The notes under the pieces are model-generated. The model was not told the origin of the DNA. It saw only the letters and a program-made list of their open reading frames with translations, and did not search any database. Made by a program: the position numbers and the translations under genes. A stretch of DNA of 64,000 nt from Octopus sinensis (lineage: Eukaryota), in NCBI RefSeq assembly GCF_006345805.1, contig NC_043015.1:12400001-12464000 (forward strand), in the 5' to 3' direction. Shown in pieces: positions 1 to 64,000 of this stretch (within the stretch, counting starts at the first letter, position 1; the number at the start of each line of letters is the position of its first letter).

Positions 1-482
1 CCAATCAAAACAGAGTCACCTTCGTCCTTTCTTCCTTTCTAGTCAGTACCGTGCTATCTTTACTCTTTCCCTCTCTACTGGCAGATAGTAATTTCCTCTA
101 GGTTAATGATTGTTTCTTTTTGTCACTGAGCATTGAGATGGCTGTGGGGTGTGCTAAAAATAACAGCTAAATAAGATGTTTTGATAAATCTTTTAAATTA
201 AAGTTTATTTGCCAACATCTTGATCAGAGATTTAAAACTAACTGCTTTTCTCTTTTAAATTAACATAAACATTTATTTACAAGAAAAAGAATCACCCGAG
301 AACTTTTATCTAATTCTAAATTTTTCTGTTAAAAATTGTAATGTGTTTATCGCATGTAACGTGTTGTTTATCGCATTTGCATTAAACACTGGTGGTTGTA
401 AGGTGTGCTAAAAATTATAGCTTAATAGGATTTATTTACATGAAATAAAATTACCGGAGACATAACACATTGTTTACAAATA

Positions 483-617
483 TACTTTTCTACTCAAGGC
501 ACAAGGCCCGAAATTTGGAGGGAGGTGACCAGTCGATTAAATCGACTCAAGTATGCAACTGGTACTTAAATTTATCGATTCCGAAACGATGAAAGGCAAA
601 GTCGACCTCGGCGGCGT
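483..617 (-). mobile_element. Partial tRNA-derived SINE (family C)
   Basis: Shares ACTGGTACTT...ATCGA...GATGAAAGGCAAAGTCGACCTCGGCGG with the copies at 3451-3865, 24644-24872 and 30708-30938. Ends approximate. Confidence 0.75.
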
Positions 618-1991
618 TCTATTTACAGAATATTGACATCAGTGTATTTATTAAACCTTCAAGCAGTTCCTGCACTTTCATATTCGGCCAAAACATTATC
701 TTTGATTGCTATAGTAATTCAAACACACCACTAACAAGCCTATGTGTTCAGTATCGATGATATTGGCATTTGAATGGGAGCACAATACAAGATTCGCATG
801 GTAATCGGAGGTCGCCATTTTGAATGCCAACATTTTTTAACTTGACAAGGTGAAGATGAACCCTGATTGGCTGCATACAAATAACTACTTTACTGGGGTC
901 CGGAACTCTCGTGGGAAAAAAATTCGCCGTGGAGCAATTTTTACAATAAAATGTCTTATATACATTTTTGTTTATTCCATGTCAGACCATGCTTTCATCG
1001 ACAGATAGGCCTCTTGATCGGAACAAATTTGTGCAACTTTTCGCAAAAAATTCCTTTTAAAATTATTTACATATCTGTTCGACCGTTTCATATAAATTTA
1101 TTCAATAAGACTCATTAAAACTTCAGCAGTTCTTGCATCTTTGGTCGTCGTAATGCTTTGCTTTCGTTTGTTTAATAAAAAATTCCTCCTCGTAATAAAT
1201 TGTGAAAAGTACTGAAGCAAATACCAGCATCCAAATCCTGTTTTCTGATTAGGAAAAATTGATTAAATATTAAACCTCTATAACATTTTTCAGTAATTTT
1301 TCTGAAACAAATAAATAGCAAAATTGAATTTAACGTGGAAAATTATTTCAATATATCAAATTTGAAAATGTTGACGTAATTTTAAAATGTCATATGTGAC
1401 AGTAACAGGGAAGCCCCTACAGAAGTAGAGAGACGGACAGTTATAGGACGTCACACACACAAACACACACAGACGCACACACACATACACACACACATAC
1501 ACACAAATTTACAAACGTACACACAGGTAATCACGTGTTTAAAAATGGTGTACAGTAGACGTGTGTGTGTGTGCGTGCGTGCGAGCGAGTGTTTCTTTGC
1601 TATGGACAGCAGAAATGCCACCTGTGAACAATTGTTGTCAACTCACCCCTTCATTCCTTAAAGCTACGTATTTCTCACACCCTCCTTTCTTTCCCTTCCT
1701 CTGCACTTTAAAAGTTACTTATGTGTATGTGTGTGTATGCGTATATCGATGTATTTACGAAAGTATGTATGCAGCGTTGCGAGGATATCCCTGCATAACA
1801 GCTGTATCAACGTTTTCATCCTACTGCCACTCCATATTTGACGCTTACACAACTCTGTTCTCCTCTACCCTGATATCAAACATTCTTCCTTTGCCACCTG
1901 ATTTTCCTCACACTAACACTCTTGCACCCTTCTCATTTTATCAAATAATAGCTCGTCCTACCATTTCAATTTCCTAAGTTACTTGTATTAC

Positions 1992-2450
1992 AACCCGATT
2001 TCATTCGGGTCAACTCGGGCCAGATTTTAAAGATGAGAAATTTTGCCCTACAAGCCACGCCTTTCAAGTGAGCAAACTCAAAGTTGCCATGCAAACTTCC
2101 CAGCACTTTTAACATAGGTGTGCAAATTTTCAGGTCAATGCGACCACGTTTACTAACACTTTTGCCTGTACAATTGCTTATGAGACAACTTCTGCCCTTT
2201 TCATAAATATATAACAGACTTACAGAGATATCCGGCCTTGCTCGGGATTAAAATGACATAGTTATTTTATTGTTTAATTGTTTCGGTATTGTAACCCGAT
2301 TTCATTCGGGTCTACGAGGGCCACATTTTAAAAGATGGGGAATTTTGCCCTAGAGGCCACACCTTTCACTTGAGCAAACTCAAAGTTGCCATGGAAACTC
2401 GCCAGCAAAATAGATGTGCAAATTTTCAGCTCAACCCGACCACAAATTCA
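1992..2450. mobile_element. Two direct copies (~1992-2150, ~2292-2450) of a Helentron/DINE-like fragment
   Basis: Both begin with the hairpin ACCCGATTTCATTCGGGT and share GAGCAAACTCAAAGTTGCCATG and GTGCAAATTTTCAG. The duplication is seen directly; the class assignment is inference. Confidence 0.45.
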
Positions 2451-3450
2451 CACATTATATATATACATACCTACATATATATGTATATATGCATGCATAT
2501 ATGGGTACAGGACATCAAAAAAACTAACACTATTGCACCCTTCTCAAATAATAGCCCGTCCTTCCATTTCAATTTTCTAAGTTATAAGATTCTGTTTGTT
2601 CGTTCGTTCTTGAGACGGGGATGTGGAGTAAAACTGAGAGAGAGAAAGACAGGGTGAGTGTGAGAGAGACGGGTGAGAATGGGTGAGCAACCGATACATT
2701 ACACTGTTACATTCTTAGTGGAAGTGAGAGGTGCAGAGAAAAAGAGGAGGGAAATGTTAACGCGGAGTGGGAAATTTCATGGTTAAAAAGTTTGTGGAAG
2801 CCTACCACTTCCACAAACTTTGAGGAAAAAAGAGACAGGCAGACAGAGACAGAGAACTATAAAGTGTTTGATAGAAGAAAATTTGAAAATCTTATAAGGT
2901 ACCATGTGGTCGCAGAATGTGTGAGAAGTAACAACTCCATCTTAATCACTTTTTTGTCTGAAAATTATTTAAAACAAATTTTCCTGGGTTTTTTTTTACC
3001 GAAAAAGCTTCTCCTATCCTTTTTTAAGTGCGTAGTTCCAAATAAATTGACCAGAATTGATCAGGGGAGGAGGGGGTGAAGAAATCATGAGTTTTCCAAA
3101 GTCTCTTTCATAAAATACTTCCTCCCATCATTTCCAAGTGCATGGTGAGAAAAAATGAAAAACCCCATCAAAACAGAGAAAATACAACTTATGTGACCAT
3201 CCTATTCCGAAACTCCACCGAAGTAATACTTTATCGCACAATCTATCATTGTTTCTCATAGCCTCTCCCACTAACAGCATTCAACCACACAAGCATTGTC
3301 CTATTCTATACTCTAACCATATGATACACCAACGCACTAAACATGAAAATGTGTGAGGGCTGGGCAGAACTTAAAACAATGAAATTTTTGAGAGCCTTTT
3401 TTCACAGAATCCTGACCTTAAACGTTGAAAACATATATATCATGTATATA

Positions 3451-3865
3451 TATTTCTTTACTGCCCAGAAGGGGCTAAACATAGAGGGGACAAACAAGGA
3501 CAGACGAAGGGATTGAGTCGATTATATCGACCCCAGTTCGAAACTGGTACTTTATTTATCGACCCCGAAAGGATGAAAGGCAAAGTTGACCTAGGCGGAA
3601 TTTGAACTCAGAACGTAACGACAGACGAAAATACCTATTTCTTTATTACCCACAAGGGGCTAAACACAGAGGGGACAAACAAGGACAGACATAGGTATTA
3701 AGTCGATTACATCGACCCCAGTGCGTAACTGGTACTTGATTTATCGACCCCGAAAGGATGAAAGGCAAAGTCGACCTCGGCGGAATTTGAACTCACAACG
3801 TAACGCAGACGAAATACCGCTAAGCATTTCGCCCGGCGCGCTAACGTGTCTGCTAGCTCGCCGCC
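3451..3865 (-). mobile_element. Tandem pair of family C tRNA-derived SINEs
   Basis: Two adjacent copies, each starting TATTTCTTTA(C/T)T.CCC on +. The - strand reads a B-box-like GTTCTGAGTTCAAATTCC followed by GCCTTTCATCCTTTCGGGGTCGATAAA. Confidence 0.85.
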
Positions 3866-4441
3866 TTATATCTGTAGAAATTGTCGAGGAATATCAATAG
3901 CAATAGTTATTTTTGCGCGCTTCGATCCAAAATCAGCCTGTTTACAAACATTTGTGATTAGCATTCTGCGACCTTGCTTCTGATAATTCCGCACCGAAAT
4001 AAACTCTGACGAGCTTCCTGGTATTTTAAGCTTTAACCAAACAATAACAATCCATTTTAATCTATTCAAACAGATGAATGCAGTCGTGAGCAACCGTCCA
4101 CAGGACACTCTTGATGGTACGCCAAGCGAAAAATTACCTTCAATGTTTTCAGTTGTGCAGTCCGTTTGATAACGAGCCACGTCTCGTGCGGCTCTCTTCT
4201 CGAAAAAGGTTGCTCATGCCATAAATATTTTACTTGCAATAAGTCAGTGAAAGTATCATAATTTACAAAATTAAACAATGGCGTGGGAGTGGCTGTGTGG
4301 TAAGTAGCTTGCTTACCAACCACATGGTTCTGGAATCAGTACTACTGCGTGGCACCTTGGGCAAGTGTCTTCTGCTATAGCCTTGGGCCGACCAAAGCTT
4401 TGTGAGTGGATTTGGTAGATGGAAACTGAAAGAAGTTCGTC

Positions 4442-4501
<60 letters not shown>

Positions 4502-6518
4502 GTGTGTATGTTTGTGTGTCTGTGTTTGTCCTCCCCTCCAACATCACTTGACAACCGATGCTGGTGTGTTTACGTCCCCGTAACTTAGCGGTTCGGCAAA
4601 AGGAGACCGATAGAATAAGTACTAGGCTTACAAAGAATAAGTCCTGGGATCGATATGCTCGACTAAAGCCGGTGCTCCAGCATGGCCACAGGAAATAAAT
4701 AGAAGGATGTACCCACACATCAGGGAAATGTATATTGACCCAAAATTTTGGATCTTTTCGGTTTGAACGGCAGTTTTTTCTAGCGGTATCATATGAAATT
4801 GTCACCCATAATTATGACCCTTGTATCGATCTATTGCATTTGTAACGAACTTGATGGGTGAGTCCTCGTGCACTTTTGGGGTGCACAAAGCAATCATTAG
4901 CCGTTGCTTTAATAATCCAGAATTCCACCAGTCAGAAACAACAAGACGCAGACGTAAATAATATATATACTACTTTATTCTCTTTCTTGGTAACAGTAAC
5001 AATAAGTGGTTATCTGATGTCCTTGGTTCTGGGCGCGCAAGGCTGAAAGTTAATCGATTGTAATATTTACAATGTTCAGCCGCTAAAAACAGAACGGGTT
5101 AAAGATGGCGTCCGGAACAGGGAAGATGAATGTGGTCGGCAACAATTTGGTGAAAACCTTCGGCCGACTGCTATCAGAGCTGGACAGCGAGAAAAATATA
5201 CGTCCGTCGCCTTCGGTCGCTGCCGTCCCAAGTCCCCGCTGACTGCTGCCAGTGGTCAAACGTTCTACGACCCCCTTGCCTCGCTAACTGCCACGTAGAC
5301 AAAAGGGTTCTTCCGGTGGTTCGCGCATGCGCGAGAGGGCCCTTCCCCGCACGCGCGAAACAGAAATGGACGGTGCGCGCGCGCGCACCGTTATAGGGTC
5401 ACTACACATTTAAATCTGTTTTAGGGTTAGGGGTTGGGGGAAGGGTATCTTTTTTCTTCACAAATGTAAATAAACCCAATCTGTTCCTTAAACGAGGGAC
5501 ATATTCATACGGCACAGAATGTTTTTTTTACCTCAATAGACGTCAGTGATTGGTTGAAATTGCAGAAATTGAAGAAAAAAACAACAAATATCTTACAAAC
5601 TATAGAATTTTCTCAAGAAATCCAAGAGAAAAAGATGTTTTATAAACACATTCTACCAGTATACAAAGTTTAAAATTTTTTAGTTACCTAGAAATTATGT
5701 TAAAAACTGCCGTTCAAACCGAAAAGATCCCGTTTGTTTTTGAGCTGTCTTAAAAAAAATTTGGGATCTTTTCTTTTTGAAGGCCAGATTTTCTGAGTTA
5801 ACTAAAAAATTTGAAACTTCGTATACTGGTAGAATGTGTCAAAAGAAAACATTATTGTAAACAAAATTGAAAACAAAATTGTTATTCGTAACTTAAACGT
5901 AGTTTAATTTTTGCGAATTTTAACCAATGAAATCCCAACATCTTCGAATTTTAACCAATGAAATCCCAGCATTGCTGCGTTATCGATATTGATAAAGAAA
6001 TATAGCAGACGCACCACACACACACACACACACACATTTGCACAAGCACATAGTAATTAATATATAAGCGTACACACACATACAAACGGACATATACACA
6101 CACATACACACACACACACACACATAGTAATTAATATATAAGCGTACACACACATACAAACGGACATATACACACACACATACACACACACACACATAGT
6201 AATTAATATATAAGCGTACACACACATACAAACGGACATATACATATACGCACACAAGCAAAAATACACGTTCGTGTTTTGCCACTTGCCGCAACAAATT
6301 TGCACAAAAGGTAAATAAACCAGAAGTGGGGGGTCAATGTTTCATCGTTTCGGGGTCGATAAATTAAGTACCAATTACGCACTGGTGTCGAGGATTTTTT
6401 TCCCAATTTATATCACAGCTTCCGACAAGCTGGGGGCATCCTTTTATGAAAAAATATTTCGCAAATTTTTACGATAGTACTCACACTCCACGCGCAAACT
6501 CGAGACCGATTTAGGCAT
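3866..6518 (-). CDS. Candidate spliced gene of unknown product (exons 6518-6485, 4232-4138, possibly 4030-3866; 97 aa)
   Basis: AATAATATG start; donor GAGT|gtgagt; acceptor ttgcaag|; donor AAG|gtaatt; acceptor ggttaaag|. Phases are compatible (1, then 0), giving MPKSVSSLRVELKYLWHEQPFSRREPHETWLVIKRTAQLKTLK-LKIPGSSSEF...FLQI*. No recognisable homology. Confidence 0.27.
4280..4691 (+). mobile_element. Family A tRNA-derived SINE with internal (TG)n
   Basis: GGAGTGGCTGTGTGGTAAG head, GTGGCACCTTGGGCAAGTGTC core, (TG)n, GGTGCTCCAGCATGGCC tail. Further copies or fragments at ~14280-14625 (-), 16705-16900, 19560-19980 (-), 23353-23748, 31555-31720, 32300-32512, 36517-36700, 54644-55088, 57764-58154. 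Confidence 0.9.
4750..5730. mobile_element. Foldback/MITE element with 28-bp TIRs, interrupted by a solo LTR
   Basis: GGATCTTTTCGGTTTGAACGGCAGTTTT at 4750 and its exact reverse complement ending at 5730. The interior matches 8219-8879 in reverse orientation. Confidence 0.8.
4841..5406 (-). mobile_element. Solo LTR (566 bp) with 4-bp TSD CATT, probably Ty3/gypsy type
   Basis: TG...CA termini (TGTAACG...ACTACA); CATT on both sides (4837-4840 and 5407-5410); AATAAA on the - strand near 4975; GC/CpG-rich relative to the flanks. Confidence 0.8.
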
Positions 6519-6894
6519 ATTATTGTTTTGTTTTTGTTGTTTCTGGCCCTTCAAAACCATGGGAGAAGCCTTTTCGGTAAAAAAAAAATAAAGAAAATAT
6601 TCAAAAAATATCGTTAATATTTTTATTGGGCGACGAAATTAATCGATTTAAGAGATATAGCTGTTATTTCTAGCACATGTAGAAGACAGAAGAAGAGGTA
6701 AATAATTTGAGCTCGAATGCTGCGATTTCATTGGTTAAAATTCTTAAAATTAAACTACGTTTAAGTTACGAATTACAATTTTGTTTTCAATTTTGTTTAC
6801 AATAATGTTTTCTTTTGACACATTCTACCAGTATACGAAGTTTCAAATAGTTTAGTTAACTAGGAAAATCTGGCCTTCAAAAAGAAAAGATCCC
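5762..6894. mobile_element. Inverted-repeat pair (~185-bp arms, GGGATCTTTTC termini)
   Basis: 5762-5945 is the reverse complement of ~6712-6894 (GGGATCTTTTCTTTTTGAAGGCCAGATTTTC... / ...GAAAATCTGGCCTTCAAAAAGAAAAGATCCC). Confidence 0.75.
6047..6260 (+). repeat. Three tandem ~74-bp units joined by (CA)n
   Basis: CACATAGTAATTAATATATAAGCGTACACACACATACAAACGGACATATAC occurs three times. Confidence 0.9.
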
Positions 6895-7574
6895 GGTGCT
6901 CCAGCATGGCCGCAGTCGAATGACTGAAACAAGTAAAAGAGTAAAAGAGTATACTTCCAAAATGGGACTTCATCTATGTGTACCGCGTGCGTATATGTAC
7001 GTGTGTGTGGTGGGATGGCGATGCACAAGAAAACATTTACGGAAATGAACTTGCGCAATATTACACCTCTGAATTTCTTTTTTATTTCTGATAATGAATC
7101 AAAGAGTTTAATCGTTACCGCCAAAATCACTTTCCTTTGCACTTCCTCTCTTTTTCAATAATCAATTAAAAGAGAGAATATGTTGTTACCAACAACGTTA
7201 AAACTTAAGTAACTTGATCGATCTGTCATTGAACCGGGATTTTAATTTCATTTGATACACACTTTGCTATCATTTATATGGAGAATTGCAATCGTGGCAT
7301 ATAAAGACAGCTTATTTTAATAGAAATTTTATGAATACATTAAAAATTTTGAAAACGTGTTTTTTTTTTGCATATTCGGAATCGTTGTCATCGAAAACTT
7401 ATTAATCAGGAGATTTGGATGTTATTTCTAGTATGTAGAGAGACCTTCTAGGCTTAACTTCATGCGTTGGTTGAAAATCATCTAAAGAATTTCTGAGGTC
7501 GATACAATCGACTAAAAATTCCTCGAGATGGTGCTCCAGCATGACCGCAGTCTGATGACTGCATCAAGTAAAAT

Positions 7575-7891
7575 TTTTTTATTTATTTATGTGCCCTTTT
7601 CAAGCCTAGCCAGGCTCATGGGCCCGGTTTCCCGGTTTCTGTGGCGTATGTGTTCCCCCCAGCAGGACAGGACGCCAGTCCATCGCAGCGATACCCAAGA
7701 AACAGGAAGAAAGAGTGAGAGAAAGTTGTGGCGAAAGAGTACAACGGGGGTCACCACCACCCCCTGCCGGAGCCTCGTGGGGCTTTAGGTGTTTTCGCTC
7801 AATAAACACACACAACGCCCGGTCTGGGAATCGAAACCGCGATCCTCCGACCGCGAGTCCGCTGCCATAACCACTGGGCCTTTGCGCCTCC
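7575..7891 (-). mobile_element. Family D tRNA-derived SINE
   Basis: The - strand head GGAGGCGCAAAGGCCCAGTGGTTATGGCAGCGGACTCGCGG...GGTTTCGATTCCC has A and B boxes. Homologous copy at ~50480-50767; head fragment at ~19478-19545 (+). Confidence 0.85.
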
Positions 7892-8218
7892 ATCAAGTAA
7901 AAAGAAAAAGAAAAATTAATTATATCACAGACGTGGTTTTGATCAAGCTTGGGTTCCATTTAGCCATCTAAAAATTCTTCAAGATGGTCCACCAGCATGG
8001 CCGGCCGCAGTCTAATGACTGCAATAAGTAACAAAAAAATTCTGGGGTCGATACATTCAACTAAAGATTCTAAAAACGAAAAAATAACCAAAAAATGTAA
8101 CCGTGGGGCTTTTGCCCGGATCCCATATATACATGTGTTTGTGTATATATATTATGTATACATATGTATGTGTATCTATAAACATATAGAAAAAAACACA
8201 CACACACACTAATTAGAG

Positions 8219-8965
8219 ACGCTTTAACCGGCAGATTTTTAAAATAATTTCCATGTAACTAAACACTTTTAAACTTCATATACTGGTAGAATGTGTTTAT
8301 AAAACATCTTTTTCTCTTGGCTTTCTTGAGAAAATTCTGTAGTTTGTAAGATATTTGATAGATATTTTCTTCAATTTCGGCAATTTCAACCAATCGATGA
8401 CGTCTATTGAGGTGAAAATATTCTCTGCCGTAAACATTTTCTGGCGGTGTCATATGAAAATGTCCCTCGTTTAAGAAACAGATTGGGTTTATTTACATTT
8501 CTGAAGAAAAAAAAAGATACCCTTCCCCCCACCTCTAACCCTAACCCTAACTAACCCTAACCCTAAAACAGATTAAAATGCAATAGATCGATACTAGGGT
8601 CATAATTATGAGTGACATTTTCATATGTTACCGCCAGAAAATGTTGTTTACACTCTACGGCAGAAATCGTTTTCACCTCAATAGACGTCATTGATTGGTT
8701 GAAATTGCCGAAATTGAAAAAAAATATCTTACAAATAGTTTACAAACTACAGAATTTTCTCAAGAAAGCCAAGCGAAAAAGATGTTTTATAAACTCATTC
8801 TACCAGTATACGAAGTTTTAAATTTTTTAGTTACATGGAAATTATTTTTAAAATATGCCGATCAAAGCGAAAAGATCCTCGCTTTGACCGGCAGATTTTT
8901 AAAATAATTTCCATGTAACTAAAAAATTTTAAACTTCGTATACTGGTAGAATGAGTTTATAAAAC
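8219..8965. mobile_element. Foldback element with long inverted arms, a telomere-like (CCCTAA)n tract and an extra partial third arm
   Basis: Arm ~8219-8450 is inverted against ~8640-8879. CTAACCCTAACCCTAACTAACCCTAACCCTAA at ~8536-8566. 8880-8965 repeats the first arm and forms a tight hairpin with ~8786-8870. Confidence 0.8.
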
Positions 8966-9186
8966 GGAGGTTTTCCAGCGCGGCCACCTTTTCAAACTAT
9001 TGTGGTGAATTGTTTGGGTTTTTTTCTTTTTTTTTATTTCTCTCTTTTTACTTTTAATTTTTTTTTCACTTGCGTTCTCTGTTTTGTCTAATTTTCTAAT
9101 TTAATTTTGTAAAGCGGTAAACACTGTGAAAGTTAATAAGTTCGTGTAATGTTTGAGGTGAATGTTTATTAAGCGAAATTGCAGAC

Positions 9187-9211
9187 CCGGAAGTAGAATC
9201 AGGTCACGTCA
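9187..9211. promoter_or_regulatory. ETS-type CCGGAAGT (9187-9194) and TGACGTGA on the - strand (9204-9211), just upstream of the caspase-like ATG
   Basis: Exact motif matches in a short CpG-containing stretch. Function untested. Confidence 0.3.
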
Positions 9212-9225
9212 CTGCTATAATCGCA

Positions 9226-10074
9226 ATGACGGCCGATAACACTCTATATAAAAGTAAACTTATAACAAGTGGTCGTTCTTCAAGGGATGAAGATTTGTTG
9301 AAATATTTTGATAAATATGACATGACACATAAAAAGCCAGGTGTTGCCTACATCTTCAACAATGAAAATTTCAGAGACCCATCACTAAATACTCGTCATG
9401 GCTCATCAAAAGACGTACAAGATTTTAAAAGAGCATTATTAGGACTTGGATTCCATGAAACTGATATCCATGTTTATACAGATTTAACAGCGATCGAAAT
9501 GCTCGATACTTTGCAGATGTTTGACCAAGATAATCCTGACATTGATATTGATAGCTTTATTTGTGTGATTCTGAGTCATGGTAGTTCAGGCGATATTATC
9601 TATGGATACGACGATGTTATTGAACTAGACAAATTACTTTCTTGCCTGAGACCCGATCGTTGTCCATCTTTAAAAGGAATACCTAAATTAATCTTCGTTG
9701 AAGCCAGTAGAGGAAATAAGCTTGATTATGGAGTTGAAACCTCGGATGCTGCTTTCGAGGAACCGGATCAAAAGCCATCCCAAATTCCAATTATGGCTGA
9801 TATGTTGATCGCTTATTCGTCGTTTGCTGGATATCAATCTTTCAGGGATAAAAAGAGAGGTTCGTGGTTTATGCAAGGTCTAAGTAAAATTTTGATAGAA
9901 TATGGCACCAAATACGAAATCATGAAACTTTTAACTGCTGTGTCTAATTATGTTGCCGCTTTAGAACCCCCAAGTTTGCGTAATTCGGTATACGCTGGCT
10001 GTAAGCAAATGCCTTGTATTACATCATTGTTGACTAAACAACTACAGTTTGTACGAAAGAACAAATCAGATTGA
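9226..10074 (+). CDS. Single-exon effector caspase-3/7-like protein (peptidase C14 fold), predicted inactive (catalytic Cys->Ser)
   Basis: 282-aa intact ORF with YDMTHKKPGVAYIFNN, R57-HGS..D, ILSHG (His118), KPKL-like PKLIFVEASRG in place of FIQACRG, IP..ADMLIAYSS, SFR207...GSWFMQ, KQMPCITSLLTKQL. Short N-terminal extension, no CARD or DED. Confidence 0.92.
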   Translation: MTADNTLYKSKLITSGRSSRDEDLLKYFDKYDMTHKKPGVAYIFNNENFRDPSLNTRHGSSKDVQDFKRALLGLGFHETDIHVYTDLTAIEMLDTLQMFDQDNPDIDIDSFICVILSHGSSGDIIYGYDDVIELDKLLSCLRPDRCPSLKGIPKLIFVEASRGNKLDYGVETSDAAFEEPDQKPSQIPIMADMLIAYSSFAGYQSFRDKKRGSWFMQGLSKILIEYGTKYEIMKLLTAVSNYVAALEPPSLRNSVYAGCKQMPCITSLLTKQLQFVRKNKSD

Positions 10075-10377
10075 ATGTACATTTTTACTCTATTTTATAT
10101 ATATATATATGTTTATACGTTGCTCATTTAGTATTCATGATATCATTTCTCGACATAACTACAGATTTCTGGGTGGAACTGGACGACAGTCCCCGCCCAC
10201 ACACACCACACACACACACAACCAAACTTTTAGAATTTTTTTTTTTTTCTCAGCTGATTCCTAGGTTTTCGATGACGGATAGGAAAGACTTCCACCCGCT
10301 TCTCATTCTCTCCCCCTCAACTTTTTTTAAAGGGTGTTTTTTTTTTTGGTGGCGGGTGGGGGAGGCAAAGTCTTTCA

Positions 10378-12047
10378 CAAAATGTTTTTGGGGAAAGTGT
10401 TTTAGGAGGGGGTGGGGTGGAGGATTTCGGAAAATTCACCGGAGTCAACTTCCAATTCGTCTTAACTTTCAAGAAAATGGATATTTTTTAATGGAATCCT
10501 CAACAAATATACTTCGGACTATGTAGATTACGAGGACTTATGAATTTATGGGAAAAACAAAAGCAATGGGGGGGGGGTATTTTTGAGAACAGTTCCCCAC
10601 TCGGAGGTGTTTCGGAATAAGTCGTCCATATTTGTTTCTTTTTCTCCGTTTTGTGCGTTTGTGCATACACACATGTGGCGAAGTTTCGCATGTCGTAGCT
10701 CAGATTTCCGTCGATTTCCGTAAAAAACTTTTATTTTTTTACGTAAGTAATGAGAGCGAAAGAGACTAAGAGGAAGCGATTTTATGACGAGGGAAGTTTG
10801 TCTTTGAAGTTACCGTCTAGGGGAAGCATTGATGTACATGTGTGTGTGTGTGTGTGTTTGATGGGGTGTGGGAGACAGTATGTTGTGTAAGTGAAGTGCT
10901 TCTGTTAGTGTGTGCGAAGAGACAGAGAGAGTAATGTGTGAAAGAGAGAGATAACTGATTTTTTACTCGGTGTATGTGTATATGTATGTATGCATGTATG
11001 TGTGTGTGTGTGTATGTATCTATGTATGTGTGTGTGTATGTATGTATGTATGTGTGTGTGTGTGTAAGTATGTGTGTGTGTATGTATGTATGTATGTATG
11101 TGTGTGTGTGTATGTATCTATGTATGTGTGTGTGTGTATGTATGTATGTATGGCCGATTCATCGTAATTTTTTACTCGGTGTATGTGTATATGTATGTCT
11201 GTCTCTTCGCACACTAACAGAAGCACTTCACTTACACAACATACTGTCTGTCTCCCACACCCCATCAAACACACACAGGCCGACTTCAAAGAGAAACCAT
11301 CTCGTCGTAAAATCGCTTCCTCTTAGTCTCTTTCGCTCTCATTACTTATGTAAAAAAATAAAAGTTTTTTACGGAAATCGACGGAAATCTGTGCTACTAC
11401 AACCGAAACTATACAACCGAAACTATGCCACACATGTATATGTAATAAAAAAATGTTCAAAGGGGGAATTATTCCATTCAATATCATGTTTGTTGTAGAG
11501 ATTATGTAACAAATTATACTTTACACTTCTATATTCAACTGTGCGTGTATATTCCTTATTTTTGCTTCTGGTGTATTCTACATTTCTATTAGAAACGTCT
11601 ATTCAGGAATTTACTTAAAGCGAAAAAGGAATTGTATGCAACAGATAAGTTGTCTTAATAATATATTTTTGTGTACCAGACCTTTAGCTGTTATTTTTAG
11701 CATAACGAGTTTTCTGGTGAGGGCTTCATTTGCCTTCATTTCCTGTTTGTTGCTTCAATAGAAATCTACGGATGCACAAACGCACAAAACGGAGAATATG
11801 AAACAAATATGGACGACCTGTTCCGAAACACCCCCGAATGGGGAACAGTTCTCAAAAATAACCCCAATTGTTATCCCCCAAAACTCTTATGTCCTCGGAA
11901 TATACATAATCCGAGGTATATGTGTAGAGGATTCCATTAAATATCCATTTTCTTGAAAGTTAGGACGAATTGAAGTAGACTCCGGTGAATTTTCCGAAAT
12001 TCCTCACCCCACCCCCTCCTAAAACACTTTCCCCAAAAACATTTTGT
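10378..12047. mobile_element. ~1.7-kb compound foldback directly downstream of the caspase-like gene
   Basis: 10378-10666 is inverted against 11770-12047, and ~10670-10935 against ~11190-11440. The centre is (TGTA/TG)n microsatellite. The inner part matches the MITE at 34152-34589. Confidence 0.8.
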
Positions 12048-12275
12048 ATATTCGGAATCTACATGATATAACACATATTCATAGAAAGTTTCATTAAAAA
12101 ATATCCATTTTTCTTAAAGTTACTTTTTATGAAGCAGAAGAGGAGTAACAATTTTTTTTTTTTTTTTTTACATTTCTTTATTTTTTCTGGTCTTAAGTTG
12201 AAAAGAGGATGTATATACACAACTGAAGAATCAGATACGGTTGTAACATCTAGGTTGAAAATGTCAGCCACATAA

Positions 12276-12309
<34 letters not shown>

Positions 12310-12589
12310 GAGATAGATCGCTTGCCACTATATATTCTTTATTTTCTCCCTATATATATAGATATATATATATCTATATATATACTAGCTTAAAAGCCAA
12401 CCAACAATGACACTTCGTGCATTGAGTACATATTAAATTTTATTAAACTTAATATTTTTCAAGCAATGAACAATTTTCATCAAAACAATAATATAATTTG
12501 TCGACTTGAAACTTATTGCAAAGCTGCATGATAAACAACATTTTTTATCTTCCCATTTGGGAGGTCAGTACAATTTTTTTTCTATCTAA

Positions 12590-12967
12590 CCTCTCTCTCT
12601 TTCTGAATGCCATACACCATTCAGACTTCTGACGCCACCATTATCAATACTTTTGACTTCATTGCCTTCCCCTACACCACCATCACCACTTTCACATCGC
12701 TTATTCTCACCATCATCCCTGACCACCACCTCTATCATCACCACTGCCTCCGCCTCTATCACAACTACAGCTCATACTATTACTATCACCCATTACCATC
12801 ACAAAACGGCTAGATGTGTGTGTTCATTCAGTATGTTATCCAGCGTGTTACTTCAGTCCCTCTTTTTCTCACATACCCATTCTTTCTCTCTCTCTCATTA
12901 TTACTCCCACTGCCACCATCAACACTACTACTTTAACAAAAACATCAATTCTCCCTAAATTTCTTTG

Positions 12968-13014
<47 letters not shown>

Positions 13015-13050
13015 TCACCACCATCTCTGCTTTTACTCTCACCCCATCAT
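12590..13050. repeat. Low-complexity pyrimidine-rich (CACCAT/CT)n tract
   Basis: Degenerate CAC/CAT runs and (CT)n; the His/Thr-rich ORFs here are artefacts of the repeat. Confidence 0.7.
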
Positions 13051-15759
13051 GAGGAATAGTAGGAGTGTCATTGAATAGTAAAAGGGGGTCTAAATGTGAC
13101 ACAAATTAGTTTTTGCATTTATTATATTATATATATAGATATAGGTATAGCTATGGTGATGCAAAGTGGAAAAATAGTACTCAAAATATGAGTATGTGTA
13201 TATTTTTATTAATATTTAGCAGAAGTAACTGAATGACTCAAGGTTGGAGATTTTCATGTGTTAGTACTTATCAAACTTTCATAGTTTGATAAGTGCTAAC
13301 GCACAAAAATCTAGGTGATTGAGTCACTCTGTTGCTTCTAAGTATTAATATATACTAGACTACACATGACCCTGTGGGTCACCTGGAAAGTCTGAGTTTC
13401 CTAGCAAGGAACTCTTATTTCGTGAGTTTTTTTTTCTTTTCTAGGTTATTTTGCATGCTTTCAATGAATAGGACATCAATATCATGCATAAACAGCTCCT
13501 TTCCCCAGAAAATGAAAGATTTGGCTGCTATTTCTTGCATGCCTTACTACCACGTAACTGGTATTTCAGGTCCTTTATTGCAAATAGCTGTTACGTGGTA
13601 TCAGGGCATGCTGGAAATGGCAGCCAAATCTTTGAATACACATTGAATACACTTGAAAAAACTATGGAAAATAATTATTTCACACCAAGATTACAAACAG
13701 GTCTTTTATGAAATAATTACTGTATTTTTAATGTTATTTTTACTTTAAAATGTTTTTTAACTATGCCAAAAAAAGTTTTTGTAATGGTATTCACTAGAAA
13801 ATAATTGAAAAAAAAACATTGAAATATTGTCTGTTTAAAGAAAGCTAAAAAATAAATACAGTACAAACAACTTATATTTTTGAAATCAAGTTCACTTACA
13901 AATATTTCTAAATGATTGAAATATTGTGTACATCAAAAAGTCAATGTTTTTTCTTTTCTTAGAAAGTGATAGAGAGAGAGCATGAAGACTATGTGTGTGT
14001 ATATGTCACTGATAGTGTATGTGTGTATGTCACATACGCTGATAGTGTGTGTGTTGACATCACGGACGCTGTGTCTTTTTTTTTTTGTCAAGTAATAACA
14101 AACAAAAATTGTGTTTAATCGTTTTCATTAATAAATAGAGGTCCAAATATCATAAAATCTCATACTGCACTGCATAAAGTATGAGAATATATATATGTAA
14201 AAAAAAATTAAGATAAAATATACTATTTTTGAGATATTTGGGGGAACAAACATCTAGAGTTTTAGTATTATTAATATATATATTCTTTTATTTGTCTTAG
14301 TCATTTGACTGCAGCCATGCTGGAGCACCGCCTTTAATCAAACAAATCAACCCCAGGACTTATTCTTTGTAAGCCTTGTATTTATTCTATCAGTCCCTTT
14401 TTTCCAAACTGCTAAGTTACAGAGACATAAACACATCAACATCGGTTGTCAAGCAATGGTGGATGGACAAACACAGACACACAAACACACATATATACGA
14501 CAGGTTTCTTTCAGTTTCCATCTACCAAATTGACACACAATTGAGGCTATAGTAGAAGACACTTGCCCAAGATGTCATGCAGTTGGACTGAACCCAGAAC
14601 CATGTGGTTGGTAAGGAAGCTACTTAGTGCTTGACCCAACAAAATGTTGGGTTGAGCTCCAGTGATCCAACTATAATTCTGTAACCTGACTATGATTCCA
14701 AGTTCTGGTCATAATTCCATAACCTTGCTGTGCATTAGAAAAAAACGATTTTTTTTCAAATTTTTAATTTCCATTAACTTTCTTAAACTTGGTTAAAATT
14801 GCCTATACTTTATGTTAAAACATTCATTGTATTATAACCTTTATTTTCATATAAGTGTTGTAACATTATGATTAATATTTATAATAATAAAATCTTTTTA
14901 ACATTTACTCAAGAACCGCTTCATATTCACATTTCACTCGGCTCTCTATTTTTACTCTTATCCTCTCTCTCCTACTTATTCTCCTCCCCTTCATATCAGT
15001 CATCCCCTCTTTATATATCTTTGTTTCTCTCTCTTTCTCTCCCTCTCTCTCTCTCCTATTTGCTTTTCTCTCTACCACTCTTCTTTCTCTATTTGTTTAT
15101 TCTCCTTTCCTTTCTGTCCATTCTGTTTCAAGCCTCTTGTCTCTCTGTGAGTCCTTCCCTCTCTCTATATCTATTTTTCTCTGTCTGCCACTAAGCATTT
15201 TTTTCTGGGATTGCAAATGATTTTGCCAGCTTGTTGCCTCATCAATAATGATGATTTCTGATTCATGCAGAAGGTCAAAAGCTTTCAGAGGTAAGGTTAG
15301 TCAATACCACCGACCCCACTTTTTGTCTGGTGTTTTATTTTATTTATTTTATCAATCCTGAAAGGCTGAAAGCAAAGTCAACCATGACAGGATTTGAACT
15401 CAGTATGTAATGATCTGGAATAAATATCACAAAATCTTGTCTCTGCAAAATTTAAATTCCCATCTCCACCCACAAATTTATTTTTACTTAGAAGACAATT
15501 TTCTTAACTCACTCCCTTTCTTTCCATCTCATTTTTGGAATAACGGATTATGAACCGCGAGGGAAAAAATGGTGAGATAGACAGTAGAAAGATGAACAAT
15601 CAAAAGAATACCAGGCAGATGAACATCAAATTTGATTTTAAGGAAACTGGAACATTAAACAGTGGAGAGAAAATTTTAATATTTTTATTAGATTATAAGT
15701 TGAATTGGAGGTTTGTAATGAGCCATGCTGCTTTATAATCTTGCTTGATGAGGCTGAGG

Positions 15760-15990
15760 TAATCCCAGGTTAGTGGTCTCAGAGACATTATCATGAATAA
15801 AACCAACCAGGTCCACCAGTGCTCTCCATTGGTGGCAGTCCAGTGCCAGTTCCTCTGCATCCTCCAAGGTGACGTTGTGACTCTGGAGATCTTCCCTAGT
15901 CATGTCCATCTATCTGGTGTGGGGCCTCTTCCAGCTGCTACTGCTGTGTCAAATGAGACTAAAGCCCTAGTAGAATGATATAGCCATAAA
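15760..15990 (-). mobile_element. Degenerate LINE 3' (C-terminal) fragment, homologous to ~25215-25445
   Basis: Shared CACCAGTGCTCTCCATT...CTCTGCATCC...GGCCTCTTCCAGC...TCAAATGAGA.TAAAGCCCTA. The - strand of the 25215-25445 copy reads a KRPCGRPCIR-like RTE C-terminal motif. Confidence 0.55.
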
Positions 15991-16902
15991 GAGTGAAATT
16001 GTGAATGCAAATGTAACAAACTACAGTAATTGTAAAATATTTTTGTAGATTAAAGGTGAGCATATTGTGACCTTCAAGAGTTATGTTTCTTGTTGTGTGG
16101 CTTAAGTACTGAAATACTTTAACTTAAATACACAAATTTTGAAAACTGGAGATGATAGAAGATTAATTCTGGAACATAGAAGTTAAAATCACACTGAAAA
16201 TAGAAAATAAAAAAGTTAATGTAACTTTTTTTAAAGGTATAGGCTTCCCAACCGCATGGTTCTGGGTACAGTCCCACTACGTGGTACCTTGGGTAAGTGT
16301 CTTCTACTATAGCCTTGGGCCAACAAAGCCTTGTGTGTATATTTGGTAGATGGAAACTGAAAGAAGCCCATTATGAGTCTGGTGCAGCCATCTGGTTCGC
16401 CAGTCCTCAGTCAAAATCGTCCAACACATGCCAGCATGGAAAGCGGATGTTAAACGATGATGATGATGATGATGATGTATGTTATGACAATGATGATGAG
16501 TGAAACTGCCAACATCTCTGTTTCGTGAAAAATCTCCCCATGACCACCACCACTTTACAGGTTTTGGATGTACTTATGAAAGGACAAATGAGAGGATCAA
16601 CAAGGTCTGTTTTATACATGTAACTCCAAAGACTTGGTCTTGGTTTGTATGAGACTATTGATGATGATGCCAATTATAGCAACGTAATAATTTTTTCTAC
16701 TATAGGCGCAGGAGTGGCTGCATGGTAAGTAGCTTGCTCACCAACCACATGGGTCTGGGTTCAGTCCCACTGCGTGACACCTTGGGCAAGCGTCTTCTAC
16801 TATAGCCTCAGGCCGACCAAAGCCTTGTGAATGGATTTGGTAGATGGAAACTGAAAGAAGCCCATCGTATATATGTGTGTGTGTATATATATATATATGT
16901 AT

Positions 16903-18425
16903 GCCGGTGGCACACAAGAAAACCATCCGAACGTGGCCGTAGCCAGTACCGCTTCGACTGGCCATCGTGCTGTGGGCACATAACAAACACCATCCGATCG
17001 TGGCCGTTCGCCAGCCTCATCTGGCACCTGTGTCGGTGGCACATAAAAACACCATCCGAAGACCCGGCAAGACTAGTCAGGCCATAACCCGTGGCCCCTA
17101 CCTGGGACGTAGTCAGTCCACCTGTGCATACCTTCCTTCTTGTGACACTTGTGAAGACCTGTTGAGGCAAGTGAAAATCAAAATCAAAATCAAAACAAAT
17201 CAAAATAGATGAACATCAATGGAATTTGTATCTTTGTGGTACCAGTTCCGGTGGCACACAAGAAAACTATCCGAACGTGGCCGTAGCCAGTACCGCATCG
17301 ACTGGCCATCGTGCTGTGGGCACATAACAAACACCATCCGATCGTGGCCGTTCGCCAGCCTCATCTGGCGATGTGTCGGTGGCACATAAAAACACCATCC
17401 GAAGACCCGGCAAGACTAGTCAGGCCATAACCTGTGGCCCCTACCTGGGACGTAGTCAGTCCACCTGTGCATACCTTCCTTCTTGTGACACTTGTGAAGA
17501 CCTGTTGAGGCAAGTGAAAATCAAAACAAATCAAAATAGATGAACATCAATGGAATTTGTATCTTTGTGGTACCAGTGCCGGTGGCACACAAGAAAACCA
17601 TCCGAACGTGGCCGTAGCCAGTACCGCATTGACTGGCCATCGTGCTGTGGGCACATAACAAACACCATCCGATCGTGGCCGTTCGCCAGCCTCATCTGGC
17701 ACCTGTGTCGGTGGCACCGCATTGACTGGCCTCCGTGCTGTGGGCACATAACAAACACCATCCGATCATGGCCGTTCGCCAGCCTCATCTGGCACCTGTG
17801 TCGGTGACACATAAAAACACCATCCGAAGACCCGGCAAGACTAGTCAGGCCATAACCCGTGGCCCCTACCTGTGCATACCTTCCTTCTTGTGACACTTGT
17901 GAAGACCTGTTGAGGCAAGTGAAAATCAAAACAAATCAAAATAGATGAACATCAATGGAATTTGTATCTTTGTGGTACCAGTGCCGGTGGCACACAAGAA
18001 AACCATCCGAATGTGGCGGTAGCCAGTACCGCATCGACTGGCCTCCGTGCAGTGGGTACGTAACAAACACCATCCGATCGTGGCCGTTCGCCAGCCTCAT
18101 CTGGCACCTGTGTCGGTGGCACATAAAAACACCATCCGAGCGTGGCTGTCTGCCAGCCTCGTCTGGCACCTGTGTCAGTGGCACATAAAAAACACCATCC
18201 GAGCGTGGCCGTTCGCCAGCCTCGTCTGGTACCTGCGTCGGTGGCACATAAAATCACCCACTACACTCTCGGAGTGGTTGGCGTTAGGAAGGGCATCCAG
18301 CTGTAGAAACACTGCCAGATCTGACTGGCCTGGTGCAGCCTTCGGGCTCCCCAGACCCCAGTTGAACCGTCCAACCCATGCTAGCATGGAAAGCGGACGT
18401 TAAATGATGATGATGATGATGATGA
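16903..18425 (+). repeat. Higher-order tandem array of ~60-65-bp monomers inside a composite SINE
   Basis: The block CCGGTGGCACACAAGAAAACCATCCGAA restarts at ~16903, 17248, 17578 and 17983. Monomer is approximately GTGGCACATAAAAACACCATCCGA.CGTGGCCGTTCGCCAGCCTC.TCTGGCACCTGTGTCG. It begins after a family A head and ends in a family B (GAT)n tail. Confidence 0.9.
18250..18425 (+). mobile_element. Family B SINE with (GAT)n tail
   Basis: ACCCACTACACTCTCGGAGTGGTTGGCGTTAGGAAGGGCATCCAGC...CATGCTAGCATGGAAAGCGGACGTTAAATGATGAT. Other copies at ~22645-22800 (-), 23215-23300 (-), 30030-30200, 40190-40360 (-), 40730-40990, 42600-42770, 46855-47010 (-), 57440-57645, 59190-59370 (-), 60005-60290 (-), 61300-61455. 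Confidence 0.9.
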
Positions 18426-18758
18426 TATATATATATATACAGCAATAAGAAAATGGAGGGGGTCAAGAGGTGGTATTCATCAACTTTTAGAAATTATATT
18501 ATGGCTATTTATTTAAAATAAAAACAGTTATAACAATATACATACATGTATATCATATTATGCTTTACATATATAATATATAAAAATACCAGTAATTATT
18601 AAAATATATAACTTAGGCCATAGAAAGTAGGACAGTATCTTACAGCTGTTTCAGCCAAGAGGCAATAGTACCCCACACTACTTCCATCACTTCAGTGAAC
18701 TGAAGTATTTGGTAGATAAGATTAAGGTACTTGGATGTGTCTCTGGGCTTCATCAGAG

Positions 18759-19106
18759 AGTTTAGAAAGTGCATAAGGTTGAGTTATAAATATAAATACA
18801 TACATATATACACACTTTTACATATACATAAACACACATATATATATATTTATAAGATAAAGTATAAACAGAGGAAGGAGAAAGTTATCAACAGAGAAAT
18901 AATGGTGGAATTTAAAAAAATAATATATCTGTTTATACTTTATCTAATAAGAATAATATAATACACCTAATAATAATAATAATTGATTCCTTTGTATGCA
19001 TATACATATACATATAAATATATATATGTGTGTTTATGTATATGTGAAAGTTTGAATATATGTATGTATTTATATTTATAACTCAACCTTACGAACTTTC
19101 TAAACT
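18759..19106. mobile_element. AT-rich MITE with ~50-bp TIRs
   Basis: AGTTTAGAAAGTGCATAAGGTTGAGTTATAAATATAAATACATACATATA versus TATATGTATGTATTTATATTTATAACTCAACCTTACGAACTTTCTAAACT. Confidence 0.7.
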
Positions 19107-19627
19107 TTTATGGTGGGTCAAAGTTGGAAACAAAAACAGAGCAGTGGAGACAAACAAGGAAACTGAATGTAAACAAAAATTGAGGGTCGTTGGACCAGAA
19201 TGAGGGGGAAAATAGTGAATGCTGGAAGAAATATTTCCTTTAAAAAGAGAAAAGATAGAAGAGAGGGATAGAAGACGTCCAGTCCTTAGAACGTTGCATA
19301 GGAAAAGAAAGATGGTCATGTAAGGAAAAGAAAGATGGATGATGGTTATGTGTGAGCCATGAGAGAGAAAAGGAGAAAGAGACAGATAGAAAACGGTGAA
19401 GGTGAAAAAAAGGGAATTAGAGAAGGATGGGGGAGAAAACAGTATAGAACAGAGTCTCATCAAAAATGTTAAGATAGGTACAATGGCCCAATGGTTAGGG
19501 CAGTGGACTCACGGTTTCGATTCCCAGACCGGGTGTTGTGAGAGTTTGTGTGAAAGCGCACTGGTTGTCAAGCAATGTTGGGGGGACAAACACAGACACA
19601 CAAACATATACATACATATATATATAC

Positions 19628-19732
19628 TTTATTTAAAAGCAGCAGAAAATTCAACAAAACCTGTAACTCTGAGTTTCCCGTTCCCGTTCGTTGGACAGTT
19701 TTTTGTTGAATTTTCTGCTGCTTTTAAATAAA
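19628..19732 (-). other. Perfect 32-bp hairpin topped by a degenerate hammerhead-like fold
   Basis: 19628-19659 is the exact reverse complement of 19701-19732. The - strand loop reads CTGT-CCAACGA-ACGGGAACGG-GAAA-CTCAGAG-TT-ACAG. Confidence 0.5.
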
Positions 19733-19803
19733 GCATATTACTCTTCCCCTGGTATTTGAGTACTCTTTTTTCCACCTTGTTTCACATTTATGTGCTTACT
19801 CCG

Positions 19804-19844
<41 letters not shown>

Positions 19845-20799
19845 ACAGGCTTCTTTCAGTTTCTGTCTACCAAATCCACTCACAAGGTTTTGGCCAGCCC
19901 AAGGCTATAGTAGAAGGCACTTGCCTAAGGTGCCACACAGTGGGACTGAACCCGGAACCATGTGGTAAGCAAGCTACTTAGCACACAGCTACTCTTGTCC
20001 CTATAATGAAAGGTTCAGTGATGGATCATAGTCTGTAGGGTCATACCCATTCATCACTTGATATTTTCATTATTTATTTAATTATATAAATACATTTTAA
20101 AATCATTTGTTATTCATTCGGAGCAAATTCCCTCAACTCCTTGTCTGTCCCCTCTGTGTTTGGCCTTTATGGCTATAATAAAATTAGTTCTTTCTCTTGT
20201 TAGCTTACATCGTCTGTCATCCATATTTTATAAACAGATTTCAATTTTCAAGTGAGCAGGCAATAAATAATCACACTCATGCATGCATTAAGTGACAGGT
20301 GGTATAAAAAAATTTAGTTCAATTAAAAAAACTACACTTTTCACTCTTCACTCACCCCCGCCACGTCTAAATTAAGTACCAGTTACGCACTGGGGTCGAT
20401 ATCATCGACTTTATCCGTTTGTCTGTCCTCTCTGTGTTTAGCCCCTTGTGGGTAGTAAAATAATATATAATTTTCAGTAACAAAGCGGAGTCTAAGTTGT
20501 TTGCCAACAAAAATTATTTCTTTTCTGTTTAGTTCGCTGTCAATACAAAGTTCAAATACTAAATTTCTAAAAACTAATAACATACACGGTTATTTTGCCA
20601 ATTTATTTCACTTTCATTTAAAAATCTTTCTATGTTAAATTTATTAATATTATTCCTTCTTTTGGCCACCTTTCGATGTATTTGTGAATGTGGATAGATA
20701 AATAAATTGACAGATAGAAGATATAAAAGATTGGATATTAAAATCTTATTTCCTTGTTTAAAATTACACTCAGCAAAACACTTTACAGTTCTCTCTCTC

Positions 20800-21570
20800 A
20801 CTCTCTCTTTGCCTTTCTTTAACCTCATCCTCTGTTAAACACTATATTTCCAACTCCCTTTCTCTATATCAAGCTCTTCAACTAACTTTTTAACCACATA
20901 GTAAATATTACGTTCCCTGTACGTCATATCATTGACACTTCTCTCTCCCTTTCTCTTTTGTTCTTTGTCTCTCCCTTCAACTAAACACATAATTGTGTAG
21001 TACAGTTCAGCCTTAGCATATCAATAAATAGACCACACCTAATTCACGCCATTAACACTTCTCTCTCTCTCTCTCTTTCTTTCTCTCTCTCTCTCTCTCT
21101 CTTTCTTTCTCTCTCTCTCTCTCTCTCCCTTACTTTCTCATTCTTTGCCTTTCCCTTCAACTAATCACATGACAGTGTAACGCATTTCAGTGGCCTTAGT
21201 GTACTACTCTTTTTTCTCTAACTCAAACTTCCACAAACTTTTTAACCATGTCATTCTCCTCTTTACGTCATTATCATTTCTCTCTTTTTCTTTACCTCTC
21301 ACTTCCACCAACCACATGACAGCTTAATGCACTGGCTGGCAATAATGACTCTACTCTATCTCCCCCCCTCTCTCTCTATTTGCCTTTCTTTAACCACACC
21401 ACCAGAACATCACCCCTCTACTAAACGTATTTCTAACTCTCTCTATATTACTTCCTTCTTTTTAACTACATATTACTAAATATTACATTCCCTTTACCTC
21501 ATATCCTTGACACCTCTCTTGTTCCTTGCCTTTCCTTTCAACTAATCATGGGACAGCATAACATTTCAGC
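20800..21570. repeat. Degenerate pyrimidine-rich repeat units
   Basis: CC(C/T)TTCAACTAA...CAG...CCTTAG recurs at ~20975, 21150 and 21535 with (CT)n tracts. 21228-21250 is the reverse complement of ~2778-2800. Confidence 0.6.
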
Positions 21571-21590
21571 CATAGCATATTGATCTATAG

Positions 21591-21625
<35 letters not shown>

Positions 21626-21782
21626 GAGTGGTTGTATACTGTCAACTTAATGTGACAGTCCCGTAAAGGGAATTACGCCACTGCTGTTTAGCCCTAGGAA
21701 GCATCGACTCTTCCTGTCGGCCTTGACACATTTCCTGTGTCCTTATATATTTACGAAGGGGAGACAAACACCCCCAACAGCT

Positions 21783-21849
21783 AGGCCTGCATCTAGAGAC
21801 ATGCATGTTTCTGGGTTTTTCCCATCATCAGTCTAGAGTAGCAAGGCCT
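21783..21849 (-). ncRNA. Minimal type I hammerhead ribozyme (Penelope-like/retrozyme type)
   Basis: - strand: helix I UCUAGA (21837-21832), core CUGAUGA (21831-21825), helix II UGGG-AAAAA-CCCA, GAAA, helix III AC-AUGCAU-GU, cleavage triplet GUC (21800-21798), then UCUAGA. Helix I extends via AGGCC(U)UGC/GCAGGCCU. Confidence 0.85.
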
Positions 21850-22417
21850 GCTAGCTGAAGATATCTGTCTAGACTTCGTAAATATATATATATATATTTT
21901 CAGTGAAGTTTATTCACTGATCACCAAATCTGAATAATAATAAAAATAACAAGTTTCTTTTATTGGCCCCAAGGGCTCAAGTCATGGAGGGCAATGTCAA
22001 AGGACATGTTACAGCACACATAAAACATAACAAAAAACAAAAAAATACAAAAACATGTATGGTTTACATTATTCAAAGAGAGATGCTACCACTTTAACAG
22101 ATATATAAAAGAAATTAGAGAAATAAATAACAAATGAGTAAATAAATAAATAGAATCCCCAATAGCAGGGCAGTCCCCTAAGGGTGGCCTGGGTGACCAT
22201 GATGATGATGTAGGTAGGGTACAAAGAGAAGAGAAGATAAAAGGAGGGATTTTAAAAATAAAGAAATAGTGTGAGGTAAAAAACAAAAACAAAAAACAGA
22301 ATAAAGGTTAAAATAGATTTAAATAAATAGGATGTGAAAATATAATAAAATACAAATTAAGAGGGTGATAACAGTAATCATATAAGTACATGTCCATGAA
22401 ACTCATGCACGCGCGCG

Positions 22418-22629
22418 GGTGGGTGCTGAAAAGATCCTGGCTTTAAGAGTATTGCGAAAGGCCAAGTTGGAGGCCCAACCATCTGAGTTCTTTTACAGGG
22501 CTTAGAAAAACTGAAGGACCACTGCAATAAGTGCGTGAATTTTAGAGGGGAATATGTTGAATAAAATCATAATTAACTGATCTTGTATTTTCTTTTAGTC
22601 AAAGCCAGCAACTTTTCAGCATCCCCTCA
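22418..22629 (+). mobile_element. Mariner-derived MITE; copies at ~39085-39302 and, on -, ~40660-41118 (split by SINEs)
   Basis: TIR-like GGGTGCTGAAAAG.TCCTGGCTT / AAGCCAGCAACTTTTCAGCATCCC. Internal GAGGGGAATATGTTGAATAA reads the mariner C-terminus -GEYVE*. Confidence 0.7.
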
Positions 22630-23783
22630 AATATATCATCAACATCATCATCATTTAACGTCCGCTTTCCATGCTAGCATGGGTTGGACGATTTGACTGA
22701 GGTCTGGCGAACCAGACTCCAATCTGATCTGGCAGTTTCTACAGCTGGATGCCCTTCCTAATGCCAACCACTCCGAGAGTGTAGTGGGTGCTTTTAAGTG
22801 TCACCGGCACGAGGGCCAGTTTGGTGGTACTGGCAACGGCCATGCCCAAATGGTGCTTTTTACGTGCCACCTGCACAGGTGCCAGTCCAGCGGCACTGGC
22901 GACGACCTCACTTGACAGGGGCCAGTCCAGCGGCATTGGTGATGACCTCGCTCAAATATTTTACATGCTACCAGCACAAGTGCTGGTAAGGCGACGCGGT
23001 AACGATCACACTTGAACGGTGTGCTTAACGTGCCATCAGCACGGGGGCCCAGCTTGTTGCTCTGGCAACGATCTCACTCGTATGGTACTCTTTGTGCTCC
23101 ACTAGCAACGGATGCCAGTCACCAAATTTGATTTCGACTTCACTTGCCTCAACTGGTCTTCGCAAGCAGAGTTTATTGTCCAATATATATATATATATAT
23201 TATATATATATATCATCATCATCATCGTTTAGCGTCCGTTTTCCATGCTAGCATGGGTTGGACGGTTCAACTGTGAAGCCAGAAGGCTTCATCAGACCTA
23301 GTCAGATATATATATATATGTGTGTGTGTGTGTATATATATATATGTGTGTAAGCACAGGTGTGGCTGTGTGGTAAGTGGCTTGCTTACCAACCACGTGG
23401 TTCTGGGTTCAGTCCCACTGCGTGGCACCTTGGGCAAGTGTCTTCAACTTTAGCCTCGGGCCAACCAAAGCCTTGTGAGTGGATTTGGTAGATGGAAACT
23501 GAAAGAAGCCTGGCGTATATATGTGTGTGTGTGTGTGTATGTTTGTGTGTCTATGTTTGTCTCCCCACCATCGCTTGACAACCAATGTTGGTGTGTTCAT
23601 ATCCTCGTAACTTAGTGGTTCAGCAAAAGAGACTGATAGAATAAGTACTAGGCTTACAACAAATAAGTACTGGGGTCAATTTGCTCGACTAAAAGTGGTG
23701 CTCCAGCATGGCGACACTCAAATGACTGTAACAAATAAAAGAATAAAATAATATCTACACATACACGCACGCACACACACACA

Positions 23784-23825
<42 letters not shown>

Positions 23826-24127
23826 GCAAGAAAAGCGATGAGTTAAATGCAGGTAATGAAGAGAGTGAAAACATTCTGTAGTGGAGTTCATAAAAATATG
23901 TAATAAATTGTTTCATAAATAAAAATTTTTAGTGCCAGCCATTTTCTCACATAAACTCTTTGAAAATAAATATTAATTTATGTTTACAGTTGATGATAAG
24001 TCCATTGCATTTGTTAAGAATCTTTTTCCAATTTGCAAACAGAATTTCAAGTGTTTTGCAGAAGCAGAGCTTACAGTATCTCCTATTACCATTATAGGGT
24101 TAGGCTTAAGCCAAAAGAGACCATTTA

Positions 24128-24400
24128 CACAGACAAGGTGGGATCAAAAGTTCCCAGACTAGTTCTGTAGCACGGCAACAGTTGGCAGTACACAGCTGCA
24201 TACGCAGGGAGAACTAGCAGTGACTTCCATGAGGCAGTGTGCCAAGGGACATCACTGTGTATACTTCGCAAGTTGAGAAATTTGTATTTTTGTGATCATG
24301 TGTATGCTGTAGTCTGTGTGATATTTGTCATGGACAGCAAGTTGGAGCAAAGAATCGTGAAATTTCATATCAACCTTGGGAAGTCTGCTACAGAGACAGC
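24128..24400 (+). mobile_element. Mariner 5' fragment
   Basis: TIR-like GGTGGGATCAAAAGTTCCCAGACT followed by MDSKLEQRIVKFHINLGKSATET, a degenerate mariner N-terminus. Confidence 0.65.
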
Positions 24401-25422
24401 CTGTTCAGGAAATTGAATTCACTATCTCATGATTGTGAATCCGACACTCTAACCTCTGAGTCATATATATCATCATCATCATTCAACATCCATTTCCCAT
24501 GCTGGCATGGGTTGAGCAGCTTGACCAGATCCAATAAATCCAAGGATTGCATCAAGCTCCAATGTCTGCTTTGGCATGCCTATTAAGACTGGATGTCCTC
24601 CCTAACACCAGACACTTTACAGTGTAATATATATGAGCATGGTAAAGGCAAAGTCGACCTCGGTGGAATTTGAACTCGGAACGTAGCCGTATTTCGTCTG
24701 TCGCTATGTTCCGAGTTCAAATTCCGCCGAGGTCGACTTTGCCTTTCATCCTTTCGGGGTCGATTAAATAAGTACCAGTTACGCACTGGGGTTGATGTAA
24801 TCGACTTAATCTGTTCGTCTGTCTTGTTTGTCCCCTCTGTGTTTAGCCCCTTGTGGGTAGTAAAGAAATAGGTAATTCTACAAATCTCCCTAAGCTTCGC
24901 CAACAGATTTTTTATCATTCAGTAGAGCAAGGCAATTTTAGTAGCTCACTGCTGAAGCTAGTCCTCCAGGCATAACAAGAATATATGACTGAGTATTTGT
25001 GGGAGCTCCTCTATACTGATGTCCTGAATCTGTAGTAGAATTAGAAAATGAATTTCAGGTTTGGAAGCAAAACTGGAATCAAAAGGCTATAAAGTTTTAG
25101 CAGGAAAACAGATAGGATACTTCTCCAATTAGGAAAATGGCCTGACTTGATATGTAGAAAAAATGCTTCCTTCTTGCTTTTGCTCCATGCTCTTGTTTGA
25201 TGGGATTGTGGTCACCCCAGGTTTGTGATACCACAGACATTATTAAATGTAGAGTCATTCAGGTTCACCAGTGCTCTCCATTACTGGTGGTCCTGTGCCA
25301 GCCCCCTCTGCATCCAAAGTGGTGTGGCGCCTTTGGAGATTTTCCTTAATCATGTCCAGTCATCTGATGCAGGGTCTTCCACAAGGCCTCTTCCAGCCCA
25401 CAACTGCTGCATCAAATGAGAG

Positions 25423-26280
25423 TAAAGCCCTAATAGGATGATCTAGCAGGTGACAGTGGACATGTCCATACCAGCACATGTGACAGTACAGACATGTAGA
25501 AAAAGTGGAGGTAGAAATTCCATACAGTGTACCCAGTGCAGACTATGGACATATGTGATGCAGTGGAATCATAGGCAGGTTAACAGAGAGAGTGGTCTTT
25601 ATCTGTGATAAATGTAGAGCAGCAATAGATACTGAGAACCCATAGGAAATAGATTTTGTCAAGAGTCCAGAAGGTTCACTAGAGGTAGTAGACAGCTTCT
25701 ATTATCTAGGTGACCTAATTAGCAGTAGAGAAGTATGTTCTGAAAACATAGTTGCTAGAATAAAAACAAGATGGAGAAAGTTTAGACCTATTACCTCTGT
25801 TTGGTAACTAAAGGCCTGATTTAAAATGACAGCATATAGCTTCTAGCAAATTTTTTAGTTAGATGCTCAACTTTATTTATCATAATTTATCTTACAGATA
25901 TCAAAAATAATATCCAAACTTTAATAGATCACATCAGAAATGCAAATGTTTGAAACACAGACAACATAAAAAACATTAACATGATAGGTCACCTAGATAA
26001 TAGAAGCTGTCTACTACCTCTAGTGAACCTTCTGGACTCTTGACAAAATCTATTTCCTATGGGTTCTCAGTATCTATTGCTGCTCTACATTTGTCACAGA
26101 TAAAGACCACTCTCTCCGTTAACCTTCCTATGATTCCACTGCATCACATATGTCCATAGTCTGCACTGGGTACACTGTATAGAATTTCTACCTCCACTTT
26201 TTCTACATGTCTGTACTGTCACATGTGCTGGTATGGACATGTCCACTGTCACCTGCTAGATCATCCTATTAGAGTTTTAC
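25423..26280. repeat. Near-identical ~295-bp inverted duplication of an RTE-like LINE segment
   Basis: 25423-25717 versus 25986-26280 reverse complement, with about 5 mismatches by eye. Contains SLEVVDSFYYLGDL, an RT-associated motif. Confidence 0.85.
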
Positions 26281-26559
26281 CTGTCCTGCTTTATTGCAGT
26301 ATAATCTAGTATTTCAGAGGGTGTGTGACAAGTCTGTAGTTTCTTTAATTATTTCTATGTAAATGTTGTGTGATGAAAGTTTCCATAATTTAGTACAATA
26401 GTGATATAAAAGAAAACTGGTAAACGTTTGTATCTAAAAATGTTTGCAAGTTTTTTAAATTTCAAAAAAGCAGTGAAACACTGCAAAGTTGTTAAAAGCA
26501 ACAATTGGAACAATATCTTGCTACATTACATGCCACAATAACAACTTCAACCAATATAC

Positions 26560-27350
26560 CAAAGGCAAAACCTTTTCTGGAATAGTCATTAAAATGATCA
26601 CAAGACAAAAACACCCTCTATGATTTTGGCCCTTCATTCCATTACACATCACAAAAGCAACAGGGAAATCAGTAAACTCAAGCAACGAGAATATCTCAAA
26701 CATACAAATAAAATCAGAAGGAATAATTGTATTAACCAGCAATTTGAGTCATTGTCAAACATTTTCATGATTAAAGATGAGAGTAATTGAAGTGGAGGAT
26801 GTGTCAGAAGAAGAAAATGGCAATTTATGAAAGATATCGCAGTGCATACAACCCTCAAGAGTAATCTCTCTTATTCTGCTAATTATCAAATTATTTCTCA
26901 CACTTCCAACATTTCAAAGATCAAGGAAATTGTTATTAACAATCACCTTTATTAAAACCTAGAATCTCCCTCCTCAGTTATCACCAGTAAAGCTTCCATA
27001 TAGCAAGATCTGGAAAGCCAGTTATTAGTGGGTCCTTGATCTTGAGAATTTCAGTGAAAGCAGTGAAGCAGTGTCTGCAATTGACATAAGTAAAGCATTT
27101 GACAGTGTCATGTATCTCTTGACTAAGCTACCTGCCTGTGAGCTTCGTTTGTCTCTTACATTGGAAGATTCATTTCTAACCATGTCACTGCAGAATATGC
27201 TGATGGGTTTCTGTCTGACCAGCATGTTACTATCTATGATGTACTCTGAGATTATGTCCCTTGACTCACATCATCCTGTATATAGAGTAGCCGTCACCTC
27301 TAGCACCACCCACTCCTGTGCAGATGCTGCTGTTCTTCATTCTTAGCTGA
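26560..27350 (+). mobile_element. Highly degenerate LINE remnant
   Basis: AIDISKAFDSV RT motif at ~27075 in an otherwise broken frame. Confidence 0.5.
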
Positions 27351-29208
27351 CTTTCACATGTGTGCATTATCCATATGAAATCTAAGCATCTCACATTAAA
27401 TTTGCATTGCCTCCATAAACAGAAACCTCAAAAATATTCTTTTTAAGCACAAACATAAAATCATATAAATAACCATATACTTCACCCTCATAATTCTTGG
27501 ACAAAAAAATTAAAACTCTCAAAAATCACTAATTTTTCTCCTTGAATAAAAATTACATATTCTTGTTAGGTGTTCCTAAGAAGCATTTAAATGCTACATG
27601 AAAATTTTAGGAATCAATTATCAATTTTAGTACGCTGTCAATTTAATTGAACATCTGAGCTTGATGGAGTACCTATTAACAAGGCAAGCCGGTTTATTGA
27701 TAAACTTGAAAGTCTGTTGTCACCATTTATAGACACATGACTGCAGGATAAAATTCCTCAACTTGAGATTTCCACTCCAGCAGCTATAGTGTGTTTTAAA
27801 AGGTGAGTTAAATGTTCAGTTTCAGGGTAAATAATGCACAAGGACAATTTTGGTAAATATTTAATGTATCTAAGATTTTATAACTAGCATCTATCTACAG
27901 AAAATGTAACAAATAGTGAAAGAAAGAAATCTCTTCATGTGTCACAACAATTAGAAATTAGGAAATATCACTGATTTCTCTTGCTTTAACACAGTAGTTC
28001 CCAAAGTAGGTGGTACTGCCCACTGTGGGTGGTGGAAAGATTTAAATCCTTAACTAGTTAACAAATTCTAATAATTTTTAAAACGGTACACATTCAGAAT
28101 TTCTACAGGAGGGAGAGGACTATCAGATGTAAGCATAGGAGTATGAAGAAGAATAAGACAGTTTTGATCTATTTTGTGTTTTCGTGAACTACAGTTGGCC
28201 TATTTACTACTCCAGTTTGGATTGACTTTATATCACAAGTAACCAGCATAGCATGATGCAAGTTATATCTGCAAGGAGCTAGATCTCTAGAAGAAACCTT
28301 ATCTTTCTTATTATTTATGAACCTGAAATGAGCATAATTGGGATAAGCCTCTAAAAGTTCTTTGGTTTCCCCTAGCAATTTGAATTTTGAATTAGGTAAA
28401 TGATAATGCAGATAAACCTTAGCAAGTTCAGAAAGTCAAATAAAGAGCATTGATCCAATAGGAGGTATTTTCGTGAGGTATCTCATTAATAGCTGTACAT
28501 AGCTATTACATTCAAAGGTTAATTTTATATAATTTCAGGTAATCCCATCATACTATACTCACTGCAATTACTATAATGGATTGATAGGGATTGTATGTCT
28601 TGAAGAAACCCACGGTTATTTAGTAATTGTTTTAATCTGAGAACTACTAGAATGCTGTTATTTATTTATTCAGATAAGATCAGGCTTCATTAGTTTCTAA
28701 GAGATTAAGACAATTGCTAAATAACCATGGATTTCTGCAAGGATACAAATACTTTTACTGTTAGAAAGTGTCTAAATCGTCCCAACATAGATAGGTGAAT
28801 GAAAACAAGAAATATCAATGATTATAGTAAGTACACATATATATATAGTTGAAGGATTAGAACAAAGAAGAGGTTTTTTTAAATATCAAACATTCAAAGT
28901 AGCTTTCGAATGATAAAAGTTTTAAGATCACCATTTAATGTCCATTGTCCATACTCATATGGTTTGGACGGTTTGACCAAGGCTGGTATGCTGGAAGGCT
29001 GCACTAGACTCCAGTCTAATTTGGCATGGTTTTCTATGGTTGTATCCCCTTCCTAATGCCAACCACTCTGTGAGTGTAATGGGCACTTTTACGTGCCACC
29101 AGAACAGGTGTCATTTGCATAACACCAGTATTTTCCATGACTACGATTTTCCTTGGCTTAAAGGGTCTTCTTCTCAAGCATGACATAATGTCAATGGTCT
29201 CAGTCATT

Positions 29209-29362
29209 GCCTCCATGAGGTCCAACACTCGAAAGGAACTCAGCCACTTTGCCTCTGTGAGGCCCAACTCTTGAAAGGAACTCAGCCAGTTTGCCTCAGT
29301 GAAGCCGAACACTCAAAAGGAACTCAACCACTTTGCCTTCATGAGGCCCAACACTCAAAAGG
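29209..29362 (+). repeat. 42-bp minisatellite, ~3.7 copies
   Basis: Units start at 29209, 29251, 29293 and 29335 (GCCTCYRTGAGGCCCAACACTCRAAAGGAACTCAGCCACTTT). Confidence 0.9.
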
Positions 29363-30639
29363 TGCTCTTTATGTGTCACTAGCACAGGTGCCAGTTATGT
29401 GATGCCAGTATCAGCCATGACTATGATTTCACTTGGCTTCACAGGTCTTCTTAAGCACAGCATACCACCAATGGTGTCTGTCACCAGTCATTGCCTCTGT
29501 GAGGCTCAAAGTTCAAAGATCATGCTTCACCACTTCGTCCCATGAATTCCTGGGTCTACCACTACCAGAGGTTCCCTCCACAATTAGAGAGTAGCACTGC
29601 TTTACATGCAAGCTGTCCTCCATATGCACCACATGATCATACCAGCGCAGTCAGCTCTCTTGCTCACCGCATGTGATGCCTCTTATGCTTAACTTTGCCC
29701 TCAAGATGCTTATATTCTGTCGAACATGCACACTGACATTGCACATTCAGTGAAGCATACTGGCTCATTTCTTTCAAGCCTACACATGTCCTTGGCTGTC
29801 CCAGACCATATTTAATTTTATTACATACATACCAATTGATACATAGATTATATACTTTAAAAAATGAACCACTTTGGTATACTAAAATGTACTGAGGAAT
29901 AAATGTTGCTTGGTATAAAACCAGTTATAACTAAATTTAGTGATCATAAAAAAAAAATGTTAATTTTTATTATTTTATAAAGCACCATTCAGGCATGGTC
30001 CTTGCCAGTACTACCTGACTGGCCCTCATGCTGGTGGCACATAAAAAGCACCCACTACACTCTCGGAGTTGTTGGCATTAGGAAGGGCATCCAGCTTGCC
30101 AGAACAGACTGGTGCAGCTTCCTGGCTTACCAGTCCTCAGTCAAACCATCCAGCCCATGCCAGCATGGAAAGCAGACATTAAACAATGATGATGATGATG
30201 ATATATAATATATTGCTAAATCATTGAAAGTTTAGGTAAACTTCACCACTCACTCACTCTCTCTCTCTCTCTCTCTCACTCTCCCCACACAAAAATGAAA
30301 TGTGATTTTGGCACCAAAAATTGCAAAGGGAAACTGCTTTAGTGTTTCAAATCTATTCTGCAATCTGGGATTAAGGAATGAAAAATATATTTTTGTTTTA
30401 ATACTATACTTTTAGTTGTTTCATACACATACACAAACTAACGTGTGTTTTTTGTTTTATCCTTCTTTATCTCTCCACTGACTTCTATAACCTCTGCATT
30501 TTCACTTATTCATTTCAAACATCTTTGAATTTTCAATCTAATGTAGTCCAAACTCTCTTGAAAACGTATTTCTGCAAAATGTAATCTAAAACTATGGGTA
30601 AAGAAATAAAGAGCAAAAAAATTTGAAAGTTGGGTGGGG

Positions 30640-31410
30640 GCAGGTTTTCACCGCATCCCAGCCCGTTTTTCGAACCAAAAAAGGGTTTTGTGACATATTA
30701 GGTCACCTATTTCTTTACTACACACAAGGGGCTAAACACAGAGAGGACAAACAAGGACAGACAAACGGATTAAGTCGATTGTAACGACCCCAGTGCACAA
30801 CTGGTACTTATTTAATCGACCCCGAAAGGATGACAGGCAAAGTTGACCTCGGCGGAATTTGAACTCAGAACGTAGCGGCAAACGAAATACGGTTACGCCT
30901 TTCGCCCGGCATGCTAACGTTTCTGTCAGCTCGCCGCCATATTAGTTCACCGGAATTCGTTCACTAAAAAAAAAAAATTTTTCCAATGATTCCGGGGAGG
31001 GGGGGCAGTTTCCACCCATCCTTTTTACCGATCAAAAATAAGGGGTTTGCAGCACATTAGGAAGTCAGGGTACTTGATTCCACGCAAAAATCCGAAGGTT
31101 TTTTTTTTTAGTGAAAATCGTCCGGTTGTACTTCCCAATGGGGATGGGGATTGAAATTTCTGAGGCTTCCACCCCACCCCACCCCGTTTTTCGAACAAAA
31201 AAATGGGTTTTGTGGTATATTAGAAGGTCACCGGAATTCATTCAGCGTAAGAAAAAAAAAATTCCAATGATTCCTGGATGATGGGGGGTGGTTTCCCACC
31301 CACCATTTTTCCGAGCAAAAATAAGGGGTTTACAGCATATTAGGAGGTCGGAGTACTTGATTCTACACACAAAAAAATCCGACTTTTACTTTTTCTTAGT
31401 GAAAATCGTG
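30640..31410 (+). repeat. Tandem duplication of a ~260-bp unit; the first copy is interrupted by a family C SINE (30708-30938) with an imperfect 13-bp TSD
   Basis: CCCGTTTTTCGAAC...GTCACCGGAATTC...ATAAGGGGTTT...GTACTTGATTC...TTAGTGAAAATCGT occurs twice. ATATTAGGTCACC / ATATTAGTTCACC flank the SINE. Confidence 0.75.
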
Positions 31411-32520
31411 CGAGTGAACGTATCAAAATTTTCCGCAAAATCTCCCGGAAGGTGAGTTCAAATAGGAAACAAAGGTAAGGGAAATAACTCCAAGGAGATC
31501 AATTACAAATTTTGAGTAATACAATTTGTGTAAATTGTGTGCGTGTGAAAGTAGGCGCATGCGTTGCTATATTGTAAGAAGATTGCTTCCCAACCACATG
31601 ATTCGAGATTCAGTCCCACTCCGTGGCACCTAGGGCAGGTAACTTCTGCTATAGTCCCGGGTCGACTAAAGCCTTGTGAGTGCATTTGACAGACGGAAGC
31701 TGAAAAATGCCCGTCGTACACACGTATATGCAGAGTAGTTGGTGGAGGTTCGTTTCTCATAAGTCCGTAGATGAGATTTGAGCCCAGCAAAAGAAAGGCA
31801 TGGTCTGTCACAAATCGTGCGCACAAAACGGTTGCTGAGATTCACCGTCTCAATCGCAACATTCTTCTTTAAATCTTTCTTCAGTCTTGCATGTGTCATC
31901 TTGACCTCCCCAAAAGCTTTCACTCCACTCCATCCTTTTGTTCGCCATCCAACTCGATCCGAAGCAACGGTTTCTACAGCTTTTGGATCCATTCCAAGTG
32001 ACTTCGTGGTAGTCTGCCTATATATCTGTGCACACCTTTCAAGGCCGTGTATGCCATAAGGTCTGCAAATCTAAAAGAGGCTTCAAAAGACATTTTAAGT
32101 TCCACAAGGATCAGAACTTAAATGCAGTTCTTGGCGGTCCAAATCAGATATATGCAATCTATGTGGGTGTCTTTTCAATACATTGGCTGGTTTTAAAAGC
32201 CAGATCAGACGCCATAATTGATTTTAGGTGAAAGTACAAGAGGTGGTCAGACTCTGCATAAGATTAGACAACCACCATGTGTGTGTGTGTGTGTGTGATA
32301 TGCTATGAGTGTGTGTCTTTGTGTTTGTCTAGCCACCATCGCTTGACAACCGGTGTTGGTGTGTTTTCGTCACCACAACTTAGCGGTTCGGCAAAGAGAC
32401 CGATAGAATAAGTATTAGGCTTAAAAATAAGTCCTGTGGTCGAATCATTCGACACGAACACTTCAAAACAGTGCTCTAGCATAGCCGCAGTCAAATGATT
32501 GAAACAAGTAAAGTATATAT

Positions 32521-34075
32521 AATAATAATGAAATTATTGTATACAGTGCTCAGGTGCACCACAACCTGTCAAAAGTGCTTATAAAGCGTATGCAGTAATG
32601 TACAAATGTCTGGAAAGTGAACAGTGTTTGAGTCAGATACATGCTTGCGTGCGTATGGAGGGGAGAAAATCAGTGTTGGCAAAACTAAGGAAGCATGAAA
32701 GTTTTAAAGGACAACTAACAACTGATGCCGGCAGTTTGTTCCATACTTCAGCAACTCTTAGCGTGAAAAATGTTTCCGAAAGTCATGGGAGCTGTGCTGT
32801 TTTCTGACTTTGTAAACATGTCAACGGGTGTTAGACAGTTGGTGTTTGAAAAGGTGCTCAGAGTTATTGTTTGTAAGATGGTTAATAATTTTATGGGTGT
32901 CTGCCAGACGTCGGAGTTTCAATGTATCCATGCCCAAGGAAGTAAGGTGTTCAGAATATGGCAAATGCCTGATGGAGGATATCCTCTTGGTTGCACGTCG
33001 CTGAACGGTTTCCAGGCGATTAATATCTTGGGCAAGATAGGGGTTCCAGACCGGTGATGCATATTCCAGGTGAGGCCGTGCCATAGCTATATAAAGCCTC
33101 AGATAGATAACCGGAGAACGACTCACAAAGGACTTGGTAAGTGATGCCAAGGCACCCTCAGCCTTCTTGGCAATTTTAGTAATGTGTTGTGTCCAACGCA
33201 AATCGCTGTCGACAATAATGCCCAGGTCATGTTCACAAGAAGGCATTTTGAGATTAGTGCTGCGGAGGGAGTAAGTAGACGCTGGGGTTTTCCTCCCAAA
33301 ATGCATGGTGGTACATTTGTCCACAGCCAGCTTGAGTTGCCAGTCCATGATCCACTGCTGCATTGTGTCCAGGTCTGATTGCAATAAAGATCTGTAGTGT
33401 ACAGGATCTGTCCTCTTTATTTCGAGATACAGCTTAATGTCATCTGCATATTTCAGCACTGTGGTATTCTTCAAGTTCTATGTCGTTAACATATGCAATA
33501 AATAAAAGGGGGCTAAGAACAGATTATTGTGGTACACCAGATGTCATCTCATAGGGTGAAGAGTGCTGTCCTAGAACTGTGACAACCTCTTTTCAGCCGA
33601 TAATGAAGGACTTCAACCAGTTATAGAGATCATCTCTTACACCGATTGCAGAGAGTTTCACCATAAGTCTTTTGTGTGGCCCAGAATTAAAAGCCTTAGC
33701 AAAGTCTAGGTAAACAACATCCACCCAGGAGCCACCATCAGTGATTCGGGTAATGTCCACAAAAAACTCGATGAGTTGATTACAGCAGCTGGAGTTAGGA
33801 ATAAATTCAAATTGTGACAGCTGGATGATGCTGTGAGACTTCCAGAAGTTCCAGAGAGTTTCTCTAAAACAGGATTCCATCAGTTTGGCGATGCAGCTAA
33901 TAAGACTGATGGGGCGATAGTTGACAGGCGATGTGCGGTCACCTTTTTTGAACAGAGGGATAACACTGGCAGTTTTCCAATGCTCTGGAGTAACACCATT
34001 GTCAAGACAGAATTGAAAGAATAGTGAAAGTTGGTTTAGAAGAAAGTACCCATCGAGACCAGGAGAGGCATAGTT
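32521..34075 (-). mobile_element. 5'-truncated CR1-type LINE (RT and C-terminus, frameshifted)
   Basis: VVYLDFAKAF, LKYADDIKLY, RPHLEYASPVWNPY, LETVQRRATKRI; (ATT)n-like 3' tail at ~32521. Confidence 0.9.
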
Positions 34076-34151
34076 ACGTTTATATATACATGTACACGTG
34101 TGTGCGCGCGTGTGTGTGTAGTTGAAAAAAGATTAGAGGTATATACAAAAC

Positions 34152-34589
34152 AAATTTTGGCGATCTTTCGTCTCTAGTAGACCTTTCCGTCGATTTCCGT
34201 AAAAAAATTTTTTTTTACATATGGGCTTGCGGGAACATTTGAAGTAATGAGAGCGAAAGAGACTAAGAGAAAGCGATTGTATGACGAGGGAAGTTCTTTT
34301 GAAGTTACCGTGCATGGGAGCATTGATGTATATGTGTGTGTGTGTGTGTGTGTGTTTGATGGGGTGTGGGAGACAGACAGTATGTTGTGTAAGTGAAGTG
34401 CTTCTGTTAGTGTGTGTGAAGAGACAGAGTAATGTGTGAAAGAAAGAGATAACTGAAATTTTTTACTCGGTGTATGTGTATATGTATGTATATTACTTCA
34501 AAAGTTCCCGCAAGCCCATATATATAAAAAATTTTTTTTTACGGAAATCGACGGAAAGGTCTACTAGAGACGAAAGATCGCCCAAATTT
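34152..34589. mobile_element. MITE with ~60-bp TIRs
   Basis: GGCGATCTTTCGTCTCTAGTAGACCTTTCCGTCGATTTCCGTAAAAAAA versus TTTTTTTACGGAAATCGACGGAAAGGTCTACTAGAGACGAAAGATCGCC. Confidence 0.85.
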
Positions 34590-35632
34590 TTATATATAAA
34601 AGTTGGAGGTGGAAACATCACAGAAATAAATCTAAGACATTTCAATTTTGAATGGATTTAATAAAATGATTTTAAAATTATATAAAGAATATATAGAATA
34701 TTACTGGTTTGATGATGAATTTCATCTTATCAAATAGTAGTAAGAATTTATAAAAATTTGAAGTAAAAACGGTTTATCTTCTGTTTAGGGATCAGATACA
34801 TGTCTGGAGGTTTTTCGTTGAAATCTTCTTTAAATATAGTTTGGTATAGAGTTCAAGGGGTTAGAGAGAAAGAGAGGGGGTGTAGTTGTCTGTTGTCTAA
34901 AAAAAAATCCTGCGTGTTCCTGCCAAAGGAATGGCTTAAAAGCATTTACTGAATGGATTTTATGTCCACCTGTGTGTGTGTGTGGTGTGTGTGTTTGATG
35001 GGGTGTGGGAGACAGACAGTATGTTGTGTAAGTGAAGTGCTTCTGTTAGTGTGTGTGAAGAGACAGAGTAATGTGTGAAAGAAAGAGATAACTGAAATTT
35101 TTTACTCGGTGTATGTGTATATGTATGTATATTACTTCAAAAGTTCCCGCAAGCCCATATATATAAAAAATTTTTTTTTACGGAAATCGACGGAAAGGTC
35201 TACTAGAGACGAAAGATCGCCCAAATTTTTATATATAAAAGTTGGAGGTGGAAACATCACAGAAATAAATCTAAGACATTTCAATTTTGAATGGATTTAA
35301 TAAAATGATTTTAAAATTATATAAAGAATATATAGAATATTACTGGTTTGATGATGAATTTCATCTTATCAAATAGTAGTAAGAATTTATAAAAATTTGA
35401 AGTAAAAACGGTTTATCTTCTGTTTAGGGATCAGATACATGTCTGGAGGTTTTTCGTTGAAATCTTCTTTAAATATAGTTTGGTATAGAGTTCAAGGGGT
35501 TAGAGAGAAAGAGAGGGGGTGTAGTTGTCTGTTGTCTAAAAAAAAATCCTGCGTGTTCCTGCCAAAGGAATGGCTTAAAAGCATTTACTGAATGGATTTT
35601 ATGTCCACCTGTGTGTGTGTGTGTGTGTGTGT
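34355..35632 (+). repeat. Exact 639-bp tandem duplication bounded by (TG)n
   Basis: TTTGATGGGG at 34355 and 34994; identical ORFs at 34470 and 35109. Confidence 0.92.
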
Positions 35633-36230
35633 ATTGTGTTGAATGTTCTTTCAATATGTTTGGAATATGATCAGCTGCGTGTTGATGGGTGTATATGTTG
35701 TGATGAGTGTCTTGTTTAAGAATCAGAATTTTCCTTCTTTTTGGTGTGCGTGCGTTTGATATTTTCTTTTGAGTGTCTTCACCTGTGTGTATATGATGTT
35801 TTCTTTTGGATGTCTCCAGCTGTGTGTATGTGTGTATGTGTGTTTTTTGTTTGTTCATTTTGCGCTGTTTTCTTTTGTGTGTATGTAGTAAATATAAGAA
35901 ACAACTTTCAGACACAATATTGGTTAATTGAGACGGAAAGTTGTAGATTTTTTCGTATCGAAGAATATTAAATTGAAAAAAGTTCTTTTTGTATTTCGCG
36001 GTAGGCGACCGGGGTTGCCTAGTGTGCGAATTAGAATGCACGAATTACGGAATGAAATAGATAAGATCCGGGCTACATGTTTCATAGCGAGCGGAACCTC
36101 AGAAGTGGTAAATATCCAAGCGATGTGTATACCACAGGCTACTCTTCAGGCCAAAGATATTTTGATTAAATTACAGTTTACATTGTCGCAAGGAGGTACA
36201 CGTTAAACACATGCAAGATTCAATATATAT

Positions 36231-36286
<56 letters not shown>

Positions 36287-37661
36287 ATTAAGATGTATTT
36301 CTCCATTTCTTTATTTTGTATTATTAATTTGTGGTAAAACATTTTACCTTTGCCCATATAATACAGTGAATGAATTAATTGCATCGCAATTCTTAAACAT
36401 TTATGTATTAACTTTGTCGGGTGCTTTACTAGCAGTATATTGGATACATGTTATCCCATGGTGGGTTGCACTCACAACCCCTATCTCAATCTGTAATTAT
36501 ATATATATATATATAGGTGTGCAGGCGTGGCTATGTGAAAAGACGCTTGCTTATCAATCATGGTTCCAAGTTCAGTCCCACTATGTGGTACCTTGGACAA
36601 GTGTCTTCTACTATAGCCTCGCGTCGACTAAAGCCTTGAGAGCGGATTTGATAGACGGAAACTGAAAGAAGCCCGTCGTGTGTGTGTGTTTATATTTATG
36701 TATATATATATATATATACACACACACGCGCGCGCAAACACACCACTTCAAGTGTACACGCACAGATATACTCATACTCATACGCAGATTACATAACAAG
36801 ATATAGATGAATCGGTGAGAGAATCATGTGCTCTTCTCCATTCAAAATCTTGATTTTATTTTTAAATGATAAATACAATTTCAAGCTGTATAATTACCGT
36901 TCCAAACTTACTTAGTCCCGGTGATACAAGCTGTTGTTGTTTGAAAATTGCAGTGACTAAAACAATGAAGGAGTATCTAACTGAGAATGTAATGTGTTAA
37001 CAATAAATTTACGTTCTTGTATATTTTCTTAGTGATTCGTTCGTCAACACTTTGGCGATTACGACTAAGCTGTGCTTCACTGAGGAGTTCAGAATATAAT
37101 GCAAGCGTGTGCAGAGTTATCTATCTACTTACACGGAAACGACAATAAAATAAAATAAAATTCACCCTCGATAAAATCAGCATTTTCTTACAGCACGTAG
37201 ACTTACAGTTACTTTTGTAAGGCCTCATGTCTTAAATATGTTTTAAGCTTAATTAGAAAGTGATGAATAGTCTGGTAATTCATAGTACGGTAACAGAATC
37301 CTCTCGCGAGAACAGAATAAAATGTAGAATCTTATCATGATTATTGTAATTCAAGTGATAAACGTGAGTTTAATACCTGAACACAATTAACAATGTTAAT
37401 AATAAAGCTAATTTTGTTCTTAATATTAAGTTTATTAACTTGATAAAGCTATTAGAAGTCTTCGGACATGCTTCCCAGAGCGCTTCGTTTCGCGACACTG
37501 CTTTAAGTAGGGAAAATCGTTCCGCCACTATTGTTATTAAGTCGATTCCAGTTTTTACATTAACATTGCAAATATGTTTTCCCTTCAGCATTTATCATCT
37601 CGATCGTCTTACTTCATCTGACTGTTTTGGTTTTTTTTTTTCCTTTTTTTTCCACACAAAT

Positions 37662-37727
37662 ATGTATAGCTTCGAAGGGGAATTTCGTCGTGGACCTATC
37701 CAGTCATTTCGCGGCGCTAGTACAAAG
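37662..37727 (+). CDS. UBE3C: Ubiquitin-protein ligase E3C, coding exon 1
   Basis: MYSFEGEFRRGPIQSFRGASTK|gtaata; compare human MFSFEGDFKTRPKVSLGGASRK (recalled). 66 nt, phase 0. Confidence 0.9.
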
Positions 37728-37946
37728 GTAATATCAGCTTTGAGATTTGTTTAGCTTTAAAACTAAACGAAACATTTACATTATCTCTTGAAACCGCAAC
37801 TGTTTGCAAACCCATAAATATCCTGAGATTATTCATTTGGATTTCTACCTTCTAATGAATAATTTCATTTACTACAAGGAGCAAATAAATATTTTTTCTC
37901 CGTCCTAATTTTTTTTTCATTCATAAAAAAATGTAATTTTTTCAGG

Positions 37947-37978
<32 letters not shown>

Positions 37979-39009
37979 ATGTGTGTTAGTTATCCGCATA
38001 CGTGAAACAAAATACTTCTCAGAGTAGTCTGGTTGTATAGCTGAACTGGAATCGAAGTGGCTAGATAATTTGTCAAAAGTTCTTTTAGACGAGGCGTCAA
38101 CATGAACTTTTGAAAAATGTTGACATTCTCTGTATAACATATACCTAGGTAATTTTTTTTTTTTTAAGGTAGGATTATAGTAAGAGAATTATATAATGAA
38201 TCGTCCTAAATACCTTCGTAATAGCATTCAAGAAAAAGCAATTTATGTTTTATTAATTATAAACAAGAGTTCTATATAGCAATATAATAATAATAATAAC
38301 AATAATAATATAGAGATAATTCTAAACGATTTCTAACATAAAATGTTGTATCATTTGGGGATATATCTTTGTTGGGTTCAACAATATTTCTAATATGTCT
38401 ATTCAATGAATCTTATAGACCACCCACACTGCACTTTATTTCTACGGAACTTTCATACATACACTCACAAAAGACGAAGTAAATTAAAACGAGGAATTCT
38501 CCTATATATTCGGTGTCCCCTTAAAATTTAAATAAGTACACATTGTGAACCCTATATCTTAAATATGTTGATCATTCCAGTTATACATGATAGTTTATTA
38601 GTTTCTGGTTTTCTAGAATACTACACAAGACAGTTTTAAAACACTTCCGGTAAAAATAAAATTATGCACTATTGCCTGCGTTAATAAAATAACAACATAG
38701 ATTCGGTTAAAATATTAATTATAAATTTCTTAAAAACTAGAAAAAATTAAACACATAGAAATTGCATTAAAAAATGATTTGCATAACAGGTTTAAAATTT
38801 TCTAAAGCTGACTTTCATATCCGTATTTTATCGAAGATATATGTATGTATCTACATTAATTCTTCCCTTCTATATTGGACCTGATGCAGTGCTGTGGTAC
38901 AAATTCGAAAAGGCTTCAAGACTCAATCTTGTTTATGAGAAGCCTGTTCTGAGCTAGTGGAAAAGTTGGAAACTAAATGTATTGGCTAAAACAGTGTTAT
39001 CTAAACGAA

Positions 39010-39066
<57 letters not shown>

Positions 39067-39339
39067 ATATACACGCACATACAGGACGGTGGGTGCTGAA
39101 AATTTCCTGCCTTTAAAGGTGTCGCGAAAGGCCTGGTTGAAGCCCCGGTCTTCCGAGTTCTTTTAGAGAGCTTAGAAAGACTGAAGGACCGCAGCAATAA
39201 GTGTGTGAATGTGAGAGGGGAACATGTTAAATAAAATCTTAATTAACTAATCCTCCTGTATTTTCTTTTATCCAAAGCCGGAAACTTTTCAACACCTCCT
39301 CGATTATGTGTTTTGTTTATGTATAGGTGTGTGGACGAG

Positions 39340-40149
39340 GGGCAAAATGAGTAAGATTTAAAAATTAAAAAAATTACAACTGTTTACTACCTTACTAAAA
39401 CTATATAAGCTAAGCAAATGACCTCTAAAATGTATTTAAAACACTACAACATATTCAGAACATTATTTCAGAAGATTATCACTGTTCTCTTGGAGCATAT
39501 AAAAGACAACTTTAGCTGGAGCAAAGCGAGTGAGGCAAGGTATATTTGCTTCTTTAATTCCTCAGAATTACATTTGAAAACAGACTCATACACATCAATA
39601 TTCATCCTTTGACATCAGAAATACCGCAAAAATTTTAAATATCCCAGTCAAATGAAAGAGGATCATGGAAAAATGGCGCATTATATGAAATTCACAAAAC
39701 TTGTCTAAATCTAAAAACTGAACTTAAAATATTCTCTATAGCTTCTTCACAATCTGCTGAAATGGCTCTCTTCCAGCTCTATTTATGCACCATATAGTTA
39801 AAGAGAAGAAATTATTGAGATTTAGCACTCTCATTTTGCTCCAATTTAGTGTGGGAAAAAATTGACACGGGATCCAAGAGAAAAGAGTGTTGATTGTTAA
39901 ACACCAAAAGTTATCCAGATATTTTTTAGCAACCCCAGGTAAAAGTTGAAAAATTTCTTTAAAAAAAAAAGTACCTATCACCAGACTATATTTCTAACTC
40001 TCTCAACTAACAGCAACAACTATGCTGACCAATTTTTTATTCCCAAAGATAATACAACAGTACAAAATCATGAGTTAATACTTGTAATGTGATGATTTCA
40101 ATCAGATAGGGAGCAAATAACAAAAAATCAGAAATTACTCATTTTGCCC
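39340..40149. mobile_element. ~810-bp non-autonomous DNA element with 15-bp TIRs
   Basis: GGGCAAAATGAGTAA / TTACTCATTTTGCCC. Confidence 0.55.
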
Positions 40150-42772
40150 TCTCCCCTATGTATATATATATATATATATATATATCATCATCATCATCAT
40201 CATTTAGCGTCCGCTTTCCATGCTAGCATGGGTTGGACGGTTCAACTGGGGTCTGTGAAGCCAGAAGGCTGCATCAGGCCCAGTCTGATCTGGCAGTGTT
40301 TCTACGGCTGGATGCCCTTCCTAACGCCAACCACTCCGTGAGTGTAGTGGGTGCTTTTTACACACATACACACACACACAAATACAGGTTACAAACCTCA
40401 TTCAGGGATAGCAAAATCCTATGAAAGTATTGGTTAGTTACTTATACAAAGAATGTTGATCATTGCAGTTAGTACTCAACCGTAAGGTAACTATATAAAT
40501 GGTGGTTTATATATATATTTATTTATTATAAGATAAGAAAATAGAGAGGTAATTAATAAATTATTATTTATTAACTAAAGCATAATTTATTAATTACCTC
40601 TATATTTTCTTTTCTTATATATATATATATATATATATATATGTTTGTGTGTGTGTATATGTAAAGTTCCTGGCTTTGGGTAAAAGAAAATGCAGGAGGA
40701 TCAGTTAATTATGATTTTATTCAGCACCCATTAGACTTTTGGAGTTGTTGGCGTTAGGAAGGACGTCTAGCCATAGAAAACTATGGTGCAGCTTACCAGC
40801 CCTGGTCAAACCATCAAACCCATGCCAGCATGGTCAACGGATGAGTGGTTGGCATTAGGAAGGGCATCCAGCCGTTGAAACTTTGCCAGATCAGACTGGG
40901 CCTGGTGCAGCCTTCTGGCTTCCCAGACCCCAGTTGAACCATCCAACCCATGTTAGCATGGAAAGCAGACTCTAAACAATGATGATGATGATATTCCCCT
41001 CTCAGATTCGCACACTTATTGCAGTGGTCTTTAAGCTCTCTAAAAGAACTTGAAAGGTTGGGCCTCCAACCAAACCTTTTGCGATACCCTTAAAACCAGG
41101 AACTTTTCAGCACTTCCTCATGTATATAACGAGGGGTACCCATAGAAAATCTACAGGTGATAAACATTTAGTTTACCATTTACTTGCACAAATTGTATTG
41201 CAAGGGATTAATTGAATAAAATTTATGCTCCTCTTTTCATTTAATATATTATACAATGTATAGATCAACAGTTTTAACATACATACATCTCACTTTACTC
41301 AGTATTGAGCCAACTAAATGACCTGTTGACCTTCCTACAAAATATAAATAATGGATGTTCCATCTATCTATCCACTCGGTCGAAGTCGACTCTCGGTTAC
41401 TCGTTGGATCAGTGTCCTCCAGTCAGTTCTATCCTTCTTTCAGATTGGCTATATCGATTCCAGTATCACTCTTGATGGTGTCAAGCCAGCGGGTCCATAG
41501 CTCAACTAAATGTCTTGTCTTTATTTCAAAGAATTTAGGCAGTAGTGAATGTACCATAGTAGCTAATCATCTTTATTGCAAATAATGGGCATGAGTAAAC
41601 ACACACACACTACTAATTGGTAGATTAAATATCAGGCAACCAGATGGTAAACAAGCATGACTTGCAGTTCAGTTGTATCTTATTAAATATGTAACTGGAT
41701 GCTTAATGCGTTGGGTTAATTTTTCTCATTAGCTTTGCACAGTTTGTGACAAATATATCCTGCTGTAATTAAAGATCATTAAGAAACACATCACATTATT
41801 GTAGGTATCTGGATGAAGGATGATGCTTATAATCTTTGCAGGTCTTCTCCAAATGGTTGTTATAGTTGATGCCCATTGGAAAAACATGGGGCAATAGGAA
41901 GTTCTAGAAAGTTGTAATAATTGTGTGAAGGAGTTTCTTTTTTGATGATGGGACAAAGGTGCATGAACTGTAGTAATGGAAAAAGAAACGAAGAATACAA
42001 TGGGTTAGTGGTTGTAGTCAGTTTCCTAAATCAGTAATTTTTTTTAATGCAGTCTAGAATAGCAGCAACACTGTCCTCGATATGTGAGCATAACTCTGTT
42101 GGATATATTTGCTTATACTTTGCAAAGGACCAGAAACTATTTGGTGCTGAAGTGCTTTCTCCTAGCTTTTGGTATGTGATGATAAAAGCTCATCAAAGAT
42201 TGTAAGGTCTAACATTTTTGTGACTGATAGTAACAAGTCTCTGTATAATTGAAATTGTTGCATTAAACTGCAATGCTGGTTTTATGTTAGACTTATTTCT
42301 CTATGGTTTTAGCTTAGGAAGCAGTTTTGTTCTACTAAGCCAATACTGCATGAAAATGAAATTTTAAGGTGCTGTAACAATTCAGTAAATTACTGAATAT
42401 CTTACATATAAAGACTATAGCTATACTAATGTAGTCATTATTGTTATTCAGGTTTTATGTTTACAATTTTGTGGATCAGATCTGCACACATTTCTACAAA
42501 AGGATTTTAAATATATATATGGGAAGTTCTACAGCTGGATGCCCTTCCTAACGCCAACCACTCCGTGAGTGTAGTGGATGCTTTTTACGTGCCAGAAGAG
42601 GCTGGTACATAAAAAGCATCCACTACACTCACGGAGTGGTTGACGTTAGGAAGGGCATCCAGCTGTGCCAGATCAGACTGAGGCCTGGTGCAGCCTCCTG
42701 GCTTCCCAGACCCCAGTTGAACCGTCCAACCCATGCTAGCATGGAAAGCGGACGTTAAACGATGATGATGAT

Positions 42773-42820
<48 letters not shown>

Positions 42821-42868
42821 CATAGATAGATATACATATATAGATAGATAGATATACAACATACATAG

Positions 42869-42920
<52 letters not shown>

Positions 42921-42964
42921 GCTAGATAGATATATATATAGATGTATAGATATGAATATATATA

Positions 42965-43130
42965 TTATATAAAATCCGTTCTGTCTGTCTGTGTGTGTCT
43001 ACTAGGATCTCGGGCATCCTCCATCCGATTGCGCTCAAATTTGATATGTAGATACCGACTGTATCAGGGCGTGTTTAAGTTTTGAAAAAATTACAAAAAT
43101 CAATTCCAGGTGAGAATGTGATTGATAAAG
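42965..43130 (+). mobile_element. Helitron/Helentron-like 5' fragment
   Basis: ATAAAATCCGTTCTGTCTGTCTGTGTGTGTC...CCGATTGCGCTCAAATTTG after (TA)n resembles non-autonomous Helitron-family heads. Inference only. Confidence 0.35.
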
Positions 43131-43585
43131 CCTTGGGAACATGCATTTGTGCATGCAAGTACATCAGCTGTTGCAATCGATATATATATATATATAATAT
43201 ATATATATACGCCAGCTGAATTCAATTCGTCCCCAGTCGAAAGACACCTGTTGTTATGTCCTGTTATTATTATTTTTCTTTTTATTGTATTTTATATTTA
43301 TATTTGTGTAACATTGTCTGTTTTTCCGTCCTTGTTTTCGTATACATTCAATGCTTTCTTCCAAGGAATCTAATGCTCTTAGCTTAGTTTTTCCTTAGGT
43401 CTGGCCAGATTGGAGCAATCTCAAGATTAATCAGCCGAAGTTGCGAGGATCATCTGCTTCTTGACTGAGGATAGAAAGTTTCAAATGACCCGTTCTTGTT
43501 TTTTTGTATTGTCTATCTGGATATTTTGCTGTCCCTTTTTATATCACCTAGTTGTCCGGATGTTTTGCGTTCTTGTCCCATTTTG

Positions 43586-43591
<6 letters not shown>

Positions 43592-43654
<63 letters not shown>

Positions 43655-45156
43655 TATATATGTATTTATGTGTTTCTGCAAAGTGTGCTGGAGCACCACC
43701 ATGACTTTCCCTCCTTATGCTGTGCTCTTTACACGTTCCTTGCATGGCTCTTCTCCACCACCTGATGTAGTCCAATCAAGACTTTCGATGGCACATCTGG
43801 TGTATAAGAGAATTTAACATCACTGCCCTCAGCTGTGTCTCATTTCGAGCCATTGGTTCATCTGGTATCATGGATAGGAAAGTGTCGAGTTTTGTTTCGA
43901 AGACCTCTATATCCATGTCTTGCAGGTCTCTCAATTGTTTTGGCAGGGCATTAAAGAGCTGAGGTCCTCTGAAACCGAGGCTGTTACAGTACCTTGTTCT
44001 TATATGAGATGCAGTGGACAGTACCCTTGGTACTATGCAGTGGCAACCTGTGCGGGCATTCGTGTAATACTTGATGCCAAAGTTTGGTACCAGTCCTTCC
44101 AGTATTTTCCATATGTAAATTATTACATATCTCTCCCACCTGCGCTCCATGGAGTAGAGCTTTAGTGCTTTCAGTCGCTCCGTGTAGTTCATCTACTGGT
44201 CTGTGGTGATCTTTTTTGTATAGTGACGCTGAATTGCCTTGAGTTCTGTGGTCAACTTGACACTGTGTGGTGACCACAACTGGGAGCAATAGTCTAGGTG
44301 GCTCAAAACAAATGTCTGACATAGAGTCAACATGACTTTTTGATCTGATCCCTTGTTCTGAAAGTTCTCAGTATCCACCCTGCCAGTTGTCTGCACTTTG
44401 CTGTCAACTTGACAATGTGCATGTGAAATGATGCATCACTACACTTGCTGATGCCCAGGTCTCTCACTGTTTGTGGTTCTGGGATTGCAGTACCTCCAGG
44501 TCCTGTGTATGCCAGTTGGGGGGCACTTGTGGCCTTGTAGAGCAGTACTTGAAATTTTTTATCATTGAACTGCATATATTGCATTTTGGTCATTCTGCAG
44601 GCTTCTTCATTGCCTGAGATAGTTTAGTGTCATCAGCGTAGCTAGTGACAATGGCTGTCTGAGTGACTGGGGGCATGTCCAGAAGGGCTACTATGAACAG
44701 TAGTGGTCCCAGGACAGTTCCTTGTGGAACACTGCTCAATATTTGCGTTTCCCTAGATAATTCTCCATTGGCTGCAACTGTCTGACTTCTACCATCCAGG
44801 AAGTCATGCAACCACTCTCCTAATTTACCATCTTTGCCAAGGTTTTTCAGTTTGTGACATATCATGCCATGATCAACTTTGTCAAAGGCTTTTGCAAAGT
44901 CGAGATATATCACGTCAACATTTGAATGGTCAAGTAGCTGCCCCAGGACCCAGTCATAATGGACGGAAACCATGCTGGGTCTCATTCAGCAAGTCATTTT
45001 CTTCTAGGAACTCAATCACCTTCCTTCTGACAATTTGTTCCGAGACTTTGCTAATATGTGAAGTCAGATAGATGGGCCTGTATTCCCAGCCTCTGCTCTG
45101 TTTTCACCTTTGTGGATAGGACATATGATCCCTTCCTTCAGCTTTTCATATATATT

Positions 45157-45230
<74 letters not shown>

Positions 45231-46730
45231 GTATTTATGTGTTTCTGCAAAGTGTGCTGGAGCACCACCATGACTTTCCCTCCTTATGCTGTGCTCTTTA
45301 CACGTTCCTTGCATGGCTCTTCTCCACCACCTGATGTAGTCCAATCAAGACTTTCGATGGCACATCTGGTGTATAAGAGAATTTAACATCACTGCCCTCA
45401 GCTGTGTCTCATTTCGAGCCATTGGTTCATCTGGTATCATGGATAGGAAAGTGTCGAGTTTTGTTTCGAAGACCTCTATATCCATGTCTTGCAGGTCTCT
45501 CAATTGTTTTGGCAGGGCATTAAAGAGCTGAGGTCCTCTGAAACCGAGGCTGTTACAGTACCTTGTTCTTATATGAGATGCAGTGGACAGTACCCTTGGT
45601 ACTATGCAGTGGCAACCTGTGCGGGCATTCGTGTAATACTTGATGCCAAAGTTTGGTACCAGTCCTTCCAGTATTTTCCATATGTAAATTATTACATATC
45701 TCTCCCACCTGCGCTCCATGGAGTAGAGCTTTAGTGCTTTCAGTCGCTCCGTGTAGTTCATCTACTGGTCTGTGGTGATCTTTTTTGTATAGTGACGCTG
45801 AATTGCCTTGAGTTCTGTGGTCAACTTGACACTGTGTGGTGACCACAACTGGGAGCAATAGTCTAGGTGGCTCAAAACAAATGTCTGACATAGAGTCAAC
45901 ATGACTTTTTGATCTGATCCCTTGTTCTGAAAGTTCTCAGTATCCACCCTGCCAGTTGTCTGCACTTTGCTGTCAACTTGACAATGTGCATGTGAAATGA
46001 TGCATCACTACACTTGCTGATGCCCAGGTCTCTCACTGTTTGTGGTTCTGGGATTGCAGTACCTCCAGGTCCTGTGTATGCCAGTTGGGGGGCACTTGTG
46101 GCCTTGTAGAGCAGTACTTGAAATTTTTTATCATTGAACTGCATATATTGCATTTTGGTCATTCTGCAGGCTTCTTCATTGCCTGAGATAGTTTAGTGTC
46201 ATCAGCGTAGCTAGTGACAATGGCTGTCTGAGTGACTGGGGGCATGTCCAGAAGGGCTACTATGAACAGTAGTGGTCCCAGGACAGTTCCTTGTGGAACA
46301 CTGCTCAATATTTGCGTTTCCCTAGATAATTCTCCATTGGCTGCAACTGTCTGACTTCTACCATCCAGGAAGTCATGCAACCACTCTCCTAATTTACCAT
46401 CTTTGCCAAGGTTTTTCAGTTTGTGACATATCATGCCATGATCAACTTTGTCAAAGGCTTTTGCAAAGTCGAGATATATCACGTCAACATTTGAATGGTC
46501 AAGTAGCTGCCCCAGGACCCAGTCATAATGGACGGAAACCATGCTGGGTCTCATTCAGCAAGTCATTTTCTTCTAGGAACTCAATCACCTTCCTTCTGAC
46601 AATTTGTTCCGAGACTTTGCTAATATGTGAAGTCAGATAGATGGGCCTGTATTCCCAGCCTCTGCTCTGTTTTCACCTTTGTGGATAGGACATATGATCC
46701 CTTCCTTCAGCTTTTCATATATATTGGATA
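43592..46730 (-). mobile_element. Two identical 1569-bp tandem units, each a 5'-truncated CR1-type LINE plus a (TA)n(CA)n microsatellite
   Basis: ORFs repeat at +1569 (43776/45345, 44193/45762, 44590/46159) with identical translations. Motifs IYLDFAKAFDKVDH, VPQGTVLGPLLF, YADDTK, SHLDYCSQLWSP. Confidence 0.92.
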
Positions 46731-46738
46731 TATATATA

Positions 46739-46791
<53 letters not shown>

Positions 46792-47020
46792 TTATGTATA
46801 TACACACACATTATATATATATATATATATACATTATATATATACATTATATATCATCATCGTTTAACGTCCGCTATCCATGCTAGCATGGGTTGGACGA
46901 TTTGACTGAGGGCTGGCTAACCAGATAGCTGCACCAAGCTTCAATCTTGATCTGGCAGAGTTTCTACAGCTGGTTGCCCTTCCTAACACCAACCACTCTA
47001 AGAGTGTACACATTATATAA

Positions 47021-47061
<41 letters not shown>

Positions 47062-47698
47062 TATATATATACAAATATATATGTAAAAGGCAATCCAGCT
47101 ACTCACAATATAAACAGATCTTTAAGTAATTAAACAAATAAGAACTTCCAAGGCATTGGTCAATGTAGTACTAACAACCTGTTATCACTTAATAAAATCC
47201 AAAACTCAAATATTACTCAGTTCTAGAATTACTCTAGTATTACACCATTTATTATCAGGTCAGGTGTGCGGACATGTGCTGTTGTAGCATGTTGTTGCAT
47301 TCACCATTTGTTGGTATTTTTCTGATTTCTTCCTGAGTGATCTGTTGAAAAGAGTCTCAGTTAGTCCCCATCTCCATGAGATACCTCCTCATCTGCTCTG
47401 ACCATGTGGCATGTGGTTGACCAACACAAGCTGTCAACCCAGCCCGATCCTCAGTGAAGAGAACATGGTAAGCAGGGTCTAACTTGGAAAATCAAACATG
47501 ACCAAACAGTCTGAACTCAATTCCTGATTCATACAGTTTCTGAGTAGAGTTGCTTGTTAGGTATAAAATCCAATGAAAGATAACCTGTAGTCCTACAAAG
47601 CACTCTTGTACCATTGGAGGTCAAGCAGCTCCTAAGGGCCCTGGACAACATACAAGTCTCACATCTATAAAGCAAGACTGGGAAGATCAGAGACTTAA

Positions 47699-47918
47699 CC
47701 CGTTCGATACCAACCCGGCTGAAACTGGCTCTGGCTCTGAGTACAAATGTCTTGTTTCCATAAGTTTTGAATTAAAATCTTCCACCAAACCTTAGTCACA
47801 ATTTATGTTCCTAACATTAGCTTAATGATAACTAAGTTATTTTACTAAATTCTTTATCATATTTAAAGTAATTGAAAGAAACACAGAGCATCTCAAAATA
47901 GATACAGTAACAAAAGGG
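47699..47918 (+). mobile_element. piggyBac-type MITE (220 bp) with TTAA TSD; second copy from 63798 to the window end
   Basis: TTAA|CCCGTTCGATAC...GTAACAAAAGGG|TTAA; the interior closely matches 63798-64000. Confidence 0.85.
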
Positions 47919-48149
47919 TTAAAGACCTGAACCTTTGTATTCCTGCACAGATATCAGCAGAGTCAAACAAATTTTGTCCACTGAGTCCACAACTGCACCA
48001 GCTTGTCCAAGTCTTTTTAGGACTTCAGACTTGCAGCTAATGCCGCTATGAATCTCATTGCTGAGATAAGTGAAACAGTCAACAGCTTTAACATTCTCAC
48101 CTGCAACAGAGACGACAAGGTCAAGTCACCACAATTAACAATCCACATC

Positions 48150-48480
48150 TTAAAACCATAAAAACCTTACCGCTTGAACGACCTGGAATAAACTCCAGGA
48201 ATTTGAGGGAATTGAATTGATGTCATCCCCAGCATGTAATCTGGACATAGCTGCCTCAGATTATTACTTGTTCCGACTCACAGCACTTCATCAACCAATA
48301 GGAGGTGGAAACCTCAGTGAAAGAGTTCTTCACCTCAAAGGACAGCATGGGTTCAAAGAACTAGTAGAAAGAAGGCTTCAGTTGGTGCAACACAATGGCC
48401 TCTACATTGAATGCTAAGCTGCTATTGTGGTAACGTGATGAATAAAGCAAATAAGTTACCAAAATACTGCAAAACTTGTG
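48150..48480 (+). mobile_element. Degenerate mariner 3' fragment
   Basis: DIAASDYYLFR...LVERR..LVQHNGLYIE matches the YSPDLAPSDYxLF...W..xGxY mariner C-terminus. Confidence 0.6.
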
Positions 48481-49910
48481 CTTCAATACAATCAAAATAA
48501 TATACTTGCGGTATTAAATTTGAAATCGGGCTGAAGTGAAATTGTCTATAATCTTCAGTTATTAAATGTTTATGACAGATTATCATTTTAGGGTATTATG
48601 CTTGATTTAATCAAGAAATTGTGTTATAGCCCTGTTTTCCTTTGATGCATATTGCATCCAAATTATCTCTCTCATCTTAACTGTAATTTTCAATACCCCT
48701 TAATTAATGTAGTTGCTAACTTAAACTGATTTTCATCTAGAAACTCATAACTGGAATGCCATATGGCATATTTCATGAAACCACATTATTGAAAAGGTTT
48801 AAACATATTAATTAATCCACTCTTACATTCTATTGTCTTAACCATTTTTTCTAATTGGAATCATTGCACTGGATAACATTTTATTAGCTTTTTCATTTGT
48901 GTGTTCACACACATACACAAAAAGACTTTTTTTTAATATATTTAATTCATTCTTTGAAACAAAACAGTAATAAAGAAAAAATACTTTTGAATGTTTCTGA
49001 ATACAAGTTACATTTTGTTTAAGGTGCTAAATGAAACAATTTAAATAGAAGATAATTGAAAATAATTATGATTTGCAACAGTAGTTTATTTCATATTATT
49101 TTCCCCCCAAAATGATTATATAAAATGTTCAAGGGATTGTTTTTCTTTTTAACAATAGTTTTCTGTGAAATATACTGCATGAATTTAAGTTTTGTTACTT
49201 ACATTCTACTGCTTTTGTTTATCAGATTCTATATAAGATTTGTTTTATTGAGAAATAAACCTTCAATCATTCTAAACTGTAGCTGCACCTAGAGGTCATC
49301 TCAAAAGTAACAGTCGGGCTGGTCAAGTTAATTAGATGTTAAGATACCTTCTCATAGGTTGTGAATTCAAATCTCTTGGAAGAATTTCATCATGTTTTTG
49401 AATAGAATTCTTCAACATTGTCTCCATTCAGATAGTTATCTGTGTTAATGAAAAGCCCTACCCAAAATTACGTTTACTTCTTCAGTTCATATTAAGAACC
49501 AGCCCTTACAAAGCCTTTTGTAGTTCAGGTAACATTTACATTTTTTTCCATTATCTCAGGATTTAATAGTAGATTCCTATGGAGATGTTTTGCATAGTGA
49601 ATGATTGCAGGTATATAAGGTACCTGTAGTAGAGGCAGATCAAGTGAGACATGGGAAAGAGTTGTCAAACCTATGAAAATTATCTCTTAAAAATGAGAGA
49701 TGTAGATCAAGGTGCACGGACAAGGGTTTCATTGTCACCCTATCTATTTCAGATATGTGCGTTAAAGAGACAAGAATAATGTTGATTTTATGCATAACTG
49801 ACAGTTCATGTTTTCTAAATACTCTTTAGAGCTTTGTTTGAAGGACTTTTAAAAAGTCATGGATTTCCTTTGGTTTAAAATTTTAATGAAGGTATTGCTT
49901 TTTGTTTCAG

Positions 49911-49964
49911 GAGTGTAAAGAAGATCTAATTAGAAGAGCACAAGAAGAACGTATGAAGCGAGAA
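49911..49964 (+). CDS. UBE3C: UBE3C coding exon 2
   Basis: tttcag|ECKEDLIRRAQEERMKRE|gtaagt; 54 nt, phase 0-0. Confidence 0.92.
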
Positions 49965-50448
49965 GTAAGTTGGTTGAAGTTTAATACTAGACACTGTCCT
50001 TGTGCAACTGCCAAAGTTACTAATTATTTTCACATCTTATGTTTTATTCAAAAATGCATAGCTCTTATCTGTTAAAAGGGACAGCCTCCATATTGTTCAG
50101 TGGAAACTGAAGAACCAAGAAAAGTTTATTAATATCAGACTGCAAACTTTGCTTAACTCTAAGAAAGATGACCTGTGCACCTTCCTGTTTTATGACCAGC
50201 TGCTATAATTTTATCAAACTCTCTTAAAAGTTCAATGTAACTGGTAGATCCGAAAGGTTTCTAGAAAATTTCTATTTCATTTCAGATTGACCTTGAACAA
50301 TTTTTGCTTAAATACAAACCCTAAATTAACTTGCTTCCCAAACATATGGGTCCCCTTCAGCCCCAGCGAATGGCATCTTGGGCAATGTCTTCTGCTATAG
50401 TCCTAGGTCAAACAATACCTTGCAAGAGGATTTTCTGTCGTATATGTA

Positions 50449-50484
<36 letters not shown>

Positions 50485-51132
50485 GCATGACCGACCAGTC
50501 CATCAGATGTAGTTACACATCGCTGGTCACAATGCGTTCGCATTATTCTAGCCTTCGAATGACGCCACCCCGCTGGCTAAGCAAGCAGGCCAACAGAAGA
50601 AAGAGTGGTGAAAGAGTACAGTAGGGATCACCACCCCCTGCCGGAGCCTCGTGGAGCTTTTAGGTGTTTTTGCTCAATAAACACTCACAACGCCGGGTCT
50701 GGGAATCGAAACCGCGATCCTACGACTGCGAGTCCGCTGCCCTAACCACTGGGCCATTGCGCCTCCACGTGCATATATATATATATATATATATGCATGG
50801 GTGAGTGTGTGTGTTTGTGCTTTCCTGTCTTGATATTGCAGACAGTTGTAAAATGGTTGTCACTGTCATACACACAATGTCATTCATTCCCAATGTTCTG
50901 CAGAAATATGGCTGTCCACGTAGAAATAGTTTCTTGTTTGGAAACAGATGATGGCTAGTGACAGGAAGGGCATCAGGCCATAGAAAATCTGTCCAATTCA
51001 TACAAGGAAAAGCGGGCATTAAAATGATGATGATCCATACTTTTATACGTGTTTGGTGGAAATTTTTTGTATCTTTCTATGTATGTTTTGGAGGTTTTCT
51101 TCAAGTTGAAACATTTTCATCTTTTGATTTAG

Positions 51133-51207
51133 GAACTGAGAATACAAAATGAAAGTGCTGTTAAGATCCAAACCCTATTCAGAGGTTATCGGACTAGAAA
51201 AAAAGAA
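51133..51207 (+). CDS. UBE3C: UBE3C coding exon 3 (IQ motif)
   Basis: tttag|ELRIQNESAVKIQTLFRGYRTRKKE|gtaagt; IQxxFRGYxxR motif; 75 nt. Confidence 0.92.
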
Positions 51208-51429
51208 GTAAGTTTAATTCTTTATTTTGCAATCATTACAGTAATTTCTATGAAATCTTTCCATTTGTGACATTATTTTCAGTTTGGTTGCAGCTACTCC
51301 TCATTTTCTTCCTCTGTGTGCATGTATATATGTACACAGAAACACACATATGAATCTGTATGAGTGTGTGTGCGTGTGTATATATATATATATATACTTT
51401 ATTTTTTACCTGTATGAGGGGTAGCCACA

Positions 51430-52975
51430 ACAAGACACACACCAAGCATTCCATTCATTTCCCAGCTCAATGAGGTGAGCCTCGTCCTATGCTCAGGTCA
51501 AGGCATTGAAAGCAAATCCCTGATATCAACAGCAGGGCCCAACAGCATATGCTGATTTACCCCCACCGCATCATGCTGGTTCCGTACCCCTTTGGGCAAC
51601 ATCAATTCATTCATCTGTCCCACAAACACTCTCCAAGCTTCCCTATGATTTATAAACTCTCTTGCTTCTCTCACTGCAACACCTCTAACCACCAAATCTT
51701 TCCTCACTTCATCCATCCACACAAACCAAGGTCTTCCTCTGGTTCTGCTGCCTACCACTTCTGTCTTCATCATCCTCCTTACCATCCTCTCCTCATCCAT
51801 CCTCTCCATGTGGTCAAACCACCTCAACATTCATCTATCCATTCTGATACATAGATTTTCTCTCATTCCTGCTTGCCTTTGTACCTCCTTATTCTTCATC
51901 CTGTCCATTCGTGCCATACCAATCATAGCCCTCAAACATCTCATCTCATACACATCTAGTCACCTCTTTTCCACCTTTTTCTGATCACATGTCTCTGCAC
52001 CATATGTCAACACAATCACACCCTCGTACACACCTCTTTTCACTTTCATACTCAACCTTTATCTTTCAGCATATCTTTCTCAACTCCAAGTATCTTACTC
52101 ACCTCCATCACTCTATATCGCACCTCCTCAGCCCCCCCCCATCTGCTGTCACATGAGATCCCAGATACATAAAAACACTCTCCTCCTCTAACATCTCACT
52201 ATTTATACTCACATCCATCCTACCAGCAATTCCATCTCTTGAACATCTCATCACCTTACTCATAGCTACATTCACTTTCAGTTTCCTTTTCTCACACACT
52301 CTTCCAAACTCTACCACCAGCTTCCTCAGTTGCTCTTCTGAATCCACCACCAATGTTGTATCATCAGCAAACAACAACTGACTCACCTATCATTTCTCTC
52401 CATTTTTTCCTACCATTTGCGCTCCCCTGCCAAAGGTTTTAGCATTCACCTCTCTCACCACACCATTATAGATTAAACAGTCACAGAGACATCACACAAC
52501 CCTGTCTTAACCCCACCTTCACATCAACCCACTCACTTAATTCACCACCTACCCTAACACATGCCCTACTTTCTCTATAGAAACTGTGTACAACTCTCAA
52601 CAATCTACCCTCTACTCCATGCAACTGCAATACCTGCCACATTGCATCCCTATCCACACGGACACATGCCTTCTCTAGGTCCATAAAAGTCTAATATACA
52701 TCACTCCCTTTTGCCAAAAACTTCTCACACATCTGCCTTACTACAAATATCTGATCTGCACACCCCTTTCCACTCCTAAAACTGCATTGTTCCTCCCTTA
52801 GTACATTCTCTGTCTGGTTCTTCACCCTTACAATCAGAATTCTCCCATACAGTTTATCAACCACACATAACAGACTTATACCCCTAAAATTTCCACACTC
52901 ACATTTATCCCCTTTCCCCTTGTACAGTGGCACTATACAGGTCCTGCACCATTCCTTTGGTACTCTTCCATCCAT
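51430..52975 (-). mobile_element. Degenerate 5'-truncated RTE-clade LINE
   Basis: IVPLYKGKGDKCECGNFRGISLL, MDLEKA..VDR, GLRQGCVMS, LLFADD, LRWFDHMERM, RGRPWFVWMD across frameshifts. Confidence 0.9.
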
Positions 52976-53033
52976 ATAACAAACAATATATATATATTTT
53001 GTTGTTAGCATTATAATTTCATCTAATATTTAA

Positions 53034-54084
53034 CCCTTTCGTTACCAAACCGCCCAAAGCCGCCCGAAAAAAATTTTGGTTTATGAAACCAAACCGCCCA
53101 AAGCCGCCCGAATTTACCTATTCATATTTAAATGAGAATATCAGAGCAAATCTCTTCAGTACATTCGTGAAAACACGTATTATACTTCGTAAACAGTTCA
53201 ACTACAGTTTTGTACAATAAACGAAGTGTAATTTTAATTTCGTGAATTTTGGGAGATTTTTTTCCGAAATTTGTTCCTATTGTGTTTTCAAAATTTGTAA
53301 TTCTGACAAAAAATGGATACGAATTTCATTATATCAAGCAGCGAGTCAGAATTCGAAGGATTTTCTACTGAAGACCTTCATAAATCTAACTCTATGACTG
53401 AAAAAAAAAAGCATGTGGTATTTGATAATGAATCTGATGTTTCATTTTCCGAAAGTGAAAACAGTGAATCTGAGATCTCCGATAGCGATAAAGAAAACGA
53501 ATTGGCACCTGAATGGAGTGAAAATTTAAAAACTGTTTCTTTCGGTGATTTTTCTGAAGAAACTGGACCAAGCCACAGACTTTCCCAGAAGTGTAAAGCC
53601 TTAGACTATTTCTATTTACTTTTTCGAATGAGCCAATTTGAAATCATTACAGCGAAAACGAACCGTTACGCTAAATGTAAACAAAACAATACTTTGTGGT
53701 TTCCCACAACCTTAAATGAAATTAAGACTATTTTGCCATAAATATTATTATGGGTATCAGAAAGTTACCCAGAATAACAAATTCTATCGTAAAATTTTGT
53801 TGTATACCCAATTGAATATTAGCTAATAACCCATTTTAATAATTTTATATTTTGTGGAATTTACCTGTATCTACCTGCAATTACAGTCACTTTGTGACAA
53901 AAATTATAGTATAGAATTGGTTGAGAATATTTCATTAAATTATCTTCCAAAAATCAGATTAATATATCGATAAATAAAAAAGTTATAGTTGTTTAATGAA
54001 ACCAGACTAAATTTATGATTACGTTAGAAATTAATTGAAACACATAAGGGGTGTAATTTGGTCAGAAATATAGTAACGAAAGGG
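53034..54084 (+). mobile_element. Internally deleted piggyBac element with a truncated transposase (53313-53741)
   Basis: TTAA|CCCTTTCGTTAC...GTAACGAAAGGG|TTAA; subterminal direct repeat ACCAAACCGCCCAAAGCCGCCCGAA twice; acidic N-terminus then YFYLLF...TNRYA...W.PTTLNEIK, followed by a frameshifted IMGIRKLPRI. Confidence 0.92.
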
Positions 54085-54399
54085 TTAAATACCTTTAACA
54101 GTTGTGTTGGGAAATTTGTGTTTATCTGAGCTCACACAGTCATACATACGGAGAGACAGACTGACAGATAATAGTGTTATCATATTCATAAGAATATTTT
54201 CGTGTGTATATGTAATATGCATATGTCATTATATGGAGAACAACAAAGTGAGGGAGACAGACAGACAGGACAACAGAAAGAATGGAGATTCATATCTTTT
54301 CTCTCAATGCTACTTCTTCTGAAAAATGTATCTATCTACCAATCTATGTATCTGTCTGTCTATTCTTCAACTGTTTCACAGACTAAATTCACTCTTTAA

Positions 54400-54609
54400 C
54401 TTTTTAGCATTTAAACTGGTCACATCCGGTCCAAATATGCTACTTGTTTTTTGTTCTAGCCAGCCAGATTCAGCCTATCACACCTACCTTTCAATGTCAT
54501 TATAAAAATAAACAATCACATCAACAAAATTTCAAGGCAACAAGATTAATTAAAAACTGTATGAATGAAAAAGCATCACATTTGACAGAATAATCTGAAT
54601 GCTAAAGAG
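54400..54609 (+). mobile_element. piggyBac-type MITE (diverged copy of 58201-58420)
   Basis: TTAA|CTTTTTAGC...GCTAAAGAG|TTAT; interior homologous to 58201-58420. Confidence 0.7.
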
Positions 54610-55796
54610 TTATTGTGCTCTATGAAAGTAGATGACATTAAAAGGTGCAGGAGTGGCTGCGTGGTAAGTTTCTTGCTTACCAACCACATGCTTCTGGGTT
54701 CATTCCCACTGCGTGGCACCTTGGGCAAGTGTTTTCTACTATAGCCTTGGGCCAACCAAAGCCTTGTGAGTGGATTTGGTGGACGGAAACTGAAAGAAGC
54801 CCGTCATATATATGTATTTATATACATATATATATGTATGTATGTATGTATGTATATATATATATATGTATGTGTGTGTATATGGTTGTGTGTCTGTGTT
54901 TGTCCCCCCAACATCGCTTGACAACCGATACTGGTGTGTTTATGTCCCCGTAACTTAGCGGTTTGGAAAGAGAGGCCGATAGAATAAGTACTAGGCTTAC
55001 AAAGAATAAGTCCTGGGGTCGATTTACTCGACTAAAGGCGGTGCTCCAGCATGGCCGCAGTCAAATGACTGAAACAAGTAAAAGAGTATATTTTCATGTA
55101 TTAAATGTTTTTTTTAAATTTCAATATTGTTTTACCTTCTTTTACTTAATTCTTTCTTGCATATATAACTCCATTTTAATGAAGCAAATCATTACTTATT
55201 CCATGCATAAAATACTGGATAATGCACTAGTATAATATAACCTGTAAAATTAACTTGTATGTAGGTTGACCTTTTGAATAGCTAAAGATTGTAAGGAATC
55301 ATGGTTAGAAAAAAAGTTTATGACTTTCTTGATTTTTTTCCCCCAAATGTTTGAATGTAATCAAGATACTTAATTATGGTTTCAAAATTTGGTATGAGGC
55401 CAGCAATTTTAGAACAGAATAGTTGATTACATTGACCCTTGTACTCAACCGTTTCCTTTTTTATCAACCTTGGCAGAATTTGAATTTGGAATGTAAAGAG
55501 CTAGAAGAAATATGCTCAGCATTTTGTCCTACACGCTAATTATTCTACCAGTTCACCAAATTAAGATACTTAGTTATAATGTCTTTTATATATTCTCTTT
55601 TTCAATTTACATGTTACTTGAAATTTTGTGTTTACTGTGTGTAACATTGTATCAAAACTTAATTCATACATGTCAAGAGAATACTTTTCCAACCTGTTCA
55701 TTAATATAGTAAACTTTAACTGGTTCACCTCAAACGGCACATGGTCATTATATATGGGATTTCACAATAGGATTCAGTTCCATCCAGCATTTAAAC

Positions 55797-55914
55797 CAGT
55801 GGTTTAAATGTTAATTATAAAAATATAACTGGATTTTTTAAACCTCAAATGGCTAGGAGGGTCCATCCAGGTGAAGCAAGCATCAAGAGGGTAAAAAACG
55901 GTTGAGAAACACTG
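55797..55914. mobile_element. hAT-type MITE with 8-bp TSD ATTTAAAC
   Basis: ATTTAAAC|CAGTGG...GAGAAACACTG|ATTTAAAC. Confidence 0.8.
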
Positions 55915-56305
55915 ATTTAAACTGTCCACAACTTTTGTCTTAAATTTGTTGAGGAAAATTTAGCTGCTTTGTCAGCAGATAAGTGACTATTTAAAAATTA
56001 AAACACTATTCTAATATGCTAGATTTTATAGTAGTTTTATAGTGATCAAAGTCAGGGTGTTTGTGTATATTAGATATCTAACAAGATATTCAGTAAATTT
56101 ACATTTCTGGTTTCTGTTCCCTTTACTGCAGAAAAAAAAAAAAAAAAGCTAATTGTAAACTGCTATTGCTTCAGCTTTGTTTTTCTACTTTATTTTTATC
56201 ATTATTCATTTTTTCCTTATTTTAATTGTCTTTCAGCCAGCTTCATTGCTGCTGTACCATTTTCTTGAAATAGTTTTTAATAATTGGTTTAATTCCTTAT
56301 TTCAG

Positions 56306-56443
56306 GCAATGCGTCTGCGAGAATTGTTTGATTCAAAATTATCTACATTTCCCAAGCAATCATTGGTTAATATAGAAACTGTTACTGATCTATGTTGTCA
56401 GCTTCTTTTCTTTTATGATGGTAGCTTGGATCAATCTCGACTT
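56306..56443 (+). CDS. UBE3C: UBE3C coding exon 4
   Basis: tttcag|AMRLRELFD...LCCQLLFFYDGSLDQSRL|gtgagt; QLLFFY...D..RL is conserved; 138 nt, phase 0-0. Confidence 0.92.
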
Positions 56444-56605
56444 GTGAGTAACTTGCAATTTTATTTTGGTCATTTCATTAGTTTTTCTTTCCCACAGTTA
56501 TAATTTCAAAGAAATTTTAAAAATATATTTCTGTCATTTCCAAACTGAGAATATGTCTTACTAATCCATGTGGGAATTCTGTTTTGTTGTTATGCATTGT
56601 ATAAT

Positions 56606-57010
56606 AGAGGGTGCATGGCATAGTTGTTAGTGTTTTGCACCCACAATCACAAGATTGTGGTTCCTGAACCTGGCGGTGCATTGTGTTCTTGAACAAAACA
56701 CTTCATCTCATGTTGCTCTGTGATTACTTTGACACCTGATGTATGGAACACCACACACCTATTCAGGTAATGTCAATTTGATGGAGATGGTTAGCTAATG
56801 TGCTGCACATACATTTGATCGCTTTGAACAATCCATTTGTGCAGGTCGTTCAGCAAGAAATTGCAGTACTGTCTTTCTCAGACTTTGAGAGACTACCATC
56901 AGATCATTGGATAACAACTCTTTCCACTCGCCCATTGTTAAGCTAAGTGCCTGTACTGCTTACAAGTGATATGATACCCATGTTTACAGTTAAATGATGT
57001 TGACTATAGA
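56606..57010 (+). mobile_element. Old tRNA-derived SINE
   Basis: GGGTGCATGGCATAGTTGTTAG head and TTCTTGAACAAAACACTTCAT core-like motif; degenerate. Confidence 0.45.
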
Positions 57011-58200
57011 CATGTCTTTGCTAAGGACTCATTAACGAAACATTGCTAACTTACATTAATAGGTCTCTGATAACTCAACCAACTGTGTCTTCCCGTTCCA
57101 TTGAAGCATAAACTTGATAGTATTTTCTAACATAAAGTGAATGTTGGTCTTAACCTACTTTGAATTGGATCTTTTTATACAAGTGTTTTATTGTTTGATG
57201 ACCTTCACTTTATTACTGAACTCTGAAACAATAGGGGTTAAATTTCTTCATGTAGTTCAAGTGAAGTAAGTTATGTATCTCAGTGGTTTTAAATTTGGGG
57301 TCTAGACTCATGTTGTGCTGAGATGTCTACAATCGTACTGAAGAGCTGTTAGCTATGTTCAAAATTGTTTAAGGTAGCTGAATAAAATGTATAATTACTC
57401 AGTTACATTTAATTATGCAATAAAAACACCATTTTGAGCGTGGCCGTAGCCAGTACCACCACACTGGCCCTCGTGCAGGTGACACGTAAAAGCACCCACT
57501 ACACTCTCGGAGTGGTTGGCATTAGGAAGGGCATCCAGCTGTAGAAACTCTACCAGATCAGATTGGAGCCTGGCGCAGCCATCTGGTTCTCCAGTCCTCA
57601 GTCAAATCGTCCAACCCATGCTAGCATGGAAAGCGGACGTTAAAGAATAAAGGATATAACTTTCAATTAAGAGATGAAACTGGGAAGACAAGTTGTTGTT
57701 ACTTAGTAAAATCAACTTATTGAGTAGAGAGACCTATCAAAAGCTTGTTCATGAAAAAATTCAGGCGTAGGAGTGGCTGTGTGGTAAGTAGCTTGTTTAT
57801 CAACCACATGGTTCCGGGTTCAGTCCCACTGCCTGGCACCTTGGGCAAATGTCTTCTACTATAGCCTCAGGCCGACCAAAGCCTTGTGAGTGGAATTGGT
57901 AGACGGAAACTGAAAGAAGCCTGTCGTATATATGTATATATATATATATATATGTGTGTTTGTGTGTGTCTCCCTAGCATCGCTTGACAACCGATGCTGG
58001 TGTGCTTACGTCCCCGTCACTTAGCGGTTCAGCAAAAGAGACCGATAGAATAAGTACTGGGCTTACAAAGAATAAGTCGATTTGCTCGACTAAAGGCGGT
58101 GCTCCAGCATGGCCGCAGTCAAATGACTGAAACAAGTAAAAGAGTAAAGAGTAAATAAAAGAAGCCTTTGTTAATGAATTTCTTGGAAACTACTACTTAA

Positions 58201-58420
58201 CCCTTTAGCATTTAAACCAGCCATATCCAGCCAAAATATTCTACTTGTTTTATTATCAAACTGGCCAGATCTGGCCTCTCACACCAACCCTACAATATCA
58301 TTCTAAAAATTAACAGTTACCTCTTCAAAATCTCAAAGCTACAACATAATACATGATTAATGCAAACCAATGAAAATAAATAAGCATTATTTCTGACAGA
58401 ATAATGTGAACGCTAAAGGG
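58201..58420 (+). mobile_element. piggyBac-type MITE (220 bp) with TTAA TSD
   Basis: TTAA|CCCTTTAGC...GCTAAAGGG|TTAA. Confidence 0.88.
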
Positions 58421-58743
58421 TTAAGACTAATAAATATATTTATTCATTCTCAGCAACTCAGATCTTCTTATATTTGTATATTTCTGCTTTTGATTTTACT
58501 TAAGTTTCTATCTTTAAATGAGTTCATTATGTGAGAGTGTAGATATCATAACTATTTTTCAAAATTTCTTTTTTAATCACTATTATTGATTTTTTTTTTT
58601 TTTTTTTTTTTTTTTGTAATCACTATTATCAGTGACTTTTAAGCAGCTATAATAGTGCCTTTGTATCATTCATTGAAGGAAAGAAATAGTCTTATTAAAT
58701 TTGCTTGGTTGTGTTGCACATCTCGGCTTTTATGTAATTGTAG

Positions 58744-58856
58744 CTTTGGGTGTGCCAACAAATGCTCACTCAGAAAGATAATGTTGTGAATCACATGGCT
58801 GAAAACTTTGAAAAGATGGTCCATCAGATGAAACTTGTCTTACAACTTTGTTTACT
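58744..58856 (+). CDS. UBE3C: UBE3C coding exon 5
   Basis: tgtag|LWVCQQMLTQKDNVVNHMAENFEKMVHQMKLVLQLCL+CT|gtaagt; 113 nt, phase 0-2. Confidence 0.85.
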
Positions 58857-58915
58857 GTAAGTACTAATCCACTTTTACTAATAAATTAGTTTGTTTATTT
58901 GTTGATCTGTTCAGT

Positions 58916-58918
<3 letters not shown>

Positions 58919-58991
<73 letters not shown>
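58919..58991. repeat. (TA)n microsatellite; similar long tracts at ~36225-36280, 39013-39058, 42775-42920
   Basis: Direct observation. Confidence 0.95.
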
Positions 58992-58999
<8 letters not shown>

Positions 59000-61878
59000 A
59001 TGTCTTTGTGTGTGTGTGAACTCAGGCATGATAGTTTGGTTAAGAAATTTCCTTTCTATCCACATGGTTTTCGGTTCAGTCCCACTGCATTGTACCTTGG
59101 GCAAGTGTCTTCTATTATAATCCTGGATCGATCAAAGCCTTGTGAGTGAATTTGGTTGACAGAAACTGAAAGAAGACTGTCATGTTTGTGTATATCATCA
59201 TCATCATCATTTAGCGTCTGTTGTCCATGCTGGCATAAGTTGGATGGTTTGACCAGTGCTGGCAAGCTGGGGAGCTGCACCACACTCCAGTCTGATTTGA
59301 CATGGTTTCTATGGCTCGATGCCCTTCCTAGCACCAACCACTTTACAGAGTGTATTGGGTGCTTTTACATGTCACACATATATTTATATATATATATATA
59401 TATGTCTATTTTTACAAGGATAACACTTCAATAGGACAACACAATTACCTTTGTATCTAAATTTTAAGTGCTCATGGCTCACTGCTGACATTGCAAATGC
59501 TTGCTTATTACAACAACCTCTGTTGACTGATCTTACTTATTATTCAATCCACTATTTGAAACCATCCAATGCATCTTCCTTCATCAACTACAACCCTGGA
59601 CTAAGTATATTGCTCAATACTTCTTCCTCAGTACTTTATCTCTAAGTGCATCTAGTTATTTCTGCTTCACTATCCTCTAGTCTAGAAAGGTAGAAAGTAA
59701 AGATGTCTCTGGGTGTTATCGTCCTCTTCCTCACTTTATCATAAAATCAGTGAATTGGCGAGTTAAGGAAGAGACAGCTCTCTTTGATTATATAACTCAT
59801 GCAGTAGTCTGATTAGGAGCTCTAAACAGTCTAAATTTTTTGTTTGAATAATCCTAAAATGAATATCTACAACAAATCTTACTGTCCAACAAATAGAAGT
59901 TAGCCAAAAACATTAAATGAATGGCAATGGTGATATGGTAACCATATCCCTCGTTCCCCTATTTTGACTGTTAATTATGAGGCTTTCAGTGTTGAGCTGC
60001 TATATCATCATCATTATCATTTAACATCTGCCTTCCATGCTGGCATGGGTAGGATGGTTTGACAGGAGCCAGCCAGGTAGAAGACTACCTCAGGCTACTG
60101 TGTCTGTTTTTATGGCTGGATACCCTTCCAAATACCAGCCACTCCGCAGAGTGGAACAAGTGCTTTTTATGTGGTACCAGCACTGGCAATGTCAGTTTTG
60201 GTGTGGATTTTATGGCTGGATGGCCTTCCAAATGCCAACCACTTTACAGTGTGGACTGGATGTTTTTTACATGGCACCATCACTGGCATGGTCACCAAGT
60301 AACTTGCATACAAGAAATTTTGAGAGGGGAGGGGGCATTGGAGTAGGGGTTCTTTTGTCCAATTATGAAAGGTTAGAGTGTGACTATAATAATAAGCTAC
60401 AGTGAACTTATTTTTCACAGGAATATTTTTGAGATGTATTTGCAATAGTTGGCTCATGTTTAACAGTGATTTTAAATTTCCTTTGTTTCTATGTTATATT
60501 GCCTTTGAAGTTGTTCAAATTTTTAGCAATTTTATCAGCAGCAATTATTATTATTGTTATTATTATAGAGTGAGAGAACAATGCAGGCCATCAAAGTGAC
60601 ACTGAGATACAAATAAACAACCTGTTTGATAAGGGTACACAGGCATATGTATTATAACCATGTGTGCACAGCATGGTGGCCTCAGATCACGATAAAGAGT
60701 GCTGGTGGGGCCCAGTTAGAATTTTCTTCAGGTTGAGTAGCCCATCCTGCTCAAAAGGTCCCTGAATAAGGTTTGTTTAAGGATGATGAACGAAACTCTC
60801 ATGTTTCTAGGGACAAATTATTCAAACCCCAATGAATTCCTCTCAACACATGGCTGTGATGCTCCCCCACTACTGCTAATGATCAGAGATGCACATATTG
60901 TCAGCCACTAAGGGACATGCTCAGTTACTTAAGGTCAAGCAAATCTGTGGTATTGAGCAGAATATTTGCTGTAGCCAGTCTTTTAGACCAAGGCAAAACA
61001 TGTACATGATAACACTTCTAATCATCCTTTTGGGATCAAATAAATTAAGTACCAGTGAAACACTGGGATCAAATTAATTTACTTCTCCCCTCCCCAAAAT
61101 TTCAGACCTTGTGCCTTTAGTAGAAAGGATTATTATTGTTGTTGTTGTCCTTATTATTAACATCATCACCACCATTATTAAGGTGGGAAGCTAGCAGATT
61201 TGTTAAAGTATCAGACACACTGCCTTGCAATATTTGTTTTGACTCATTGCATTCTGAGCTCAAATTCCACCAAGGTGAACTTTTACCCTTTCAAATCTAC
61301 ACTCACGGAGTGGTTGGCGTTAGGAAAGGCATCAAACTGTAGAAACACTGCCAGATCTGACTGGCCTGGTGTAGCCTTCGGGCTTCCCAGACCCCCAGTT
61401 GAACCGTCCAACCCATGCTAGCATGGAAAGTGGACGTTAAATGATGATGATGATGAAATTCATCAAAATAAAGTACGTGTCAGGCTCTAGAGCCCATATA
61501 ATTTATTTGCACCCTGATTCTCCTCCCAAAATTGCTAGTCTTGTACCTAGAGTAGAAAGAATTATTATTATTAGTAGTAGTAGTAAAAGTAGTATGTACT
61601 ATCATTATTAAGGTGGCAAATAGGCAGAACTGTTAGCATGTTGGACAAAAAGCTTTGCGACATCATTTTGTCTGTCTTTACATTCTACTTTCAAATTCTG
61701 CTGAGGTCTTCTTTGCCTTTCATCCTTTTGGGATCAATAAAATAAGTAGCTGTTGAACACTGGGGTCAATATAATCAACTGGCCCCTTTCCCCAAAATTT
61801 CAGCCCTTATACCTGTAGAAGGATTATTATTGTTGTTGTTATAACTACTACTACTGGTATTATTATTTTTTTTTTCAG

Positions 61879-62036
61879 TTATCTTGAGAAACTAACCTCA
61901 TCTCAGTCTCTTGCACTACCAATGCGAATGCTGGAGATATTCACTGCTACAGAGACTTATGGCCATCTATCTGTGCCAAAAGGCAAAATATGGCCACCAG
62001 TTGTTCAAAATATATTTGAATTTTTATGTAACAAAG
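61879..62036 (+). CDS. UBE3C: UBE3C coding exon 6 (gene continues beyond the window)
   Basis: tttcag|T-YLEKLTSSQSLALPMRMLEIFTATETY...FLCNK-G|gtttgt; ALPMRMLE is the same as I recall for human UBE3C; 158 nt, phase 2-1. Confidence 0.92.
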
Positions 62037-62444
62037 GTTTGTTTAATTTTAAAACATATTGCATAAAGTGGAATTTTTTTCTACTTATAAACTAGTATTA
62101 GTACTAGAATGATTAGGGAGGGGGGATAAATCTGTATGTTATAACAGGATGTCAGCTTTTCTCTATAAAAACATTCCCAGAAATCTGATACCTTTTGTTG
62201 AAGGTAGCAAACTGAAGCAACATAGAGTAATTATTTTTCTGAAAGAAATATACGATTGATTTGAAATCAAGAATCATGAGCTCATGGTCAAATACCTTCA
62301 CTATTTGACCACCTTGACAGAAAATAAAATAATCAATTGCTATTCATATCGGGAAAATATGAATGTAAAGGCAATAAAATGTAGGAGTTTTGTTTCCATT
62401 CCATATAGAAATGCAATTTTTTCTTAAATTGTTTTTGTCTTTTC

Positions 62445-63708
62445 TTCTGGATCATACCATAAATAATGCAGTTTTTTTTATACTTCTTTTATTTTTCAAA
62501 ATTAAGATAAACAAAGTTCTTTTTTAATCTAAAATATACTCTCCTTCATTTTCTACAATGTTCTTCCATCTATCTGGTAGACTTGCAAGACTTCTCTTCC
62601 AAAATTCACTTGTCCATGATGGAAAATACTCCTCCAATACTGTTCTGACCTCGTCTACAGAATTCATATTTTTTCCATCCAAATGATTTTGAAGACTGCA
62701 GAATAAATGATTATCAGATGAGGCAATGTCTGGCGAATATGGTGGGTGAGGCATCACTTCCTATTCAAACTACTCCAGCGTTTGGAATCTCATCCTTGCT
62801 GTATGTGGCCGAGCATTATCCTAATGGAAGAACACCTTTCGTCTTGAAATCAAAGATGGTCATTCTTCTAGCGCTGACTTAAGTTGCTGGCAGTAGATCT
62901 CCTTTGTTATCATTTGGTTCGGGTTTAAAGTTCAAAGTGGACTAAACCTTTCATATCTCACCAAACAGATAACAACACTTTACATGGGTGAAGACCTTTA
63001 GTCTGGGATGCCAGTATTTCTCCTTTCTCTACTTTCTGTCTTTGGCACTTGACATTTTTATAGAGAACCCATTTCTCGTCACTAGTCACTGTTCGGTCCC
63101 AAAAATATTAATTCGTGAGATGTGACAGCAGAAAAGAGCACACAGTCACTTTGCACATGAATAGAATAGAAGGTTTGTGACCCTATTTATTGATTTTTTT
63201 CCAGTAACATGCAGGTGTCGATGAATGCTTGAATGACCACATCCAAGCCTCTCTGCTAGTTCCTCAACAGTTACGATGGGATTTTGTTCCATGAGGGTTT
63301 GCAGGACATCCTCTTTGAGCTCTACAGATCTTCCAAGACAAGGCTTGTCTTCAAGGCTGTAGATTATGGCTCAGAATTTCTGGAACCACCATTGACACTG
63401 GCTTATGCTTATTGTTCAATCCACATATTCTGCATTAATATTCCTTGCACCTTTCGTTGCATTGTTGCCTTTAGTGAACTCATAAAACAAAATATGCCAT
63501 ATATGCTCCTTTGTCACTTTCATTATAGTTTTGAAAGAATAATTGTTAAAATCGAACTGCACCCTTCAAAACTTGCACTAAGAATAAGGATAAGGTAAAA
63601 TTACTACCTGCTTTTATAGCAAGTTGATGCAAGTAGTTTATCCCCCCTCACCTCTGACTTTAGTTCACGCAGTTGAAAAAAACCACATTATTTATGGGAT
63701 GGCTCAAT
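62445..63708 (-). mobile_element. Near full-length decayed mariner transposon
   Basis: ATG at 63523 gives MKVTKEHIWHILFYEFTKGNNATKGARNIN; HTH-like TVEELAERLGCGHSSIHRHL; PHPPYSPDIASSDNHLF...W..IVENEGEYILD. Imperfect TIRs (CCATAAATAATG) at both ends; stops and frameshifts present. Confidence 0.88.
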
Positions 63709-64000
63709 GCTTTCTTTTTATTAGTAACTTTAATACATAACTTATGACTTACTATTCACCTCATTTATTCATTATTTAGTTTTTGATATTGATTTAACTC
63801 TTTCGTTACCCACTCGGCTGAAACCAGCTCTGGCTCTGAGTACAAATGTCTTGTTTCATAAATTTTGAATTAAAATCTTCCACCAAACCTTAGTCACAAT
63901 TTATGTTCCTAACTCTAGCTTAATGATAACTATGTTATTTTACTAATTTCTTTGTTATATTTAAAGAAATTGAAAGAAACACAAAGCATCTCAAAATAAA

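What the first reader, a model, noticed from the sequence alone, without database searches (positions are those of the whole stretch)
9226..10074. Intact effector caspase whose active site reads EASRG instead of QACRG: a candidate cephalopod pseudo-caspase or decoy
Seen: a 282-aa ORF with no disablements. Catalytic His118 (SHG) is kept, but the nucleophile codon is AGT (Ser161, 9706-9708) and the adjacent S1-pocket Gln is GAA (Glu159, 9700-9702). Each is one base from TGT or CAA. The Asp-binding arginines R57 and R207 and a caspase-3-like linker site (GVETSD174|A versus IETD175|S) are retained. Known: Cys->Ser or Ala abolishes caspase activity, and inactive paralogs (vertebrate c-FLIP, C. elegans CSP-2/CSP-3, the Aedes decoy CASPS18) modulate active caspases. 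Inference: this could be a dimerisation-competent regulator, IAP sink or substrate trap. Two clustered changes in the key pentapeptide, with the rest of the fold conserved, suggest selected loss of catalysis rather than random decay. I know of no description of such a decoy in cephalopods but cannot check the literature.
Basis: partly seen in the sequence, partly recalled or inferred. Interest (0 to 1): 0.78.

Follow-up and report, generated by a model that had tools for sequence, protein, structure and literature searches.

The report
Octopus caspase copy lacking catalytic cysteine
This is a real, intact octopus gene for an executioner-type caspase whose catalytic cysteine has become serine, one of several such copies in an octopus gene cluster; it is very probably an inactive "pseudo-caspase" of a known kind, though not described in the papers I could search.

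Summary
Window 9226-10074 (+) is an intact 282-aa effector-type caspase reading EASRG (Glu159 GAA, Ser161 AGT). His118, Arg57, Arg207 and the linker aspartates are kept.

The window is Octopus sinensis. Syntenic single-exon orthologues in O. vulgaris and O. bimaculoides, from independent assemblies, also read EASRG, so it is not an assembly error.

The gene is the last member of a same-strand tandem array ordered S2 (Ser), C2 (Cys), C1 (Cys), S1 (this gene). Cys->Ser arose independently in S1 and S2 (AGT versus TCT). Gln->Glu arose again later in S2.

Among the 150 best representatives, EASRG with both arginines and the histidine intact also turns up in a hemichordate and a midge. Glu at the Gln site goes with loss of Cys (6/18 versus 1/165 domains).

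dN/dS between orthologues is about 1.0-1.4, so neutrality is not rejected. However, there is no stop and no frameshift, where roughly 1e-5 to 1e-3 would be expected under neutrality. Replacements also avoid family-conserved positions (5% versus 44%).

Best reading: a maintained, fast-evolving, catalytically dead pseudo-caspase. A regulatory or decoy role is inferred, not shown, and no expression data were available. It is a new member of a known kind.

The parts
9226..10074 (+). Single-exon coding sequence of the caspase paralogue called S1 here (282 aa plus stop). It has a p20-like and a p10-like half and no long prodomain.
   Evidence: establish the ORF, the Pfam PF00656 match (8.7e-52) and the caspase-7/-3 matches (4e-47). 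The AlphaFold model has pTM 0.77. Foldseek top hits are caspase-7, -3 and -6 with TM 0.84-0.90 normalised to the target. It is the only caspase-like sequence in the window (tblastn).
9700..9714 (+). Altered active-site pentapeptide EASRG: GAA GCC AGT AGA GGA. Glu159 is at 9700-9702 and Ser161 at 9706-9708.
   Evidence: Codons were read. The pentapeptide aligns with QACRG (QAARG in the C186A crystal forms) of caspase-7. The codons are identical in the O. vulgaris and O. bimaculoides orthologues. The pentapeptide lies inside a 38-nt run identical between O. sinensis and O. bimaculoides.
9574..9582 (+). The SHG motif, with the catalytic-dyad His118 (9577-9579) retained.
   Evidence: It lies inside a 36-nt run identical between the orthologues, encoding FICVILSHGSS.
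9394..9396 (+). Arg57, the S1-pocket arginine, equivalent to caspase-7 Arg87. Retained.
9844..9846 (+). Arg207, the second S1-pocket arginine, equivalent to caspase-7 Arg233. It is retained in S1 but lost in several paralogues.
9736..9768 (+). Inter-subunit linker with two candidate cleavage aspartates: ETSD174|A and EEPD181|Q. Both Asp residues and the Ala after Asp174 are kept in O. bimaculoides (LKSD|A, IEPD|K).
   Evidence: The linker has low model confidence, as expected for a flexible loop (residues 168-184). Whether it is cleaved was not tested.
9961..10002 (+). Residues about 246-259, which align with the L4 substrate-groove loop of caspase-7. This is a hot spot of replacement between the orthologues: 7 of about 15 positions differ.
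   Evidence: The loop boundaries are taken from the caspase-7 literature and are approximate.
9226..9243 (+). A labile start region. O. bimaculoides has AAG where O. sinensis has this ATG, and uses a new in-frame ATG 13 codons upstream, where O. sinensis reads ATT. A 1-nt and a 10-nt indel lie here.
9092..9225 (+). Upstream leader or promoter-proximal stretch, conserved between S1 orthologues. Its last 45 nt or so are homologous among paralogues. It contains an ETS-like ACCCGGAAGT at 9185-9194.
   Evidence: CCGGAAGT occurs only once in the 64-kb window, but roughly two occurrences would be expected by chance, so only its conserved position carries weight. The motif is at the same position in the S1 genes of all three species and in the S3 contig L008. 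Promoter function is not shown.
10075..10191 (+). 3' flank conserved with O. bimaculoides; the first 30 nt after the stop are identical. No AATAAA or ATTAAA signal occurs before 11357.

Best explanation
The ORF is a genuine, maintained protein-coding gene of Octopus that encodes a pseudo-caspase. It has an effector-caspase fold, with no thiol nucleophile (Ser161) and a Glu in place of the S1-pocket Gln.

**Origin.** It arose by tandem duplication inside an Octopus-expanded array of single-coding-exon short caspases. It sits about 11 kb downstream of a paralogue with an intact QACRG.

**Proposed mechanism.** The steps below are inferred unless marked otherwise.
1. Ser161 cannot replace the thiolate of the His-Cys dyad, so the protein is proteolytically dead or nearly so. 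A precedent has been shown for a natural Cys->Ser in the caspase fold, T. brucei metacaspase 4.
2. Glu159 places a negative charge between Arg57 and Arg207. This probably forms salt bridges with them and closes the pocket to a P1 aspartate.
3. The fold, the C-terminal dimer-interface strand and the linker aspartates are kept. The protein can therefore still be cut by upstream caspases and still pair with itself or with active sister caspases.
4. It would then act without catalysis, as a dimer partner or competitor that tunes the active paralogues or their activators and inhibitors. Its recognition surfaces (L4 loop, linker, N-peptide) evolve fast.

**What is shown:** identity, fold, residue states, orthology, independent recurrence, maintenance of the ORF, and the site pattern of replacements.

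**What is not shown:** transcription, lack of activity, and any binding partner.
For: **Identity and fold.**

**Not an assembly error.** The same GAA and AGT codons occur in three assemblies of three species.

**Orthology.** The flanks are collinear with O. bimaculoides and with O. vulgaris.

**Tandem array.** Searches give the order S2, C2, C1, S1 on one strand.

**Maintenance of the ORF.**
- 99 substitutions separate the O. sinensis and O. bimaculoides copies, yet there is no stop. In simulation, P = 0.0225.
- Aligned flanks carry 12.2 indels per kb, and 40 of 52 would shift the frame. After the first 6 codons the coding sequence has only two indels, both of 6 bp.
- P(no frameshift) = 3.7e-4, giving a joint probability of about 8e-6. 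It would still be about 1e-3 if the indel rate in the coding sequence were a third of the flank rate.

**Pattern of replacements.** They avoid positions conserved among paralogues: 4/80 at conservation >= 0.9 against 27/62 at < 0.5 (Mann-Whitney p = 1e-9).

**Conservation of the altered site.** The EASRG and SHG segments are two of the three longest nucleotide-identical runs between the orthologues.

**Independent recurrence.**
- The Ser codon is AGT in S1 but TCT in S2 and TCC in S3.
- S2 is nested with 100% bootstrap support among QACRG genes.
- S2 reads CAA (Gln) in O. bimaculoides and GAA (Glu) in O. sinensis.

**Across animals.** Of 183 caspase domains in the top 150 representatives, Ser is the commonest non-Cys residue at the nucleophile position (8 domains). 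Glu at the Gln site occurs in 6/18 non-Cys domains against 1/165 Cys domains (Fisher p = 2.5e-6; p = 2e-4 if two poorly aligned cases are dropped). Exact EASRG with Arg/His/Arg intact is found in Glandiceps talaboti and Diamesa hyperborea.

**Precedent.** A natural Cys->Ser metacaspase is inactive, regains activity when Ser is changed to Cys, and is processed by an active paralogue (PMC3220528). The Aedes decoy CASPS18 enhances its paralogue CASPS19, as cited in PMC4840389 and PMC3141678.
Against: - dN/dS between orthologues is 1.0-1.4 (bootstrap interval 0.71-2.06) and neutrality is not rejected (Fisher p = 0.4-1.0). The QACRG neighbour C1 gives 0.33-0.51, and neutrality is rejected there (p = 0.01).
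- Purely synonymous differences also avoid the conserved codons (Fisher p = 0.007). Part of the 'replacements avoid conserved sites' signal could therefore be a nucleotide-level effect. I could not explain this.
- The start codon is not conserved between species.
- No transcript evidence exists. The 90%-identity cluster of this protein holds only the two genome-derived proteins and no Logan-assembled copy.
- No biochemical or interaction data exist, so the regulatory role rests on analogy.
- The flank indel rate may overstate the neutral indel rate of a non-repetitive coding stretch.
Confidence: 0.6

Rival explanations
1. A non-functional relic. After losing its nucleophile the duplicate has drifted neutrally, and its reading frame is still open by luck or because constraint was lost only recently.
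For: - pN/pS is 1.0-1.3 and neutrality is not rejected.
- Differences are spread evenly over codon positions: 36/36/27.
- The start codon has turned over.
- No transcript-derived copy is in the protein collection.
- Derived replacements hit some otherwise invariant positions in both lineages, for example Cys110Ser in O. sinensis, and Lys68Glu and Gln217Arg in O. bimaculoides.
Against: - The joint chance of no stop and no frameshift is about 1e-5 to 1e-3.
- The immediate flanks carry 4-5 indels in about 250 nt, against two in-frame indels in 828 nt of coding sequence.
- Replacements avoid conserved columns (p = 1e-9).
- The mutated active-site segment is among the most conserved parts of the gene.
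- The same EASRG state was reached independently in paralogues and in other phyla.
- Each species has kept a usable in-frame ATG despite the turnover.
Confidence: 0.17
2. A functional non-catalytic protein whose job is not to regulate caspases. It could, for example, be a binding or sensing module in immunity, as reported for some oyster caspases that bind microbial patterns.
For: - Fast evolution of surface loops together with a maintained frame is typical of immune-related genes.
- The family is lineage-specifically expanded and holds several differently degenerated members.
- Oyster caspase homologues that bind bacteria and microbial patterns are reported in the abstract of PMC12122919.
Against: There is no direct evidence of any kind. 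The protein has no added domain and consists only of the caspase domain. Retention of the linker aspartates and the dimer-interface strand fits a role inside the caspase network at least as well.
Confidence: 0.13
3. An active protease of mixed type. Ser161 would act with His118 as the nucleophile, possibly with a changed P1 preference because of Glu159.
For: - His118, the oxyanion-hole Gly, both arginines and the GSWF substrate-binding strand are kept.
- The replacement is repeatedly Ser, which is a potential nucleophile, rather than any other residue.
Against: - The one natural Cys->Ser caspase-fold protein that has been tested is inactive. That paper states that no serine-nucleophile protease with a caspase fold is known (PMC3220528).
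- Cys->Ser caspase mutants are the standard dead controls (established knowledge).
- Sister Ser lineages go on to lose His (S3) or Arg207 (S2), which is not expected if Ser were catalytic.
Confidence: 0.06
4. A sequencing or assembly error, or a processed retro-pseudogene, mistaken for a gene.
For: The coding sequence is intronless. The O. sinensis assembly has local problems nearby: an N gap and frame changes in the C1 neighbour.
Against: - Identical GAA and AGT codons occur in three independent assemblies.
- All family members have a single coding exon and lie in same-strand tandem arrays with homologous upstream leaders.
- There is no poly(A) tract after the ORF and no disablement.
Confidence: 0.01

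Closest known systems
Aedes aegypti CASPS18, the 'caspase-like decoy' paralogue of CASPS19 (Bryant et al. 2010, known here only through citations in PMC4840389 and PMC3141678)
   Same: Both are short effector-type caspase paralogues that arose by gene duplication, lack catalytic competence and are kept as intact genes beside an active sister. CASPS18 modulates (enhances) that sister. The octopus gene likewise lies about 11 kb from a QACRG paralogue.
   Different: The phylum differs and the origin is independent. The residue changes of CASPS18 could not be checked because the paper is not held. For the octopus gene, neither interaction with a sister caspase nor any effect on one has been tested.
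Trypanosoma brucei metacaspase 4 (PMC3220528)
   Same: Both are natural Cys->Ser substitutions with the His retained, in a peptidase C14 fold. MCA4 is inactive, regains activity when Ser is changed to Cys, and is processed by an active paralogue. This is the best experimental precedent for what Ser161 means.
   Different: MCA4 is a metacaspase (Arg/Lys-specific, protozoan, lipid-anchored and released), not an animal caspase. It has no equivalent of the Gln->Glu change.
Vertebrate cFLIP(L) (PMC7586951, PMC11121540)
   Same: Both are pseudo-caspases encoded next to their active paralogue. cFLIP(L) keeps the fold and works by heterodimerising with that paralogue.
   Different: cFLIP(L) is initiator-type with two death-effector domains, has lost both catalytic residues to other residues, and is recruited through adaptors. 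The octopus protein has no prodomain and keeps His.
Human caspase-7 and caspase-3 (PDB 1F1J, 1K86, 1CP3 and others)
   Same: These are the closest solved relatives: E about 4e-47, 36-38% identity, TM 0.84-0.90. They share the same p20/p10 architecture, S1 arginines, His and linker aspartates.
   Different: They are active Cys proteases with QACRG and are encoded by multi-exon genes.
EASRG caspase homologues of Glandiceps talaboti (XP_077983052.1, XP_077983329.1) and Diamesa hyperborea (CAO1443301.1, first domain)
   Same: They carry the identical pentapeptide, and Arg, His and Arg are retained.
   Different: They are only 36-39% identical to the octopus protein and lie in distant phyla, so their origin is independent. 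They are uncharacterised, automatically annotated proteins.

Membership tests
Caspases (peptidase family C14A), by homology | Significant match to the caspase domain profile across both the p20 and p10 parts | tested here: met
   PF00656, E = 8.7e-52, covering residues 39-273 and profile positions 2-232 of 233.
Caspases (peptidase family C14A), by homology | Caspase/hemoglobinase fold closest to effector caspases | tested here: met
   AlphaFold pTM 0.77. Foldseek top 50 hits are all caspase-7, -3 and -6 or Sf-caspase-1, with E down to 1e-26 and TM 0.84-0.90.
Caspases as active cysteine proteases | His-Cys catalytic dyad, with the Cys in QACxG | tested here: not met
   His118 is present, but the nucleophile position is Ser161 (AGT) in all three species.
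Caspases as active cysteine proteases | Asp-specific S1 pocket formed by Arg, Gln and Arg | tested here: not met
   Arg57 and Arg207 are present, but Gln is replaced by Glu159.
Caspases as active cysteine proteases | Measured cleavage after Asp | not testable with these tools
   This needs recombinant protein and peptide substrates.
Effector (short-prodomain) caspases | No CARD or DED prodomain, and an inter-subunit linker with Asp cleavage sites | tested here: met
   The caspase domain is the only Pfam domain and the N-peptide is about 30 residues. Asp174 and Asp181 are conserved in the orthologues.
Pseudo-caspase / caspase-like decoy | A caspase homologue lacking a catalytic residue | tested here: met
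   Cys->Ser.
Pseudo-caspase / caspase-like decoy | Maintained by selection as an intact gene, not a decaying copy | tested here: inconclusive
   For: the frame is kept open with a joint P of about 1e-5 to 1e-3, replacements avoid conserved columns, and the state is conserved in three species. Against: dN/dS is 1.0-1.4 with neutrality not rejected, and the synonymous pattern is unexplained.
Pseudo-caspase / caspase-like decoy | Expressed as RNA and protein | not testable with these tools
   No RNA-seq mapping tool was available. No transcript-derived member is in its protein cluster, which is weak negative evidence only.
Pseudo-caspase / caspase-like decoy | Binds and modulates an active caspase, an activator or an inhibitor | not testable with these tools
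   This needs co-expression, pull-down and activity assays.
Processed retro-pseudogene | Dispersed intronless copy with a poly(A) remnant and disablements, while the parent gene has introns | tested here: not met
   The gene lies in a tandem same-strand array, and every family member checked has a single coding exon. There is no poly(A) tract and no disablement.

The most novel reading that the evidence does not exclude
'EASRG' may be a recurrent, selected end-state of animal caspase duplicates rather than a one-off. It was reached independently at least twice, and probably three times, within Octopus, and again in a hemichordate and in insects. In this state Glu replaces the S1 Gln specifically after (or together with) loss of the Cys. 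The Glu would neutralise the two now ligand-less arginines and so create a stable, Asp-blind, cleavable caspase scaffold with a shared non-catalytic mechanism. The octopus array, which alternates Cys and Ser members, would be a natural system of paired active and dead caspases. A still bolder variant, that these are the first serine-nucleophile proteases with a caspase fold, is not excluded but is much less likely.
Probability: 0.2. Interest if true: 0.7.

Novelty: new member of a known kind. Interest (0 to 1): 0.5.

Why it matters
Pseudo-enzymes that regulate their active relatives are well established for caspases in vertebrates, nematodes and mosquitoes, and for metacaspases in trypanosomes. 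None has been described in cephalopods, whose cell-death machinery is hardly studied.

This gene, with its sister Ser, His-less and Arg-less paralogues, shows that Octopus has expanded a family of single-exon short caspases and repeatedly disabled members of it. Dead copies are interleaved with intact ones.

That gives a compact natural experiment on how pseudo-proteases arise. Cys->Ser comes first and Gln->Glu follows, and the same pentapeptide appears in unrelated phyla. It also provides concrete candidates for regulators of apoptosis or immunity in octopus.

The finding also matters for annotation. These proteins are labelled 'caspase-1-like', 'caspase-6' or 'caspase-7' in public records with no hint that they lack the nucleophile.

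Tried and rejected
- **Assembly error.** Rejected: three assemblies agree.
- **Retro-pseudogene.** Rejected: tandem array, the whole family is single-exon, and there is no poly(A) tract or disablement.
- **Other caspase copies in the window.** None found by tblastn. The neighbours lie just upstream of the window.
- **Gene conversion with paralogues as the cause of the conserved-site pattern.** Not supported. Synonymous divergence between S1 and its paralogues at conserved codons is 0.26-0.38, and derived changes fall on both lineages.
- **Whole-gene positive selection.** Not demonstrable: the bootstrap interval for dN/dS is 0.71-2.06. The substitution rate in the coding sequence (11-12%) exceeds that of BLAST-alignable flanks (7.6%), but alignable flanks are biased towards conserved DNA, so I did not use this.
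- **A 5'-UTR intron acceptor at 'ttgcag' (9180-9185).** Not conserved in O. bimaculoides, so dropped.
- **Literature searches.** Searches for EASRG or QASRG found nothing, and searches for octopus or cephalopod caspases found nothing that describes these proteins.
- **Failed look-ups.** P0012 and P0010 DNA are not on record, so a second Cys control pair could not be computed. Bryant et al. 2010 is not held, so the exact residues of CASPS18 could not be compared.
- **The Logan contig carrying S3 (L008).** I could not tell whether it is RNA or DNA, so it was not used as expression evidence.
- **A first tree script** timed out and was rerun with 50 bootstraps.
Full report
**1. The observation**

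Window 9226-10074 (+) is an uninterrupted ORF of 282 codons plus a stop. It is the only long ORF with coding character in its neighbourhood, and tblastn finds no other caspase-like sequence in the 64-kb window.

- Pfam gives Peptidase_C14 at E = 8.7e-52 over nearly the whole profile.
- The best solved-structure relatives are human caspase-7 and caspase-3 at E about 4e-47.
- In those alignments Arg57, His118, Glu159, Ser161 and Arg207 fall on caspase-7 Arg87, His144, Gln184, Cys186 and Arg233.
- Asp174 lies one residue from Asp198, and Asp181 aligns with Asp206.
- An AlphaFold model built on the family alignment is confident in the core (pTM 0.77). It is uncertain only at the N-peptide (residues 1-22), the linker (168-184) and the tip of L4 (251-253).
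- Foldseek returns only effector caspases, with TM 0.84-0.90 normalised to the target.

**2. Where it comes from, and whether the bases are real**

The protein is encoded on O. sinensis chromosome record CM016877.1, and the window starts at position 12,400,001. A 282-aa O. vulgaris protein with five amino-acid differences, and a 295-aa O. bimaculoides protein at 77% identity, are each encoded by a single exon.

The flanks are collinear with both species, so these are orthologues. All three read GAA GCC AGT AGA GGA. An assembly or sequencing error is therefore excluded.

**3. Genomic context: a tandem array that alternates intact and disabled caspases**

Look-ups of the paralogues place four genes on the same strand in O. 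sinensis:

| Name used here | Protein | Pentapeptide | Start on CM016877.1 |
|---|---|---|---|
| S2 | P0029 | EASRG | 12,353,458 |
| C2 | P0009 | QACRG | about 12,374,700 |
| C1 | P0017 | QACRG | 12,397,197 (about 2 kb before the window) |
| S1 | this gene | EASRG | 12,409,226 |

O. bimaculoides has the same order for the three genes I could place. P0006 (QASRG) starts at 21,783,651, P0003 (QACRG) at 21,822,334 and P0002 (EASRG) at 21,836,608.

Every family member checked has a single coding exon, including the basal P0019 on another chromosome. The last 45 nt or so before the start codon are homologous among the paralogues. Together with the absence of a poly(A) tract and of disablements, this argues for tandem duplication of a single-exon gene and against a processed pseudogene.

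The family of 22 proteins at 45-78% identity consists, in the collections searched, of sequences from the three Octopus species plus four Logan-assembled contigs whose species I could not determine. The next best relatives are at or below 43% identity.

**4. The family is full of differently disabled members**

- S1: EASRG, with Arg57, His118 and Arg207 kept.
- S2: QASRG in O. bimaculoides and EASRG in O. sinensis and O. vulgaris, with Arg207 lost (Gly or Ile).
- S3 (P0020, P0021): EASRG, with the SHG histidine and the Arg57 loop deleted.
- P0013 and P0015: QACRG kept, but His->Cys and Arg57->Cys.
- P0005 reads EACRG and P0007 reads QTCRG.

**5. Independent origins**

The Ser codon is AGT in S1 but TCT in S2 and TCC in S3. 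AGT and TCT are each one step from TGT but two steps from each other.

In a neighbour-joining tree the S1 clade (100% bootstrap) is separate from S2. S2 is nested with 100% support among QACRG genes (C2, P0008), and S3 is basal. Cys->Ser therefore happened at least twice, and probably three times.

Gln->Glu also recurred. S2 still has CAA in O. bimaculoides and has GAA in O. sinensis, so in that lineage Cys->Ser came first and Gln->Glu followed.

**6. Beyond Octopus**

In a full HMMER scan, the 150 best representatives contain 183 alignable caspase domains.

- 165 have Cys at the nucleophile position.
- Ser is the commonest alternative, in 8 domains.
- Glu at the Gln position occurs in 6 of 18 non-Cys domains and in 1 of 165 Cys domains (Fisher p = 2.5e-6; p = 2e-4 after dropping two poorly aligned cases).
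- Exact EASRG with Arg, His and Arg intact is present in two proteins of the hemichordate Glandiceps talaboti and in the first domain of a protein of the midge Diamesa hyperborea.
- EASKG occurs in one domain of a protein of the cricket Anabrus simplex.

The representatives were ranked by similarity to an EASRG query. This could favour such hits very slightly, but it cannot create the association.

**7. Is S1 under selection?**

*Whole-gene rates.*

| Pair | dN | dS | dN/dS or pN/pS | Fisher test of neutrality |
|---|---|---|---|---|
| S1 (O. sinensis or O. vulgaris vs O. bimaculoides) | about 0.13 | about 0.10-0.12 | 1.0-1.4, bootstrap interval 0.71-2.06 | p = 0.4-1.0 |
| S2 | about 0.10 | 0.15-0.17 | 0.58-0.70 | p = 0.075 |
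| C1 | 0.07-0.08 | 0.17-0.21 | 0.33-0.51 | p = 0.01 |

The non-synonymous rate of S1 is 1.6 times that of C1 (p = 0.018). On this criterion S1 looks unconstrained on average.

*The reading frame.* With the 99 observed differences placed at random, only 2.25% of simulations stay free of stops. BLAST-aligned collinear flanks carry 7.6% mismatches and 12.2 indels per kb, of which 40 of 52 would shift the frame. From codon 7 to the stop, the coding sequence has two indels, both of 6 bp, whereas the 250 nt immediately around it have four or five. This gives P(no frameshift) = 3.7e-4 and a joint probability of about 8e-6. Even if the neutral indel rate of this non-repetitive stretch were a third of the flank rate, the joint value would be about 1e-3.

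*The site pattern.* Conservation of each alignment column was scored without the S1 sequences. The S1 orthologues differ at 5% of columns with conservation >= 0.9, at 17% for 0.7-0.9, at 31% for 0.5-0.7 and at 44% below 0.5 (Mann-Whitney p = 1e-9). The three longest nucleotide-identical runs encode GTKYEIMKLLTAVSN, EASRGNKLDYGV and FICVILSHGSS, so the altered active-site loop and the His strand are among the best-kept parts. Replacements are densest in the N-peptide, the linker and the stretch aligning with loop L4.

*A caveat I could not resolve.* Purely synonymous differences show the same gradient: 0.23, 0.11 and 0.02 per synonymous site (Fisher p = 0.007). dN/dS is therefore about 1.1 within each conservation class.
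- The S2 pair does not show this gradient.
- Gene conversion with the sampled paralogues does not explain it. Synonymous divergence between S1 and its paralogues at conserved codons is 0.26-0.38, and derived changes fall on both lineages: 25, 19 and 19 ambiguous.
- The counts are small and the test is post hoc. Even so, the site pattern is not clean proof of purifying selection at the protein level.

*The start codon* has moved. O. bimaculoides reads AAG at the O. sinensis ATG and starts at a new in-frame ATG 13 codons upstream, where O. sinensis reads ATT. A 1-nt and a 10-nt indel lie in this region. Each species nevertheless keeps an ATG-initiated frame. Met33, which is invariant in the family, is a possible alternative start.

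*Overall.* The frame and the core are maintained while the surface evolves at about the neutral rate or faster. This fits a functional, fast-evolving protein better than a decaying copy, but it does not exclude recent relaxation of constraint.

**8. Mechanism**

The following facts are established by others. A natural Cys->Ser protein with a caspase fold, T. brucei metacaspase 4, has no peptidase activity. It regains activity when Ser is changed to Cys, and it is processed by an active paralogue. The same paper notes that no serine-nucleophile protease with a caspase fold is known (PMC3220528). Cys->Ser caspase mutants are routine dead controls (general knowledge). Pseudo-caspases work through pairing with active relatives, as with cFLIP(L) (PMC7586951, PMC11121540). 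The mosquito decoy CASPS18 enhances CASPS19 (cited in PMC4840389 and PMC3141678).

What follows is my inference for S1. Ser161 abolishes catalysis. Glu159 sits between Arg57 and Arg207, probably pairs with them and repels a P1 aspartate. The retained fold, the C-terminal interface strand and the linker Asp174|Ala and Asp181 leave the protein cleavable by upstream caspases. They also leave it able to dimerise, with the neighbouring C1 and C2 as the obvious partners. The new Ala N-terminus created after Asp174 could in principle mimic an IAP-binding motif, but this is speculation. The recurrent association of Glu with loss of Cys suggests that neutralising the empty arginine pair is itself favoured.

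**9. Comparison with what is known, and novelty**

By homology and fold this is a caspase of the effector type. It fails the defining features of an active caspase: no Cys, and no Gln in the S1 pocket.

It meets the sequence definition of a pseudo-caspase. Maintenance by selection is supported but not clean. Expression and partner binding could not be tested.

I found no paper that describes Ser-substituted caspases in cephalopods.
- The squid study lists pentapeptides for Euprymna only (PMC9389742).
- The lophotrochozoan and oyster studies include octopus sequences in their trees but do not comment on them (PMC11463336, PMC11543851).
- The bivalve survey reports varied active sites, but no cephalopods (PMC7836458).
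- Neither 'EASRG' nor 'QASRG' occurs anywhere in the library.

Public records call these proteins 'caspase-1-like', 'caspase-6' or 'caspase-7'.

I therefore file it as a new member of a known kind. The family-wide alternation of intact and disabled copies, and the cross-phylum recurrence of EASRG, are the parts that go beyond a routine case.

**10. Verdict**

- Interest is 0.5: this is a clear, testable pseudo-enzyme candidate in an understudied lineage with an interesting pattern of convergence. However, it lacks expression and functional data, and its average dN/dS does not reject neutrality.

Noticed in passing
L007 5001-5900 (O. sinensis CM016877.1 12,397,197 onward, about 2-3 kb upstream of the window start): The QACRG neighbour C1 (P0017) matches its intact O. 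bimaculoides orthologue only to about codon 239. It then changes frame twice, hits a stop and runs into a block of N. This is either a local assembly fault or real decay of the active-type neighbour in O. sinensis.
   Followed up: partly
Alignment A1 and the family alignment (proteins P0005, P0007, P0013, P0015, P0020, P0021, P0006, P0012): Other members of the Octopus family are disabled in different ways. P0013 and P0015 have His->Cys plus Arg57->Cys with QACRG kept. S3 (P0020, P0021) has lost the SHG histidine and the Arg57 loop. S2 has lost Arg207. P0005 reads EACRG and P0007 reads QTCRG.
   Followed up: partly
Window 9226-10074 versus L001 10001-10888: Synonymous differences between the S1 orthologues, like replacements, avoid codons at family-conserved positions (0.23, 0.11 and 0.02 per synonymous site; p = 0.007). 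The S2 pair does not show this, and gene conversion with the sampled paralogues does not explain it.
   Followed up: partly
L005 5001-5840 versus L005 26275-27100 (O. sinensis S2 and C2): The N-terminal halves of S2 and C2 in O. sinensis share a long near-identical stretch (EDFKKALIKLGFREDDIKVY...DIDCFICAILSHG), and their synonymous divergence is only about 0.15. This suggests gene conversion between a Ser and a Cys paralogue that stopped short of the active site.
   Followed up: no
Window 9185-9194, and the same position in L001, L004 and L008: An ETS-like ACCCGGAAGT lies 33-41 nt upstream of the start in S1 of O. sinensis and O. vulgaris and in S3. In O. bimaculoides S1 it lies just inside the annotated coding sequence. 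It is degenerate in the Cys paralogues and in S2.
   Followed up: partly
Window 32821-33474 (-), 43776-46554 (-), 53313-53741 (+): These are decayed mobile-element pieces. There is a reverse-transcriptase fragment at 32821-33474. Further RT fragments (44590-44985 and 46159-46554) lie inside a tandem duplication of about 1.57 kb. There is also a very weak piggyBac-like transposase match. No other host gene was detected in the window.
   Followed up: partly
Window 16902-17810, 18061-18258, 3451-3818, 6024-6256, 10971-11152: Satellite and minisatellite arrays are present (units of 331 bp, 93 bp, 62 bp, 185 bp and 72 bp), along with many (TG/CA)n-rich tracts. One (TGTA/TG)n tract lies about 900 bp downstream of the gene.
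   Followed up: no
Proteins P0057/P0181 (Glandiceps talaboti), P0053 (Diamesa hyperborea), P0033 (Anabrus simplex), P0148 (JGI contig): The same or nearly the same pentapeptide occurs in unrelated animals: EASRG, EASKG or EAGRG, with the S1 arginines kept and the histidine kept in all but the Anabrus EASKG domain (Ile). Several top representatives are multi-caspase-domain proteins that mix intact and disabled domains.
   Followed up: partly
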